Source: Candidatus Uhrbacteria bacterium
GTDB lineage: Bacteria; Patescibacteriota; Patescibacteriia; UBA9934
NCBI GenBank assembly: GCA_943354605.1
Contig: CALRCK010000004.1
Location: 23,584 to 87,583, forward strand
Direction: 5' to 3'
Length of the DNA: 64,000 nucleotides
Position numbers and translations under genes: made by a program. Shown one piece after another: positions 1-64,000 of this stretch; position 1 is the stretch's first letter, and the number at the start of each line of letters is the position of its first letter. The notes beneath the pieces are model-generated. The model did not search any database and had not been told where the DNA came from. It was given only the letters and a program-made list of their open reading frames with translations.

Positions 1-1232
1 CAGAACGAATCAAAAACGCTGCGAAGGCGAAAGGCGTTACCATCGACACCGATCGCATTCTTGAACTCGATCGCAAGGCACGTACATTGCTCCAAGACAT
101 CGAATCAACCAAGGCAAAAAAGAACGCGGCGTCCGACGCGATGACAAAGGCAAGTCCAGAAGAACGCAAGACACTCATCGAGGCGATGCGCGCGGTCGAT
201 CAGGCGTCGAGCGGAATGGACACCGAATTCGCAACCATCAACGCCGAACTTCAAGAACTTTTGCTCCGCATTCCAAATCCAGCGTTGGACGACGTGATTA
301 TTGGCGCGTCGGATGAGGAAAATACCGTACTTCGCACCGTTGGCGAGCCACCAAAATTCGATTTTGAACCGAAGGACCATCAAACCATCGGTGAAAATCT
401 CGGTATCATCGACATGAAGCGTGCAGCAAAAGTGAGCGGAGCACGATTCGTCTATTACGTCGGCGATGGCGCAATGCTCGAACTCGCACTCGTCGATTTT
501 GGGCTGCGTATCGCCATGAAGCACGGATTCATCCCAATCACCGTTCCGCATCTCGTCAACTCTCGATCAATGGCCGCGATGGGCTACCTTGAGCACGGCG
601 GACAAGATGAGATTTACTATTTGCAGAAGGACGACCTGTATCTCATCGGCACATCGGAGCAAGCCATCGGCCCAATGCACATGGACGAGATTATCGATCC
701 TGCAAAGCTTCCATTGCGCTATGTTGGCGTGTCGCCATGCTACCGACGAGAATCTGGAAGCGCGGGAAAAGACACGAAGGGAACTATCCGTGTCCATCAG
801 TTCACGAAGGTTGAAATGTTCGGATTCTGCAAGGCTGAGGATTCCGTCACAGAACACGAGGCGATTCTCGCAATTGAGGAGGAATTGCTCACGGCGCTTG
901 GATTGCCGTACCACGTTCTGAACATCTGTACTGGCGACCTTGGTCTTCCGGCCGCAAAGAAATGGGATACGGAGGTATGGTTCCCGGCACAAAACCGCTA
1001 TCGCGAAGTGACATCAACGAGCAACTGCACCGATTTCCAGGGCCGCCGATTGAACACGCGATATCGAACAGGAACAGGAACCGAAGTGATTCACACCGTG
1101 AACGGCACCGCATTCTCTGGCCGCCCAATCGCAGCAATTCTGGAAAACTTCCAAAACGCCGACGGCAGCGTGACTATTCCAGAAGTGCTCCGACCATTCA
1201 TGAACGGCAAGGAGCGCATTACTGCAAAATAA
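1..1232 (+). CDS. serS: Seryl-tRNA synthetase (5' end outside the window)
   Basis: The reading frame is open from base 3 (ERIKNAAKAKG...), upstream of the listed ORF. C-terminal class II catalytic core is present (..TGDLGLPAAKKWDTEVWFPAQNRYREVTSTSNCTDFQGRRLNTRYR..). Confidence 0.9.
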   Translation, partial: ERIKNAAKAKGVTIDTDRILELDRKARTLLQDIESTKAKKNAASDAMTKASPEERKTLIEAMRAVDQASSGMDTEFATINAELQELLLRIPNPALDDVIIGASDEENTVLRTVGEPPKFDFEPKDHQTIGENLGIIDMKRAAKVSGARFVYYVGDGAMLELALVDFGLRIAMKHGFIPITVPHLVNSRSMAAMGYLEHGGQDEIYYLQKDDLYLIGTSEQAIGPMHMDEIIDPAKLPLRYVGVSPCYRRESGSAGKDTKGTIRVHQFTKVEMFGFCKAEDSVTEHEAILAIEEELLTALGLPYHVLNICTGDLGLPAAKKWDTEVWFPAQNRYREVTSTSNCTDFQGRRLNTRYRTGTGTEVIHTVNGTAFSGRPIAAILENFQNADGSVTIPEVLRPFMNGKERITAK

Positions 1233-1233
1233 C

Positions 1234-2388
1234 ATGTCGTTGCGCGGGGCAAAAACATGGGTTGAAATTTCCCACGCGGCGATGGAGCAAAACATCGCCG
1301 CACTTCGGACGTTCATAAAGCCAGAATCCACCTTCTGTGCTGTCGTGAAGGCAAACGCATACGGTTGTGGAATGCGCGAAGCAGCAACGATCGCTGCAGA
1401 ATGCGGCCTCGATACTTTCGCCGTTGATAGTATTGATGAAGCGATTGGGCTTCGAGAGCTCTTACCGAAAGCAACAATCGTTATCCTTGGCTTCACCGTG
1501 CTCGAGCGCCTCGACGACGTCGTCGCAATTGATGCCATTCAAACTACCTATAATCCTGAAACCATTCTGGAAATCAGCAAACACGCGCTGCGCCGTCATC
1601 GACCAGCACGACTCTCGCTGAAAATCGAAACTGGGCTCCAACGCCAAGGGGTCGGACCACGCGGCCTTGTCGCGCTTCTTGATGCCGTGCGCGCAGCAGG
1701 GGATAGCGTTGTTGTTGAAGCCGTTGGGTCACACTTCGCGAGTGCTGAAGAGCCCACGGATCCGATGAACGAATTTCAACTTCAACACTTCGCCGCAGCA
1801 ACAGAAACGGTTCGCAATGCTGGCTACACACCACGCTACGAACATATTGCGTGCTCTGCCGCGGCAATGACCAGCAGTGGAACGCAGTACAGTATGGTTC
1901 GTTATGGTATTGCACTGTACGGACTTTGGTCGAGCAAAAATCTCAAACGTCACGTGGTCCTTGGACGGCAAAACATCGAACTTCATCCGGTGCTAAGTTG
2001 GAAAACGCGCATTGCGCAAATCAAAGACATTCCGCCCGGCGCAACCATTGGTTACGGCGGAACACACACCGCAAATAGGCCACTTCGCATCGCCGTCCTT
2101 CCGGTAGGCTACTACGACGGGTTCGACCGAGGTCTGTCGAACAAAGGCGAAGTGCTCATCCATGGCCGCAGGTGCCCGATTCTTGGTATTGTATGTATGA
2201 ACATGGTGATGGTTGATGTCTCTGCGGTTCCATCCGTTACCATCGACGACATTGCAACACTCATCGGACGCGATGGGATGAACGTCATTACCGCAGACGA
2301 CATTGCGGCCACTATCGGAACCATCAACTACGAAGTCGTGACGCGAATCAACCCGCTCCTCCCGAGAGTCATCGTCGAGATATGCTGA
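1234..2388 (+). CDS. alr: Alanine racemase
   Basis: PLP-lysine motif VVKANAYGCG near the N-terminus. C-terminal GIVCMNMVMVD block. 384 aa. Confidence 0.85.
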   Translation: MSLRGAKTWVEISHAAMEQNIAALRTFIKPESTFCAVVKANAYGCGMREAATIAAECGLDTFAVDSIDEAIGLRELLPKATIVILGFTVLERLDDVVAIDAIQTTYNPETILEISKHALRRHRPARLSLKIETGLQRQGVGPRGLVALLDAVRAAGDSVVVEAVGSHFASAEEPTDPMNEFQLQHFAAATETVRNAGYTPRYEHIACSAAAMTSSGTQYSMVRYGIALYGLWSSKNLKRHVVLGRQNIELHPVLSWKTRIAQIKDIPPGATIGYGGTHTANRPLRIAVLPVGYYDGFDRGLSNKGEVLIHGRRCPILGIVCMNMVMVDVSAVPSVTIDDIATLIGRDGMNVITADDIAATIGTINYEVVTRINPLLPRVIVEIC

Positions 2389-3263
2389 AAAAACAACGTG
2401 ATTTTCTCCGCATCCGCCACGCAAAAGAATACCTTGATGGCGTACGGAAAAATCCGTTCTTTTTGAAAGCGCCCCCAAAACGCTGGTTGATGGTTGGCGC
2501 TGGAGCGCTGATGATGACCGGAATCATCGCTGGAGTGGTTGGCCTAACGTACATCCCGATGTTCAGACTCACGGGAATATCCGTTTCTGGAACAATCGTC
2601 ATCAATCCTGACGACATCAAAAGCGCTATTCAAGTTATCGTGACGAATCATGGATATCCGCTTATTGATCGGCAAAACATCTATCTCATCAACACATCAG
2701 CCATCGAATCTCGGCTCATGCAAGCGTTTGCACTCGACAGTGTGAATGTCGAACGCAACGGTACCGTGCTCGAGGCAACGGTGAAGGAAAAAATTACCAC
2801 CGTTGTGTTGCGCACCAAAGAAAAAACGATCTTTCTCGGGCTCGACGGCGCGTACGTTCGCGATGCAACCGCCGAAGAATCTCACGCGATCGATGTTCGT
2901 ATCGGCACCGCGCCTGCAACAGAAGGGGAGACGCTCGCCGCACTCCAAGCCGACATGCCGATTATTCTCGATACACAAAACGACCCCGCAACATCGCTGT
3001 CCATCCAGAGTATTTCCCACGTTCTCGATATCGTTACATCGCTCAAGCAACGGGGAACCGCGGTCACCGCATTCGCGTTCGATGGTGCCACAACACTCTT
3101 CACTCGCGTGAATACCGATCAATCGTACGATCTCTTCTTCGATCTCAACCATCCAATCAGTGCCCAAATCGCCACCCTTGCCGCCATAATCAATACTCCA
3201 GGATTCTCCGCACCCTCCGAATACATCGACCTGCGCTTTGGGGCGTATGTGTATGTGAAATAA
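2382..3263 (+). CDS. Cell division protein FtsQ/DivIB-like (single TM plus POTRA-like domain)
   Basis: Short cytoplasmic N-terminus, one TM helix, then a POTRA-like block (ISVSGTIVINPDDIKSAI...NVERNGTVLEATVKEK). Start overlaps the alr stop (ATGCTGA), suggesting translational coupling. Confidence 0.4.
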   Translation: MLKKQRDFLRIRHAKEYLDGVRKNPFFLKAPPKRWLMVGAGALMMTGIIAGVVGLTYIPMFRLTGISVSGTIVINPDDIKSAIQVIVTNHGYPLIDRQNIYLINTSAIESRLMQAFALDSVNVERNGTVLEATVKEKITTVVLRTKEKTIFLGLDGAYVRDATAEESHAIDVRIGTAPATEGETLAALQADMPIILDTQNDPATSLSIQSISHVLDIVTSLKQRGTAVTAFAFDGATTLFTRVNTDQSYDLFFDLNHPISAQIATLAAIINTPGFSAPSEYIDLRFGAYVYVK

Positions 3264-3275
3264 AAAACGAAACAT

Positions 3276-3761
3276 ATGAACATCAAGAAACATTTTTCGA
3301 GTCAAAAACCGTGGGTGAAGGGAGGGGTCATCGGCGTCCTTCTTTGTACAGCATTCTTTTCCGTCTACCCGATTATCTATTTCCCGCTCGTCGAAAATGA
3401 AATCGGGATTCCAGACACCGCGCTCATTCTGCCAACCGTTACCGGGCACACATTCGTATTCTTCTCACATTTCATCATTGAAGGATCCACGATCCCCGCA
3501 ACGATCTGCACTGAAACGGAGACACACTGTGTCTCGTGGTCGCTGACGGACGACACCGGCACTAGCACACCGTTCACCGACCCTGAAGGAGACGCAGGAT
3601 ATTGCCTCGAAGAAGAAACCACTCCAAAATCCTCTTGCGTCGATCGTGTTGAGAGCGCGATCGCGATCACTTCATTCATCGCACTTGAAGCAATCTATTT
3701 CGTGATTGGCGCGGTGATTGCAACAATCGTTGAGAAAAGGGGAAGGACTTCATCTAAATAA
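3276..3761 (+). CDS. Hypothetical membrane protein
   Basis: ORF with hydrophobic N-terminal and C-terminal segments. No recognisable family. Confidence 0.3.
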   Translation: MNIKKHFSSQKPWVKGGVIGVLLCTAFFSVYPIIYFPLVENEIGIPDTALILPTVTGHTFVFFSHFIIEGSTIPATICTETETHCVSWSLTDDTGTSTPFTDPEGDAGYCLEEETTPKSSCVDRVESAIAITSFIALEAIYFVIGAVIATIVEKRGRTSSK

Positions 3762-3768
3762 ATACGAT

Positions 3769-4149
3769 ATGTATCGCGGAACAATTATTGAAGAAAGTTT
3801 ACGCGACAAAAGCGTGCTCGATGATATCTCTATTGTAAAGACGGAAGTCGAAGAGGTGACAGCGGGTTTTAACACGCCATGGCTGAAACAATGGACACTT
3901 GATGTCGTTGAAATTGCGGACGGTGAAATCGATGCGTTTGTTTCTCGACTACAAGACGCGATCGAAACCGAACACACGTCATGGTATGCCGACCTGAAAA
4001 ACGACACCGATCACTACATTATTTTTCCTCAAAGAGTATTTCACGTGGCTCGATCCCAAAAGGCACAGTATCATGACGTTGTAGTATATGGAGTGAGTCT
4101 AGGAATTCCAAAACATCAACTCACGCCACTTCTCTCAGATGCACCATAA
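3769..4149 (+). CDS. Hypothetical protein
   Basis: ORF trimmed to the internal Met (MYRGTIIEE..) to avoid overlap with the previous gene. No family recognised. Confidence 0.3.
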   Translation: MYRGTIIEESLRDKSVLDDISIVKTEVEEVTAGFNTPWLKQWTLDVVEIADGEIDAFVSRLQDAIETEHTSWYADLKNDTDHYIIFPQRVFHVARSQKAQYHDVVVYGVSLGIPKHQLTPLLSDAP

Positions 4150-4171
4150 TCTCATTTCTAACATTGCCGAT

Positions 4172-4627
4172 ATGAAAGCCAAAAATTTTACCCTCAACGA
4201 TCAAACCGGAAAGGCACACGAACTGAAAGGTTACGAAGGGAAGTGGGTGGTGCTGTATTTTTACCCGAAGGATATGACGCCGGGCTGTACGCAGGAGGCA
4301 TGCGATTTTCGCGACAACATCAATCGCCTTGCATCAGCGAACGCTGTGGTGCTTGGCATCTCAGCCGACGACGAAAAGCGACACGCGAAATTCGTTGCAA
4401 AGGAATCGCTTACGTTCCCATTGCTCGCCGATTCGGATCACGCGGTGTGTGATGCGTACGGTGTGTGGCAGAAAAAGAAATTCATGGGACGCGAGTACAA
4501 TGGCATTGTCCGCACAACGCTCATCATCAACCCAGTAGGGGACATCGCAAAACGCTACGACGAGGTGAAGGTTGGTGGGCATGTCGAGGAAGTGTTAAGA
4601 GATCTTGTCGAACTTCAGAAGGAATAA
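4172..4627 (+). CDS. bcp: Peroxiredoxin Bcp (thiol peroxidase, AhpC/TSA family)
   Basis: Motif WVVLYFYPKDMTPGCTQEACDFRD contains the peroxidatic Cys in its canonical context. Start placed at MKAKNF... Confidence 0.85.
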   Translation: MKAKNFTLNDQTGKAHELKGYEGKWVVLYFYPKDMTPGCTQEACDFRDNINRLASANAVVLGISADDEKRHAKFVAKESLTFPLLADSDHAVCDAYGVWQKKKFMGREYNGIVRTTLIINPVGDIAKRYDEVKVGGHVEEVLRDLVELQKE

Positions 4628-4632
4628 ACATT

Positions 4633-5274
4633 ATGGACGTTCGAAAATCTCAGGGCGGGAAACAATTAGCGTGGACGAGGGAAGAAGTGATTGCGGGAAT
4701 TTCCAAATTCATAGAAGATAACGATCGATTTCCAAAGGGAGTTGAATTTGATTCCTTCCCATACCTGCCAAGCGTACGATCGATCCAGCGTACGTTCGGA
4801 GGCCTAATTAATCTGAAAAAGGAGATGGGCATCAGTGAAAGCTATCATAGTGGGGAATACAGATCCGCCATAGCTAAAAAAATAAATCTTCGAGGACAGA
4901 AAGACGAACAGATGATTGGCACAGAGCTAGAAAAACGCTTTGGCGAAGTCTGCGTTCATTATCAAGGATTGGCCGGGAGCAGAAAGGAAAGACTTGATTT
5001 TGTTGTATATCATAAAACTGGGAAATTTGGAGTCGACACATTTTTCCCGGAGGATATTGTAAACTTTGGAGCGATCATCAATATCAAGCAAAAGAAATAT
5101 CAAATGTTTTCGAATCCAATTTTCTTCGTTGTGATGAATGGTTCGCTGACGATGGCCCAAATACGGGACGTGTTAACGAGAAAAGATAATGCGCTACAAA
5201 AAAATATCTCCGTGCTCACGCTCGATTCATTTTTGCTGGAGCTGAACAAGTATCAGAGGAGAGAAGTGCTATAA
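4633..5274 (+). CDS. Protein with an N-terminal homing-endonuclease-associated (HNH-repeat-like) motif; C-terminal domain unknown
   Basis: WTREEVIAGISKFIEDNDRFPKGVEFDSFPYLPSVRSIQRTFGGLINLKKEMGI fits the HEARO consensus (E..L...L......GR.PT..EYD.....S..TI.KRFGSWN.AL..AGL). Sits in a locally AT-rich region. Start placed at the ATG just after bcp. Confidence 0.45.
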   Translation: MDVRKSQGGKQLAWTREEVIAGISKFIEDNDRFPKGVEFDSFPYLPSVRSIQRTFGGLINLKKEMGISESYHSGEYRSAIAKKINLRGQKDEQMIGTELEKRFGEVCVHYQGLAGSRKERLDFVVYHKTGKFGVDTFFPEDIVNFGAIINIKQKKYQMFSNPIFFVVMNGSLTMAQIRDVLTRKDNALQKNISVLTLDSFLLELNKYQRREVL

Positions 5275-5414
5275 AGTGATTACGTGCCTGTTTTATAAAG
5301 TGATTTTTGGCGTCTGACAATATATCATTTACGACCCATATGCCTAAAACGCCTAACAATCGCTCTGTAACACTACTCCTTTCGATTGTTGGAGTTCCCC
5401 TTACCTTGAGCGGT

Positions 5415-5574
5415 ATCGCTCGCTGGTGGCTCGGGTACATGGTTCTTCACTGTGCGTAACGATCGTTACGCCACAACGTTTCCCCTCCGGGGACAAGTCG
5501 CTTCGCTCAACTGTGGCTGGACGACGGTGCTGCTCGTCGCGAACCATGTACCACTCGCCACTGGCGCGAGCGAC
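5415..5574. repeat. Structured inverted-repeat element (family 2, copy A)
   Basis: Imperfect inverted arms of about 31 bp (atcgctcgctggtggctcgggtacatggttc / gaaccatgtaccactcgccactggcgcgagcgac). They enclose the palindrome cgtaacgatcgttacg and the core cccctccggggacaagtcgcttcgctcaa, which is shared with the copy at 19643-19741. Confidence 0.4.
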
Positions 5575-5744
5575 ATCCTCGGCGCCACCAGTTGAATCGT
5601 TCGTTGCGCATATTTGTTCAAAACAAACGACGCATTTAAACGCCCTAGGTTAAAATGGACCTAGTCGAGTGCCTCTGTTTTAAAATACTACAACACGGCT
5701 CAACGTAGTATGCGCTCAATGAACTCGTGCACCAATGAAATACA

Positions 5745-6959
5745 CTATTCCGACGGAAGATATGGTAACGGATTTACCGGAATACCATTTGAACGAATTT
5801 CAAAGTGTACGTGTGGACCCGTAGAAAATCCTGCACCAACCGATCCTGGTCGTCCGCCAGATAAACCAATCACTTGGCCACGCGCGACATATTGATCCTG
5901 CTCAACATCGATGCGCGACATGTGGGCATACAACGTCGCAAAACCATTCGCATGAATCAGCAAAACATAATATCCGTATTGCTGACCCTTATAGACACGC
6001 CCGACGTACCCCGGCGCCGCGGCTTCTATAGCGGTGCCTTGAGGAACGGCGATATCTAGGCCAGAGTGTTGCCCCACGATGTTCGAGAACGGATACGAAG
6101 GGTCGTGAAATAGTGTGGTGATGATTCCGTGGACTGGCCATGTAAATGTCGTTTCGCCCGTTGAATCGGCATCGTGTGCGCGCAACTTATCTTGCAGCGT
6201 TCCTTGAAGACTCGACACTTCATTCGTGATGGACTGCTGTTCTGCACGAAGCTCGCTCATGAGAGTTCGGTACTGATTCTCCGACTCCTGCGTTGCTTCT
6301 GCAATGACCAGTTTCGCGTTTTTATGCATCTCAAGGTCATCCGCCTTCTTTTGTAACAGTGTTGCGGTTGTGGCAAGATCGTTTACTTTTTCTTTGTGTG
6401 AGGACTGCCGATCCGCAAGCGTTGCCCGTGTAAGCTTCGTCGCCTCAAGCGCAGACTTCATGTCGTCGTTCACACTTTCCAGCTGCTGTGCCGCATCAAA
6501 AACATCGGAAATGCTTCCGGAACTCAACACCATTTCCAGCACGCCTTGACTGTCGTTTTTATTCAGCGCGAACAGCAAATCGGCAAGTATTGCACGGCGC
6601 TGGGCAAGTTCCGTTTCCGTATCCTTAATCTGCCCGTCAATAATCCTCAGTTCGAGGGTCTCTTGATCGATGGAATTTTGTGTGGACGCCAAGTCGAGTT
6701 CCGCCATCGCGGTCTCGTTTTCTAACAATGCGATATCGTTTTGTAACGATGCGCTCTTCCCCGCCAAGTCACGAATTTTTGAACGATACGTATCAAGCTG
6801 AGCGTTCAACGAATGAATCGAGGCCTTCTTCTCCGCGATAGATTGCTGCAATTGCGCAACGTCATCGGTTGATGCAGCAAAAACGATCGACCGTACACAA
6901 AAGAATGCCCCAATGGCGATCAAACCCATGCCAAGCATTCGTACTCCCCTTCCCCCCAT
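5745..6959 (-). CDS. M23 family metallopeptidase with N-terminal coiled-coil (EnvC/LytM-like)
   Basis: Signal/TM segment, long Q/E/L-rich coiled coil, then the M23 motifs HSGLDIA...HVHFE. Confidence 0.8.
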   Translation of the reverse strand: MGGRGVRMLGMGLIAIGAFFCVRSIVFAASTDDVAQLQQSIAEKKASIHSLNAQLDTYRSKIRDLAGKSASLQNDIALLENETAMAELDLASTQNSIDQETLELRIIDGQIKDTETELAQRRAILADLLFALNKNDSQGVLEMVLSSGSISDVFDAAQQLESVNDDMKSALEATKLTRATLADRQSSHKEKVNDLATTATLLQKKADDLEMHKNAKLVIAEATQESENQYRTLMSELRAEQQSITNEVSSLQGTLQDKLRAHDADSTGETTFTWPVHGIITTLFHDPSYPFSNIVGQHSGLDIAVPQGTAIEAAAPGYVGRVYKGQQYGYYVLLIHANGFATLYAHMSRIDVEQDQYVARGQVIGLSGGRPGSVGAGFSTGPHVHFEIRSNGIPVNPLPYLPSE

Positions 6960-6969
6960 AGGATTCGAC

Positions 6970-8430
6970 TTATGTTTTGAGCGCCGCTACCGCATGACGT
7001 AATCGCTCAAGCGACGTTTCTTTTCCAAGCACCCATAACGTTTCAAACGGCGTTGCAGACTTCTCTTGTCCGGACAGCGCTACCCGAAGCGGCCAAAGCA
7101 CATTCCCGTTCTGCAGGCCTTCACGAGTAATATACTCCTTTACTGCGGACTCGAGGAGATCCACTGCGCTGAATACTGCATCGCTCAACGTCTCGATCAG
7201 CGCGAGCATCCGTTCAAGCTGAGCACAAGCATCTGCAGCATCAGCTTTCTTCCACACAAGAATGGCTGGATCATACGCTTGAAGCTCCAGATACGGCCGT
7301 AACGCGTCGTCGAACTCCGTCAATCGTGATACACGGGATCGTTCAATAAACAACGCACGCTTCACGACGTCGGTCATTTCCGCGCTCACAAACGGCGCCG
7401 CACGAAGCGCAATGTCGTCCATGCCGAGCGCCATGAGGTATTGCTTATTCATCCAGTCCAGCTTTTCCATGTTGAGCACCGCGCCACCAGAATTCACCTT
7501 GTTCAAGTCGAACGACTCAATCAACTCGTCGATGGTAAAAATCTCACGATCCCCCGACGGATTAAACCCGAGCGTACCAATAAAATTCACCAAAGCCTCG
7601 GCCAAGTACCCGTGTTTGAAGTAGATTTCAACCGCCGTGTCTCCAGTGCGCTTTGAGAGCTTCTTTTTATCCGGACTCAAAATCAATGGAAGGTGCGCAA
7701 ATATTGGCACGTCCCAGCCAAACATGTTGAACATGATAATCGATTTCGGGGTTGACGATACCCATTCCTCGCCACGAAGAACGTGAGAAATGTTCATGAA
7801 ATGATCATCCACCACCATCGCAAGAAAATACGTTGGGAATCCGTCGGACTTCATGAGAATGCAGTCGTCGACTTCATGGTGGTCGAACACAACGTGGCCG
7901 CGAATCGCATCGTCGAATTCCGTCTTCCCTTCTGGCACCTTTAAGCGAATAACATAGCTCTCTCCGCTCTCGATACGTTTGCGCGCGTCGGCCGCTGTCA
8001 ACGACAAACATCGCCGATCGTATTTTGTGGTCTGCTTCAGTGCAACTTGTCCCTTTCGCATTTCGTCCAAACGCTCAGAAGAGCAAAAACATGGATATGC
8101 AAAACCCTTCGCAACAAGTTCGTCGGAATATTTCTTGTACAAATCCAATCTGTTGGATTGAACATACGGGCCAAAATCACCGCGCTCGGATATGGTTCCG
8201 TCGTCGTTCAAAAACGGACCTTCATCATGCGAAATATTCACGGCTTCAAACATTTCCAAAAGGTTCTCAACCGCACCAGGAACCGATCGCCCTTGATCCG
8301 TGTCCTCGATACGAATAATGAACTTCCCACCACTCTGCTTTGCCAAAAAATAATCGAAGAGCGCGGTGCGGAGCGTTCCAATGTGCATCATGCCGGTTGG
8401 CGACGGCGCAAGACGAGTACGAACAACCAT
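6970..8430 (-). CDS. gltX: Glutamyl-tRNA synthetase
   Basis: Class I HIGH motif (PSPTGMMHIGTLRTALF) and KMSKS-type motif (KLSKR). Confidence 0.9.
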   Translation of the reverse strand: MVVRTRLAPSPTGMMHIGTLRTALFDYFLAKQSGGKFIIRIEDTDQGRSVPGAVENLLEMFEAVNISHDEGPFLNDDGTISERGDFGPYVQSNRLDLYKKYSDELVAKGFAYPCFCSSERLDEMRKGQVALKQTTKYDRRCLSLTAADARKRIESGESYVIRLKVPEGKTEFDDAIRGHVVFDHHEVDDCILMKSDGFPTYFLAMVVDDHFMNISHVLRGEEWVSSTPKSIIMFNMFGWDVPIFAHLPLILSPDKKKLSKRTGDTAVEIYFKHGYLAEALVNFIGTLGFNPSGDREIFTIDELIESFDLNKVNSGGAVLNMEKLDWMNKQYLMALGMDDIALRAAPFVSAEMTDVVKRALFIERSRVSRLTEFDDALRPYLELQAYDPAILVWKKADAADACAQLERMLALIETLSDAVFSAVDLLESAVKEYITREGLQNGNVLWPLRVALSGQEKSATPFETLWVLGKETSLERLRHAVAALKT

Positions 8431-8436
8431 AAGAAA

Positions 8437-9267
8437 TTATGAGCGAGAAAAGAAATGAGATCGGAGTTCGGCAGCAACATCGCACAACGCCTTGCCGAAC
8501 CGTCCTGCCCGTACTGTACCGTACGCAACGATGATTGGAAAGAGAATTACCGCACGGAACATACGGCGAAAACGCCATGGTTCCACCACAAGCCGCCAGA
8601 GCCATTCGAATCCAAAACGCTGGAACATTATTGGCGCACGACGAACCGATCCTGAGAGCGCATCAAATGCTCCACCGACTCCCATAACAATTCGGGAATT
8701 TGGAACTTCTGTAACAATTTGCGATGCGACGAATTCCTGCTTTCCTTGCGATCGACCGCTACCTTGACCCAATGCAACAGCAACCACACAAGGCCCAACA
8801 AGGCGCAATTCGTCGACGATGTTCTGTGCAAGCGCCGGACTCTCCGCATCAATGAAACCTGGATTCACTGTGACGATGGATATTCCTTCTACAAGTGTCG
8901 TAAAACGCATCTTTGTTTGGGCCAAAATATTGTCGGTAGCGCCGAGCAAAACCAACGTTACTCCCCTGTCGCGGCACATCGTCGCAAGCAACGGAAGAAC
9001 ATCAACTCCAGGATGTCGGTGAAGATTGTGGACTCCGTGAATTGCTGCAGCAGCAAATTGAAGTGCTATTCCATCTGGTATTGAGAGCGCACTCGAATTC
9101 AAAATTTCACGAAAGTCAGCGCTCGATCGTGCCGCAAGAAGAAATTCAGGATTTGGGGTCACCACAAGACTCGGCGCCGATCCGCTCAGCAACGCCAAAA
9201 GACGAGCACAAAGCTCGTCTTTTGTCATGTCGTCCAATCGAACACCAAAAATCAAAACCGATCGCAT
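8437..9267 (-). CDS. WecB/TagA/CpsF family glycosyltransferase
   Basis: VVTPNPEF...IPDGIAL signature of the WecG/TagA family. 276 aa. Confidence 0.7.
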   Translation of the reverse strand: MRSVLIFGVRLDDMTKDELCARLLALLSGSAPSLVVTPNPEFLLAARSSADFREILNSSALSIPDGIALQFAAAAIHGVHNLHRHPGVDVLPLLATMCRDRGVTLVLLGATDNILAQTKMRFTTLVEGISIVTVNPGFIDAESPALAQNIVDELRLVGPCVVAVALGQGSGRSQGKQEFVASQIVTEVPNSRIVMGVGGAFDALSGSVRRAPIMFQRFGFEWLWRLVVEPWRFRRMFRAVILFPIIVAYGTVRAGRFGKALCDVAAELRSHFFSRS

Positions 9268-9270
9268 ACA

Positions 9271-9699
9271 TTACGGCCGCTTTCGCCAAAACACCCACGC
9301 AACGATTGCTCCAATGAAATCATTGAACAGGTCGTCCATCGTATCTGCCAAACTTGGTTGCGCAACACCGAGTTTTTGCACAATCGTGCCAGCGAAGTGG
9401 TCAAAAAGAAACTCATACCACTCCCACGCAACCCCAATGATCATCACGAATCCCACCACAAAAATCGCTTGAAGAAGCCGTCGGGCAACCGGAGATCCTG
9501 ACACCCGTGCACGAATTTCCACACGTACCTCGATCCAATTCCAGAGTGCAAGCGCAAGAATCGCCATGACGTATCCTCCAAAAAAATGCATTGGAACATC
9601 AAACCACTCCAAACTGATGTACCACCCGAGCCCAACCGCAAACACATGAACAAGAAGGACCAACGCTATCGCAAGGAACGCATGGCGGAATCGAATCAT
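9271..9699 (-). CDS. Hypothetical polytopic membrane protein
   Basis: Four predicted TM helices, W-rich. No family assigned. Confidence 0.35.
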   Translation of the reverse strand: MIRFRHAFLAIALVLLVHVFAVGLGWYISLEWFDVPMHFFGGYVMAILALALWNWIEVRVEIRARVSGSPVARRLLQAIFVVGFVMIIGVAWEWYEFLFDHFAGTIVQKLGVAQPSLADTMDDLFNDFIGAIVAWVFWRKRP

Positions 9700-9747
9700 A
9701 ATATGCGAAGGTTAGCACAGTTCCGGCTCCCTGTGAATAAGATCCTC

Positions 9748-9777
9748 ATTGACAATCCGACTTTTAGCACTCTATAC
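9748..9777 (+). promoter_or_regulatory. Sigma-70-like promoter (TTGACA-N18-TATACT) upstream of clpB
   Basis: ttgaca at 9748-9753 and tatact at 9772-9777. The -10 lies inside the CIRCE spacer. Confidence 0.6.
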
Positions 9778-9789
9778 TTGAGAGTGCTA
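9763..9789. promoter_or_regulatory. CIRCE operator (HrcA binding site)
   Basis: Perfect TTAGCACTC-N9-GAGTGCTAA (spacer tatacttga), about 240 bp upstream of the clpB start. Confidence 0.85.
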
Positions 9790-10031
9790 ATTGTCGCAAA
9801 TAGCGTTCAAAATGCGCATGCACAGCTGGCGAGATGTTTCGTTTTCGCATTTCGCGACTGTCAAGTTGACTTTACACTTCACATGCAAATTTCCCAATGT
9901 TTTTGAATGTCGGATGTCAAGTCAAATTGACACGTACAATAGCGTAAAACACACCAGGCTGCTGACGACATTCTTTGTCCTTCAGGCCCATCCAAGGTTC
10001 AGTCAGATCCTTTTCATTATCATATTTCGAT

Positions 10032-12650
10032 ATGATCCCCAACAATTTCACCAGTAAATCTCAAGAGGCCATCCAAAATGCTCAGGCGTTTTCAGAGGAG
10101 AACGGCCAGCACGGTGTGGAGCCCATCCATCTTCTTGCAGCCCTCACCCGCCAGGAAGGTGGCTTCGTCGTGACGATCTTTCAAAAGATGGCCACAAGCC
10201 TTCCTGCACTCTTGGGCGACGTGGATAGAATGTGCGATGCCTTGCCAAAACACGGCCCAGGCGAACGCGGTGGTGTTGGGCAAATCGTCCTCACCCCTTC
10301 CCTTGCACATGTCCTTGAAAATGCCGCGAAGCGATCAAAACAATTTGGTGACGAATATATTTCCACCGAGCATCTTCTCCTCGGCTTGCTTGTGGATCGG
10401 CCCATCGCCGCAATGCTCGCCGAACACCAGGTAACGGAGGAAGCAATTCTTGCCGCGCTCAAAGAACTCCGTGGCAGCCAACGTGTAGACTCACAAGATC
10501 CAGAAACAAAATACCAAGCCATCGAAAAATACAGCATGAACCTCACGGAGCGTGCTCGTCATGGAAAGCTTGATCCCGTGATTGGTCGCGATGAGGAAAT
10601 TCGGCGTGTGATGCAAGTGCTTTCGCGTCGCACCAAAAACAATCCCGTGCTCATTGGCGAAGCTGGAGTTGGAAAAACCGCAATCGTCGAAGGGCTCGCG
10701 AGCCGCATTGTTGCTGGCGACGTTCCAGAAACACTCAAGAACAAAGAAGTGGTTTCGCTTGATTTGGGATCGCTAATTGCGGGAACAAAATTCCGCGGCG
10801 AATTTGAAGAGCGCTTGAAAGCCGTCATGCGTGAAGTGTCGCAGTCCGACGGAAAATACATCTTGTTCATCGACGAGCTCCATATGCTCGTTGGTGCCGG
10901 CAAAGGCGACGAATCGCCGATGGATGCAAGTAATCTCCTCAAGCCAGCACTCGCTCGCGGCGAGCTGCGCGTGATTGGCGCAACAACCACCAAGGAATAC
11001 CAGCGCCATATTGAAAAAGATCAGGCACTTGAACGTCGGTTCCAGCCACTCATGGTGGAAGAGCCGTCGGTGGACGACGCGATTGCAATTCTTCGCGGCA
11101 TTAAAGAGCGTTACGAAATTCATCATGGCGTCCGCATCTCCGACAACGCGATTGTTGCTGCTGTCACACTTTCTGCACGCTATATTCCCGACCGCCAGTT
11201 GCCAGACAAAGCGATCGATCTCATCGACGAAGCCGCCGCAGGCCTCCGACTACAAATCGATTCCATGCCAGAAGAGCTCGACCGCATGACGCGCGAAGAA
11301 ATGCGTTTACAAATTGAACGCCAAGCACTCCTCAAAGAAGACGACAACGCGTCGAAGGAACGCTTAAAAGAAATAGAAAAGTCAATTGCGGACAGCAAAG
11401 AACGATCATCGGAACTGGCGTTGCGCTGGACGAACGAAAAGAATCTCATCGCGTCGATTCGCGAATTGAAGAGCGACATCGACAAACTTGCGAACGAAGC
11501 GGAGTACGAGGAACGCCGTGGCAACCTTGAACGCGTTGCAGAAATTCGCTACAGCGAGCTCCCCCAAAAGCGCGAGGAACTTTCTCAACGCGAAACAGAA
11601 CTGAAGCAATTCCAAACCGAACGCGGCCTACTGAAAGAAGTCATTTCCGAGGAAGACATCGCCACTGTTGTTGGCCGATGGACGCACATTCCGGTGTCGA
11701 AGATGCTCGAAAGCGACATGCAGAAACTTGCACGCATGGAAGACGAATTGCGCAAACATGTTGTTGGCCAAGACGAAGCCATCACCGCCGTCAGCAATGC
11801 GCTCCGCCGATCCCGCGCAGGATTATCGGAAGAGAAGCGCCCGATTGGCTCCTTCATTTTCCTCGGCCCAACCGGCGTAGGAAAAACCGAGCTTGCGCGA
11901 GCGCTCGCCACGTTCATGTTCAACGACGAGAAAGCCCTCGTCCGCTTGGACATGAGTGAGTACATGGAAAAGCACAGCGTGAGCAAAATGATCGGGTCTC
12001 CGCCGGGCTACATTGGCTACGAAGAAGGCGGTCAGCTTTCGGAAAAAATCCGCAAGCATCCATACTCCGTGGTGCTTCTCGACGAAATTGAGAAAGCACA
12101 CCCCGACGTCTTCAACATGCTGTTGCAGATTCTTGACGATGGAAGGCTAACGGACGCGAAGGGCCGCACCGTGAACTTCAAGAACACCATCATCATCATG
12201 ACGAGCAACATCGGGAGTGATGTCATCCTCAATAGCGGAAGAAAAATTGGCTTTGTGGAAGACGGCGACGCAAAGGCCGACGCAACACGCGAAAAGGTTC
12301 TCGATTTGCTTCGTGATCATTTCCGCCCAGAATTCTTGAACCGCATCGACGAAACCATCGTGTTCCACGCACTCGCCAAAGAGCACATCGCTGCGATTGT
12401 CGACCTTCAGTTGGCACTCGTCACCAACCGTCTCAAGGACGCCCGAAATATTGCGGTACAATTCACCGCACGCGCTAAGAAATACGTCGCGGAACACGGC
12501 TACGACCCGCTCTACGGTGCACGACCACTCAAGCGCGTCATTCAATCAAAGATTCTCGACCCTCTCGCGCTCGAAATCGTGAAGGGATCGGTTGCAGTCG
12601 ATTCTTCGGTGACTGTCGATGTGAAAAAAGATGAAATTGTGTTTGGATAA
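10032..12650 (+). CDS. clpB: Chaperone ClpB (AAA+ disaggregase)
   Basis: N-domain, two Walker A motifs (GEAGVGKT; GPTGVGKT), and a long coiled-coil middle domain between the AAA modules. Start placed at MIPNNF (ATG 10032). Confidence 0.9.
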
Positions 12651-12652
12651 CT

Positions 12653-13345
12653 ATGCGAAAACAGCCGGCGCATCTTCGAGCACTGAACGTCGTAAGCATT
12701 CTTGTCTTCGCAGTCTACTTCGTGATCATCTCCGCGGAAGTGATTCAGCTTTGGAGTGTTCTTGGCGCTTGGGGTGTGCTGTGCTCCGCAGTGGCAGGAT
12801 ATATTCTTGCGGACTTCCTCTCGGGATTCGTCCATTTCCTCGGCGACACCTTTGGCAGCCCAACCACGCCAATCATCGGCCCGGCATTCGTCTTCCCGTT
12901 TCGTGAACACCATATCGAGCCTGAAGCAATTACGCATCACGACTTTATCGAAACAAACGGCCACAACTGCCTTGTCTCGATCCCCGTCATGATGATCATG
13001 GCACACGTGCTCTTCAAATACGCGGTCGTGTCGGCGACAGCTGGATTTGCGTTTGCAACATCGTACTTCCTCATTTTTGGCGTGCTTCTTACAAACCAAT
13101 TCCACAAATGGGCCCACATGAAGCGTGCGCCAGCACCAATTCGTTTTCTCCAACGCACTCGCATTATTCTCTCCCCAGCGCATCACAAGATTCACCACAC
13201 CTCCCCCTACACCCGCTACTTCTGCATCACCACCGGCTGGCTGAACTTTACCCTCGACCGTCTGTTCTTCTTCCCCATTGCCAAATTCACGATCCGCCGT
13301 ATTCCGTTCATGCTCAAGACTGCGGAGGAGTATACGGATCGCTAA
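12653..13345 (+). CDS. CarF/PEDS1 (TMEM189)-type membrane lipid desaturase-like protein
   Basis: Polytopic membrane protein with histidine boxes (EHHIEPEAITHHDF; QFHKWAH; HHKIHHTSPYTRYFCITTGWLN). I recall the last block matching the PEDS1/TMEM189 family signature, from memory only. Confidence 0.5.
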   Translation: MRKQPAHLRALNVVSILVFAVYFVIISAEVIQLWSVLGAWGVLCSAVAGYILADFLSGFVHFLGDTFGSPTTPIIGPAFVFPFREHHIEPEAITHHDFIETNGHNCLVSIPVMMIMAHVLFKYAVVSATAGFAFATSYFLIFGVLLTNQFHKWAHMKRAPAPIRFLQRTRIILSPAHHKIHHTSPYTRYFCITTGWLNFTLDRLFFFPIAKFTIRRIPFMLKTAEEYTDR

Positions 13346-13373
13346 ACCTTCATTTCCTTCATCTTCTGGGGAT

Positions 13374-13401
13374 TGACTTTTTTGATATTTTGGCTTAGAT
13401 T
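13374..13401 (+). promoter_or_regulatory. Putative promoter (TTGACT-N16-TAGATT) for the high-GC island gene
   Basis: Sequence match only. Confidence 0.35.
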
Positions 13402-13460
13402 AGCACCTCCCCGGTAACTCTACCTGGGATTCAAGCCACGCCAACTTCCTTGAGGGCTCA

Positions 13461-14933
13461 ATGCTTCTACTCCTTTCCGCCTGCACCGTTCAGAACATCT
13501 ACCCCACCACCACGATCATCTACGACGTGGGCTCCCCCGACACCGAGACCGTTCCCGGCGACAACACGGACACCGGCGACGAGAACCTCGACGCGGGTGC
13601 TCCGAACACCACCGTGGACAACGGCAACCTGGCCGTGGACGTATTCGGCACGGACGGCAACGAGTACTGGCTCTCCGTCGGCAGCGACCAGCTCGCTGAT
13701 GCCAATCTCAACTGGCAGAATAGCTGGGCGTACGGTGGGTACTACTACTCCATCGGCGACTCGGACACCTACGCCAACGATCTCGTGGTGGTAGACGTCA
13801 CGAGCGGCGATGCGGCCAGCTTCGGCAAGGTGCAGTTCTCCGTCGTCGGACAGTCCACCGGGGCCACCTGGGACGCGAACAGCATCCCGGACATCTCCGT
13901 GGACACCGACGAATACCAGGACGACCTCACCGTGAACGGGGTAGAACACCTCCGCTTCAACAACGGCCAGGTAAGCAGCATCTTCCGCGAGTCCATCGCG
14001 CTCGAGGTGTTTCGCAACTGGGGCTACCCCGCCCCGCGGACGAGCTTCGCGTGGCTGTCGAGCAACGTATGGGGCGAAGGCGTCCACGTGCCGTACACGG
14101 TGGTGGAACGCTACCGGGACCAGTGGTGCACGGACCATGCGGACCAGTTGGGCGGAGGCTGCGCGAACGCCTGGGAGGGATGGGGCGACTTCAGCAAGAA
14201 CTACGGCTGGGGGTACTCCATCGCGGAACAGTGCGAAGGCAAGACGTGCGGCAACACGCGCATGGACGAATTCGTGGACCTCCTCGACGTCACGCCCATG
14301 GGCGACGGCTTCGAAGCGGCCACCGCGGACTACCTCGACTGGCCGATGATCCAGGAGCACATGTGCGCAGATTGGATCCTGTGGATCGGGGACGACCCGT
14401 TCCACAACTCCAACAACCTGTACGTTGTGCAGGGGCTGGACGACAAGTTCCGCTTCCTGCCGTACTCCACGGACATCTCCGGCGGACAGACGTGGTACCA
14501 GAACACGTCGCTCTACCCGGGTACCAGCCAGATCGCCATGGGCTGCGCGTACGACGCCGCATGCTGGGAAGAGACGATCAATACCTGCCAGGTGATGATC
14601 GACGAATTCCAGGCCATGCAGCCGGCGAACATCGTCACGAACACCTACGAGCGGCTCGCCGCCCAAGGGATGCTCCGCGACGGTGACGACGCAACGTACG
14701 CGGAACTGCTCGACTGGTACACGACGCGCTCCACCGAGGGAACCCTCGAATCGGAGCTCGACACGTACCGCGAGGCGTGGACCGTGGGCGGATGCGCCGA
14801 CACCGGCATGGTGGTGATGGGCGGTGGCGGCTTCGACACCGGCAACCCCTGCGCCATCGTAGACACGGGCATCGGCAACGACACCGCAGCTCCCCCAGCC
14901 GACGACACGGCCACGGCAGACACGGGAGCGTAG
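13461..14933 (+). CDS. CotH-like secreted lipoprotein (high-GC island 1)
   Basis: Lipobox LLLSAC. Blocks resembling the CotH family (FRNWGYPAPRTSFAWLSSNVWGEGVHVPYTVVERYRD; DKFRFLPYSTDISGG). GC is about 65% with very high GC3, versus about 52% in flanking genes. Confidence 0.45.
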   Translation: MLLLLSACTVQNIYPTTTIIYDVGSPDTETVPGDNTDTGDENLDAGAPNTTVDNGNLAVDVFGTDGNEYWLSVGSDQLADANLNWQNSWAYGGYYYSIGDSDTYANDLVVVDVTSGDAASFGKVQFSVVGQSTGATWDANSIPDISVDTDEYQDDLTVNGVEHLRFNNGQVSSIFRESIALEVFRNWGYPAPRTSFAWLSSNVWGEGVHVPYTVVERYRDQWCTDHADQLGGGCANAWEGWGDFSKNYGWGYSIAEQCEGKTCGNTRMDEFVDLLDVTPMGDGFEAATADYLDWPMIQEHMCADWILWIGDDPFHNSNNLYVVQGLDDKFRFLPYSTDISGGQTWYQNTSLYPGTSQIAMGCAYDAACWEETINTCQVMIDEFQAMQPANIVTNTYERLAAQGMLRDGDDATYAELLDWYTTRSTEGTLESELDTYREAWTVGGCADTGMVVMGGGGFDTGNPCAIVDTGIGNDTAAPPADDTATADTGA

Positions 14934-14961
14934 TCTCCCACGGGCCTTCAGGCCACAACGC

Positions 14962-15000
14962 GAACGGCGCCCTCGAGAGAAGGCGCCGTTCATGCTTTTC
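14962..15000. terminator. Rho-independent terminator (bidirectional; also serves the convergent ppa)
   Basis: gaacggcgcc-ctcgagagaa-ggcgccgttc 10-bp stem followed by atgcttttcg. Confidence 0.6.
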
Positions 15001-15008
15001 GAAAATTG

Positions 15009-15596
15009 TTACGCGACGATCTTTGGAAGAATTTCCTTCTGATATCGCTCGGCACACTCGACGATGATCTTTACCGCCTCATCAGCGTCGAAGAATCCGA
15101 GCACTTTGCATGTTCCCGGCTTCTTCAGATGTTTGTAAAATTCGAAGTAGTGCGCAGTTTCCTTTGCCCAGTGCTCGCCAAGATCTGTGTAGGACGTAAT
15201 GTGGTCCACGCGCTTGTCGTCGGCCAACACACAAATAATCTTGTCATCAATCTCTCCCCCGTCCTCAAACTTCATAATGCCAATGACGCGAACTTCTGCG
15301 AGCGATCCTGGAACGAGCGGCTCAGTGACGTTCGCCACGAGAATATCCAACATGTCGTTGTCCTGGTCCCATGTCTGCGGAATCAATCCGTACACGGTTG
15401 GATACGCCAACGTGGAATATCCCACGCGGTCGAGCTTGAGATGACCAGTCTCCGTGATGAACTCGTACTTGTTGATGCTGCCGGCGTTGATTTCAATCAA
15501 CCCGTTCAACACGCGCTTTTCCTCATTTGCCCATGGGGAAAGCAAGTGAAGTAAATTTGGCATGAACTTCTGAATAGGAACATCGAGATTTGCCAT
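15009..15596 (-). CDS. ppa: Inorganic pyrophosphatase (family I)
   Basis: 195 aa. Asp-rich active-site blocks (EINAGSINKYEF; DILVANV; ICVLADD). Confidence 0.85.
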   Translation of the reverse strand: MANLDVPIQKFMPNLLHLLSPWANEEKRVLNGLIEINAGSINKYEFITETGHLKLDRVGYSTLAYPTVYGLIPQTWDQDNDMLDILVANVTEPLVPGSLAEVRVIGIMKFEDGGEIDDKIICVLADDKRVDHITSYTDLGEHWAKETAHYFEFYKHLKKPGTCKVLGFFDADEAVKIIVECAERYQKEILPKIVA

Positions 15597-15691
15597 ACGT
15601 TTCTTTCAAAAATAAGACTGAACAACGAGGAAATGATGCGTCCCCAGGCCAACCGTGTCAACCAAAGCCTTTTTGGATATACTGGAATCAT

Positions 15692-17065
15692 ATGCAGCAT
15701 CGTTCTCAACGGTTCGCAATTCTTGCCGCTCTTACCGCACTTCTTCTCCCTTCCACCTCTTTCGCGTTCGATCCAAACTATATCCTTTCCGACGAGGAGA
15801 TGACAGATTCGCAGTCCATGGATCTTAATCAGATTCAGGCATTCCTTGAACGCGGAACACTCTCCACATACAAATCGCCTGACTGGGAAGGTCGCACACG
15901 CTACGCTGCCGACATCATTTGGCGCACTGCACAAGAACACGACATCAATCCACGATTCCTTCTCGTCCTCCTGCAAAAAGAACAGAGTCTTGTTGAGGAT
16001 CCAGATCCAACACAAAAACAATACGACTGGGCAACCGGTTATGCGGTCTGCGACACCTGTTCCATGAACGACGGCTCACTGTCGCGTTGGCAAGGCTTTG
16101 GAAAGCAAGTGAATTCTGCAGCGATGCAATTTACCGAAGGCTACATGGTCGATATCGCTGAGCATGGAGTGACGGCTGGAAAGTACGGGCCAGATCTTCC
16201 CGTGACCATCGACGGTACAACGGTTACTCCGGAAAACGCCGCAACCGCCGCAATGTACGCATACACACCACACCTTCATGGCAACAGCAACTTCGTCGCC
16301 ATTTGGGACCGATGGTTTGGAAAAGAATATCCAAGCGGCACATTGCTTCAGGCCGCAGGAGAAGACGGCGTGTATCGCATTGAGCATGGCTACCGACGGC
16401 CAATCACCAGCAAAGCCGCGCTCACGTCGCGATACAACAGCGCGCTGATCATTACGGTTTCAAAAACAACGCTCGAGCAATATCCCGAAGGCGCGCCAAT
16501 TTCATTGCCAAATTATTCGCTCGTGAAAGACGAAGACGGGAATATTTATCTTCTCGTGGACGACACCATGCGCCACGTGGAATCCATGGAAGCCTTCCGT
16601 CAGATTGGATATTCCGAGGACGAGCTCGTGGACATTACTGCAGCTGAAGTTGCGCAGTACGCGGTTGGCACGCCTATCACCGCATCCACGCAAGATCCAA
16701 CGGGCAAAGTCGTAAAGCTTACCACGAACGGCGCAATGTTTTATTTGAACAACGGCGTTCGCCAGGCGATTCTCGACCCAGCGATTCTCACGGCAAACTT
16801 CCCAACGGCAACCGTCGAAGATGCTGCGCCAGTGGTCATTGAGCAATACCGAGAAGGATCGTTCTTGAAGCTTCCGGACGGAACCCTCGTCCGTTCATAC
16901 GAAAATCCTGCGGTGTATGTTATTTCCGACGGCAAGAAACTCCCAATCACCAGCGAACAGATCTTCCTCGATTACGGATACGCCTGGAGCAACGTCGTCT
17001 TTGTGAACGACGACGTGTTAAATCTTCACCCAACCGGCGACAGCCTTCTCGAATCTAATACTTAA
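15692..17065 (+). CDS. Secreted protein with four tandem roughly 60-aa C-terminal repeats
   Basis: Signal peptide (MQHRSQRFAILAALTALLLPSTSFA). Four repeats share ..Y.i..G.rrpI.s...f...GY....v..v....L...P.G..., beginning GVYRIEHGYRRPITS, NIYLLVDDTMRHVES, AMFYLNNGVRQAILD and AVYVISDGKKLPITS. Confidence 0.55.
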   Translation: MQHRSQRFAILAALTALLLPSTSFAFDPNYILSDEEMTDSQSMDLNQIQAFLERGTLSTYKSPDWEGRTRYAADIIWRTAQEHDINPRFLLVLLQKEQSLVEDPDPTQKQYDWATGYAVCDTCSMNDGSLSRWQGFGKQVNSAAMQFTEGYMVDIAEHGVTAGKYGPDLPVTIDGTTVTPENAATAAMYAYTPHLHGNSNFVAIWDRWFGKEYPSGTLLQAAGEDGVYRIEHGYRRPITSKAALTSRYNSALIITVSKTTLEQYPEGAPISLPNYSLVKDEDGNIYLLVDDTMRHVESMEAFRQIGYSEDELVDITAAEVAQYAVGTPITASTQDPTGKVVKLTTNGAMFYLNNGVRQAILDPAILTANFPTATVEDAAPVVIEQYREGSFLKLPDGTLVRSYENPAVYVISDGKKLPITSEQIFLDYGYAWSNVVFVNDDVLNLHPTGDSLLESNT

Positions 17066-17086
17066 CTGAAAACATTTTCAAAAACT

Positions 17087-17878
17087 ATGATCGTCTTTGT
17101 CGGGATCACCCCATGCTCGCCACTCATGCTTCCGTCGGTGAATCCTGAACGCGTTGGGCTCATCGAAAAAACGCGAAACGCGATGCACGAGCTTTCTGAA
17201 GAACTCTTTGCAACACATCCCGACACCATCGTGATTTTTTGCCAACATTCCGCCACGCCACAAGATGCATTCGCAATGAACGTTGCCGATCCGTACATTG
17301 CAACACTCGCCGCATTCGGCGACCTCGGGTATACGCAGATGTATCATCCCGACTTCATGCTTGCCGACAAAGCGCAACGCGAACTTCGCAAAAGCGGCAT
17401 TTCCGTCACACTTGTCACGGAGTCTGATCTGCCATTTGGCGCAACAGTGCCGCTTGACTTTTTGCGTGAGCATCTTCCAAATGTTCACATTCTTCCCATT
17501 GCTCCGTGCGGTTTAACCGCTAAAGAGCACTTCGATTTTGGCGCAGCGCTGCGCAACATCCTTGTGGAAAGCCCAAAGCGCATTGCCGTCATCGCCTCCG
17601 GTGATTGTTCACACACCCGCTCTGCGGATGCGCCAGGCGGACTACACGAAGAAGGCAAGCGGTCTGACGATTTACTCGAAACGCTCATTGCACAAAAAAA
17701 TACCGCTGGTTTGCTCCAGTTCGACGAGAACCTTCTCAAGGCCGGACAAGACGCGGCATACAAACAAATTGTCATGCTTTTTGGTGCGCTTGATGGCATG
17801 CCAGCAGAAAGTCGCATCCTCTCCCACGAAGCACCATTTGGCGTTGGCGAAATCGTTGCCGAGCTTGTTCTCAACTAA
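17087..17878 (+). CDS. Memo/AmmeMemoRadiSam-system protein B-like (class III extradiol dioxygenase fold)
   Basis: 263 aa with an IASGDCSH block and an overall Memo1-like pattern. Family call is tentative. Confidence 0.4.
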   Translation: MIVFVGITPCSPLMLPSVNPERVGLIEKTRNAMHELSEELFATHPDTIVIFCQHSATPQDAFAMNVADPYIATLAAFGDLGYTQMYHPDFMLADKAQRELRKSGISVTLVTESDLPFGATVPLDFLREHLPNVHILPIAPCGLTAKEHFDFGAALRNILVESPKRIAVIASGDCSHTRSADAPGGLHEEGKRSDDLLETLIAQKNTAGLLQFDENLLKAGQDAAYKQIVMLFGALDGMPAESRILSHEAPFGVGEIVAELVLN

Positions 17879-17881
17879 TCT

Positions 17882-19630
17882 GTGTACGCGAAAGTTTTCC
17901 CTATTCTGCGACTCCCTCGTCGCTTCACTGTTTTCGATTACGCCATTCCTGACGGCATGTCGGTGAAGGTTGGTGATGTCATTCGCATCCCGTTCCGTCA
18001 TCGCACGGTGCTCGGTGTGGTGAAAGCGATATCGGATTCATCGAATGAGGAGCGAGTGATCGATATCGCGAGCGGCTCGATCGGCTTCACAATCCCCGAG
18101 ATCGATCTTGCACGCGTCGAAACGATTGCGTCGGAACTCGGACAATCCGTCTCATCGATTCTGAACGTGGCGTACGAAGGATTGAATGCGTATCCAAATC
18201 GAGACGATGCAGCGCGTCGCCTGTACAATTCGAAATCGACCTCGCCACGAATCGATCAGGAAACCATTACGAACGTGCACGCCGTCATCGACCGCCTGAA
18301 GACCGACCGCGCAATCTCGCACGCGTGCGACAGCCAAACCTTTTGCGTTCTTGCACACGCCGTTTGCAAAACCACACCGAATCAAGTAGTCATTCTCGTT
18401 CCCCGCGAACGTGACGCACGATTCGTCGCAGGAATGCTTTCGCAATTTGCACCATCAATTCTTACTGGAAAAATTCCGTCGCGCGATCGGAATCGTATTC
18501 TCCGATCGTGGCAGAGTGGCGATACTCGCGTGCTCATCGGAACTCGGCAGAGCGTCCTTATCGCTCCACAATCACTCGGAGCGGTTCTTGTGTATCAATC
18601 CGGGTGCGAGGATTATGGAAGTCCATTGCGCAACCCACACATCGATGCCGTTCGCGTTGCGGAGGCCCTCGCAAAATCCGCAGGATCGATCTTCGTTTCC
18701 GCCGATGTGTTCCCCGCTCCGTCGGCAACGCTTTCCCTTCTTGTCGCGAACGACGGGGCCGATGTCGCGCTCATCGATGTGGCGCATAAAGGCGAAAATT
18801 CCCCGTACCCGCTCATCAGCCAAACGCTCCTGGAGAGCATAAAATTGGCTTTACAGAGCCAAAAAAAGGTGCTACTATCGTTTAACCGAAAGGGCGTAGC
18901 AAAGCGCATGGAGTGCAGGGCCTGTGGCCACGTTCCGTTCTGTGGAACGTGCGGCAGCCTGCCCATGGTTCGTCTCGATGATCTGCTGTGCACCGCGTGT
19001 GGGACAGAGATGTGGAGGCCAACCACGTGCCCCGCATGCGGCTCCCCAAAGATCGGACTAAAGTCTATCGGCGGCGCAAAGATCGCAGACGATTTGCACA
19101 AAGCGTTTCCGGAAGTGACGATTGGTCATATTCAAAAAGGTCAGATTGATCGTGGCGTGGACATCGTGCTCGCAACTGAATTTTTCTTCTCGAGCGTCAT
19201 CGAACCATTCGCCGCATACAGCTTTGGCGTTATTGCGGAGATTCTCGGCGATCTCGCATTTACTCCCGGCGATTATCGCGGTGCAGAAATGACCGCACGG
19301 AAAATCGCACGACTTCGCCATCTCGCTTCTCGTGAAAACGCCGAGTGCATCGTCCAAACGCTTACACGCGATCGACTGCAATCGCTCCTCGGCGCCGAGT
19401 ACGTGAACTGTGTGGAACGTGAGGCGCGAAAGAAATATTCCCTTCCTCCATTCGGCGTCGTTGTCGAATTCGAAGGCGCAACGCGCGAATCCCTTCCAGC
19501 CGATATCACAACACGCATCGTTGATCGCGGAGAGAAGCTTGTTGCGAAAATCGACCGTGAAACATTCATCGTTTGGCAAAAACTCTTTCCCACAATCCCC
19601 GATTCGATTAAGATACGGATAAGCCAGTAG
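17882..19630 (+). CDS. priA: Primosomal protein N' (PriA)-like, with degenerate helicase motifs
   Basis: PriA-like N-terminus (RFTVFDYAIPDGMSVKVGDVIRIPFRHRTVLGVV) and Cys-rich zinc-binding region (CRACGHVPFCGTCGS...CTACG...CPACGS). No Walker A motif. The DEEH box is replaced by YQSGCED. Confidence 0.65.
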   Translation: MYAKVFPILRLPRRFTVFDYAIPDGMSVKVGDVIRIPFRHRTVLGVVKAISDSSNEERVIDIASGSIGFTIPEIDLARVETIASELGQSVSSILNVAYEGLNAYPNRDDAARRLYNSKSTSPRIDQETITNVHAVIDRLKTDRAISHACDSQTFCVLAHAVCKTTPNQVVILVPRERDARFVAGMLSQFAPSILTGKIPSRDRNRILRSWQSGDTRVLIGTRQSVLIAPQSLGAVLVYQSGCEDYGSPLRNPHIDAVRVAEALAKSAGSIFVSADVFPAPSATLSLLVANDGADVALIDVAHKGENSPYPLISQTLLESIKLALQSQKKVLLSFNRKGVAKRMECRACGHVPFCGTCGSLPMVRLDDLLCTACGTEMWRPTTCPACGSPKIGLKSIGGAKIADDLHKAFPEVTIGHIQKGQIDRGVDIVLATEFFFSSVIEPFAAYSFGVIAEILGDLAFTPGDYRGAEMTARKIARLRHLASRENAECIVQTLTRDRLQSLLGAEYVNCVEREARKKYSLPPFGVVVEFEGATRESLPADITTRIVDRGEKLVAKIDRETFIVWQKLFPTIPDSIKIRISQ

Positions 19631-19642
19631 TCGCAAATGTTC

Positions 19643-19741
19643 GTCATGTTGAGCGAAGCGAAACATCTCCGTAGGGAGAACTGATAACCTGCGAGAGATG
19701 CTTACCCCTCCGGGGCACAAGTCGCCTTCGCTCAGCATGAC
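19643..19741. repeat. Structured inverted-repeat element (family 2, copy B)
   Basis: Outer inverted repeat gtcatgttgagcgaagcgaaac / gtcgccttcgctcagcatgac. Inner hairpin tctccGTAgggaga. Core cccctccggggcacaagtcgccttcgctca, shared with the copy at 5482-5510. Confidence 0.45.
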
Positions 19742-19764
19742 TGAAAAAACATACGCATACGTCT

Positions 19765-20235
19765 ATGTCTCGACCAGTCCTCCACAATCCAGATCCGCAA
19801 CTTCGCATCAAAAGCGAAGAGGTTTCGGCTGAGCGTATCAATACGCCCGAGATGAAGCTGCTCATCAAGGAGCTGAAGGAAACCATGCGCAAGGAAAATG
19901 GTGTCGGTATTGCGGCGCCGCAAATTGGTGTGCACGACCGCGTCATCATCGCCGAAATCGATTCTATCGCCACCGCATTCATCAATCCGGTCATTTCGAA
20001 TCGCTCCTTCCGCATGATCGACAGCGAAGAAGGGTGCCTTTCCGTTCCTGGCATGTGGGGCACCGTGAAGCGTCATCGCTCTGTCACCGTCACCGCGCTC
20101 GATGAAGAAGGCAACGAAGTCGTCCTCAAGCCCCAAGGATTCGATGCGACGATTTTTCAGCACGAAGTCGATCACTTGGACGGCATTTTGTTCATCGACC
20201 ATACGAAAGACCTTGAGCAAGCAGCGCGCCTCTAA
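19765..20235 (+). CDS. def: Peptide deformylase
   Basis: Motifs GIAAPQIG, EGCLSVPG and HEVDHLDG. Confidence 0.9.
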   Translation: MSRPVLHNPDPQLRIKSEEVSAERINTPEMKLLIKELKETMRKENGVGIAAPQIGVHDRVIIAEIDSIATAFINPVISNRSFRMIDSEEGCLSVPGMWGTVKRHRSVTVTALDEEGNEVVLKPQGFDATIFQHEVDHLDGILFIDHTKDLEQAARL

Positions 20236-20238
20236 TCT

Positions 20239-21156
20239 ATGCGTGTTGTTTTCTTTGGCACTCCAGCACTCGCGCGATCCATTCTTGAAGCCCTTGTTGC
20301 TGACACGGAAATCGACGTGGTTGGTGTAATCTGCCAGCCCGACGAACCGGTGGGACGAAAGGCCATCCTCACCGCGCCGCCAACGAAACAGTTCGCGATC
20401 GAACATGCAATTCCCGTCTTTCAACCAACAAAACTCAAGGACGAAACATTTCTCTCCATGCTCGATGCGTTACATGCCGATGTTGCTGTTGTACTTGCGT
20501 ACGGCCGCATTCTGCCGCAAATTCTTTTAGATCGCATCCCCGGTGGATTCATCAACGTACATCCGTCGCTTTTACCAAAATATCGTGGACCGTCACCGAT
20601 TCAAGCCGCGATTCTCGCGGGAGATTCTGTGACCGGAGTCTCGATCATGAAGCTCGACGCAGGAATGGACACCGGTCCGCTTCTCGCACAATCCAAAATC
20701 GATCTCGCCGACGATGAGACATCGGAGACGCTGACAAAGAACGTCATCGATCTCAGCGCACCGCTCCTGATCGAAACACTCAAGGGCTACATGGCCGAAA
20801 CCATCTCGCCGATCCCGCAGAGCGCTGAAGGAGTTTCAATCTGCAAACTCCTCGACCGCGCAGATGGAAAAATCAACTGGACAGAACCCGCCGACGTCAT
20901 CGACCGCAAAGTGCGTGCGCTGACGCCGTGGCCAGGCACATCAACAACATGGGTGATTGGTGGAAAGGAAATCGGAGTAAAGATTTTGAAAACACGCCGC
21001 ACGGAATTGGACTCGCACGAAGTCGGCGTTCCTCGATCTGAATTCGGAAAACTCGTCGTCGATTCCGCAAACGGCACGCTGGAAATTCTTGAACTTCAAC
21101 CCGCCGGTGGCAAGGCAATGTCTGGCGCAGATTTTGTACGTGGATATTTGAAATAA
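20239..21156 (+). CDS. fmt: Methionyl-tRNA formyltransferase
   Basis: Formyltransferase N-domain (VVFFGTP...INVHPSLLPKYRG) plus C-terminal domain. Lies directly after def. Confidence 0.9.
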   Translation: MRVVFFGTPALARSILEALVADTEIDVVGVICQPDEPVGRKAILTAPPTKQFAIEHAIPVFQPTKLKDETFLSMLDALHADVAVVLAYGRILPQILLDRIPGGFINVHPSLLPKYRGPSPIQAAILAGDSVTGVSIMKLDAGMDTGPLLAQSKIDLADDETSETLTKNVIDLSAPLLIETLKGYMAETISPIPQSAEGVSICKLLDRADGKINWTEPADVIDRKVRALTPWPGTSTTWVIGGKEIGVKILKTRRTELDSHEVGVPRSEFGKLVVDSANGTLEILELQPAGGKAMSGADFVRGYLK

Positions 21157-21203
21157 TGCCGCAAATGACGTAGAGTTCCTCGGCAACCCCACCGGAGCCC
21201 ACC

Positions 21204-21614
21204 ATGTTCCTGCCCCTGTTCTTCATCACCTCAGCCGCTCTCGCCGCCTTCGAGCCCTGCAAGCTCTCCGCACTGGAGCTCGATCTCCCGCTGTACGTCC
21301 GCATCAGCCAAACCCTGGCGGCGAACGGCATGACGAACACGTCGGTGCTGTACGCCACGGCACCGGACCCGATGTTCGAGAACGACGCGCCCATCGAATT
21401 CCGCTTCGTCCCGAGTATCCTCCCCGTACTGACGCTCGTCGTCACTCACCGGGAACCCATCGCGGTGAGTGACGGCCCGGTGACGATCGCGGCAATCTCC
21501 GACGAATTCGTCGTGGATCTCCACGGCGACGTGAAGGGCGGCCAGTCGTGCGAGGTGCGCCTCGAGATGGCCAACCAGGCGCTAGAGGAGATGCACCAAG
21601 CCTACGGGTTCTGA
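21204..21614 (+). CDS. Hypothetical secreted protein (high-GC island 2)
   Basis: Signal-like N-terminus MFLPLFFITSAALAAFEPC. GC3-rich, about 65% GC. A terminator-like hairpin follows at about 21649-21686. Confidence 0.35.
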   Translation: MFLPLFFITSAALAAFEPCKLSALELDLPLYVRISQTLAANGMTNTSVLYATAPDPMFENDAPIEFRFVPSILPVLTLVVTHREPIAVSDGPVTIAAISDEFVVDLHGDVKGGQSCEVRLEMANQALEEMHQAYGF

Positions 21615-21784
21615 CAGGCCCGAAGGCAACCACGAAACACGAACGATCCTCACCCACGCACAGCGGCCCTCCCTGGTCGCTGTTGTCGTTTTTCATCGCT
21701 GCCAAAATTCGACTTTAACCCTTCGCGTCGAAGCCGAAGCTTAGCTTAGGCGGGAATCAACATGAGTCAAAACTCGGTTTTGAC

Positions 21785-23374
21785 CTATTGCTCTCGAATT
21801 GTTGCCGCCTTCTGCATCGGAGTGATCGCCGGTGAGGGAAGACGGCCTTTAAGCGATTCCATGGTCGGCAGCGGCTTGTCGCGCCACACGAAAAATGGGA
21901 GGACGAAAATCATGAACCCAAGGCCAATCGGATGGTTGAGGTACGGCGAGAAAATGTGCGAAGCGTACAGCGCAATCACACCACACACCATACTGATCGA
22001 CAGCCATCGCGTCTCCTCGCGCTCAACGACCGATCGATACCCGGCGCGGAGAATCGTAAACAGATAAAAACCAAATGCGAGCAAACCTGGAACACCCATT
22101 TTCAGCCAGATGTCTTGGTAGCCCCACTCAAATCGATACGTCGTGTATTCACCAGTGCCGTTCGCTGCGCGGATACGAGGATCGTCGGAAATATACGTTA
22201 CCGTTGTACCAAAACCGCTCCCCCACAACGGATTCTCGCCAATCTTCTCCATCATTGGCCCGATAAGGTTCCATCGGCTCGACACGGCTAAGTCGCGCGT
22301 GTCGTCGTTCTGTCCTTTGTAATACGGACTATTCGTTAAATCCGGCCGCGGTGGAATCGGCAACACCACCAACACCCACAAACTCAACATCGCAACACAC
22401 AGCGCTATCGCTCCCGTTGCTTTCACGCGAAGAATTTCCTTGATCGAAATTCGATTCCACACAATCACGATCGCCATAATTCCGACCGCGGCCACAAGCC
22501 CGAGCCAAAAGCTTCGCGATTGTCCGGAAATATCGACCGCAATCATCAACGCCAACGGCACAATCAACGCCTTTCGTTCGCGCCACTCTTTCGCCACAAA
22601 TACCGTGGCAGCAATCAATAGCAGCGTAAACATCATCACGGAAAATTGCCCCTGCTCAAACACACGGAAATACCACGGACCATTTGGAAGTAAGCCTACA
22701 AGCCACGCCGGGTTGGAAAGAATCGTCACCTCCGCCAATCGCGCATCACGAACAAACCCATACACGGCCCAAATGCCTTCAACCGGAAGATGCGTGAACA
22801 AATAGAGAAGCGATAATGACGACGCAGCGACCCATGTTGCACCAAGCGCGAAGGTCCATAGCAACACGCGCTTTGCCTCCGGCGTCCACGCAATCATTGC
22901 CACCGGCAAAAGATACGCAAACGTCGCGTAACCGTTCATATCATCAAACGCGGCGCCGAAACTGTTTCGCGCAAATCCGGAAATGGTTCCGAGCGCGATA
23001 GCGCCGGCAAGAAACACAAATGGAAGGTCGCGTTCCGCAACAAATCGCGGACGAACATGTTTCACGACAATGTGATACAACGTGCCGAGCATGATGGAGA
23101 GAAAAATACCCTGACGAATACCCAGTGTCGTTCCGCCGATCGTAACGTCGATGAGGTGGCCATGACCACCGACGAAAATCTCGAGCATCGCAAAGGCCAA
23201 ACCCCACAACAGCGATCGTTTCGTCACAATCAACGCCGCAACAACAATCACCACGAACGGAATCGCACTCCACACCGTGTGTTGCGTAAGCCACGCCGCT
23301 GCATGCACAAGAAGAAGTACACCGATTCCGTACAATGTCTTGCGATCGAAGAATTGCTTCAGGATTGGAATCAT
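21785..23374 (-). CDS. O-antigen ligase/polymerase (Wzy/WaaL)-like polytopic membrane protein
   Basis: At least 10 TM helices with a large periplasmic loop. Start trimmed to MIPILKQFF so it abuts the upstream glycosyltransferase. Confidence 0.5.
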   Translation of the reverse strand: MIPILKQFFDRKTLYGIGVLLLVHAAAWLTQHTVWSAIPFVVIVVAALIVTKRSLLWGLAFAMLEIFVGGHGHLIDVTIGGTTLGIRQGIFLSIMLGTLYHIVVKHVRPRFVAERDLPFVFLAGAIALGTISGFARNSFGAAFDDMNGYATFAYLLPVAMIAWTPEAKRVLLWTFALGATWVAASSLSLLYLFTHLPVEGIWAVYGFVRDARLAEVTILSNPAWLVGLLPNGPWYFRVFEQGQFSVMMFTLLLIAATVFVAKEWRERKALIVPLALMIAVDISGQSRSFWLGLVAAVGIMAIVIVWNRISIKEILRVKATGAIALCVAMLSLWVLVVLPIPPRPDLTNSPYYKGQNDDTRDLAVSSRWNLIGPMMEKIGENPLWGSGFGTTVTYISDDPRIRAANGTGEYTTYRFEWGYQDIWLKMGVPGLLAFGFYLFTILRAGYRSVVEREETRWLSISMVCGVIALYASHIFSPYLNHPIGLGFMIFVLPFFVWRDKPLPTMESLKGRLPSPAITPMQKAATIREQ

Positions 23375-23378
23375 AGGT

Positions 23379-25208
23379 TTAAAAATGATGCTTTTTGAGG
23401 ATCGCCTCACGCGCTTCCCGATATTTCCGTACGCGTTCTGGCTCCCATCCCAAATATTTCCAGGGGAGTCGATACATGAACGACGGCAACCACGACGACC
23501 CGATGCGCGATTCGCCATCAATCAACACATCGCACCACACGCCAGGAACAAGGACTCCGATATTGTGTTGTTCCAACATCGTGAGCCACACATCCCAATC
23601 TTGAAATCGCCGAATTGCCGGATCGAATCCCGGAAAATCCTTTCGTCGAACGAGCGATGTGGTGTGAATAAAATTCATCTTGCGTAATCGATCGCCGGAG
23701 AATGGAACGCCACGAAACACTTTCCAACCGAATTTGAATCCGCCGTACGCATAACTCGCCTCTGGGTGAACGATAAGATGCTGGACAAATGATTCAATCA
23801 TCCCCGGCTTCATCACGACATCCGCATCGCAGAACATGACGAACTCCCCTCTTGCTTCAGCGAGCCCACGGTTTCGCGCCGGATTCGCTCCAGCATTTTC
23901 CTGACGAATGACGTGGATATTCCCATCGAATTTCGCGAGAACCTCGGCGGTATTATCCGTTGAACCGTCATTAACTACGATGATCTCGATCGGTGAGTAC
24001 GTCTGACCGAGCACCGATTCAATACAGCGCCCGATGGTATTCGCGTGTTGGTAGGTTGGGATAACAACAGAGACCAACGCCGATTCGCGCATGGAAGGGG
24101 TCAGGTCGTTTATTGTCGTGTTTTGAAAAACCGACATTGTTTTTTCTCTCGTAAACTCCGCAATCACTCGCTCACGTCCGTCTCGACCAAGCTGATGACG
24201 CAGCGATTCGTCATTTGCGAGATCTACGATCGCCTTTGCAAGATCAGGAATCGTGTCATCGATGAGCAAACCGGTTCGTCCTTGAACGACCGCCTCATCA
24301 ACACCCGGCTGATTCGTAGCAATGACAGGAAGACCAAAGAGGGCGGCCTCGAGCGCAACAATACCAAATCCTTCGCGATCGTCGGTCGATTTCGTTGACG
24401 GCATCAAAAAGATGTCGTGCGTTGCGTACACTTCTGGAAGTTTTCCATCAGAGACGTGTTGCAGGATCGTTACGCGAGATTCAAGGTCGAGCGCCTTAAT
24501 CGCGTCGAGGATTTCCTTGCGCATCGGCCCGTCGCCAACAATCGTGTATGTCGAGTTCGGAATCGACTTCATCGTTTCAAGAACTTTCACATGGCCTTTC
24601 CGGGAAACAAGACGGCCGACGGTGAGTAATCTCGCCCCCCTCCGACTCCCCCCATAAATGGGGGGAGAGAATTCGCTGAGTGGCTCCCCTCCATTTACTT
24701 TTCCCCGGATGGGGATGGAGGGGCCGGGGGAGGCTTCTCGCGAGCCGACAAGAACATCTGCGGCCTCAACGAACTCATCGGCAACACACGGATACATCAC
24801 CAAACACGGTCGGTGCGCGAATGCGGTAATTTCGCTTGCGAGCGATTGCGAATTTGCGAAAACGCGACGTGCAAAAAACAACACAACCCTCATCACGAAT
24901 CGTTTTCGAGGAACCGATCGTGCGGCATCAAAATCAAGGCCGTGCAGCATGACGTCGTACGGTTTTCCCGTCATCAATCGGAATGCGAACGCTGCGGTTC
25001 CAATCGGCAACACGTGGCTCGTGAGCAAGACGTCGAAATCTTTTCGTCGATTCCAAAAGTTGCGAATCATTTCTCGGTACGCCGGAAATGATTTCCAGAT
25101 GAGCGGCGTGATCGATTCGGGAAATGTTGAAACAAGCGCAGAGCAATAGCGCGCGACTCCTCCCCGCTTTGGCGGGTAATCAGGCGTTGGAAGCAGGAAT
25201 CGCTCCAT
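23379..25208 (-). CDS. Bifunctional glycosyltransferase (N-terminal GT4 + C-terminal GT2), carrying an in-frame repeat insertion
   Basis: GT4 block (..VGRLVSRKGH..EGFGIVALEAALFGLPVIATN..) followed by a GT2 block (VSVVIPTYQHANTIGRCIESVLGQTYSPIEIIVVNDGSTDNT). The inter-domain linker carries the element-encoded peptide ..PSIPIRGKVNGGEPLSEFSPPIYGGS.. Confidence 0.7.
   Translation of the reverse strand: MERFLLPTPDYPPKRGGVARYCSALVSTFPESITPLIWKSFPAYREMIRNFWNRRKDFDVLLTSHVLPIGTAAFAFRLMTGKPYDVMLHGLDFDAARSVPRKRFVMRVVLFFARRVFANSQSLASEITAFAHRPCLVMYPCVADEFVEAADVLVGSREASPGPSIPIRGKVNGGEPLSEFSPPIYGGSRRGARLLTVGRLVSRKGHVKVLETMKSIPNSTYTIVGDGPMRKEILDAIKALDLESRVTILQHVSDGKLPEVYATHDIFLMPSTKSTDDREGFGIVALEAALFGLPVIATNQPGVDEAVVQGRTGLLIDDTIPDLAKAIVDLANDESLRHQLGRDGRERVIAEFTREKTMSVFQNTTINDLTPSMRESALVSVVIPTYQHANTIGRCIESVLGQTYSPIEIIVVNDGSTDNTAEVLAKFDGNIHVIRQENAGANPARNRGLAEARGEFVMFCDADVVMKPGMIESFVQHLIVHPEASYAYGGFKFGWKVFRGVPFSGDRLRKMNFIHTTSLVRRKDFPGFDPAIRRFQDWDVWLTMLEQHNIGVLVPGVWCDVLIDGESRIGSSWLPSFMYRLPWKYLGWEPERVRKYREAREAILKKHHF
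24635..24726. repeat. GC-rich two-module palindromic element inserted in-frame (copy 1, in the GT4-GT2 gene)
   Basis: Module A cctccgactccccccATAAATggggggagag. Module B cccctccatttacttttccccggatggggatggagggg. The host ORF stays open across it. Confidence 0.7.
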
Positions 25209-26637
25209 AGGATCTTCGAAGGATCAATGTTTTGACGTGCACCCAATGCTTCTTCGTCAGCGATCGTGTCCCGATCGACACGCTCACGAATACGATCGCT
25301 CCAATCGGAACCGTCGCAATCCACGGCACGATCGATTTCAGCACAAGCACAACAACCATCATCACAAATCCCGCAAGGATAAATCCGCCAACGGTCCGAA
25401 TCCATTCACCGATGGTGACGTGAATCTTCCGTCGCAATGCCCACACGCCCATCAGGAACATGGATGTGAAGCTGATCATCGCAGCAATGCTCGCGCCAGG
25501 AATACCAATCCACGGAATGAGTATCATGTTCGCTGCGAAGTTGATGAGCATCGTCGCGCCCATAATTTTTGTCTTGGTCATTTGATGCCCCGTCGCGTTC
25601 AGCAACGAGCCAACAGGAAAATCGAAGAAGATCGGGACGAGAACGAAGATCAAAATCAATAGCGGTGTGATCGATCCGGCGTAGTCGGAGCCATACACGG
25701 TATGAACGATTTCAGGTGCGAGTGCGGCAATGCCAAACACAATCGGCGCCATCAACATCGCAAGGTACCATTCGGCGTCAAGAAATGTCTTCTTGAGATC
25801 GACGGGATTATTCGCCAGCGACGACATGCGCGGATACAACGCACCAATAAATGCCAATGGGAGGAACTGAAATGCGTACGTTAATTTGTACGCCACGCTG
25901 TACAGGCCAACCGCAGAATCGCCGATGACCGATTTCAACGTGAATGAATCGACGTACGAGTAAATCTTCACGAAAACTGCGGCAAGAAAAAATGGAAACG
26001 CCGCAGTTAGAACCGGTCGAACATTCTTCGAACTCGGCACCATTGATCGCACGCCAAGCCGACGGACAACTTGAACGCCGGAAAAAATTGCATTCCAAAT
26101 GCTTCCAGTAGCGAGGGCGATAATCAACAGCGCGATCGATTTCATCGGTGAAAAGACGACGAGAAGTCCGACGATGCTCGACAGCGATTGGCCAACAAAG
26201 ATTCCAAGAGATTCATAACGCAGCTCCTCCATTCCCCGAAGCACGCCGTAGAACGTGAGCGACAACGAATCCGCAATCATGATGGGAATCGCAAGCCAGA
26301 TGAGGACGATGTTGGACGAATCAAAACCGAGGACGGTTGGAAACGCGACCGCGATAATGATTGCCAAAAGAATTGCGATCCATTTTACACCGAGTGTTTT
26401 CTGCAAAATCGATCGAGCCTCAGATCGATTGGCGGCAACATCACGAATAAGCACGGACGTCACGCCAAGATCGGCAAACACGGCAACAGAGGTAATGACC
26501 GCAAGGGTTAAAAAGTACACGCCGGTGTCGGTTACACCTAAAAATCGCGCCAAAATCGCAAAGTACACAAACGCAACAATCTTCTGCAGAATGCTCGCGC
26601 CAGTAAGAAATGCCGTGTTTTTCGCCAAAGTCGACAC
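25180..26637 (-). CDS. Wzx-type polysaccharide flippase (MOP/PST family)
   Basis: 485 aa, roughly 12-14 TM helices, N-terminus MSTLAKNTAFLTGASILQKIVAFVYFAILARFLG typical of PST flippases. Confidence 0.7.
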   Translation of the reverse strand: MSTLAKNTAFLTGASILQKIVAFVYFAILARFLGVTDTGVYFLTLAVITSVAVFADLGVTSVLIRDVAANRSEARSILQKTLGVKWIAILLAIIIAVAFPTVLGFDSSNIVLIWLAIPIMIADSLSLTFYGVLRGMEELRYESLGIFVGQSLSSIVGLLVVFSPMKSIALLIIALATGSIWNAIFSGVQVVRRLGVRSMVPSSKNVRPVLTAAFPFFLAAVFVKIYSYVDSFTLKSVIGDSAVGLYSVAYKLTYAFQFLPLAFIGALYPRMSSLANNPVDLKKTFLDAEWYLAMLMAPIVFGIAALAPEIVHTVYGSDYAGSITPLLILIFVLVPIFFDFPVGSLLNATGHQMTKTKIMGATMLINFAANMILIPWIGIPGASIAAMISFTSMFLMGVWALRRKIHVTIGEWIRTVGGFILAGFVMMVVVLVLKSIVPWIATVPIGAIVFVSVSIGTRSLTKKHWVHVKTLILRRSYGAIPASNA

Positions 26638-26835
26638 AGCCCCATTCTACGCCGATTTTCAAGGGTTTGAAAGTGATGGATTCAGGTTGTTACGTGTTAT
26701 TTTTCTCCTCTTCTCAAAGAAATCGGACGGGCCATATCAAATATCCCTACTGCTAGTGTCGCAAAACGTATGCTTCGAGATCGTAAAGCCACCATCGGCG
26801 CAGCCCCTTCCGGAGCCGCGCCGATGCGTCGTTCG

Positions 26836-27081
26836 TCACGCGTACGTCCCAACAACGGCCGCACCAAGGACCAACACCACCGGAACACTGAACGCAGTCC
26901 AGAGCGTCCAGGACTGGCGCCACGTCATCGACGGCTTGGCATTCAACGCGAGCCGGATCGTGACGAACAGCCACCATGCGAAGGCGACAATCATCATCGC
27001 GAGCGGAAACAGCACCGCGAGCACCATCGCGAGCCCGATGATGCCGAACGGCAGCCAGTCGCCCTTTCCCATGCGCGGCAT
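26836..27081 (-). CDS. Small membrane protein (high-GC island 3, second gene)
   Basis: 81 aa with two TM helices. GC3-rich. Its start follows the upstream ORF stop by 1 nt. Confidence 0.3.
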   Translation of the reverse strand: MPRMGKGDWLPFGIIGLAMVLAVLFPLAMMIVAFAWWLFVTIRLALNAKPSMTWRQSWTLWTAFSVPVVLVLGAAVVGTYA

Positions 27082-27082
27082 C

Positions 27083-27304
27083 TCACCCCCCTCCCTTGAG
27101 CTTGGCGATCTCGTCGAGTTTGCTCATGATCGCCGTCGTCTCGTCCTCCCGTAGCGAGTAATGGAATACCAAGAGGAAAAGGGTAGCTGCGAATCCGAGC
27201 CACAGCCAGTTACCGGTGACGAAGGCGCAGATGATAAACGCCGTCACCGCAATCAGCGATCCACCAATGAAGATCAGCAGCTTGAATTCGTAAAGACACC
27301 CCAT
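27083..27304 (-). CDS. Small membrane protein (high-GC island 3, first gene)
   Basis: 73 aa with two TM helices. GC3-rich. Confidence 0.3.
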   Translation of the reverse strand: MGCLYEFKLLIFIGGSLIAVTAFIICAFVTGNWLWLGFAATLFLLVFHYSLREDETTAIMSKLDEIAKLKGGG

Positions 27305-27428
27305 CTCACACCCCGTAGAAGAAGTTGTTTTCCCCGCCGTGAGAATTCACAGGCGAGGACAAAAGCGTATCAGACTACTTGTAAAATACAAAACTCCGAC
27401 CCTTTCGGATCGGAGGATTGTTTTTTGA

Positions 27429-27827
27429 TTAACGCTTGCGCCACTGTGGTGAACGGCGGGCACCGCGCTTTCCGAACTTCTTACGCTCCTTCTTGCGAGG
27501 ATCGCGGGTCATGAGTCCAGCAGCCTTGAGCGCTGTCTTCAGTTCCGCTTCAGAAAGGACGAGTGCGCGAGCAATGCCGAGACGGGCTGCGTCGGCCTGG
27601 CCGATCGCTCCCCCACCACTGGTTTTAATCGTCACATCGAACTTTTCGGTTGCGCCGACTTCCGCCAACGGACGCTTCACCATGCGCTGCAGTTCAGCCG
27701 TTGGGAAGAACACATCGAATGGTTTGTCGTTCACCGTCATTTTGCCCGAACCCGATGGGTAGAGGCGAACTTGAGCGGTTGCAGTTTTACGGCGACCAAG
27801 CGCCTGAATGTATTTCGTGGTTGCCAT
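27429..27827 (-). CDS. rpsI: 30S ribosomal protein S9
   Basis: MATTKYIQALGRRKTATAQVRL...KFGKRGARRSPQWRKR. Start trimmed to the MATTKY Met. Confidence 0.9.
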   Translation of the reverse strand: MATTKYIQALGRRKTATAQVRLYPSGSGKMTVNDKPFDVFFPTAELQRMVKRPLAEVGATEKFDVTIKTSGGGAIGQADAARLGIARALVLSEAELKTALKAAGLMTRDPRKKERKKFGKRGARRSPQWRKR

Positions 27828-27829
27828 AA

Positions 27830-28189
27830 TTACTTGGAAATGGTGAGGCGAAGCATGCGTGCCGTGCGATGCTTGTTCTTTGGAAGCATGCGGCTGACGG
27901 CTGCACGAAGCACCTCGCGGGGATCCTTCTCCCACATCTGGCGCATCGTCTTCGTTTTCAGTCCCCCTGGGAACCCAGAGTGATGGTGATATTCCTTCTC
28001 CTCGTACTTCTTTCCCGTCACGAGAATTTTTTCACAATTCGTGACGATCACGTCGTCGCCAGCATCAACATTAGACTGGAAATTTGCGTTCGTCTTGCCC
28101 ATGAGGTGCATGGCAATATCGGTCGCAAGACGTCCGAGGATCTTCCCCGATGCGTCGACCGTGTATGTTTTGCGCGTAATGGTTGCCAT
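27830..28189 (-). CDS. rplM: 50S ribosomal protein L13
   Basis: MATITRKTYTVDASGKILGRLAT... Start trimmed to the MATITRK Met. Confidence 0.9.
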   Translation of the reverse strand: MATITRKTYTVDASGKILGRLATDIAMHLMGKTNANFQSNVDAGDDVIVTNCEKILVTGKKYEEKEYHHHSGFPGGLKTKTMRQMWEKDPREVLRAAVSRMLPKNKHRTARMLRLTISK

Positions 28190-28190
28190 A

Positions 28191-28544
28191 TTAGACGAAT
28201 TCAATAACAGCGACTTCTGCGGCGTCGCCCTGACGAATGCCCATCTTTGTGAGACGAGTATATCCGCCGTTGCGATCCTTGAAGCGTGGTCCGAGAACCT
28301 CGATGAGCTTCTTCACTGGTTGTTCCGTGCTGAAGTACGCCAAGAGTTGACGACGTGATGCGAGCGTGTTGGTTTTTGCAACCGTGATCATCTTTTCGAC
28401 GACGGGGCGGAAAACCTTTGCTTTGCCGGCGGTCACTTCAATGCGTTCGTACGTCACCATGGCGGTAACGAGATCGCGGATGAGCGCCTTGCGGGCCGAG
28501 GACTTTCGTCCAAGCGTTTTTGTAGTATTTCGGTGGCGCATACA
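28191..28544 (-). CDS. rplQ: 50S ribosomal protein L17
   Basis: MRHRNTTKTLGRKSSARKALIRDLV... Start trimmed to the MRHR Met. Confidence 0.9.
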   Translation of the reverse strand, partial: CMRHRNTTKTLGRKSSARKALIRDLVTAMVTYERIEVTAGKAKVFRPVVEKMITVAKTNTLASRRQLLAYFSTEQPVKKLIEVLGPRFKDRNGGYTRLTKMGIRQGDAAEVAVIEFV

Positions 28545-28545
28545 A

Positions 28546-29292
28546 TTATTCTTGTGGTGCGTCCTCCGCCGCACGAGCAATTTGTTCAGTAAGACTTGCG
28601 TGATTCAGTTGTCCTTGAATCCACGTGAAGTGGTTCAAAAGAATCTTGGTGGTCTGCTCGACGGCCTCTTGAGGAGTAACCGTTCCGTCGGTGGTGATAT
28701 TCATGATGAGCTTGTCGTAGTTCGTGATTTCTCCGACGCGAGTATTCTCTACGCGGAAACCAACGTTACGCACTGGGCTGAACATGGCATCCACGGCGAT
28801 CACACCAATTTCTGTTGGGGCAGCGTCGCGTTCCTCGGTTGGAACGTACCCACGGCCGCGAGAAACGGTGATTTCCATGTCGAACGGCGTCTTTGCATCC
28901 GTGATGGTTGCAATCTCGAGCTCTGGGTTTGCGATGTCCACATCAGCGTTCTTTTCGATTGCTGCTGCGGTGACCACACCAACCTTGTTCGTTGCAAGCT
29001 TGAGGACCACTGGCTCTTCGCTGTGCACGCGCATGCGAAGCTTCTTGATGTTGAGCATGATGTCCAAGACATCTTCTTTCACACCAGGAACCGTGGAGAA
29101 CTCGTGTTGCACACCCTTGATTTTCATTGCCGTAACCGCTGCGCCTGGAAGAGACGAGAGCAACACGCGGCGAAGCGAGTTCCCAACCGTTGTACCGTAT
29201 CCGTGGTGGAGCGGCTCAATGGTAAGGATGGATTCGTTTGCAACTGCGCCAGGAGCGAAGTGCATCTTTGACGGAAGGAAAATGGTCTCCAT
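28546..29292 (-). CDS. rpoA: DNA-directed RNA polymerase alpha subunit, N-terminal domain only (no alpha-CTD)
   Basis: 248 aa with alpha-NTD blocks (LEPLHHGYGTTVGNSLRRVLLSSLPGAAV...). The protein ends about 12 aa after the NTD. rplQ starts 2 nt downstream, leaving no space for a CTD. Confidence 0.8.
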   Translation of the reverse strand: METIFLPSKMHFAPGAVANESILTIEPLHHGYGTTVGNSLRRVLLSSLPGAAVTAMKIKGVQHEFSTVPGVKEDVLDIMLNIKKLRMRVHSEEPVVLKLATNKVGVVTAAAIEKNADVDIANPELEIATITDAKTPFDMEITVSRGRGYVPTEERDAAPTEIGVIAVDAMFSPVRNVGFRVENTRVGEITNYDKLIMNITTDGTVTPQEAVEQTTKILLNHFTWIQGQLNHASLTEQIARAAEDAPQE

Positions 29293-29316
29293 AGGAAGGT
29301 TATGAGACGAATGCGA

Positions 29317-29937
29317 TTACCGCATTGAGTAAAACTCGATAATGAGCTTTGGATCGTATGCTTCCTTCAAATCATCCCCCATTGGAAGACTCACCACTTT
29401 GCCGACCAAGTTGTCACGGTGCAACCATCCTGCCGTGCGATGGGTTTTCAGGCGCTCCTCAAGATCCGCAAAGACCTTCTTGTCTTTCTTGCTCGCCTTG
29501 ATTTCAATCACGTCGTTGACCTGCACAGTATACGACGGAATGTTCAGCTTCTTGCCGTTCACAAAGAACATGCAGTGGCTGACCATTTGACGAGCCTGTG
29601 GACGCGTCTTCGCAAAGCCGAGGCGGTACACGGTGTTGTCCAAACGCTGCTCAAGCAAACGTCCGAGATTTTCTCCGGTGTTGCCCTCCATGCCGGTGGC
29701 CTTCACGAAGTAGTTTCGGAATTGTCGCTCCATGATACCGTACAATCGTTTTGCCTTCTGCTTTTCACGAAGCTGGGTTCCGAAAACCGAAACCTTTGCT
29801 GGCCGACCACCGGCCTTCCCGTGAACACCAGGAGCGTACGGACGCTTCTGCATCACCTTGAGCACACTCGTGGATGCCGACAATGCGACACCTTCACGAC
29901 GGCTCATCTTTCCCATTGGAATAAGAGTTTTTCCCAT
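29317..29937 (-). CDS. rpsD: 30S ribosomal protein S4
   Basis: 206 aa, S4 N-domain plus S4 RNA-binding domain (..RLDNTVYRLGFA..). Confidence 0.9.
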   Translation of the reverse strand: MGKTLIPMGKMSRREGVALSASTSVLKVMQKRPYAPGVHGKAGGRPAKVSVFGTQLREKQKAKRLYGIMERQFRNYFVKATGMEGNTGENLGRLLEQRLDNTVYRLGFAKTRPQARQMVSHCMFFVNGKKLNIPSYTVQVNDVIEIKASKKDKKVFADLEERLKTHRTAGWLHRDNLVGKVVSLPMGDDLKEAYDPKLIIEFYSMR

Positions 29938-29940
29938 AGA

Positions 29941-30378
29941 TTACATGCGACGAGCACGACGTGGACGGCACCCATTGTGTGGGACCGGCGTGGTGTCTTT
30001 AATGGAGAGCACGTTGAAACCGACCGTGTTCAATGCGCGCACTGCAGCGTCGCGGCCATTGCCGATACCCGTCACAAACACGTGCACATCCTTAAGGCCG
30101 AACGGTTCAACCTTTTCAAACACTTTCTTCACAATGACGCTTGCAGCGAAAGGCGTTGCTTTCTTTGGTCCCTTGAAGCCGCAGTTTCCCGCGCTCGACC
30201 ATGCCACGATGTTTCCGTTCGCATCGGTGAGCGACACGATGGTGTTGTTAAAGCTTGCGTGCACGTATGCGCGACCCTGAGGAATTTGGCGAACCACTTT
30301 CTTCTTTGCGGTCTTTGCACCAGCCTTTGCTGGCTTTTCGGCTTCCGTTGCGGGAGCGATAATTTCTTCTTCAGTCAT
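29941..30378 (-). CDS. rpsK: 30S ribosomal protein S11
   Basis: ..GRAYVHASFNNTIVSLTDANGN..RRARRM. Confidence 0.9.
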   Translation of the reverse strand: MTEEEIIAPATEAEKPAKAGAKTAKKKVVRQIPQGRAYVHASFNNTIVSLTDANGNIVAWSSAGNCGFKGPKKATPFAASVIVKKVFEKVEPFGLKDVHVFVTGIGNGRDAAVRALNTVGFNVLSIKDTTPVPHNGCRPRRARRM

Positions 30379-30381
30379 AGC

Positions 30382-30768
30382 TTAGGTCTTGGCAAGAGTA
30401 CGACGACCACTTCCGGCGGTCTTTCGAACGTTTCCTCGAACGGTTCGGGAATTCGACTTGGTGCGCTGTCCGCGAACCGGGAGGCCGCGGGTGTGGCGGG
30501 TTCCGCGATACGACGCAATATCCTTCAAACGCTTGATGTTTGAGAGAACGTCGCGGCGAAGTTCACCTTCTACGCGATATTCCTTTTCCACGATGACGCG
30601 AACCGCATTTTCCTGATCTAAGGTCAGGTCTTTCACGCGAATGTCGCCGCTCACCTTTGAACGCTCAATGACGTCCGCTGCGCGCTTTTCACCGATGCCG
30701 TAAATATACTGCAACGCGTAAAAAAGCTTTTTCTGAGTTGGGAGTGTAACACCAGCAATACGTGCCAT
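30382..30768 (-). CDS. rpsM: 30S ribosomal protein S13
   Basis: MARIAGVTLPTQKKLFYALQYIYGIG... Confidence 0.9.
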   Translation of the reverse strand: MARIAGVTLPTQKKLFYALQYIYGIGEKRAADVIERSKVSGDIRVKDLTLDQENAVRVIVEKEYRVEGELRRDVLSNIKRLKDIASYRGTRHTRGLPVRGQRTKSNSRTVRGNVRKTAGSGRRTLAKT

Positions 30769-30773
30769 AGATT

Positions 30774-30887
30774 TTAGCCTTGACGCTGCTTATGCTTAGG
30801 AGTCTTGCAAATGACGAGCACGCGACCTTCGCGGCGGATCACTTGGCAATCGCGGCACATTTTCTTGACGGAAGCGCGAACCTTCAT
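30774..30887 (-). CDS. rpmJ: 50S ribosomal protein L36
   Basis: Not in the ORF track because it is under 60 aa. The reverse complement reads [37 protein letters not shown]. Coordinates accurate to about 3 nt. Confidence 0.8.
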
Positions 30888-31014
30888 AGGGCGATGACTG
30901 AGGGCTAAGAGTAACGGAACTGACGGAAGAGAACCCTGAAGAAATAGACAAAATCATCAAGAACAAATTCAAGATGATTGTGAATAGGCTCGAGATGCCG
31001 ATCCGGAGAGTCTA

Positions 31015-31135
31015 GAACGTTTCCAGTTTAGGCCAGTTTTGATGAAGATTAAGGAAAGTTTCCGAGGCGTACTTCGTGGTACGTTGAGGAAATTTCCGAA
31101 AATCTGAGTCAAAAATGGACAAACCGGGGGCGTTC
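31015..31135. repeat. About 115-bp dispersed repeat (family 3, copy 1), diverged, between rpmJ and infA
   Basis: gtttccgaggcgtacttcgtggtacgttgagg...aaaatggacaaacc aligns to the copies at 40594 and 51128. Flanked by inverted tctagaacg / cgttctaga. Confidence 0.5.
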
Positions 31136-31350
31136 TAGAAACGGAACGTGATTCGTGCCTTTGTGAGATCATACGGGCTGATCTCCACTTTGACGTCATC
31201 GCCTGGCAGCACACGGATGCGATTTTTTCGCAGCTTGCCTGCCAAGTGGCCAATGACTTCGCGGTCGTTTTCGAGTTTTACCCGGAAGCTTCCACCTGGA
31301 AGGCTTTCCAGAATCTCTCCGCGCATTTCAATAAAGTCTTTTTCCGCCAT
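31135..31350 (-). CDS. infA: Translation initiation factor IF-1
   Basis: [71 protein letters not shown]. Confidence 0.9.
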
Positions 31351-31601
31351 AACTTTGCGATATGATACCACATTCACCTCAGTGGTGAGCGCGGTATTAC
31401 CGCTTCAGTAAAGCACCGGGATTGTAGGCCAGACGCGAAAAAGTGTCAATTATTTACCCACAAACGCCCTATTTTCCACCTTTTCATTGCTTTTCCCTTT
31501 ATTTTGTGCTATTCTTCCGCCGCGCCCGTCATTGATAGGCGTCTGTAACGGCCAGATCCGTCGTTGTCCCCGTCCCTCGCTCCCTCAATGGAGTTTCCCG
31601 C

Positions 31602-31976
31602 ATGTCCCGTTCGTCATCACAAACTGGTGCCCGCTTCCTCGCGGGCGATCGCTGCGAATCCCATCGCAGCACCCAGAACCGCCGGCCCAAGTCCGGTCCC
31701 GCCGCCAAGGGCTCCCCGCCCAGCAGCCACGCCCCAGAAGGCTACACGTCGGAGAAGTCCGGCACGGTCGTCGTCGTGCGCCGCAACGACATCGGTGCCG
31801 CCCCGGCACCGAACCGCTCCTCCGCCCATCACGAGCCCGGAGTCGTCATCCCGACGAAGTTCCCCGCGCCCAAGGCCGCCAACAGCAGCCCAGCAGACAC
31901 CGGCATGGCGTCGAACAACGGGCACTACCGAAACGGCCGCAGCGGCCGTTGCTCCGGCAAGCGCGCCTCGGGCTGA
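31602..31976 (+). CDS. Hypothetical low-complexity basic protein (high-GC island 4)
   Basis: 124-aa ORF with very high GC3 in this frame only. ggag sits 8 nt upstream of the ATG. Ser/Pro/Arg-rich with no recognisable domain. Could instead be a decayed or noncoding insert. Confidence 0.25.
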   Translation: MSRSSSQTGARFLAGDRCESHRSTQNRRPKSGPAAKGSPPSSHAPEGYTSEKSGTVVVVRRNDIGAAPAPNRSSAHHEPGVVIPTKFPAPKAANSSPADTGMASNNGHYRNGRSGRCSGKRASG

Positions 31977-32086
31977 TCGGGATCGGTCGGTCGGAGAACA
32001 CGGCGTCGCGCAGAACGTGCGCTACGCAAAGGCCGGTCGTCTTCCCCAGACGGCCGGCCTCATCGCATCTATGGGGATTTTTTTGT

Positions 32087-33967
32087 TTACGCCTTCTTTC
32101 CCAAAATCGCCTTAATGCGTCGAACGCCCGCCGACACAGCTTCTTCTTTCGCGATGGTGATACCGCCGAGTTCCCCCGTGTGTTCCACGTGCGGCCCTCC
32201 ACAAATTTCCTTCGAGAAGTCGCCGATCGAGTACACCTTAATCTTGTCACCAATCGTTGCGTACTTGTCGCCGAACAATCCAATCGCACCACGCGCCTTC
32301 GCCTCGTCGACAGTAAGCATCTCGAATTTCACCGGAAGATCTTTCTCAATCTGCTCGTTGACGATCCGTTCAACCTCAGCGATTTGCTCCGGGGTCATCT
32401 TCTCGCTGTGACTGAAATCGAATCGCAATCGCTCAGCGGTAATGTTGCTTCCTTTCTGCGCAACGTGATCGCCAAGCACGGTTCGCAACGCCTGATGCAA
32501 CAAATGCGTTGCAGTGTGCAACTTCGTCGTCTCAACAGAATGATCGGCGAGTCCTCCGGCAAACTTCTGCTCACTTCCCGCACGAGACAAATCTTGATGC
32601 TTCTTGAAATCGACTGCAAATTGGTCCGCGTCGACTTTCAGGTTGTGCGATCGCAGTAATTCTTCGGTCGTCAGCTCCAATGGAAAACCGAAACTCTGAT
32701 ACAGGTTGAACGCGTCAGTTCCTGTCACGCCGTTTCCACGATCGACAATCTTCTTCAATTCACGCAACCCTTGTTCAATCGTCTTTGCGAATTTCGTCTC
32801 TTCCATTTCGATCGCGCTCAAAATCGCCTCACGCTTCTCATCGAGACTTGGATACGCAACGTTATACATATCGATGTACGCCTCGGAAACCGATCGCACG
32901 ATCGCATTTGCAACGACGAGCTTACGTGCAAAGCGCACTGCACGACGGAGTAATCGGCGAACAAAATATCCTTGGTCTTTATTCCCCGGCAACACACCGT
33001 CGCCAATAAGGAAGGTTGCCGCACGAATGTGGTCGAGAATCACGCGGAACGCGTATGTATCAGATTCATTCGATCCATAGGTCTTATTTGTCGAATGTTC
33101 CAGAGCCAACCGCGCCGGTGCGAAGGCATCAATACGGAACATATCCGGATCACCGTTCACCGCGGATGCCACACGCTCCAATCCCCCACCAAAATCGACG
33201 TTGCGCTGCGGAAGCTCTGCAAATCCGTCTGCCGTCTTCACGTATTGCATGAACACGTTGTTGCCGATTTCCATAAACCGACCACAATCGCAGTTCACGT
33301 GGCACACCGGATCCGCGAGCGGAGACTTTTCGTGCAACCCAAGATGTTCACCGAAGTCCCAAAACATCTCCGTGTCCGGGCCACCAGGTTCGCCAACCGG
33401 CATGTTTGCCGGAACACCAGCGCGGCTCCACCAATTCTTTTTTTCTGGGTACGTAAAAATTCTCCCGCCCTGCAAGCCGTTCGTATCAGCATCTTCAACG
33501 ACCTTCGCGTCGATGCCTGCGGATGCAAAACATTTTGTCCAAAGCGCGATGGCCTCGTCGTCTCGTCCAACACCAATGTCGGCATTTCCCCGGAACACGG
33601 TCACGTACAAGTTTTTTGGATCGAGTTTGAGCTCACCAGTCAAAAACTCGTACATCCACGGAATCTGTTCATGTTTAAAATAATCGCCCAGGCTCCAATT
33701 GCCGAGCATCTCGAAGAATGTGGTGTGACGATTATCGCCAACTTCCTCAATATCGCCGGAACGGAAGCATTTCTGACTGTCGGCAATGCGCGTGCCAGCG
33801 GCATGCTTTTCTCCGAGCAAATACTGGATCATCGGTTGCATTCCAGAGCCGGTGAACAACGTTGTTGGATCATTTTCTGGTAACAGCGATGATGATGGAA
33901 TGATCACGTGGCCGTGTTTTGCAAAAAAATCGAGATATTTTTGGCGGATTTCGTTGGTGGTAAGCAT
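32087..33967 (-). CDS. alaS: Alanyl-tRNA synthetase, short form (catalytic + tRNA-binding + editing domains, no C-Ala domain)
   Basis: N-terminus MLTTNEIRQKYLDFFAKHGHVIIPSSSLLP...FTGSGMQPM. Editing-domain HxxxH motif (HTATHLLHQALRTVLGDH). 626 aa, against about 870 in typical bacteria. Confidence 0.85.
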   Translation of the reverse strand: MLTTNEIRQKYLDFFAKHGHVIIPSSSLLPENDPTTLFTGSGMQPMIQYLLGEKHAAGTRIADSQKCFRSGDIEEVGDNRHTTFFEMLGNWSLGDYFKHEQIPWMYEFLTGELKLDPKNLYVTVFRGNADIGVGRDDEAIALWTKCFASAGIDAKVVEDADTNGLQGGRIFTYPEKKNWWSRAGVPANMPVGEPGGPDTEMFWDFGEHLGLHEKSPLADPVCHVNCDCGRFMEIGNNVFMQYVKTADGFAELPQRNVDFGGGLERVASAVNGDPDMFRIDAFAPARLALEHSTNKTYGSNESDTYAFRVILDHIRAATFLIGDGVLPGNKDQGYFVRRLLRRAVRFARKLVVANAIVRSVSEAYIDMYNVAYPSLDEKREAILSAIEMEETKFAKTIEQGLRELKKIVDRGNGVTGTDAFNLYQSFGFPLELTTEELLRSHNLKVDADQFAVDFKKHQDLSRAGSEQKFAGGLADHSVETTKLHTATHLLHQALRTVLGDHVAQKGSNITAERLRFDFSHSEKMTPEQIAEVERIVNEQIEKDLPVKFEMLTVDEAKARGAIGLFGDKYATIGDKIKVYSIGDFSKEICGGPHVEHTGELGGITIAKEEAVSAGVRRIKAILGKKA

Positions 33968-34333
33968 AGAAAGAGATGGAGGGATTGTAGCTGAACTGCA
34001 GAAAGGACGGAAGGGACGAAACGAACAACGCCCGCCTCCAACGTGTATGGAGACGGGCCGTCCTCACGGGAACATGACACTATATCGCCAAGGCGATCAC
34101 TCGTGCCACCGCCACCGCGGTAGCGATGATGAGCCCAAGGATCAGGATCACGCCCATCATGCCGGCGACGATATTGCCGGGTGTCATCACGAAGCCCTTT
34201 TGCTCGTCGTCGGTCATTCGAACACCGGAATCTGGCTGAAGGAACGGAAGAAACGCGAAGCCACAAGGAACAAGAGCCGCATGAACACTCCAGTACTCCC
34301 CTTTTATACACAAAACGATACAGATTGTAAAAA

Positions 34334-34993
34334 TTATTCTTCGTCCCACGTCACTCTTCCATCGCTCCTGATATCAATTGGGTCTCCAAAAAAACGCGGG
34401 GGAACATGAAAGGCGACACCGATAACTGCCTTTGCATCCGCAAGAAATTCGCGAAATTCGTACCGAAGAATCCCAACATACGTTTGCCGATCTGCCGCAA
34501 CCCCTTGCGCCTCGATTTCAAAAGCATTCGCGAGATACAGTGCTCGAGGAAGATGGTACGTCTGTGTCACAACGATTGCTTTCGTTACGCCGAACACTTT
34601 GCTCGCGCGAATCAGCGAATCGTACGTATCGAACCCGGCGTGGTCGAGAAAAATATCGTCAGGATCAACATTCGCTGTAAGCAAATACACACGCATCGCA
34701 TTCACTTCGTCGTACTCGATCTGTCCGTCGTCGCCACTTACCAAAATCTTGTCGACCGATCCTGAACGATACAAATCAATCGCCGTCAGCAAACGGTCCC
34801 GCAAAATATCCGACGGCTCACCGTCCGCCTTCACCTTCGCTCCAAGAACGATTGCTACTGGTGCGTGGTCGACCTCGCCGATCGGCACGATCGATGATCG
34901 AAAGCGCAACACAATACAATCGGTAACGAGAATGAAGCAGACGCTGATCAACAGCGCAGCGGCGAGAACGCGCAAAAATATGTTCTTTCGCAT
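34334..34993 (-). CDS. SanA/YdcF (DUF218) family protein
   Basis: N-terminal TM helix then a DUF218-like core (VAIVLGAKVKADGEPSDILRDRLLTAIDLYRSGSVDKILVSGDDG...). Confidence 0.55.
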   Translation of the reverse strand: MRKNIFLRVLAAALLISVCFILVTDCIVLRFRSSIVPIGEVDHAPVAIVLGAKVKADGEPSDILRDRLLTAIDLYRSGSVDKILVSGDDGQIEYDEVNAMRVYLLTANVDPDDIFLDHAGFDTYDSLIRASKVFGVTKAIVVTQTYHLPRALYLANAFEIEAQGVAADRQTYVGILRYEFREFLADAKAVIGVAFHVPPRFFGDPIDIRSDGRVTWDEE

Positions 34994-34999
34994 AATTCC

Positions 35000-35611
35000 C
35001 TATCGCTTCCCCCACCAAAAAAGCCACACACTCAACGCCGCCGCAAAGAAGCACCATACCGATGTAAACGCGTAGGAAAACACGATCCACGCGATTGCCG
35101 CAGCAATAAACGACAGCGCGCCAAACATGCGAAGCTTCCGATCGGATGACACAAGAAAGCTTCCGGTCGTGACCAACACATATGCGCACACGCCAACAAA
35201 GAAATAGGGAATCTCTATGCCGTACAACAGGCTTGCCGATCTTGGAACAATGCTCAACGGTTCATGAAAAAGCACGGTGAGCAAATACGCAGACATCGTC
35301 ATTCCCGCACCAAGCATCACGAGGAGCACACGCTTCCGCCACGCAACATGCTCTGCGTACCACACGGAAAGTGGTAACCAAATCGGCCACACCAAAAACG
35401 CAAAAAAGAGAAACCCGTATCCTAAAATCTGACTGCACGTACTCGGCTTCTCAACGAGCCACTGCACGCCTTCAATCGCCTGCTGAACGGCAAAGAAAAA
35501 CGGAATCAGCGCAACAAGACGTTTGTGTGGACGCGCATGGCGCAGCGTTTTTCCGCCGGCATAGCTCAATGCAGCGCTTGTCGCAAAGCTCACCGGCGCA
35601 GAAAAACACAT
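35000..35611 (-). CDS. Hypothetical polytopic membrane protein
   Basis: 203 aa, 6 predicted TM helices. No family assigned. Confidence 0.35.
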   Translation of the reverse strand: MCFSAPVSFATSAALSYAGGKTLRHARPHKRLVALIPFFFAVQQAIEGVQWLVEKPSTCSQILGYGFLFFAFLVWPIWLPLSVWYAEHVAWRKRVLLVMLGAGMTMSAYLLTVLFHEPLSIVPRSASLLYGIEIPYFFVGVCAYVLVTTGSFLVSSDRKLRMFGALSFIAAAIAWIVFSYAFTSVWCFFAAALSVWLFWWGKR

Positions 35612-35616
35612 AAATC

Positions 35617-37221
35617 CTATAGGGTATTTACGACTTCAACCGGTTTTGATTGACGCAACATCTTTCGGCGCACCCCGCGAGCAAACGCCACCATGTCGTC
35701 GTTGTTAAAGAGGATTCCGAGAAGAACATATGCAATGAAACCGAGGCCGCCAGCAAGGCCGGTTTGAATAAACACACTGATATACGACTTCAATGGGACG
35801 ACCGTTACGACTGCATACTTCACGCCCTGAGTAACAGCACCGGCAAGCACTGCAGCAATCGAAATCATCAGCGTTGTGCGAAGAATCCGCTTCTCATCGA
35901 GGCTGCCAATTCGATGATGCAGCAGAGCCCACAAGAGCGCCACCTGCACCATTGCAGAAATACTGAACGCCGCGCTTAATCCAACCACACCAAACTGCAA
36001 AGAGAGCATCCGTCCAAGGCCGATGTTCACCAACGCTGCAACCACCGCAACCGCAAATGGCGTCTTTGCGTCTTCAAGGGCAAAGAATGCGCGAACAAGA
36101 ATCGTGACGAGTGCTTGTGCCGCAAAGCTGATCGCGAAGAGCGCAAGTGTGTCCGCCGTGGTTACCGTGCTCATCCAATCAAAATTCTTTCCGCCAAATG
36201 CCAACCGCACAAGCTGAGCGCGGAGCAAAAGAAATGAAACCGTTGCCGGAATAATCCAAAGCAACACTTGTCGTACCGCGTTCGAAAACGTTTGCACAAA
36301 TCCTGGCATGTCTTTTGCTGCCGCTCGTTCGCACAGCATTGGGAACGACGCCACGGCATACGCCATTGCAATCACGCCGATCGGAAAGGAGTTGAGGTTG
36401 TACGCAAGATCGAGCATCGTTGTTGATCCCGCAACCAATAGACTCGCCACACTCGTCATCGCGACAAAATTTCCTTGGCTCACTGCCAATCCGAGCACAC
36501 GCGGAACCATTTGAATCGCCGTTGTGCGAAGATCTGGATCGCGAAGATTGAAGACGGGACGATATTTGTATCCAAGTGCATACACACCAATTCCTTGCAG
36601 TAATGCATGCATCGCTGCGCCAAGCACACTTCCCCACGCCAAACCGATCGGACCGAGAAGTGGAACAAAGATCATCACGCCAGCGATGATGCCGATGTTA
36701 TTGACAATCGGCGCAAGAGCGTACAAAAAGAACCGACGCGTTCCCTGGAGCACTGATCCAAACACCATGCTCGCCGCAAAGAACAGTTCAGCAAGATACA
36801 TTACACGACTCATGGAAACCGTCATCGCCATCTTTTCCGCACCATATCCCGGAGCAATAATCGATACCGCCCACGGCGCGGTTGCGATGGCAATCACGAC
36901 GACAACGCCGAATACCACACCGAACACGTTCAAAATCGTATTCGTAAATTTCCAGGCCTTCTCGTCGTCGTGTCCGTAGTATTTCGCAAAAATCGGAATA
37001 AAGCTCGCAGAAAGCGCGCCAAGAATGAGCAACTGTAACAACATGTCCGGAACAAGAAATGCACTGGTGTATGCATCAAGCGTGTCTCCGGCACCAAACG
37101 TTCCCGCCAAAATGTAATCGCGCAGCGCGCCGAACAATCGGCTCACCATCGAAAGTCCGCCGATAATAACAGCAGCACTCGTGATGCTTCCCGCTTTACT
37201 GGTGAAGAGTGCCTTGATCAT
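35617..37221 (-). CDS. murJ: Lipid II flippase MurJ (MviN)
   Basis: MOP-superfamily N-terminus (..AVIIGGLSMVSRLFGALRDYILAGTFGAGDTLDAYTSAFLVPD..), 14 TM helices. Start trimmed to MIKALF. Confidence 0.85.
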   Translation of the reverse strand: MIKALFTSKAGSITSAAVIIGGLSMVSRLFGALRDYILAGTFGAGDTLDAYTSAFLVPDMLLQLLILGALSASFIPIFAKYYGHDDEKAWKFTNTILNVFGVVFGVVVVIAIATAPWAVSIIAPGYGAEKMAMTVSMSRVMYLAELFFAASMVFGSVLQGTRRFFLYALAPIVNNIGIIAGVMIFVPLLGPIGLAWGSVLGAAMHALLQGIGVYALGYKYRPVFNLRDPDLRTTAIQMVPRVLGLAVSQGNFVAMTSVASLLVAGSTTMLDLAYNLNSFPIGVIAMAYAVASFPMLCERAAAKDMPGFVQTFSNAVRQVLLWIIPATVSFLLLRAQLVRLAFGGKNFDWMSTVTTADTLALFAISFAAQALVTILVRAFFALEDAKTPFAVAVVAALVNIGLGRMLSLQFGVVGLSAAFSISAMVQVALLWALLHHRIGSLDEKRILRTTLMISIAAVLAGAVTQGVKYAVVTVVPLKSYISVFIQTGLAGGLGFIAYVLLGILFNNDDMVAFARGVRRKMLRQSKPVEVVNTL

Positions 37222-38368
37222 ACGTTCTGCGAAGTTTGATGAATGCAAAGCCAAACACAAACAGTGCAGAAAGCAACGCCCCAATAAGCATCATCACCTG
37301 TGGGTTATCAAGGTGAAAAAACGACACGTCGAATATTTGCGCGTCGGAAAGTGTTGTGCCGTCCGCATTCACAATCGCCAATGTTACGGTATATGTTCCG
37401 GGCCCAGAAAATGCGTGCGTAATTTGCGGCTGCACACTGGTCGCGCCGTCGCCAAAGTCCCAACTGAACCGCACGCCGTCTTCTGGCTGATCCGCAAGCG
37501 TGAATTCGTACGTTCGCCAATCCACTTGTTTTGACGTGAATCGTGCGAGTGGCGACGTGGTGAGCTTTGATGTGGAGCTTGTGATTGCCGCAACGGCATT
37601 TTCAACGGTTGTTGCAGCAGTACTCGCCGCAGTTGGCGAAGTGGTCGACGACGAAGACATTGTCGACGACGCGCTCGAGGAACTCGACGACGTCGTGGAG
37701 GCTGTTGTGGTGGTTGACGGTGTTGGAGCTGTAGCGACCGGTGCGGCAGCGGCCACAGGCTTTGGCGCAGGAATACCAGTCACCGTGCCATCAAGCGGCG
37801 CAGGATCATTCGCATCGCTCACACCGTCGCCGTCGTCGTCTGTATCGCACGCGTCACCCTTGCCGTCGCCATCGGTGTCGAGCTGGTCCGCATTCGCATC
37901 GTTCACACAATTGTCGGAGTCATCGATGACACCATCACGATCTGCATCTGCGACCGGACTGTACAGCGGCGTAATTGCGCCGTCGTTTTCTGGATTGGTG
38001 TCTTGTGGCGTTGCACCCTGGAGCACCGCGCGAATATTGAACGTTCCATTCGGAACCGTGAAATCAACAAAGACATCGTCCGGGTTGCCGCTCGCCCGAA
38101 GCGAAACTGGTTGAGACTGACCAATAACCATCCCGCCCTGATAGAACAACACATAGGCCGTGGCATCCGTGTCGCCGACGTTTCGAACGCGAGCGTAAAT
38201 GCGAACCGTGTCGCCGACGTACAGCGTTGATTGAGAGAATGAGATGTTGTTGCTATCAAGCGCGAGGTCGACGAAAGACGCGTGAACAATCGGCGATCGC
38301 GTTGTGGTAAAACAGACAACGCTCACGAGCAGCGCAACAACGAATCGAGGAAAAAATCGAATTCGCAT
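37196..38368 (-). CDS. Membrane-anchored surface protein: CARDB-like domain, thrombospondin type-3 Ca-binding repeats, Ser/Thr-rich linker, PKD domain, C-terminal TM helix
   Basis: Signal peptide MRIRFFPRFVVALLVSVV. TSP3 repeats (DADRDGVIDDSDNCVNDANADQLDTDGDGKGDACDTDDDGDGVSD). PKD block (FSWDFGDGAT..HAFSGPGTYTVTL). Start trimmed to MRIRFF (ATG 38368). Confidence 0.65.
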   Translation of the reverse strand: MRIRFFPRFVVALLVSVVCFTTTRSPIVHASFVDLALDSNNISFSQSTLYVGDTVRIYARVRNVGDTDATAYVLFYQGGMVIGQSQPVSLRASGNPDDVFVDFTVPNGTFNIRAVLQGATPQDTNPENDGAITPLYSPVADADRDGVIDDSDNCVNDANADQLDTDGDGKGDACDTDDDGDGVSDANDPAPLDGTVTGIPAPKPVAAAAPVATAPTPSTTTTASTTSSSSSSASSTMSSSSTTSPTAASTAATTVENAVAAITSSTSKLTTSPLARFTSKQVDWRTYEFTLADQPEDGVRFSWDFGDGATSVQPQITHAFSGPGTYTVTLAIVNADGTTLSDAQIFDVSFFHLDNPQVMMLIGALLSALFVFGFAFIKLRRTYDQGTLHQ

Positions 38369-38369
38369 A

Positions 38370-38951
38370 CTACCGTTGAATATCGCGAACACGAATGTGT
38401 GATCCGGAATGGAGCCACAAATCTCGTGCAACGTCGGAATGAATGTGCAACCGTGCGCGATAGGTTGGATGGACCCGTACCACGACATTTTCAATGACGC
38501 GCGTCGCATCGCCAACCACATCAACGCGTACCGTCGCCCCGTTCGTGAGCCGGAGCGACGCCGCTTCTGTGTCAGAAAGATGGAGATGACATTTTGGAAC
38601 AATCACCGTTGCTGCAGCGTCGATGGTAGCGTGCGCGGTTCGGATTGTGCACGGCCCAGCAGTGGCGAGATCACCCGACTTCGCAAGTGGCGCGTCGATG
38701 CCAAGCAACCGTGCCTCCGTTGGCGTCAGCTCAACCTGCGTTGACTTTCGATGAGGCCCGAGCACGCGCAGGGTGACGGATTCCCCGTCTGCCCCAACCA
38801 CATCCACCGTCTCTTCATATGCAAACTGACCCGTCTGAGAAAGTTCGTGCCGCACCGTGCCCATATGCCCGTCGCCAAACAGAATCCGATGATGGGATTC
38901 AGAGAGATGCACATGGGACGGCACCACTTCCACAGGAATAGGACGCGACAT
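38370..38951 (-). CDS. PduL/EutD-type phosphate acyltransferase (phosphate propanoyl/acetyl-transferase)
   Basis: Duplicated PduL blocks (VPSHVHLSESHH..LFG...QFAYEETVDVVG..GESVTLRVLGPHRKSTQVELTPTEARLLGIDAPLAKSGDL..; second half ..VPKCHLHLSD...IHSD..). Confidence 0.6.
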   Translation of the reverse strand: MSRPIPVEVVPSHVHLSESHHRILFGDGHMGTVRHELSQTGQFAYEETVDVVGADGESVTLRVLGPHRKSTQVELTPTEARLLGIDAPLAKSGDLATAGPCTIRTAHATIDAAATVIVPKCHLHLSDTEAASLRLTNGATVRVDVVGDATRVIENVVVRVHPTYRARLHIHSDVARDLWLHSGSHIRVRDIQR

Positions 38952-39057
38952 ACTGCACGTATTGTAACACGACGATTTTTCTCAAATCACGCAACGCAAC
39001 CTTTTGACGAGGGCCGGAAATTCTGCTAGGATTGGCCGTCCCAACCACGGAGGATGA

Positions 39058-39810
39058 ATGGACACGACGGATCGTGTGCAGCTGTTCGTCCCCAACGAAC
39101 AGCCACGCTTCAGAAAGCACTTTCCCGCACATCTCAAGGACGCCACCACGGCTGCAAAGGAATTCCTGCGGGAATACCCAGCAGGCGTGGCACCGGCCGA
39201 CCTCGAGGACTGGGTTGCGAGCATCGACCACAGCGCACTACACACATTCCACAACACCGAGGAGCTCGTCTGCGCCGCCACCGGCGTGTACTACAGCGTT
39301 GTCGCGGAAGGCATGGATCGAGTCCTCACGCGCCAATTCATCGGCGCCCTTGGTCAGATCAGGCTCACCAAAGCCGTCATGACCCTGAACCTGGAAAATC
39401 GTCGACAGCTCCTGCGGCTCGAGAGCGTCGCAGCAAAACGGACGCACAGTGTTCTGGGCGTCGCTCGGCTGGCGGCAGCGCTCAACGCAGCAGGGGCGAG
39501 ATGCTATCTTCCCACCGCGCATGAAGACGCCAGGTGGAAAATCGATCTCCTCTTCACCCACGGCGACGCAGTAGCGTGCGTTCAGGTGAAGCAAGGCCAA
39601 AGTTCCTGCAGGCGAATCGTTGAGCCATTCGACCCAAGGGAGGAGGAATTCCTTCGCGGTGTTCACCAGTTCAGCGCGGAACATTCCGTCAGCGCAGTCC
39701 CCTTGTGGGTTGCGATAGGAAACCGAGGAAAGCATTCCGCGACCACGATGTGTTCGCCCGAATCGATCCAGTTCGGAATGCAGGTCGTATCAACCGCCAG
39801 GAAGACGTGA
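39058..39810 (+). CDS. Hypothetical protein (high-GC island 5)
   Basis: 250-aa GC3-rich ORF with its own TTGACG-N17-TAGGAT promoter-like sequence, a GGAGGA RBS, and a GC-rich terminator immediately after. Confidence 0.4.
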   Translation: MDTTDRVQLFVPNEQPRFRKHFPAHLKDATTAAKEFLREYPAGVAPADLEDWVASIDHSALHTFHNTEELVCAATGVYYSVVAEGMDRVLTRQFIGALGQIRLTKAVMTLNLENRRQLLRLESVAAKRTHSVLGVARLAAALNAAGARCYLPTAHEDARWKIDLLFTHGDAVACVQVKQGQSSCRRIVEPFDPREEEFLRGVHQFSAEHSVSAVPLWVAIGNRGKHSATTMCSPESIQFGMQVVSTARKT

Positions 39811-39818
39811 CGAAACGA

Positions 39819-39868
39819 GGCCCCAGCGCGACGCAGCGCTGGGGCCTTGCCGTTTCCCTATTTTTTTT
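39819..39868. terminator. Rho-independent terminator (bidirectional, between convergent genes)
   Basis: ggccccagcgc-gacgcag-gcgctggggcc stem followed by a T-run. Confidence 0.55.
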
Positions 39869-40574
39869 CATCGTATCCAAAACCGTACTTAAATTTGTTG
39901 TCACGAATCGGACCGATGAACATCAGGTGAAACTCCGCAAGCACGTACTTGATACCCATACTCCATCGGCCATCGCGCTCCTGCCGACGCGTGGTCACAA
40001 AAATCGTGATACTGTCGAGAAATCCAAATTTTCCGACTTTTGCTGCACGACCGGCGTATTCGTGATCCTCACAAAACACAATCTCCTCATCGAAGCCCTG
40101 AATTTCCTCATGTACCGATCGCTTCACCAAGATACAGAATCCTGGAGCGTGTGGGTGCAACGAGCCGAGCAACCGCGCGTAAAAGTTGTAAAAATGATGC
40201 GTCACCACGTCATAGAAATTCCCACCAACCACACCAAGATCGCACGTCGCGATACCAAGTTCGCGCTGCGTGAACTCGCTCACCGCGTTCTCTAAAAACT
40301 TTTCGTCGTCGATGATCACGTCCGCATCAAAAAAGAAAATCAACTCCCCCGTCGCCTTTGCTGCGCCGTGGTTTCGACCAGCGCTCGGCAACCCACCATC
40401 AACAACCTTCGCGCCAGCGCGTTCGGCGATGCCCCGCGTGTCGTCGCTCGACCATGCGTCGGCAACAATAATTTCTTTTGGTTGAAACGTTTGCCTCCGA
40501 AGCGCATCCAAGACACTTGGCAAATACCGCTCCTCATTTTTTGTAGGGATAACGACGGAAAGGGTTGGAAGCAT
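39858..40574 (-). CDS. Family 2 glycosyltransferase (DPM/DPG-synthase-like)
   Basis: LSVVIPTKNEERYLPSVLDALRRQTF...DADV..DD.. Confidence 0.75.
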   Translation of the reverse strand: MLPTLSVVIPTKNEERYLPSVLDALRRQTFQPKEIIVADAWSSDDTRGIAERAGAKVVDGGLPSAGRNHGAAKATGELIFFFDADVIIDDEKFLENAVSEFTQRELGIATCDLGVVGGNFYDVVTHHFYNFYARLLGSLHPHAPGFCILVKRSVHEEIQGFDEEIVFCEDHEYAGRAAKVGKFGFLDSITIFVTTRRQERDGRWSMGIKYVLAEFHLMFIGPIRDNKFKYGFGYDEKK

Positions 40575-40593
40575 ATGGAATATGATGGAAGCC

Positions 40594-40711
40594 TTCTAAA
40601 TTTAGGCGAGTTTCGGTGCGCGAGGATCACAGTTCGCGAGGCGTACTTCTCGGTACGTTGAGCGAATTTGCGACGCAGCAAGCCGAAAATAGACAAATTT
40701 AGGAGGTTTCC
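40594..40711. repeat. About 115-bp dispersed repeat (family 3, copy 2), abutting tRNA-Arg
   Basis: gtttcggtgcgcgaggatcacagttcgcgaggcgtacttctcggtacgttgagcgaatttgcgacgcagcaagccgaaaatagacaaatttaggagg. Conserved hairpin CGTAC-N6-GTACG. aaatttagg appears at both ends. Confidence 0.6.
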
Positions 40712-40788
40712 TGGTGCGTCTGGCGCGATTCGAACGCACGATCTCCTCCTTCGGAGGGAGGCGCTTTATCCAGCTAAGCTACAGACGC
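40712..40788 (-). tRNA. tRNA-Arg (anticodon CCG)
   Basis: Reverse complement reads GCGTCTGTAGCTTAGCTGGATAAAGCGCCTCCCTCCGAAGGAGGAGATCGTGCGTTCGAATCGCGCCAGACGCACCA. Cloverleaf has a 7-bp acceptor stem, anticodon loop CUCCGAA, T-loop GTTCGAATC, and an encoded CCA. Confidence 0.85.
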
Positions 40789-41234
40789 AGAATTGAGGAT
40801 CGGCCGACCAACATACTATACATCGCCACACCCGACGCGACGGAAACGTTCAACGATCGCTTTTTCATCATTGGAATCTCCACGATACCATCGAGTATTT
40901 TCAAGGTGTCCGCATCGATTCCCTCCACCTCACTTCCAAGAACAAGTGCAATCTTGTCGATGACGCAATCGGCGATATCAATCGCCCCCTCCCCCGTCTC
41001 CAAGCCCCAAACAGCATACCCCTCCGCCTTCAGCCCGTCGATCACCGCAACAATCTCCCCAGCCTCCCACGGAACCAAATCCTCAGCGCCAAGCGACACC
41101 TTTGCGATTTCCTTCCGGGGCGGCGTGCCCGTAATACCCGTAAGAAAGACCTTTTCCACGCCAAACGCGGCCGCATTTCTGAGAATGCTCCCAACGTTGT
41201 GCAGACTCCGGATATTGTGAGCAATGACGATCAT
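40779..41234 (-). CDS. SpoU/TrmH-family RNA 2'-O-methyltransferase
   Basis: SPOUT blocks (..VFLTGITGTPP..LVLGSEVEGI..EIPMMKKRSLNVSVASGVAMY..). The stop codon lies within the first 10 nt of the tRNA-Arg gene. Confidence 0.6.
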   Translation of the reverse strand: MIVIAHNIRSLHNVGSILRNAAAFGVEKVFLTGITGTPPRKEIAKVSLGAEDLVPWEAGEIVAVIDGLKAEGYAVWGLETGEGAIDIADCVIDKIALVLGSEVEGIDADTLKILDGIVEIPMMKKRSLNVSVASGVAMYSMLVGRSSILRL

Positions 41235-41305
41235 GCGGCAAAAGTATGTCAGAAATTGCTGATTTCCACAAAAAATGTTACGTTTTCCCGGCACCTGAGG
41301 CATTC

Positions 41306-41692
41306 ATGTTCACGCCGCTTTTCAGCTCCAACACCCTCTGGCTCGTTGCCCTCGCGATCGTTGCCACCGGAGCCATCTTCCGGCTCAGGCGGGAACGCGC
41401 CGCGGCGACAAACCCGGACGAGCCCCTGCTCACAAAGTTCGACGCGCTCCATGCCGCAATCCTGGCAGACACGGTCAGCGAAGCGAGCTTCGCCGCGTGG
41501 GCGGAGCATGTCCCCCACCGGCACCCCCAGAACCGATCGACGGCACAGACATCGGCCCTCCTTGCCTGCCGAACCGGCCTGCAGGAGGCGATGCGCCACC
41601 GCGGCTGGAAGCGACAGACCATCAGCGGATTCATCAACACGTTCTGGCACATCACCACGGAGGACATCGACGCGCTCCTCACGAAGCGGTGA
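41306..41692 (+). CDS. Hypothetical membrane-anchored protein (high-GC island 6)
   Basis: N-terminus MFTPLFSSNTLWLVALAIVATGAIF, which resembles the island-2 protein N-terminus MFLPLFF... GC3-rich. Confidence 0.35.
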   Translation: MFTPLFSSNTLWLVALAIVATGAIFRLRRERAAATNPDEPLLTKFDALHAAILADTVSEASFAAWAEHVPHRHPQNRSTAQTSALLACRTGLQEAMRHRGWKRQTISGFINTFWHITTEDIDALLTKR

Positions 41693-41777
41693 ATCAACAC
41701 GAGTTCAGCACACGACGCCCGCCGTTCTGGTACGATCCAGTTCGGCGGGCCGCGCGTTTGGTCACCAAAAATTTTCT

Positions 41778-42962
41778 ATGTCCAACATTTCCCCTCTCTG
41801 TCCAAAGCCCGACGTCTGCGGTTCGTGCGGATGGAGTCATATTCCATACGAGAAGCAGCTTCAGCAAAAACTTTCCGATATTAACGGTTCGTTTGCCATG
41901 AAGAAGCTCGATCTTCAAGTGGAAGACATTTTTCCGTCTCCAAAAACATCGCACTACCGCAATCGCATGGACTTTGTGATCAGCTTTAAAGGCGAGGTTG
42001 GACTTCGCGAAAAAGGAAAGTGGTGGCGCGTGATTGACGACCACACCTGTTTTCTTGGCGATGAAAAAATCGAAACTCTCTTCGCAACCGTTCGCGATTG
42101 GTCAAAGTCGTGCGGTCTTTCGTTTTTCGATCGCAAATCGAACATTGGCACCCTCCGCTACGCCGTGATCCGATCCTCAAGCATTGGCGAAACGATGATC
42201 ATCATCGTCACGAGCGCACCGAATGGTGAATCGCAATCTGGCGAAGGAAACGTTTTGACGACGGTGGATTTCAACGACGACAAAGCTTCAATCGAATCCG
42301 CGCTTGCTGATCTTGCAAAGAACGCTGGTGCAACGACCGTGGTGTGGTCCGTGAATCACACCGTCTCCGACGTATCGTTCGGCGATGACTTGCGCGTCAT
42401 CGGCGGCCCTGGTGCGATCAATGAGAATATCGACGGAATCAAATTCCGCATTTCGCCAAACGCATTCTTCCAAACAAACTCATACGCGGCTCCGATGCTG
42501 CTCTCGACGGTTCGCGATTTCGCCGGCGACCTTACGGGAAAAACACTCCTCGATCTGTACTGCGGCACAGGTTTCTTCGCGGTTGCGATGGCAGACGATG
42601 CAAAGAAAACGATCGGCGTGGAACTTGTTGCTGATGCGATTCGCGATGCGCGCATCAACGCAGAACTCAACAACGTGAGTGTTGATTTCCACGATGCGAA
42701 AACCGAAGACTTCGATTGGATGAAGCTTGGCGCCGACGTCGTCATTCTCGATCCTCCACGTTCCGGCATGCACGACAAAGCACTCGCCGACGTGATTGCC
42801 GCAAAGCCCGCCCGCATCGTCTACGTCAGTTGCAACTACAAAAACTTCGCCCGCGAGATGGTAGAACTCTCCAAATACTACGACGTGGACAACATCCGCG
42901 CCGTGGACATGTTCCCTCACACGCCACACGTGGAGCTTGTTACGGCGTTAGTGAGGAAGTAA
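41778..42962 (+). CDS. RlmD/RumA (TrmA) family RNA (uracil-5-)-methyltransferase
   Basis: N-terminal Cys cluster (CPKPDVCGSCGW), SAM motif LLDLYCGTGFFAVAMA, and DPPRSG. Start set at MSNISPL. The listed ORF is a read-through of the upstream high-GC island. Confidence 0.75.
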   Translation: MSNISPLCPKPDVCGSCGWSHIPYEKQLQQKLSDINGSFAMKKLDLQVEDIFPSPKTSHYRNRMDFVISFKGEVGLREKGKWWRVIDDHTCFLGDEKIETLFATVRDWSKSCGLSFFDRKSNIGTLRYAVIRSSSIGETMIIIVTSAPNGESQSGEGNVLTTVDFNDDKASIESALADLAKNAGATTVVWSVNHTVSDVSFGDDLRVIGGPGAINENIDGIKFRISPNAFFQTNSYAAPMLLSTVRDFAGDLTGKTLLDLYCGTGFFAVAMADDAKKTIGVELVADAIRDARINAELNNVSVDFHDAKTEDFDWMKLGADVVILDPPRSGMHDKALADVIAAKPARIVYVSCNYKNFAREMVELSKYYDVDNIRAVDMFPHTPHVELVTALVRK

Positions 42963-42966
42963 GGGG

Positions 42967-43725
42967 TCAGGTCTTGCTTTTAGCGATTTCATCATCGTAC
43001 AAATGAAGAAAAATCGCTGCCGCAGAATAATCAGCAAGAATGCCAATTTTCATAGCCGGATATTCGGCACGGAGGGAGCGATGAATAATCGGGATCGTTT
43101 CAATGATATCGGAGGTACTCTGCAACGCTTCGTATGTCTTCCGAAGGATTGGAAAACCTTGGAGCGCATGATTCCCCCATTGAAAATTCGATGTATCTGT
43201 TGAAAACGCCTTTGTGAGATACCGATAGAATTCCGCAACTGATGAAAGATGTCGCTCCGCAGAATCATCAAAATTTCGTTTCGCCTCATTTGTTGATGTT
43301 GACCATGCACGTTTTCGCGCATCAAGGAGATGATGGACATCTTCAGTTTTTCGTCGCTCAAGAAGCTCTCCCATCCGATCGATAGCCGCAAATCCAGAGC
43401 GAGACAATAGTCGAGCAACAACCGTTAGAAACATACTTTCAAGCAAACCAAAATTCACGTATTTCGATGACTTATTCGCATTTGAAACGTTCAACGCAGG
43501 AACAAAATACCGAAATATTTCAATCTGGTCTGCCTCGTGAGTAACGTCATCCGCAAGAGAACGAAAATATTTTCCAACATTAATCCCGGCAATCAAAAAA
43601 TCTTGTAGTGACTTTCCTGGTAAATCAACATACCGCGTGGTACATCCGTCTTTGTCGGAGATAGCCTCAAGCGTAAACGCGATAGTCACAAGGCGCTGGA
43701 TTTCATCGGCAGAGTGCATAACCAA
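42967..43725 (-). CDS. Hypothetical protein (AT-rich island, partner of the small GHKL protein)
   Basis: 252-aa ORF with no recognisable motifs. Region GC is well below the genome average. Confidence 0.4.
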   Translation of the reverse strand: MVMHSADEIQRLVTIAFTLEAISDKDGCTTRYVDLPGKSLQDFLIAGINVGKYFRSLADDVTHEADQIEIFRYFVPALNVSNANKSSKYVNFGLLESMFLTVVARLLSRSGFAAIDRMGELLERRKTEDVHHLLDARKRAWSTSTNEAKRNFDDSAERHLSSVAEFYRYLTKAFSTDTSNFQWGNHALQGFPILRKTYEALQSTSDIIETIPIIHRSLRAEYPAMKIGILADYSAAAIFLHLYDDEIAKSKT

Positions 43726-43734
43726 AATGTTTCT

Positions 43735-44301
43735 TTAGGATGAAATCGCTGGGAGCCCACGAAGGAACACCTTTGAAAACGTTACTCGTGTTCCATGTTG
43801 GACGTCTGTATCCGACGATTCCACAAGATATTTTTGGCCTTTCACTTTCTGATATTTTTTTCCGTTTGTCTCAAGAATAAACGTATCGGAATATCTCTTT
43901 ACTTGCCAAAGTCCGTGTTCGATATCAATAGCATATTTCACCGATTCTGCATCAGGGAATCCTTCTCCGCCATCTTCAACAACCACAGTAATGGTATGCG
44001 TATCGAACATCACCTTTAGTGTCCCCTTCTCGACACTCTCCTGAGCGTTTCTTGCGATTTCAATAAAATAGTATAAAAAGTTTTGAAGTTTTTTCTCTTT
44101 CGCATCAAGAGTATTTTCCAAACAAATCCGATCCCACCAATGACCAACAGCGCCTGGAATCCAGCTATACCCAGTAGCCAACACCCTTTCACTAATCTCT
44201 TCCGAACCAAAACGTCTTTTGTCAAAATCAATTGTAAACACTCTCGGTGCTTGCTCTCGTTGCTCACTGTATGTTGGGAATCCTTCCGCGTTGATTTTCA
44301 T
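43735..44301 (-). CDS. Small GHKL-type ATPase (RsbW/SpoIIAB-like anti-sigma-factor/Ser-kinase fold)
   Basis: N-box-like FIEIARNAQES and G1 box TVVVEDGGEGFP in a 188-aa protein. AT-rich. Confidence 0.4.
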   Translation of the reverse strand: MKINAEGFPTYSEQREQAPRVFTIDFDKRRFGSEEISERVLATGYSWIPGAVGHWWDRICLENTLDAKEKKLQNFLYYFIEIARNAQESVEKGTLKVMFDTHTITVVVEDGGEGFPDAESVKYAIDIEHGLWQVKRYSDTFILETNGKKYQKVKGQKYLVESSDTDVQHGTRVTFSKVFLRGLPAISS

Positions 44302-44395
44302 AAACCTTTGCGCACATTCGTTGACGTAAAGCTATTTTTCCGCTAAGCTCTGCGTATTATTCTTTCGGCCAATGGGCCGATGACCACCTAAATGT

Positions 44396-45250
44396 ATGGC
44401 AAAGTCCGGAATGGTTGCGATTGTGGGACGAAGTAACGTCGGAAAATCGACGCTCATTAATACGATCGTTGGAACGAAAGTCGCAATTACCACACCAAAA
44501 CCACAAACCACACGACGTCCTATTCAGGGTATCATCACACGCCCTCAGGGTCAGGTGGTGTTTGTGGACACGCCAGGAATCATGCAAAAGGCTCGCGACA
44601 CGCTGACCAACAAACTCAACGCGTACGCCAAGGATTCGCTGCGCGATGTGAATGCTGTGTTGTACGTTGTTGATCCGACACGCCCAATCGGCGACGAGGA
44701 AAAACAGGCGTTCCGTCTTGTTGAGAAAATCACCATTCCAAAGTTGCTCGTCATTAACAAAATCGACGACAAGGCAAGCAAAAACTTCATCGACTACTAC
44801 CGCGATCTTGGAAACAAATTTGATGCGTACGTGGAAGTGTCTGCGATGACGTCGAAGAACACAGATCTCATTGAAAAATGGATCTGGGAACAAATGCCAG
44901 AAGGCGAATTTCTCTATCCTGAATTCCAGCTCACGAGCATGGGCAACGAAGAATGGCTCGCGGAGTTGATTCGCGAAAAACTCTTTCTCCGTTTGCGCGA
45001 AGAAGTGCCGTACTCAACGCACGTTGAAGTGAACAGCATCGATATTCAAGACAACGGCACCGTATTCGTAGACGCCACCATTTACACACACTCCGAACGC
45101 TATAAGCCGATGATTATCGGCGCAGGCGGACGAGGCATTAAGGAAATTGGACAATCCACGCGACGCGAACTTGAAGCCGTTACTGGGAAGAAGTATTTTC
45201 TTCAGCTGGCTGTTGCGGTTGATCCTCGCTGGGTTGAGCGGATGGAGTAG
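44396..45250 (+). CDS. era: GTPase Era
   Basis: G1 box GRSNVGKST, G3 box DTPG, G4 box NKID, and a C-terminal KH domain. Confidence 0.9.
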   Translation: MAKSGMVAIVGRSNVGKSTLINTIVGTKVAITTPKPQTTRRPIQGIITRPQGQVVFVDTPGIMQKARDTLTNKLNAYAKDSLRDVNAVLYVVDPTRPIGDEEKQAFRLVEKITIPKLLVINKIDDKASKNFIDYYRDLGNKFDAYVEVSAMTSKNTDLIEKWIWEQMPEGEFLYPEFQLTSMGNEEWLAELIREKLFLRLREEVPYSTHVEVNSIDIQDNGTVFVDATIYTHSERYKPMIIGAGGRGIKEIGQSTRRELEAVTGKKYFLQLAVAVDPRWVERME

Positions 45251-45425
45251 ACGACGATGCCGGATACAAAATATCGTAAATGGCTTTTGCCTTTTCAAAG
45301 GTCGCAGAAATTTCTGCGGCTTTTGTTTTTACAGCATCCGTTGTGCTCTGTACTTCAAACACAACAGTGTCGGTGCATCCTGCACCGAGCAACACGATCG
45401 CCGCAAAAATAATCGCGGCGCGCAT
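45180..45425 (-). CDS. Small lipoprotein with low-complexity C-terminus
   Basis: MRAAIIFAAIVLLGAGC lipobox. Convergently overlaps the end of era. Confidence 0.35.
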   Translation of the reverse strand: MRAAIIFAAIVLLGAGCTDTVVFEVQSTTDAVKTKAAEISATFEKAKAIYDILYPASSSTPSAQPSEDQPQQPAEENTSSQ

Positions 45426-45427
45426 AC

Positions 45428-45715
45428 TTACTTTCCAAATCCAATCCCGCCCGCCTTCTCCCCCTTTGCCCACGCGATTACTGTCGCTTCCTCGCTGGAA
45501 CCGCAGATGAATCCTTTTGTTTCCGTGTTGTAAAAAAATGGCACACCGCCACAAAGCCCTTTGTCGATTTCTTCCATGCGCTTCGCGTTCGCCTCGTTAT
45601 TCCACACTTCAATCTTTTCAATCGAAATCCCAAGATCCTTTTCAATCTTTTCCACCATCGGCCGCATTTCCACACAGTGCGGGCATGTTTCACCGTAAAA
45701 TTCGAGGAGGGACAT
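45428..45715 (-). CDS. Thioredoxin/glutaredoxin-like protein (CPHC motif)
   Basis: MSLLEFYGETCPHCVEMRP... Start trimmed to MSLLEFY. Confidence 0.6.
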   Translation of the reverse strand: MSLLEFYGETCPHCVEMRPMVEKIEKDLGISIEKIEVWNNEANAKRMEEIDKGLCGGVPFFYNTETKGFICGSSEEATVIAWAKGEKAGGIGFGK

Positions 45716-45940
45716 AGAAGAGAATGAATAATCTTTGAAGTGAACCTGATCTTTTGAGTGGGTTGGGACGAGAAGAACGGAATCTGATACGCAGGGCCTC
45801 CGATCTGGGTGTGCATTTTGGCATTTTGGAAGTGTAAAGTCCTCTTTACACTCGAAGATTGGGCAAACGGGCACCCTGCGCTCGCCGACGATTCTCCTCG
45901 AGCCTCCCCTTCCGAACCCATCCAAGGGTTCACTTTCGTT

Positions 45941-46876
45941 TCAGTCTCGATCACCCGCCAAGAATACCGTACTTTTGCGCTGCTCGACGACACCGCCATG
46001 CACAAGCCTAGAGATCAGCGAGCTGAATCGCGTTTCGTCGAGACTGGCGAGTTCCGATCGAAGACGAAGTTTCTTCAACGTCATCGGCGATTCCCGCAGC
46101 GCATCAACAATGCGACCGCGGAAATAGCGGTCGGTTTCTTCGAATCTCATTTTCTTCACTTGCCCACCTTGCCCTTTGCCCCCTACCCTCTCTTTCTTCT
46201 CTTTCGACCCGTGCAACGGTGCCAACGGACACAATCCCCAGACGTGGCCGCGGGCTGAGCAGTGCAGTGCGCCGATATCCATCAACGCATGATTCCATGT
46301 CCACACATCTCTTGGTGCGATCGATTTTGCTAAACGTTGTATCGACTTCGGATCTGACTTGTGTCGAGGGAATACTCTGCGGAAGATTCTCGAAATATTC
46401 GTATCCACCGGCGCAGCGCTCGCATTGCGAAACGCAAAGGCGGCGATAGCGTTCGCGGTGTAGTCGCCGATGCCGGGAAGTTTCTTCATCGCATCAATGT
46501 CGTTGGGCAGTTCGCCGCCGAGGTCGACCACCGATTTCGCAAGCCGATGAAGCATCACAGCGCGGCGATTGTATCCGAGCCCTTGCCACATCCGAATCAC
46601 ATCGGCCGTTGATGCATTCGCAAGATGTGCCCACGTTGGAAACGCCAAAAGAAATGCTCGCCATTTGGGAATAACGCGATCCACTTGCGTTTGCTGGAGC
46701 ATAATCTCCGAGAGCGCAATCTTGTACGGGCTCTTCGTTTTTCGCCACGGCAAATCGCGTCCATTTTTCGCGAACCACGCAAAAACAATCGCATGAAACG
46801 CATCAACGCGCCCAGCTGTAGAAATCTTTAACACTTTCGGTTTGCGTGCTAAACGCGATGTCTTTTGGTTCGTCAT
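45941..46876 (-). CDS. HhH-GPD DNA glycosylase (MutY/Nth-like) with C-terminal winged-helix-like extension
   Basis: HhH motif (LPGIGDYTANAIAAFAF), catalytic Asp region, and Cys-containing C-terminal segment. Confidence 0.65.
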   Translation of the reverse strand: MTNQKTSRLARKPKVLKISTAGRVDAFHAIVFAWFAKNGRDLPWRKTKSPYKIALSEIMLQQTQVDRVIPKWRAFLLAFPTWAHLANASTADVIRMWQGLGYNRRAVMLHRLAKSVVDLGGELPNDIDAMKKLPGIGDYTANAIAAFAFRNASAAPVDTNISRIFRRVFPRHKSDPKSIQRLAKSIAPRDVWTWNHALMDIGALHCSARGHVWGLCPLAPLHGSKEKKERVGGKGQGGQVKKMRFEETDRYFRGRIVDALRESPMTLKKLRLRSELASLDETRFSSLISRLVHGGVVEQRKSTVFLAGDRD

Positions 46877-47414
46877 ACGGCGGCAACGTGTCGAAACTCA
46901 TTGCATTGCCTTCCGAGATTACCACGTCTGCACCGTTGAACGAACCATGGGCATCCCCAGTCATCGCGAGCACATCAGCCCGATACATCCAGCTGTAATT
47001 CACGAATGTCATTGATCCCGTTGTGGAAAATTGTGCTTCGCGAACATCAATAATCACCGGACCACTCACCACAACTCGTCCACCGTATAACGCGAGCTCC
47101 TCTTTGCCTTGGCGATCGTTGATGACGACGAGTGACGTGTTGTCGTCCATCCAAATTGTTGACGAACCCATCGACACCTTCTTCATTGCCCCACCACACG
47201 TTTGAATATTCTCCCGCGTAGGGTCAACGGCAATGCAGTCCGTTTCCGTTGTTTCGTCTCGTTGCGTCAGCACAATCTCCAATCTCGGCCGGAATCCTTC
47301 TCCCCCAGCCCAGCTCGCATCAAAATGCCGGCCAATCACCAACGTCGTCGAAATCACAATCACAACTCCGGCTACTGCCCACTCCCTACCCCCTACTGCC
47401 TGTTTAAAGTTCAT
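46803..47414 (-). CDS. Hypothetical exported/membrane-anchored protein
   Basis: N-terminal TM helix. No family assigned. Overlaps the N-terminal extension of the glycosylase ORF. Confidence 0.35.
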   Translation of the reverse strand: MNFKQAVGGREWAVAGVVIVISTTLVIGRHFDASWAGGEGFRPRLEIVLTQRDETTETDCIAVDPTRENIQTCGGAMKKVSMGSSTIWMDDNTSLVVINDRQGKEELALYGGRVVVSGPVIIDVREAQFSTTGSMTFVNYSWMYRADVLAMTGDAHGSFNGADVVISEGNAMSFDTLPPYDEPKDIAFSTQTESVKDFYSWAR

Positions 47415-48765
47415 ACGTCTGCATCACGTGCGGAATCTGCACTTCAACGCCAAGCGACGCGCGAAGATGCGTCGCAAACGCATCCTTCGTCGGCCCTTCG
47501 CCGTGCACAAGGAATACCTGTTTCGGCAACGCACCGTTCCCGCGAACAAATGTCGTCAGTTTCTTTTGATCACCGTGCGCAGAAAATGCGTCAATGGTGA
47601 GGAGCTCTGCGCGAACCTGATGCGGCTCGCCGTAAATGTTGATCTGTGTTGCGCCATTCTGGATTTTTCGTCCGAGTGTGTGATCTGCTTGATAGCCGAT
47701 GATGAGCAGCCCAGATTTCGCATCACTAATATATCGCGCCATGTGGTGCAGCACGCGGCCACCAGTCATCATGCCGTTGCCAGCAATAATCACTTTCGGA
47801 CGATTATCGTCGTTAATCACCTTCGATGCATCAACGGTGAGCGTTTCGGTGAGCGATGGAAACCGAAACCAATCACCATCCTTTCCTGGAGCCGCAGGAT
47901 GATCAAACGAAAGATAGTCGCTGAAGAATCGATACAGTTCTGTTGCGCGAATCGCGAGTGGGCTATCAAGGTACATTGGAATGGACGGAATTTCGCCGCG
48001 CTGCAACAGCTGATCAAGCGCAAACAACAATTCTTGCGTTCGCTCAACGGAAAATGCTGGAATAATGAGCGTGCCGTTGCGACCAATCACTTTCTTCACG
48101 AAGTTTGCGAGCATTGGTTCGCGCACTGCAGCTTTCTCGTGTTCTTTCGCGCCGTACGTTGCCTCACAAATCACGTAGTCAGCCGCCGGACGAACTTCCG
48201 TGTCCGGCAAAATTGGCACGTCATCATTTCCAATATCGCCACTAAAAATTAGTGTCTTCGATTCTCCAGCGTCGTCAACAACCACACGAACAAAGGACGA
48301 TCCTAAAATATGTCCGGCATCAAAAAACTCTACCGTCACACCCTCGAATACTGCGGTGACATGATGATACGGCACCGTTACGACAGCCTCGAGCATGTTA
48401 TGCAAATCCTGCTTCTCGTACACCACCGGATCGCCACACTTTTTCGCATTCTCTGCCATCACGTGCACGGAATCCTCAAGCACAAGCTCCATGAGCCCCT
48501 TCGTTGGCGGGGTCATGAAAATTTTTCCGTTGTAACCTTGCTTCACCAAATCCGGCAGTCGACCGGTGTGATCAAAGTGCGCGTGGGTAACGATGACTGC
48601 ATCGATATGCTCTGGCTGGAATCCGAATGGCTCCAAGTTCACCTTTGAACACATGCGCTCACCTTGATGCATGCCGCAATCAATCAACAGTTTCCCTTTT
48701 GGCGTTTCCAGCAAAAAACATGACCCAGTCACACTTTCCACAGCTCCGTAAAAGGTGAGGCGCAT
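47404..48765 (-). CDS. MBL-fold beta-CASP ribonuclease (RNase J/CPSF-like)
   Basis: HAHFDHTG motif (VIVTHAHFDHTGRLPDL). The beta-CASP and RNA-specificity region follows. Confidence 0.75.
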   Translation of the reverse strand: MRLTFYGAVESVTGSCFLLETPKGKLLIDCGMHQGERMCSKVNLEPFGFQPEHIDAVIVTHAHFDHTGRLPDLVKQGYNGKIFMTPPTKGLMELVLEDSVHVMAENAKKCGDPVVYEKQDLHNMLEAVVTVPYHHVTAVFEGVTVEFFDAGHILGSSFVRVVVDDAGESKTLIFSGDIGNDDVPILPDTEVRPAADYVICEATYGAKEHEKAAVREPMLANFVKKVIGRNGTLIIPAFSVERTQELLFALDQLLQRGEIPSIPMYLDSPLAIRATELYRFFSDYLSFDHPAAPGKDGDWFRFPSLTETLTVDASKVINDDNRPKVIIAGNGMMTGGRVLHHMARYISDAKSGLLIIGYQADHTLGRKIQNGATQINIYGEPHQVRAELLTIDAFSAHGDQKKLTTFVRGNGALPKQVFLVHGEGPTKDAFATHLRASLGVEVQIPHVMQTYEL

Positions 48766-48771
48766 AGGCCG

Positions 48772-49014
48772 TTAGTCTGCCTGACGGGACTGATATTCCG
48801 AGAAGCGCGCCTTCACATGCTCGGCATGACCTTCAAGATTCTGGTCGTCGCCAAGTTCTGCCTCGCGCCGCAAATCCTCAATAATCTCGTCAACAAGGTC
48901 GAAATACGCCGCTTCGTCCACCACCCCCTGCATCAATCCCTCCTCAACAATCGTTTCAAAGAGTTCTTCTTCATTAAATTCAATATTTTGCGTCATATGT
49001 TCGGATTGTAGCAT
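48772..49014 (-). CDS. Small acidic hypothetical protein
   Basis: 80-aa ORF, highly acidic. Confidence 0.3.
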   Translation of the reverse strand: MLQSEHMTQNIEFNEEELFETIVEEGLMQGVVDEAAYFDLVDEIIEDLRREAELGDDQNLEGHAEHVKARFSEYQSRQAD

Positions 49015-49061
49015 AGCCTTGTGCTCATCACGGAACTCCGTTTACACTAGAGACTTCTTTT

Positions 49062-50033
49062 ATGGCCATCCTTGATTGGAAATCTCTCCCACGACCGATC
49101 ATCGCACTCTCCCCCATGGCAGACATGACGGACAGCGCATTTTGTCGCGTCGTCAAAGACGTCACCGGCGAAAGCCCGCTCATTATGTTCCGCGAGATGG
49201 TGTCGTCTGAGGCGGTAATCCGTGGAAACGACAAGACGCTTGGCATGACCGCGGTGCATGGCGACGAGCGGCCGCTCGTGCAACAAATCTTTGGCAGCGA
49301 TCCTGCAACGATGGCGGAAGCGGTGAAGATCATCGAGGCCGAGCATCATCCCGAGGGATTCGACGTGAACATGGGTTGCCCGGTGTACAAAATCGTCAGC
49401 AACTTCAACGGTGCCGCGCTCATGAAAGAGCCAGAACGCGCCGCAGCGATTGTGAAAGCAATGAAAACCGTAACGAACGTTCCCGTGTCCGTGAAGATTC
49501 GATTGGGCTGGAGCGACCCCACCGACGCCATCACGTTCGCAAAAGTCCTCGAAGACGCTGGCGCAGATCTGCTCACCGTTCACGGCCGGACACGCATGCA
49601 AGGCTACTCCGGCGTTGCCGACTGGGAAGCAGTGGGCAAAGTGAAACAGGCGGTCTCCATTCCGGTATTATGTAATGGCGACGTGCATAAAGCAGAACTC
49701 ATTCAAAAGGCGCTCAACGTTTCTGGATGCGACGGCGTGCTCATCGCCCGCGGTGCGCTTGGCAATCCGTGGATTTTTAAACACTTCAACGAGATTGCTG
49801 CAGGGAAAACTCCTGAACCTGTCACGCTCAGCGAACGCATTCGCGTCGTGAAACTTCACCTCGCGCTCCACCTTGAGCAATACGGTCCCGATTCCGTTAC
49901 GACGTTCCGCAAACATCTTTCCTGGTATTTCAAAGGCTTGCCTCATGTAAAATCGCACCGCGAGAAGATGATGACGGTAAAGACACGCGAGGAACTGGAG
50001 GCGGTGTTGGACGAGATCGATAATGGAACTTAA
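49062..50033 (+). CDS. dus: tRNA-dihydrouridine synthase
   Basis: Motifs ALSPMADMTDSAFCR and NMGCP. TIM-barrel Dus family. Confidence 0.85.
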   Translation: MAILDWKSLPRPIIALSPMADMTDSAFCRVVKDVTGESPLIMFREMVSSEAVIRGNDKTLGMTAVHGDERPLVQQIFGSDPATMAEAVKIIEAEHHPEGFDVNMGCPVYKIVSNFNGAALMKEPERAAAIVKAMKTVTNVPVSVKIRLGWSDPTDAITFAKVLEDAGADLLTVHGRTRMQGYSGVADWEAVGKVKQAVSIPVLCNGDVHKAELIQKALNVSGCDGVLIARGALGNPWIFKHFNEIAAGKTPEPVTLSERIRVVKLHLALHLEQYGPDSVTTFRKHLSWYFKGLPHVKSHREKMMTVKTREELEAVLDEIDNGT

Positions 50034-50120
50034 CAAGGTTTTAGGGGATAGGTTGTAGGTTTTAGTTCAACCCTTCCACTAGCACCTAACACCTATAACC
50101 TAAAACACTCACTCCGTGAT

Positions 50121-51062
50121 ATGCGTATAGGAATTCTCAGTTTCGTTGCGGGAAAGGAACAAATCGCTGTCGGAACGCAAAGCATCGTGGACGAAGCAAA
50201 GAGTCGTGGACATCACGTGAAGATGCTGTACGCGCACAACGTCGGCCTCGTGTTCGGCAACGGCAAGACGCTCACGTACAAAGGCGAAGTGCTGAACCCG
50301 GAGGACTTCGACGTCATCTTGGTCCGCCCAGGATTCACTGCGGACCCAAGCGTGAACGCATCCATCATCAAACAATTCCAATTGGCGAAGTTTTACGTCA
50401 TCAACACGTACATTGGCGTGTTTCGCGCAAAGAACAAAATTCGTACATTGCAGATGCTTAATCATTTCGGCCTTCCTGTTCCACGAACGCACGTGGTTGG
50501 CGACGCATCGCTGTTGAAAGTTGCCGCTGAAGAATTCACCTTCCCGGTTATTGTCAAAACGATTTACGGCACGCACGGCACTGGTGTGTTCATCGCAGAA
50601 TCGATGCGATCGCTCTCTCCAATCGTCGACTACCTCACCAAAAAAGAACACGGTCCAGTAAAGTTGCAGGAGTACATCGAAGAAGCACAGGGCAAGGATA
50701 TCCGCGTGTTCGTCGCCGGAAAGCGTGTCCTTGCTTCCATGGAACGCTCTGCAAAAGCTGGCGAGTTCCGCGCAAATTTTCACAAAGGTGGATCCGTTGG
50801 CCTTGTTGATCTCTCCGACGACGAAAAGAAGCTCGCAATTAAAGCAACGCTTATCCTCGGCCTGGATATCGCCGGCGTCGATATCCTACGAACAAAATCC
50901 GGCCCGAAAATTATCGAAGTGAACAGCAACCCAGGACTGGAAGGCATCAGCAAAGCCACCGGCATCAACGTTGCCGCCAAGCTCGTGGACTTCCTTGAGC
51001 GCCGCGTAGCAAAGCACGGCTCCAAGCACACGGAATTGAAAAAGAAGGCGATGAAGGAATAG
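50121..51062 (+). CDS. RimK-family ATP-grasp alpha-L-glutamate ligase
   Basis: ATP-grasp blocks (..FPVIVKTIYGTHGTGVFI..IEVNSNPGLEGI..). Confidence 0.75.
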   Translation: MRIGILSFVAGKEQIAVGTQSIVDEAKSRGHHVKMLYAHNVGLVFGNGKTLTYKGEVLNPEDFDVILVRPGFTADPSVNASIIKQFQLAKFYVINTYIGVFRAKNKIRTLQMLNHFGLPVPRTHVVGDASLLKVAAEEFTFPVIVKTIYGTHGTGVFIAESMRSLSPIVDYLTKKEHGPVKLQEYIEEAQGKDIRVFVAGKRVLASMERSAKAGEFRANFHKGGSVGLVDLSDDEKKLAIKATLILGLDIAGVDILRTKSGPKIIEVNSNPGLEGISKATGINVAAKLVDFLERRVAKHGSKHTELKKKAMKE

Positions 51063-51127
51063 TGCACAGCCGATTGACGGAACGCCCCAAAATAGGTATA
51101 TTCTCGGCGCGCAAGAATTGTGAGAAC

Positions 51128-51245
51128 TTTCTAATTTTCGGCCAGTTTCGGTGCGCGAGGAGCAAAGTTCGCGAGGCGTACTTTACGGTACGGTGAGCGA
51201 ATGTGCGACGATGCAAGCCGAAAATGGACAAAATTAGGAAGTTCT
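51128..51245. repeat. About 115-bp dispersed repeat (family 3, copy 3), immediately 5' of tRNA-Gln
   Basis: gtttcggtgcgcgaggagcaaagttcgcgaggcgtactttacggtacggtgagcgaatgtgcgacgatgcaagccgaaaatggacaaaattaggaag. About 85% identical to copy 2. Confidence 0.6.
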
Positions 51246-51251
51246 CAATAA

Positions 51252-51325
51252 TCCGAGATCGTCTAACGGCAGGACAACAGACTCTGAATCTGTTTATCAT
51301 GGTTCGAATCCATGTCTCGGAACCA
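51252..51325 (+). tRNA. tRNA-Gln (anticodon CUG)
   Basis: TCCGAGATCGTCTAACGGCAGGACAACAGACTCTGAATCTGTTTATCATGGTTCGAATCCATGTCTCGGAACCA. Acceptor stem TCCGAGA/TCTCGGA, anticodon loop CTCTGAA. Confidence 0.85.
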
Positions 51326-51375
51326 TCTAGTACCCGTGTCTCAGCGACCTGAACAGGGCACTGGTCCAAGCAAAA

Positions 51376-51402
51376 CCCCCAAGTCGAAAGACTCGGGGTT
51401 TT
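51376..51402 (+). terminator. Rho-independent terminator after tRNA-Gln
   Basis: cccccaagtc-gaaa-gactcgggg followed by tttt. Confidence 0.6.
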
Positions 51403-51593
51403 GCGTTTGGCGACCCATCGATAGGGTTTTAATCAACGCATGATTGGATCCGCGTCAAGATACTTCCAAATTGTTTGATCGCTCCAGCCAAAGCTAAGCT
51501 TTAACACCGGAATCTTCGAAATATAAGCTGGATTCATTCATTATCCACATACCGAAGCTCAGCTTAGCCGGTTTGTGCTACAGTGTTTTTACT

Positions 51594-51962
51594 ATGGCGA
51601 TGCTCACCGGAAATGTAGTTCATGGTGATGGATTTGCTGGTGAAGGATACGGAATCCCTACCGCAAACGTTTCGCTTCTTGAACGCCCAGATCTCTCCCC
51701 AGGCGTGTATGCTGGGTATGCCACGTGGGGCGACAAATGCTTTGAATGCCTCGTCTGCTTTGATGCGGATCGCCGTGGAAAATTCGAAGTGCATCTCTTC
51801 GATTTTGTGGGTAATCTCTACGGCACACAACTAAGCGTTGATGTCCGATCGAAACTCTCCGACCTTATTCCCTGGACCGGCGAAGAAGCGATGCGAAAAA
51901 AAGTTGCGGAAGACGTAAACCGAGCTCGCGCATACTTCGCATCGCAAAAGCATCTTGCCTAA
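51594..51962 (+). CDS. Riboflavin kinase (stand-alone RFK domain)
   Basis: GxGxG..PTANV motif (GDGFAGEGYGIPTANV), ..PGVYAGYA.., and ..HLFDFVGNLYG... Confidence 0.65.
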   Translation: MAMLTGNVVHGDGFAGEGYGIPTANVSLLERPDLSPGVYAGYATWGDKCFECLVCFDADRRGKFEVHLFDFVGNLYGTQLSVDVRSKLSDLIPWTGEEAMRKKVAEDVNRARAYFASQKHLA

Positions 51963-51988
51963 CCGAGCTCCGGTCATCCCCGGAACTC

Positions 51989-53659
51989 CTACGCGAGACT
52001 GCCCCCAAGTTGGCTCACGAAATCCGTCACCGCGTCGCTCGTCTCCTTCACCGGAACGTGAACCGATGTAATGGTAACGCGGTGTTGCAATACTTTCTCA
52101 ATAGCGTCTTCCACAAAGCGCTTTGCTTTAGTTTCCTTCAGTGCATCGGCATGGAATGCGTATGCGCAAGAAAGCGTCACCACTGATCCTTCAACCTTGA
52201 CTGGCACGGCGCCACGCAGCACGAGCGGCAAGGCAACATTGTTTTCGGCAACAATCGCAATACATCGCTCCCATTTATTTACGATCTCTTCGAGCGGAAA
52301 GATTGGTGCTTCGGCGGATCCCGACGGCTGATCGGCAACAGCTGATTCCATTTGCTGGATAGGCGCAAAGTCGTAGCGGATTGGTGCGTCGGGAACGGCT
52401 TGGACCTCGATGATCGGGGTAACGACGGGAGCAACAGCGACAGGCCTCCCTCCGACTCCCTCCATAAATGGAGGGAGAGATGTCGGTGAAGAGGCAGTCG
52501 ACGGCCTCCCCCCATTTACTTTTCCCCGGATGGGGATGGGGGGATTGAGGGGGGCGTGTATCGCTGCGGTCGAGCCAACCTCACATGCATCCAAAATCGC
52601 GATCTCGAGTGGGATCTGCGGAATTGCGGGCAGACTCGATCTCGTTCTCGCAGACAATAATCCGTCGAGGAATATCTGAGATCGAGAAACTCCGAACACC
52701 GATCCTGCCGCTTTCACTCGTTCGATCGTCTTTGCGTCGTATGCGTCCATCGTCGTGTCTCCGAATGCGGCGAACATCACAGTGCGAACGTATTCCAAAA
52801 GCTCTTCGATGAGATGTTTTACGGATCCTCCATCGGCCACAAACGTTCCAACGATCCTGAGCGCCTTCTGCGCATCGCTCGCGGCAACAGCGTCGACGAT
52901 GTCGGTAACGACCGCGATGTTCGTCATTGGCAATACCAACGACGCAACGGCAAGCGTGACATTTTTTTCACCGAGTGCGAGCACTTGGCCAAGCAAACTT
53001 TCCGCATCGCGTAAACAGCCCTCGCTTAAGCGCGCAATCTGCGCAAGAACGTCGTCGTCAATCGTGAACCCCTCGGCCTCCGAAATCTTCTTGAGGCGCG
53101 GCATCATGACCACTGGTGGCACGCGATGAAACTCGAACCGCTGACAACGCGATGCAATGGTTGCCGGAATTTTATGCAGCTCAGTGGTTGCGAGGATGAA
53201 GATGGCATGCGCCGGTGGTTCTTCAAGCGTTTTCAACAACGCATTGAACGACGAACCTGAGAGCATGTGGACCTCGTCGAGAATAAACACCTTAAACAAC
53301 CCGCGACTTGGCGCAAATCGCGCATTCTCAATGATGTTGTCGCGAACATTATCGACACCGGTCTGCGACGCCGCGTCGATTTCGATACACGACATAAATC
53401 GACCCGACGCAAAATCGGTACACGATGAACACGTGTTGCACGGCTCAGACTCCCCCGCCTTTCGGTTCTCGCAATTGAGTGCTTTCGCGAGCAAACGCGC
53501 GATGGTCGTTTTCCCCGTTCCGCGTGGACCAGAAAAAAGGTACGCATGTGCGACCGTATTTTTTGCCAACTGTTGCTGAATGGTTCGCAACACATGCTCC
53601 TGTTCCGCAACATCCGCAAAGCACTGTGGACGGTATTTTCGATAAAGCGTTTCGGCCAT
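51989..53659 (-). CDS. dnaX: DNA polymerase III subunit gamma/tau, carrying an in-frame repeat insertion
   Basis: AAA+ clamp-loader N-terminus (YRKYRPQCFADVAEQEHVLRTI..GPRGTGKTT), zinc module (CNTCSSC). The variable linker carries the element-encoded ..NPPIPIRGKVNGGRPSTASSPTSLPPFMEGVGGRP.. Confidence 0.85.
   Translation of the reverse strand: MAETLYRKYRPQCFADVAEQEHVLRTIQQQLAKNTVAHAYLFSGPRGTGKTTIARLLAKALNCENRKAGESEPCNTCSSCTDFASGRFMSCIEIDAASQTGVDNVRDNIIENARFAPSRGLFKVFILDEVHMLSGSSFNALLKTLEEPPAHAIFILATTELHKIPATIASRCQRFEFHRVPPVVMMPRLKKISEAEGFTIDDDVLAQIARLSEGCLRDAESLLGQVLALGEKNVTLAVASLVLPMTNIAVVTDIVDAVAASDAQKALRIVGTFVADGGSVKHLIEELLEYVRTVMFAAFGDTTMDAYDAKTIERVKAAGSVFGVSRSQIFLDGLLSARTRSSLPAIPQIPLEIAILDACEVGSTAAIHAPLNPPIPIRGKVNGGRPSTASSPTSLPPFMEGVGGRPVAVAPVVTPIIEVQAVPDAPIRYDFAPIQQMESAVADQPSGSAEAPIFPLEEIVNKWERCIAIVAENNVALPLVLRGAVPVKVEGSVVTLSCAYAFHADALKETKAKRFVEDAIEKVLQHRVTITSVHVPVKETSDAVTDFVSQLGGSLA
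52446..52545. repeat. GC-rich two-module palindromic element inserted in-frame (copy 2, in dnaX)
   Basis: Module A ctccgactccctccATAAATggagggagag. Module B ccccccatttacttttccccggatggggatgggggg. Compared with copy 1 the stem changes compensate: CCTCCat/atGGAGG in copy 1 versus CCCCCat/atGGGGG here. Confidence 0.7.
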
Positions 53660-53662
53660 AGT

Positions 53663-54568
53663 CTAGTTTTTGATCACGCCATCAATCCATGCGACGAGTA
53701 CGGCGGCAAAATCTTTTCCCGCCGCACGCAGCGCCTTTGGGAGCAATGAGGTTTCCGTCATTCCAGGAATCGTATTTGTTTCAAGGAACCACCCTTTTCC
53801 ATCACCATCGACGATGATATCCGTTCTACTCACGTGGCGGCAACCAAGTGCGCGATGAGCCGTCAACGCGATCGACTGTAACTGTTTCGCAAGATCGTCG
53901 GAAATTGGTGCAGGACAAATTTCGTCTGCAAGTGTTGCGGTATTGTACTTGCTCTCGAAATCGAAGAATCCACTCTTCGGACGAATCGCAATAACTGGAA
54001 GCGCAGTTGTTTCTCCATCGATGTCGGCGATCGCGACAGTACATTCGTCACCTTGAACGAAATCTTCAACGAGCACAGCGCTTGAATATTCTAGCGCCTT
54101 TGCGATCGCAGCATCTAGCTCTTCCTGCGATCGCGCAACTGCCGTCGCCACACTACTTCCCCCGTTGTACGGCTTCACAACCACAGGATGAACATATTGC
54201 ACACCGGATCGATCACACAACATCACCGACCTCGGAACTCGAATACCGGAAGCAGCGACAAGAGTTTTTGTTTTGTCTTTATCCATCGCAATCGCATGTG
54301 CCTGGACGCCAGAAAAAATGTACGGAGCACCGAGCGTCTCCAAAAATCCCTGTATTACACCATCCTCACCACCAGCGCCGTGCAATACAGGAATCACCGC
54401 GTCGAATTTCTGGTTCAAAAATCTCGAGAGGTCTGCAGGAAAATCAAAAACTTCAATCGCGTAACGATCGCGAAGGACTGACCGCACGTTTTGTGCAGAC
54501 CGAAGTGCAACGTCCCGCTCCGAGCTTCGCCCACCAGTAATGATTGCGACGCGTTTCATATATCGCAC
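53663..54568 (-). CDS. ddl: D-alanine--D-alanine ligase
   Basis: MKRVAIITGGRSSERDVALRSA.. and ATP-grasp C-terminal blocks (..EVNTIPGMTETSLLP..). Confidence 0.85.
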   Translation of the reverse strand: MRYMKRVAIITGGRSSERDVALRSAQNVRSVLRDRYAIEVFDFPADLSRFLNQKFDAVIPVLHGAGGEDGVIQGFLETLGAPYIFSGVQAHAIAMDKDKTKTLVAASGIRVPRSVMLCDRSGVQYVHPVVVKPYNGGSSVATAVARSQEELDAAIAKALEYSSAVLVEDFVQGDECTVAIADIDGETTALPVIAIRPKSGFFDFESKYNTATLADEICPAPISDDLAKQLQSIALTAHRALGCRHVSRTDIIVDGDGKGWFLETNTIPGMTETSLLPKALRAAGKDFAAVLVAWIDGVIKN

Positions 54569-54611
54569 ATCCTATCATCTCCCACACAGAACCCCAAGCG
54601 GTATTTATGGC

Positions 54612-55688
54612 CTATTTCTCCCGCAAATTCATCTCTTTCAACAACTCCTGAGTCTTCTTATCCACCTTCGTTGGCGTAATCACTTTCACAATCACAATCT
54701 GGTCCCCGCGGCCGCGATTATTTGGCACGCCTTTTCCGCGCAAACGCAATTCGTCGCCGCTTTGGGTGCCTTGCGGAATCTTCACCTCAACCTTTCCATC
54801 GACCGTATCGACATCCACCGTGTCGCCAAGCGCGGCCTGTGTGAAACCGATGTTTTTCGTAACGTAAATCGTAAAGCCATCACGCGTAAATCGCGGATCG
54901 GGTTCAACACGAAGGCGCAAATACAAATCCCCTGGCTCGCCTTGTGCGCCAATGCTTTCGCCCTCACCACGAACCCGAACACTCATGCCATCATCGACTC
55001 CGGCCGGGATATCGACCCGAACCGTCGTTCTACCATGCACCGCGCCTTTGCCATGACATTCCGTACATTCTTTTTCCGGCTTTTCTCCGCGACCATGACA
55101 TTCATTACATGCCGTTTTCATCTGCATTGCACCAAGCATCGTGCGCTGCATCGTGACGCGGAATCCTTTTCCTTCGCACGTCGTACACGTCTTCATCTTT
55201 GTGCCAGGCTCTGCCGCGGTTCCCGCACATCGCGGACACTTCGAGTGTTTCGTGAGAGGAATCTCTTTCTCCACACCGAACACCGCTTCTGAAAACTTCA
55301 AACGGATTCCCACTTCAAGATCTTCGCCCTTTGGTGCACGCTGCTGACGACCACCGCCGCCAAACATGCCACCGAGAATGTCGCCGAGGTCCTCGAATCC
55401 CGCACCGCTAAAATCAAAACCACCAGCGCCGCCAAATGGATTTCCACCACCAAACGGATTTCCACCACCACTGCCATCAAACGCCGCAGAACCAAATTGG
55501 TCGTACTGCGCACGTTTCTGCTCATCACCAAGCACTTGATACGCCTCGTTAATTTCCTTAAATTTTTCTTCCTTTCCACCCTTATCCGGATGGTGCTCGT
55601 GCGCCAACGTTCTGAACGCACGCTTAATATCGTCCTGCGATGCAGACTTGGAAACGCCCAGGACTTTGTAGAAATCTTTACCAGGCAT
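54612..55688 (-). CDS. dnaJ: Chaperone DnaJ
   Basis: J-domain with HPD motif (LAHEHHPDK), G/F-rich region, and four CxxCxGxG zinc-finger repeats. Confidence 0.9.
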   Translation of the reverse strand: MPGKDFYKVLGVSKSASQDDIKRAFRTLAHEHHPDKGGKEEKFKEINEAYQVLGDEQKRAQYDQFGSAAFDGSGGGNPFGGGNPFGGAGGFDFSGAGFEDLGDILGGMFGGGGRQQRAPKGEDLEVGIRLKFSEAVFGVEKEIPLTKHSKCPRCAGTAAEPGTKMKTCTTCEGKGFRVTMQRTMLGAMQMKTACNECHGRGEKPEKECTECHGKGAVHGRTTVRVDIPAGVDDGMSVRVRGEGESIGAQGEPGDLYLRLRVEPDPRFTRDGFTIYVTKNIGFTQAALGDTVDVDTVDGKVEVKIPQGTQSGDELRLRGKGVPNNRGRGDQIVIVKVITPTKVDKKTQELLKEMNLREK

Positions 55689-55875
55689 ATTTTTAATCTC
55701 GCTTGCGCACGTGTCGTTGTTATGCTATTCTCTTTTTAGTCACCAACGGAAAAGGTGCCCTATAAGGTTTCGTCCTTATGGGGTCTTTTCTTTTTTAGAC
55801 AACCACAAGCGAGAACGCCCTGATGCAAGTTCTGACTACCAATAAACGCGTAGTTATTCCGAGCTCGCTCCATAC

Positions 55876-56124
55876 TCATTCTTTTTTCGCCTCAACGTCG
55901 ATCACTTTCTGGTTTGCCTTTCGCTTGCCGAGCAACAAATTCATTAACCAGTTGCGCACCGCAGGAAGCGTGAGGACATACAAGAATCCTGCAAGCATGG
56001 TTTTGAGTGTTCCCGATGTAAATTTTCGCCAACGCTCTCCCATATTATTTGCAATCACAGTCGCAATCCCCGCCGCAGCACGATTTCGACTCGGCCGATG
56101 GCACTTGGCAACATTTGTCGTCAA
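55876..56124 (-). CDS. Small membrane protein inside the dnaK-dnaJ interval
   Basis: 82-aa ORF (possibly about 55 aa from the internal Met) with one TM helix. No family assigned. Confidence 0.25.
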   Translation of the reverse strand: MTTNVAKCHRPSRNRAAAGIATVIANNMGERWRKFTSGTLKTMLAGFLYVLTLPAVRNWLMNLLLGKRKANQKVIDVEAKKE

Positions 56125-56249
56125 TGGAACACGTTGCGCCAGCAGACTTTTTCGACGTCATGTCGTCCGGACGCTTTTCGTCGGGCGATCCGTCTTTCAC
56201 GAACATCAATTTGATGCGGTCGATGATTTTCATAGGAAGGCTTGGAGGA

Positions 56250-56636
56250 TTACGCGACTTTCGCTTTCTCCTCTGCGTACCAGGTACAAAGTTCCAATGG
56301 CTCCGATCCATCCACACGCGACCAAATGCGATACTCCCCCGCCCTTGGCACCGTCATCCCGCCAATGCGGACGAGAAGATTCGCGTTTGGCCCTTTAATC
56401 TGTTGCTTGAACATTGTGCCTTTTTCGACGAGCGTATTTGATCCGTCGGTCACATATACTTCCACGTTCGGATTTTCTGGCAGATGCGTGAGGCGCATGG
56501 CAAGGAATCCACGGAGCATTGGCTGCTCACCTGCTGGAAACATCGTACGGTCGAACACGTGCATGAAGCTGTTCAAGCCGTTGGTGGACTGCGTCGCAAA
56601 CTCGCAGAGCAGTGCGTATTCCTTGTTGGTGGTCAT
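56250..56636 (-). CDS. Hypothetical protein inside the dnaK-dnaJ interval
   Basis: 128-aa ORF starting 10 nt downstream of the dnaK stop, non-repetitive composition. No family recognised. Confidence 0.4.
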   Translation of the reverse strand: MTTNKEYALLCEFATQSTNGLNSFMHVFDRTMFPAGEQPMLRGFLAMRLTHLPENPNVEVYVTDGSNTLVEKGTMFKQQIKGPNANLLVRIGGMTVPRAGEYRIWSRVDGSEPLELCTWYAEEKAKVA

Positions 56637-56645
56637 AGAGAAAAA

Positions 56646-58556
56646 TTATACCGCAGCGCCGTCGTCTTTCTTCTCTGTGAACTCCGCGTCTTTCGCTTCT
56701 GATCCCTGCGGAGATCCTTCGCCATGCTCAGGATGACTCGAGTTCTTCGCCGCGTCGTCCTTGGCGTACATTGCACCGCCAACACGCTGTGCTTCCTTGG
56801 AAAGGTCGTCACCCGCAGCCTTGATAGCCGCAAGATCGTCGGTGTCTTTCACTTTCTTTACCGCCTCCATCTTTTCCTCGAGGATCTTCTTATCTTCTTC
56901 AGAAACTTTGTCCTTATTGTCCGCCAACATCTTTTCCACGGTGTACACCATGGTATCCGCAATGTTGCGAGCCTCGATGAGTTCCTGCTTCTGCTTGTCC
57001 TCGGTGGCGTGGCTTTCTGCATCAGCCTTCATCTTTTCGATTTCTTCCTTCGAGAGACCGCTCGACGACGTGATCGTAATCGTCTGCGCCTTGTTCGTCG
57101 CCTTGTCGGTTGCGGAAACGTGCAAGATTCCGTTTGCGTCGATGTCGAACTTCACCTCGATCTGCGGCACGCCACGAGGTGCTGGTGGAATACCGGAGAG
57201 ATCAAACTGGCCGAGCACCTTGTTGTCGTTAAACATTGGGCGCTCGCCCTGGCCAACGCGAATCGTCACCGCTGGCTGGTTGTCGGCAGCAGTTGAGAAT
57301 ACCTGCGATTTGCTGGTCGGGATCGTCGTGTTGCGATCAATCAGCTTCGTGAACACGCTTCCCATGGTTTCGATTCCGAGAGAAAGAGGAGCAACGTCGA
57401 GGAGCAAAACGTCCTTCACGTCGCCCTGCATCACACCGGCCTGTACTGCAGCACCAACGGCAACCACTTCGTCTGGGTTCACGGTGACGTTTGGCTTTTT
57501 GCCAAAGAATGCTTCAACCTTTGTCAGCACCAGTGGCATGCGAGTCATACCTCCCACCATGACGATTTCGCCGATGTTCTTCGCGTCCATCTTTGCATCC
57601 GCAAGGGCCTTCTTCACTGGCTCCATGGTCTTATCGACCAATCCGCCGACGAGTTCCTCCAGCTTTGCGCGAGAAAGGGTCATCACCAAGTGCTTTGGTC
57701 CTTCAGCACCAGACGTGATGAATGGTTGGTTGATTTCTGTTGTCTGGGCGGTCGACAATTCAATCTTCGCGCGCTCTGCAGCATCCTTAATACGCTGCAT
57801 CGCCAATGCGTCGCCAGAAAGATCGATTCCCTCGAGCTTCTTAAACTCGTCGAGGATCCATTTCATGATAGTCAAATCGAAATCATCTCCACCAAGGTGT
57901 GTGTCACCATTCGTCGCCAATACCTCTACCGTGCCTTCAGAAACGTCGAGCACAGACACGTCGAACGTTCCACCGCCGAGATCGTACACCACAATTTTCT
58001 GACCAACTTTCTTATCAAAACCATACGCAAGCGCAGCAGCCGTTGGTTCGTTGATGATGCGCAAAACTTTCAATCCAGCGATCTCACCGGCATCTTTCGT
58101 TGCCTGACGTTGCGCGTCGTCGAAGTACGCAGGAACGGTAATCACGGCTTCTGAAATCTTTTCACCGGTCTTCTCCTCCGCATCAGCTTTGATTTTGCTC
58201 AACACCATTGCCGAAATTTCCTGTGGCGAGAAATCCTTCTCACCCATCTTGATCGCCACTCCCTCGCCACGAGCGACGATAGAGAACGGCATGAGCTTGA
58301 TGTCGCGCTGAACTTCCTCATCACTAAACCGACGACCGATAAGGCGCTTGATCGAATACAACGTATTCTTCGGGTTCGTCACCGCCTGTCGCTTTGCCGG
58401 CTGACCCACAAGGCGCTCCCCATTCTTCGCAACCGCGATGATGGACGGCGTTGTGCGCATTCCCTCCTTATTCTCCAAAACCTTCGGCTGTCCGCCTTCC
58501 ATAATTGCCACGCACGAATTTGTCGTCCCTAAATCGATTCCAAGGATCTTTGACAT
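56646..58556 (-). CDS. dnaK: Chaperone DnaK (Hsp70)
   Basis: Motifs IDLGTTNS and DLGGGTFD. 636 aa. Confidence 0.95.
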
Positions 58557-58559
58557 AGA

Positions 58560-59126
58560 TTATTCATTAACAATTACTTTTGCAGGACGCAGAACAACGT
58601 CACCAATCTTCCATCCCTTGATCAGTTCTTCCACGATCTCGTGTTCTTTCTTTCCGGGCTCCGATCGGGAGCCGCCACTCTCGTGGAGATTTGGATCGAA
58701 GATGGTGCCGACGCTCGGAATCGGTTCAACTCCCATGTTCTTCATTGCTTCGGCGAACTGGCGCTCAATGTGGCCGATGCCTTGGAACCAGGTGTCGAAC
58801 TTTTTCTTGAACTCTTCCGAACACTCGCTGATGTCGGGAACGTGTTTGGTGACGTAGCCGAAGTTGTCGACGACGGGGAGTAGATCCTCTGCGAGATTCG
58901 ATCGAACTCGGCGGCGATCGTCGTCGCGGGCGCTGGAGTTTTGCTTTTGCAGATTTTCGTAATCCGCGAGAGCGCGCTTCCAGCCGGAGAGGTATTCGGC
59001 GCATTTCGTCTGAAGGGCGTGGAGGTCGGAAGCTGCCGCATCGGGCTCAGGCCCCCCTCCGACTCCCCCCATAAATGGAGGGAGAGGTGTCTCCTGATCT
59101 GGTCCGTTCTTTTCTTCGTCCGTCAT
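58560..59126 (-). CDS. grpE: Nucleotide exchange factor GrpE, carrying an in-frame half-element insertion in its N-terminal tail
   Basis: GrpE coiled coil and C-terminal beta-domain (..DNFGYVTKHV..GWKIGDVVLRPAKVIVN). The N-terminal tail reads ..QETPLPPFMGGVGGGPEPD.., encoded by the repeat. Confidence 0.85.
   Translation of the reverse strand: MTDEEKNGPDQETPLPPFMGGVGGGPEPDAAASDLHALQTKCAEYLSGWKRALADYENLQKQNSSARDDDRRRVRSNLAEDLLPVVDNFGYVTKHVPDISECSEEFKKKFDTWFQGIGHIERQFAEAMKNMGVEPIPSVGTIFDPNLHESGGSRSEPGKKEHEIVEELIKGWKIGDVVLRPAKVIVNE
59051..59086. repeat. GC-rich palindromic element, module A only (copy 3, in grpE)
   Basis: gcccccctccgactccccccATAAATggagggagag. Same orientation as copies 1 and 2. 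Confidence 0.65.
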
Positions 59127-59128
59127 AG

Positions 59129-59824
59129 TTAAAGATCATGTTCTTCAAGGATTCTTTTTGCTTCAGAGAGAAGTGCAACGTTTCGGGCGTAGTTCATTCG
59201 CAGAGGGCCGACGATGGAGAGGACGCCAATTTCGCCATTTGGTAACTGGTGGCGGACGATGACGGTGGCGAGACGCTTGCCCATGGGACTTTCTTCGCCG
59301 AGAAGGATTCGCACCTCGCTTGGCGCAACATTCATCACACTCGTGGCGTCGCGTTCCAGGCGCTCAATGTCTTCGGCCAGTGCGAGGAGCATATTGTCCT
59401 CCTTGAAGTCTGGCTTTCGCAGAAGGTTTGCCACGCCAAGGGCGGAGGTTTGGTGTTCGTTGGTGACAATAACCGCGTCGCCAGAAAGATCGGCAAGTCG
59501 GCGGCCAAGAAACTGGATCTTAGATTCGAGGGATCGAATTTCCTCCATCGCGCTCCGAAGCTCCGTGGCAACTTTTGGCTGCTTGGCCGGAGCAACGTTG
59601 GCAAGGTAGTAGCGATAGCCTTCTTCCGTAGGAACTCGACCAGCGGACGTATGCGGCTGGTACACATACCCTTCTTCCTCCAGCTCCATCATGTCGTTGC
59701 GGACGGTGGCTGGAGAACAATCAAGGTCGTACTTTTCACAAAGGAGTTGGGACGATACTGGCAGAGCGTTTTCGACGTATTCGTCGATAACGAGCTGTAG
59801 AATATGAGATTGACGCGTATTCAT
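59129..59824 (-). CDS. hrcA: Heat-inducible transcription repressor HrcA
   Basis: N-terminal winged-helix region (ILQLVIDEYVENALPVSSQLL..TVRNDMMELEEEGYV). 231 aa. First gene of the hrcA-grpE-dnaK-dnaJ operon. Confidence 0.85.
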   Translation of the reverse strand: MNTRQSHILQLVIDEYVENALPVSSQLLCEKYDLDCSPATVRNDMMELEEEGYVYQPHTSAGRVPTEEGYRYYLANVAPAKQPKVATELRSAMEEIRSLESKIQFLGRRLADLSGDAVIVTNEHQTSALGVANLLRKPDFKEDNMLLALAEDIERLERDATSVMNVAPSEVRILLGEESPMGKRLATVIVRHQLPNGEIGVLSIVGPLRMNYARNVALLSEAKRILEEHDL

Positions 59825-59843
59825 AGGGCCTGTGAACGCTCAA

Positions 59844-59870
59844 TTAGCACTCAATAGTATAGAGTGCTAA
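59844..59870. promoter_or_regulatory. CIRCE operator (HrcA binding site) of the hrcA-grpE-dnaK operon
   Basis: Perfect TTAGCACTC-N9-GAGTGCTAA (spacer aatagtata), 20 bp upstream of the hrcA start. Confidence 0.9.
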
Positions 59871-59884
59871 CAAAAAAGTGTCAA
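59856..59884 (-). promoter_or_regulatory. Sigma-70-like promoter TTGACA-N17-TATACT on the minus strand, overlapped by CIRCE
   Basis: Reverse complement reads ttgacacttttttgttagcactcTATACT. The -10 lies inside the CIRCE spacer. Confidence 0.65.
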
Positions 59885-59921
59885 AATTGAGTTGTCCCCA
59901 GAACACAAAGACCCCCAGCCA

Positions 59922-60776
59922 TTAGGCAGCCATCGTATAGCGATTTTGGGGATGAGCAGGGTTTTCTGCTGAAATAGGAGTTGCCTCTGGAAATTCGGAT
60001 GTGTATGCATGTTCTCGTTGTTCTGCTGCAGGCGTCTGGTTCAAAAATTGCCGGCACTGATCAAAGGTAATTGGAATTTGCATGTCACCAGACTCTCGCA
60101 GTCCCATCCCATTCGACTGAGCAATACGCTGTGCACTTTCCACATCGGCAAGACTTCGCACTAACGTCACTTCTCTCGACCCCGTCTCCACCGCAAGAAT
60201 ATAGGCGAAATCATTAATCAAGGGGCAAAATATACGCTGTCCGGTTTTCACCGGCGGAACATACTGCTCAACAACAGGGCGAGTTTCGCTCAATGGGGTG
60301 AAACTCGAACGCTGCGGCAAACGCGCCAACAGTGTTTTTCGTGCTTCCATGACATTTGCCTGTGCTGTCGCCCTCTTCTTCCAAATTGCTTCACGATACG
60401 CCTCTTGATACGCCAATTTTTCCTCCGGCGTCATTTCCGAGAGCGTCTTTGGTGCTTCAACTTTCGCCTCTGCCACAGCTTCCGGCACAGCCTCAACCGG
60501 AGTTTCGGCCGCAGCAGCCGGAATCGATTCTGCATCCCTGGCCGCAGCCGCAGCGCGGGCAGTCTTTTCGTTGATTGCACGAATTTGCTCGGCGACGTGA
60601 TCGTCTACAGCGGTATTATTTATCGCGACAACCTCCCCGCCTTGCTCAGCCTTTTGCTTTGCCGATGCTGCCGCAAAACGCTCGCTCATCGTCATGCGTG
60701 GCTTCTGCAAGACTGGTGGCGGCGCAATGTCGTGATGCACACCAGATATTTTTGGAGCGTCAAATCCCATTACCAT
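59922..60776 (-). CDS. Hypothetical protein
   Basis: 284 aa with an Ala/Glu-rich low-complexity middle. No family recognised. Confidence 0.4.
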   Translation of the reverse strand: MVMGFDAPKISGVHHDIAPPPVLQKPRMTMSERFAAASAKQKAEQGGEVVAINNTAVDDHVAEQIRAINEKTARAAAAARDAESIPAAAAETPVEAVPEAVAEAKVEAPKTLSEMTPEEKLAYQEAYREAIWKKRATAQANVMEARKTLLARLPQRSSFTPLSETRPVVEQYVPPVKTGQRIFCPLINDFAYILAVETGSREVTLVRSLADVESAQRIAQSNGMGLRESGDMQIPITFDQCRQFLNQTPAAEQREHAYTSEFPEATPISAENPAHPQNRYTMAA

Positions 60777-60785
60777 AAAAAAGCA

Positions 60786-62477
60786 TTATCCTCGCTCGCT
60801 CACCCAGTGCATGTACGTCTTTGCCAAAGAGCTCCACATCGTCTTCTTCTCTTTCCGCTTTGCCAAAAACTCTCCAAAACGCTCGCCAGAAAGAATGCTT
60901 GGCACAATCACGAACGTTGCCCCCAAATCATAGCATCGCTTGGCATCTTGCGACGATTTAACGGTGACCACAATCGATGCCTTGCTGTGCCTGTGGCGGA
61001 AAAAGTCAAGAATCGCGTCGTTCACGCTCATATCCGGAATTGTCGAAATAACGAGTTTCGCTTTATCCACGTGCGCCATCATCAGCACGTCTTCACTACC
61101 CACATCGCCGTACATCACCGGCTTGCCGTCGACGAGCAATCGCTCAACCACGGCAGGATTAAAATCGATAATGCGATATTCGTCGGTCATCTCCTCAATC
61201 TTCGGAAGAATTTCGAGACCCATTCTGTCGTATCCAAGCAATACCACATCGCTTCCCGCATGCCTCACATCGTCGTGCTCGCGCTTTTTGGAAGGAAAGT
61301 ACACTGATAGTTTTTCGTAGATGCGCTCATTGTACGCAACAAGATACGACGACCCCGCAATGGTGATGAGGCCAACAATGGTCGCAAGCGTCATCGCTTC
61401 GGGCAACACATACCCACCGACAATTCCCGCGGCGAGCATGATGAACGAAAACTCGCTGATCTGCGCAACGGTGGTTCCGGCAAGGAACGCGGTACGCGAA
61501 TGATATCCCATGAAGCGCATAATGAACTGCGCGATTAATGGGTTTCCAATGAGAACATACACACTCAACACGATTGCTGGAACAAGGACACGATCAAACG
61601 CGCCAAGCGTGAGATGCGTGCCAAGAACAATAAAGAAAATGATCAGGAAGAAATCGCGCAGCGAACGAATCTTTGCTTCAATCTCGTGTTGGAATCCCGT
61701 ACCCGCAAGCGAAACGCCAGCAAGCAACGCACCGCTTTCAATGCCGAAGCCAACGTATTGCAGCGCACTCGCCACCGCAAAACACCACCCAAGCGCAATC
61801 AAGAAGAGCAATTCCTGACTTCGTGCCGCATACGTAAACACCTTTGGCACTACAAGCTTTGCGAGCAGCCACAACACAAACATTGTCATCAATCCTTTGC
61901 CAAGCGAAAATGTGAGAATTGCGCGCAAGTCTTGCCCGTCGTGCATCGCGGAAAGCACCAACAAAATCAGCATCGCAATAATGTCTTGAACAATGAGCAT
62001 TCCCACGGCAATGCGGCCGTACAAACGATCAAGGTCTTCTTTGTCTGTCAGTAGCTTCACGATGATGATCGTCGATGAGAAGGAAAATGCAACACCAAGA
62101 AAGATCGCTGTTGGCAACGGCACACTGAGGGCAAGTGCAATGCTCGTGCCGATGATGGACGTAATGATGACCTGCGCCGATCCCGCGATCAGTGCGACGC
62201 GACCAACGTCTTTCACGTTGCGCCAGTTGAGGTTCAGTCCAACGATGAAAAGGAGGAACGCAATGCCGATACTCGACATCGTTTCAAACACGTCCACCGA
62301 ATGCGCAAGGTTGAACAATCCCGGACCCACCACAATCCCCGTTGCGATGTACGCGATGATGAGCGGCTGCCTCAACTTATACGCAATGAGCGAAAACAAC
62401 CCCGCAGTCATCATGACCGCCGCGATTTCGAGAAAAAGGGAGTTCATCATAATCACTATCGAGGTTTTTCCGACCAC
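60786..62477 (-). CDS. CPA2-family K+/H+ antiporter with C-terminal RCK (TrkA-N) domain (KefB/KefC-like)
   Basis: 12-13 TM helices plus Rossmann-like block VVLLGYDRMGLEILPKI... Confidence 0.8.
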   Translation of the reverse strand: MVGKTSIVIMMNSLFLEIAAVMMTAGLFSLIAYKLRQPLIIAYIATGIVVGPGLFNLAHSVDVFETMSSIGIAFLLFIVGLNLNWRNVKDVGRVALIAGSAQVIITSIIGTSIALALSVPLPTAIFLGVAFSFSSTIIIVKLLTDKEDLDRLYGRIAVGMLIVQDIIAMLILLVLSAMHDGQDLRAILTFSLGKGLMTMFVLWLLAKLVVPKVFTYAARSQELLFLIALGWCFAVASALQYVGFGIESGALLAGVSLAGTGFQHEIEAKIRSLRDFFLIIFFIVLGTHLTLGAFDRVLVPAIVLSVYVLIGNPLIAQFIMRFMGYHSRTAFLAGTTVAQISEFSFIMLAAGIVGGYVLPEAMTLATIVGLITIAGSSYLVAYNERIYEKLSVYFPSKKREHDDVRHAGSDVVLLGYDRMGLEILPKIEEMTDEYRIIDFNPAVVERLLVDGKPVMYGDVGSEDVLMMAHVDKAKLVISTIPDMSVNDAILDFFRHRHSKASIVVTVKSSQDAKRCYDLGATFVIVPSILSGERFGEFLAKRKEKKTMWSSLAKTYMHWVSERG

Positions 62478-62972
62478 TCTGTTGTTCGGATACGCTCTTT
62501 TGCCGATTCACTCAAACGAAACTGCTGTGCGTCGGCAATGGCCTGCGGAAATTCTTTTCGCAACTGTGCAGCAGAAACGCCCATTACCCACATGGCTTGT
62601 TCTGCAACTTCTTTTGGTGAGCCACCTTCAAGAAACCCCTGCTCCTGATCAAGCACGTGCGCCGCGTACTCCGGCCCAAACACAACCGTCTTCCCCTCGC
62701 GCCGCCAATTCGCCGGAGGATTCTGCTGTTCTTTGCGAAGGGTGGAATCGTATCGAAAGTCAGGTTGGAGGAATCCAAACATATATGACGGAAGTATAGC
62801 AGATTCTGCGGCGATCCCTGGTGTACTTCCTGCATTTGCAGCAAGGTCGATCGAGCACATCGCTGTTCTTTATCGCAAGAGCGATCATCAGTTACGGGAC
62901 ATGCTTTTGAAGCCGTTCTCGCTAACGCAATACGTAGTCAAAGCATCAAGGCGGTATCGATGGAAGTCACAT

Positions 62973-63005
62973 AAAAATACCGCCCAGTGTTGGACGGTAT
63001 TTTTG
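62973..63005. terminator. Intrinsic-terminator-like hairpin
   Basis: aaaataccg-cccagtgttgga-cggtatttttgg with A-runs and T-runs on both sides, so it could act on either strand. Confidence 0.45.
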
Positions 63006-63172
63006 GTGACCTCACGCATAATCGTCATGAACTATCTCAAAAAGGCATCGCAACTTATCCCATTGATGCAGGTGTGGAATGGCGACGTTCGCCGCTTTTT
63101 GGGACGCAAACCGTCCCCGCAATCGTTTGTCGTGACGTACTGAATGTTGTATATTGAAGGCAAATAACTATT

Positions 63173-63424
63173 ATGCTGAACGAAAATCCACCTCTTGAAT
63201 CCGCAGACGACTTGGTTGATGTTGTTGAAAACATTATCGCCATGTCTACCAAGGGGGAGGAAAAACATATCGAGGGAACGGTACTTGGAATTGATGGTCG
63301 CCGCGTCACTCTTGCCGAAGAGGAACAGGAGGGAACGATGTATTTCGTATCTGCCCGCGATCCCATGAACTGGGGACGACTGGAGGAAACGGAAGAAGAA
63401 CGCAAGAAAAATAAAGATTTGTGA
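63173..63424 (+). CDS. Small acidic hypothetical protein (AT-rich terminal region)
   Basis: 83-aa ORF. Its stop overlaps the next ORF start (GTGA), suggesting translational coupling. Confidence 0.3.
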   Translation: MLNENPPLESADDLVDVVENIIAMSTKGEEKHIEGTVLGIDGRRVTLAEEEQEGTMYFVSARDPMNWGRLEETEEERKKNKDL

Positions 63425-63837
63425 TAGAAACGGAGATCCAAAATCAGTTTGTGGAGTTACGCGCCAAGGGGTTGAGCTTTGCTTCAATCGCTGAACGTTT
63501 GAGCGTCTCTAAAACAACACTTATCGCTTGGAGTAGGGATTTGAAGGAAGACATAGCAAACATGCGCCAGATCGAGTTAGAAGCCCTCAGGGAGAAGTAC
63601 CGCATGGGAGTGGAGCACCGAACAGAGCTGTTTTCCAAGCAGCTCAACGCCATCGAGGGGGAGTTGGGCAAGCGCGACCTTTCCACGGTGCCCACAGAAC
63701 GCCTCATGGACTTGCTCATGAAGTTTGGCAAGGAACTGGCCACGACTGATGCGCCGCTTGCCCTTCAGCTTCGCATGCCTCATTACGAACCGGATTTTCA
63801 ATATGGTGAGGAGTTGATGAGACGATGGGTTGCCTGA
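63421..63837 (+). CDS. HTH + leucine-zipper-like coiled-coil protein (IS3-OrfA-like or phage small-terminase-like DNA-binding protein)
   Basis: HTH region ELRAKGLSFASIAERLSVSKTTLIAWSRDL followed by a heptad-rich helix. AT-rich context. Confidence 0.35.
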   Translation: MIETEIQNQFVELRAKGLSFASIAERLSVSKTTLIAWSRDLKEDIANMRQIELEALREKYRMGVEHRTELFSKQLNAIEGELGKRDLSTVPTERLMDLLMKFGKELATTDAPLALQLRMPHYEPDFQYGEELMRRWVA

Positions 63838-63889
63838 AGAACACCTCCGGCCTCTTTTTTCGTAAAAATGCACATAAATGGGTGATTTT

Positions 63890-63918
63890 ATTGACAAAAC
63901 TCCATTTTTCTGCTATTA
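63890..63918 (+). promoter_or_regulatory. Near-consensus sigma-70 promoter TTGACA-N17-TATTAT
   Basis: ttgacaaaactccatttttctgctattat. The downstream transcript is of unknown nature and the window ends about 80 nt later. Confidence 0.55.
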
Positions 63919-64000
63919 TGATATGTTACAAGTGATCAGGAGAGCTGCCTTTTTATACCCATCACGAAGTGGTGATTATAGATGGGCATCCCGCCCGCGA

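Follow-up and report, generated by a model that had tools for sequence, protein, structure and literature searches.

We describe here a low-GC island of two genes between era and rlmD in a Candidatus Uhrbacteria genome, within the 64,000-nt stretch of contig that was analysed as a whole (the window). The first gene in the direction of transcription encodes a 188-residue product that is predicted, from its sequence and a structural model, to be a stand-alone, single-domain GHKL protein of the SpoIIAB/RsbW type that binds ATP, and family searches and modelling assign the product of the second to a branch of the CitG superfamily that is short and divergent. Both proteins add new, divergent members to superfamilies already known, and their pairing is most likely fortuitous. 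The reading we favor, with a probability of roughly 0.6, is that of a chance operon in which a mobile orphan GHKL gene lies upstream of a resident CitG-like gene, in a segment probably imported from a lower-GC relative. A preliminary description of the interval, made from the sequence alone, had raised the prospect of a new module for regulation, toxin-antitoxin action, or defence. This prospect mostly dissolves now that the partner proves to belong to a recognisable family of enzymes, is encoded at the usual locus of that family, and is paired with GHKL in this genome only.

Layout and base composition of the island

The two same-strand ORFs of 188 and 252 aa noted in the preliminary description were recovered at the same positions, and the flanks it named are sound: the RlmD/TrmA-type methyltransferase matches PF05958 (E 1.7e-25), and the era product matches the Pfam domains MMR_HSR1 (E 1e-25) and KH_2 (E 2.6e-10). 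The features are arranged as follows.

41838–42962, plus strand: flank encoding an RlmD/TrmA-family RNA uracil-5-methyltransferase, convergent with gene 2; composition ordinary
42967–43725, minus strand: gene 2, CitG-like ORF, 252 aa from TTG 43725 or 250 aa from ATG 43719
43726–43734, minus strand: intercistronic spacer, 9 nt to the TTG and 15 nt to ATG 43719
43735–44301, minus strand: gene 1, GHKL ORF, 188 aa, ATG start
44302–44395, no strand assigned: leader between era and the putative two-gene operon, which are divergent; 94 nt
44396–45250, plus strand: era flank (GTPase and KH domain); composition ordinary, identity to its counterparts in relatives 95%

On sequence comparison the most likely start of gene 2 is ATG 43719 (250 aa) and not TTG 43725, because the ATG is used by an identical database protein (P0002, 250 aa) and matches the N-termini of homologues. 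The 9-nt separation first reported is correct to the TTG, but the gap is 15 nt if the likelier ATG is used. The database copy of gene 1 (P0001) is annotated as a shorter product of 168 aa, and we prefer the 188-aa start because the alignments of homologues begin at residues 4–13 and E13, F26, and F31 are conserved. A terminator scan of the minus strand called no terminator-like site in the spacer or the last bases of gene 1, and a promoter scan found no match to the sigma-70 consensus in the 94-nt leader.

The markedly lower GC reported for the interval is real, and the island is the lowest-GC stretch of the window: at 0.427, its GC is the minimum among all 1335-bp windows of the 64 kb (mean 0.523, sd 0.029). 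The GC3 values of genes 1 and 2 (0.376 and 0.379) rank within the bottom three of the window's 66 long ORFs (mean 0.557, sd 0.08) and lie about 0.18 under the genome, and these window-wide comparisons of GC and GC3 put the island well past chance. The drop covers both genes entirely and has sharp edges, one at the 3’ end of rlmD at its stop codon and the other inside the era leader. A repeat search around the island gave no target-site duplications and no terminal or flanking repeats. A perfect 12-nt inverted repeat (AGCGATTTCATC / GATGAAATCGCT, at 42982–42993 and 43739–43750) brackets the CitG-like gene, with its arms just within the 3’ ends of both island genes; it is probably a coincidence, because chance alone predicts about 0.1 such pairs in 2 kb.

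The GHKL and CitG-like proteins

The 188-aa protein contains the N box IEIARNAQES and the G1 box VVVEDGGEGFP, from which it had been likened to a small RsbW-type GHKL ATPase, and profile and structure comparisons agree. By itself the protein gives a sub-threshold HATPase_c match (Pfam, E 0.11), and a word-indexed homologue search returned its own near-identical copy only; an exhaustive HMMER search of representatives revealed a family of 49 cluster representatives, 31 of them at E<=1e-10. HATPase_c is matched by 29 of the 41 aligned family members and HATPase_c_2 by 13 of them, and against PDB the family profile finds SpoIIAB across the whole domain (E 4.5e-6), with RsbW weaker. The AF2 model (pLDDT 92.4) has the single-domain GHKL (Bergerat) fold of the 135–190 aa class, and a Foldseek search with it recovers the SpoIIAB structures 1th8, 1l0o, and 1til as the best PDB matches (E 1e-6 to 5e-6, target TM 0.65–0.71), headed by 1th8_A (E 1e-6, TM 0.71) and followed by UsfX, RsbW, and GyrB ATPase domains. 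NCBIfam gives weak matches to anti-sigma F, RsbW, and histidine kinase, and one homologue carries the JGI name anti-sigma regulatory factor.

The family alignment places the predicted ATP-binding boxes at E81/N85 (N box), D110-x-G112-x-G114-F (G1), and H129-G130-L131 (a G2 remnant), with a G3-like G170-T171. Residues E81, N85, D110, G112, G114, and G130-L131 are conserved across the family and the boxes align with those of SpoIIAB. The protein resembles SpoIIAB, RsbW, and UsfX (HATPase_c_2; 1th8, 1l0o, 6m36, and 8ih8) in its single Bergerat GHKL domain of similar size, in the N-terminal strand and helix that precede the N-box helix, and in the E-x-x-x-N-A N box, D-x-G-x-G-F G1 box, and G-L remnant of G2. 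It departs from them in having an N-terminal extension of about 19 residues, an insert after strand 1 and before helix 1, and positions characteristic of its own family (F26, F31, W55, C60, and K152), as well as a short ATP lid, the G1-to-G2 segment being about seven residues shorter than that of SpoIIAB. The setting also differs, in that the family is sporadic and mostly found in Patescibacteria, and neither a STAS antagonist nor a sigma factor gene adjoins the GHKL gene in nine contexts.

The 252-aa protein had been described as having no recognisable domain, a statement that does not survive the inclusion of its relatives. The window protein itself has no Pfam CitG match at E<=1. Its homologues form 54 clusters, most of them of Patescibacteria and one of a Nanoarchaeota MAG, and 33 of 44 aligned homologues match PF01874 (CitG) at E<=0.01, with a best E of 2.1e-11. 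The gathering score of 27 bits is exceeded by seven of nine checked homologues, collinear from the N-terminus, and homologues that are 34–44% identical to the window protein score 28.4–34.8 bits, the matches spanning only about positions 3–185 of the 284 in the model. The AF2 model is of high quality (pLDDT 95.3, pTM 0.93) and Foldseek assigns it a CitG fold with probability 1.0. Against PDB the family profile gives a marginal match (E 0.16) to 3h9p, a structural genomics entry from Archaeoglobus fulgidus (249 aa, 17% identity) described as a putative triphosphoribosyl-dephospho-CoA synthase, and an hhalign comparison of the family with E. coli CitG as a single sequence does not reach significance. 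The conserved motifs of gene 2 are E20..K25-x-G-C-T-T-R31..D34, K88..N-F-G93-L-L-E, and G228-I-L-A231-D232, and a MAFFT alignment that includes E. coli CitG (b0613, taken from NC_000913) shows E20, K25, R31, D34, G93-L94-L95, G228, and A231-D232 to be invariant in 10/10 sequences. The CitG relationship stands because of these Pfam model matches, the fold, and the motif alignment. The possibility, named earlier as a ground for refutation, that the 252-aa ORF could be a STAS or sigma-factor domain, making the pair an ordinary partner-switching module, was examined and is ruled out by the all-helical, CitG-like fold.

The likeness to CitG/MdcB, the ATP:dephospho-CoA triphosphoribosyl transferases of PF01874, thus lies in homologues that pass the Pfam cut-off and in motifs (E..K-x-G-x-x-x-R, G-L-L, and G-x-x-A-D) that align with those of the E. 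coli enzyme. The product of gene 2 is, unlike E. coli CitG, about 250 aa long as against 292, with about 40 residues of the latter, located before the last motif, having no counterpart, so its enzymatic activity may differ. Unlike CitG/MdcB genes, it is also situated among translation and RNA-modification genes with no citC/D/E/F/X at the loci: tblastn with E. coli CitC/D/E/F/X (E<=0.5) found no homologues in the window or any related locus, and the citrate-lyase and malonate-decarboxylase Pfam families (ACP subunit, CitX/MdcG) do not appear in the locus gene tables. This search covered the loci, and the two enzymes are probably lacking genome-wide too. By analogy with CitG, the protein would release adenine from ATP and pass the triphosphoribosyl group on to an acceptor. 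The identity of the acceptor is uncertain because the citrate-lyase context and the segment of about 40 residues are missing, and it would be something other than the prosthetic-group precursor of citrate lyase or malonate decarboxylase, or at least would act outside that context. The short CitG-like enzyme is a conserved feature of Patescibacteria and of some DPANN archaea, encoded with neither citrate lyase nor malonate decarboxylase close by, and in these reduced genomes it could be the sign of a step in cofactor or nucleotide modification that has gone unrecognised. A literature search returned nothing on CitG-like or anti-sigma-like proteins in Patescibacteria.

The locus in relatives and the contexts of GHKL genes

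Comparison with four related loci, where amino acid identities to the window are 88–96% for era, 77–83% for rlmD, 72–77% for SpoU, and 66–76% for the CitG-like gene, separates the histories of the two island genes. At one locus (L012) the order is era, CitG-like, rlmD, and SpoU, with a 77-nt leader and no additional gene from era to the CitG-like gene, and the same arrangement without an insert is seen in L014, L015, and L020, where the CitG-like gene has an in-frame stop. In L002 (4111–4998) and L013 (897–1781) the leader is followed by a gene for a 294/295-aa protein, which terminates 2 nt before the CitG-like ATG. A leader of about 95 nt is conserved in the window, L012, L002, L013, and L014 up to the start codon of the first gene, whichever that is. 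Because the CitG-like gene is syntenic in all close relatives it is a resident of the era–rlmD interval, and in those relatives it is conserved with ordinary GC3, whereas tblastn detects no GHKL family member at any of the four related loci. The island had been taken for a two-gene module that had entered between housekeeping genes, but the one additional gene is that of the GHKL protein. The position just 5’ of the CitG-like gene accepts differing cargo.

The 294/295-aa protein contains an HExxH motif (HESIHAH) and has a weak Pfam match to the putative metallopeptidase family DUF6782 (E 0.0018). Its gene has a GC3 of 0.42, likewise under that of its own flanks. A relationship between the GHKL protein and the L002 protein (295 aa) was considered and rejected, since similarity is undetectable on comparison. 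The interrupted CitG-like orthologue (L014:4948–5685, and also L015 and L020) is annotated at 174 aa and has similarity to residue 246, so that it is either a pseudogene or the product of a sequencing error; the L014-type allele recurs in several Hainich groundwater assemblies.

GHKL family members with an identifiable source come mostly from Patescibacteria (CPR), and their distribution is sporadic. The genes next to them encode DsrE, CDP-alcohol phosphatidyltransferase, NUDIX, NTPase_I-T, Pol-beta nucleotidyltransferase, and Lon proteins, and an ISL3 transposase fragment adjoins one homologue (among L009:2–532, L028, and L029:133–705). In CPR genomes of 33–42% GC, the main home of the family, the composition of the GHKL gene equals that of its host, and in L019, L028, L029, and the window the gene has the lower GC of the two. 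Most family members come from contigs of only about 1 kb or from the ends of contigs; one homologue sits at the extreme end of a 163-kb contig assigned by binning to Ignavibacteriae, and its GC is 0.30 compared to 0.46 for the rest of the locus. This mismatch with host GC and the frequent short-contig and contig-end positions are both consistent with a GHKL gene that is mobile and accessory. Orphan SpoIIAB-like GHKL proteins of this small and mainly CPR family would thus move between genomes with no recognisable partner, which raises the question of the kinase target.

The observation that no sigma factor or STAS antagonist is adjacent to the island proved correct, and the gene table of L001, which is the same genome as the window, lists neither a STAS nor a sigma gene for about 10 kb on one side and about 2.3 kb on the other (to the end of the 16.8-kb contig). 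No STAS, PP2C, or sigma gene adjoins GHKL in any of nine contexts, these being the window and eight other loci. A distant homologue, P0102 (259 aa, in a 60% GC host), has a 74-aa ORF that overlaps its start by 4 nt; the ORF is present in two independent samples (L010:4780–5004 and L011:538–762), has no Pfam match, and could be a possible partner protein for the P0102 branch of the family. In two unrelated genomes NUDIX hydrolase genes are found about 1 kb or less from CitG-like genes, and in a further genome one immediately precedes a GHKL homologue (L005:6550–6939, L007:6247–6801, L008:3247–3828, and L018:84–509). NUDIX genes are common in CPR, and this proximity may be meaningless for that reason.

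A probable chance operon and its alternatives

The two genes of the island are found together only in the window and in L001 when both families are searched by tblastn against all fetched loci, a set of 12 other distinct CitG-like loci and eight other distinct GHKL loci (about 20 loci in total, several of them on short contigs). No recurrent neighbour of CitG-like genes is seen outside the syntenic clade, and the more remote CitG-like genes are preceded by unrelated ones (YibE_F, a methyltransferase, and a YbaK-like editing domain). In the chance operon that we favor, the two functionally unrelated genes would form a leftward operon from the conserved leader shared divergently with era, and would probably be co-transcribed from it. 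The GHKL gene would sit in a permissive slot directly 5’ of the CitG-like start, a slot that is empty in some sisters and holds the 295-aa HExxH protein in others, and its product, by analogy with SpoIIAB and RsbW, would bind ATP and act as a Ser/Thr protein kinase or a binding switch on an unlinked partner.

The proposed horizontal acquisition of the island retains part of its force, in that the atypical composition suggests foreign DNA, although the CitG-like gene is resident at the locus and only GHKL is extra. Since both genes have the same unusual GC3, the whole segment most likely came from a relative of lower GC, in the simplest case by a recombination that brought in both genes jointly and replaced the resident CitG-like allele; a donor with a low-GC CitG-like allele was not found among the loci compared. 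The tight spacing and identical odd composition also imply that the genes arrived or evolved together, which counts against a chance operon, and a functional link between GHKL and the CitG-like protein in the donor lineage is possible. Similarly, the second unrelated gene placed 2 nt 5’ of the CitG-like gene in sisters means that the slot could hold partners of the enzyme and not be merely permissive.

Several other explanations can be considered in light of these observations. Ordinary partner switching is one possibility, which we consider less probable: GHKL would be the kinase or anti-sigma component, and the genes for its STAS antagonist, PP2C phosphatase, and sigma factor would lie at other places in the genome. 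Unlinked components of such systems occur in other bacteria, which provides a precedent, and the nearest structures (SpoIIAB, UsfX, and RsbW), the SpoIIAB profile match of 4.5e-6, and the JGI name of one homologue all point in this direction; however, locus-level data place a STAS, PP2C, or sigma gene beside GHKL in 0/9 contexts, the lid between G1 and G2 is about seven residues shorter than in SpoIIAB, and a sporadic, apparently mobile distribution fits a fixed regulatory circuit poorly. A dedicated two-gene module, in which a GHKL kinase or ATPase controls the CitG-like protein by phosphorylation or sequestration, or in which the pair forms a toxin-antitoxin-like or anti-phage unit, would account for two genes on the same strand with a terminator-free gap of 9–15 nt, equally atypical GC3, and predicted use of ATP by both proteins, and sister genomes do have another gene 2 nt from the CitG-like start. 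We nevertheless consider it unlikely, the pairing occurring in 0/12 other CitG-like loci and 0/8 other GHKL loci and the CitG-like gene standing alone behind the identical leader in L012. The PADLOC-DB 2.0 HMMs, which the preliminary description had proposed as a check, have no match to either protein or to any of the 41 GHKL family members, and searches of PHROGs, phage genomes, and viral contigs were negative as well. With a unique pairing and negative defence and phage searches, nothing but proximity speaks for a module, a toxin-antitoxin pair, or a defence unit, and the original suggestion of a toxin-antitoxin or defence function is not upheld.

Vertical inheritance of an ancestral GHKL and CitG-like pair, with GHKL lost or replaced in relatives and the low GC arising from local mutational bias or weak codon selection, appears quite unlikely. 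The identity of the CitG-like gene to its relatives (70–76%) is within the range of SpoU (72–77%) and rlmD (about 82%) and the leader is conserved, as this would predict, but the window allele is low in GC3 over its full length (0.38 overall, 0.28–0.44 per 150 nt) with sharp edges at both flanks, whereas orthologues vary from 0.44 to 0.70 along the gene and are 0.52–0.58 overall for full-length genes; moreover, GHKL is missing at the four related loci, and its main home is in genomes of 33–42% GC. We also note a more elaborate variant, very improbable in our estimation, in which the position is a cargo slot for interchangeable, translationally coupled partners (GHKL here and the HExxH metallopeptidase-like protein in sisters), each controlling or exploiting a CitG-like protein that would cleave adenine from ATP and transfer triphosphoribose. 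If this were true, Patescibacteria would possess a previously undescribed system of two components, for nucleotide modification, signalling, or conflict.

The island is not the only segment of atypical composition in the window. A second low-GC pair of ORFs at 3718–4149 and 4465–5274 (both on the plus strand; 143 and 269 aa, GC3 0.38 and 0.41) has no Pfam matches and may be another acquired segment. A 250-aa ORF at 39058–39810 (plus strand), a few kb from the island and with no Pfam match, departs in the opposite direction with an unusually high GC of 0.60 and GC3 of 0.70, and a tRNA is present at 40715–40788 on the minus strand.
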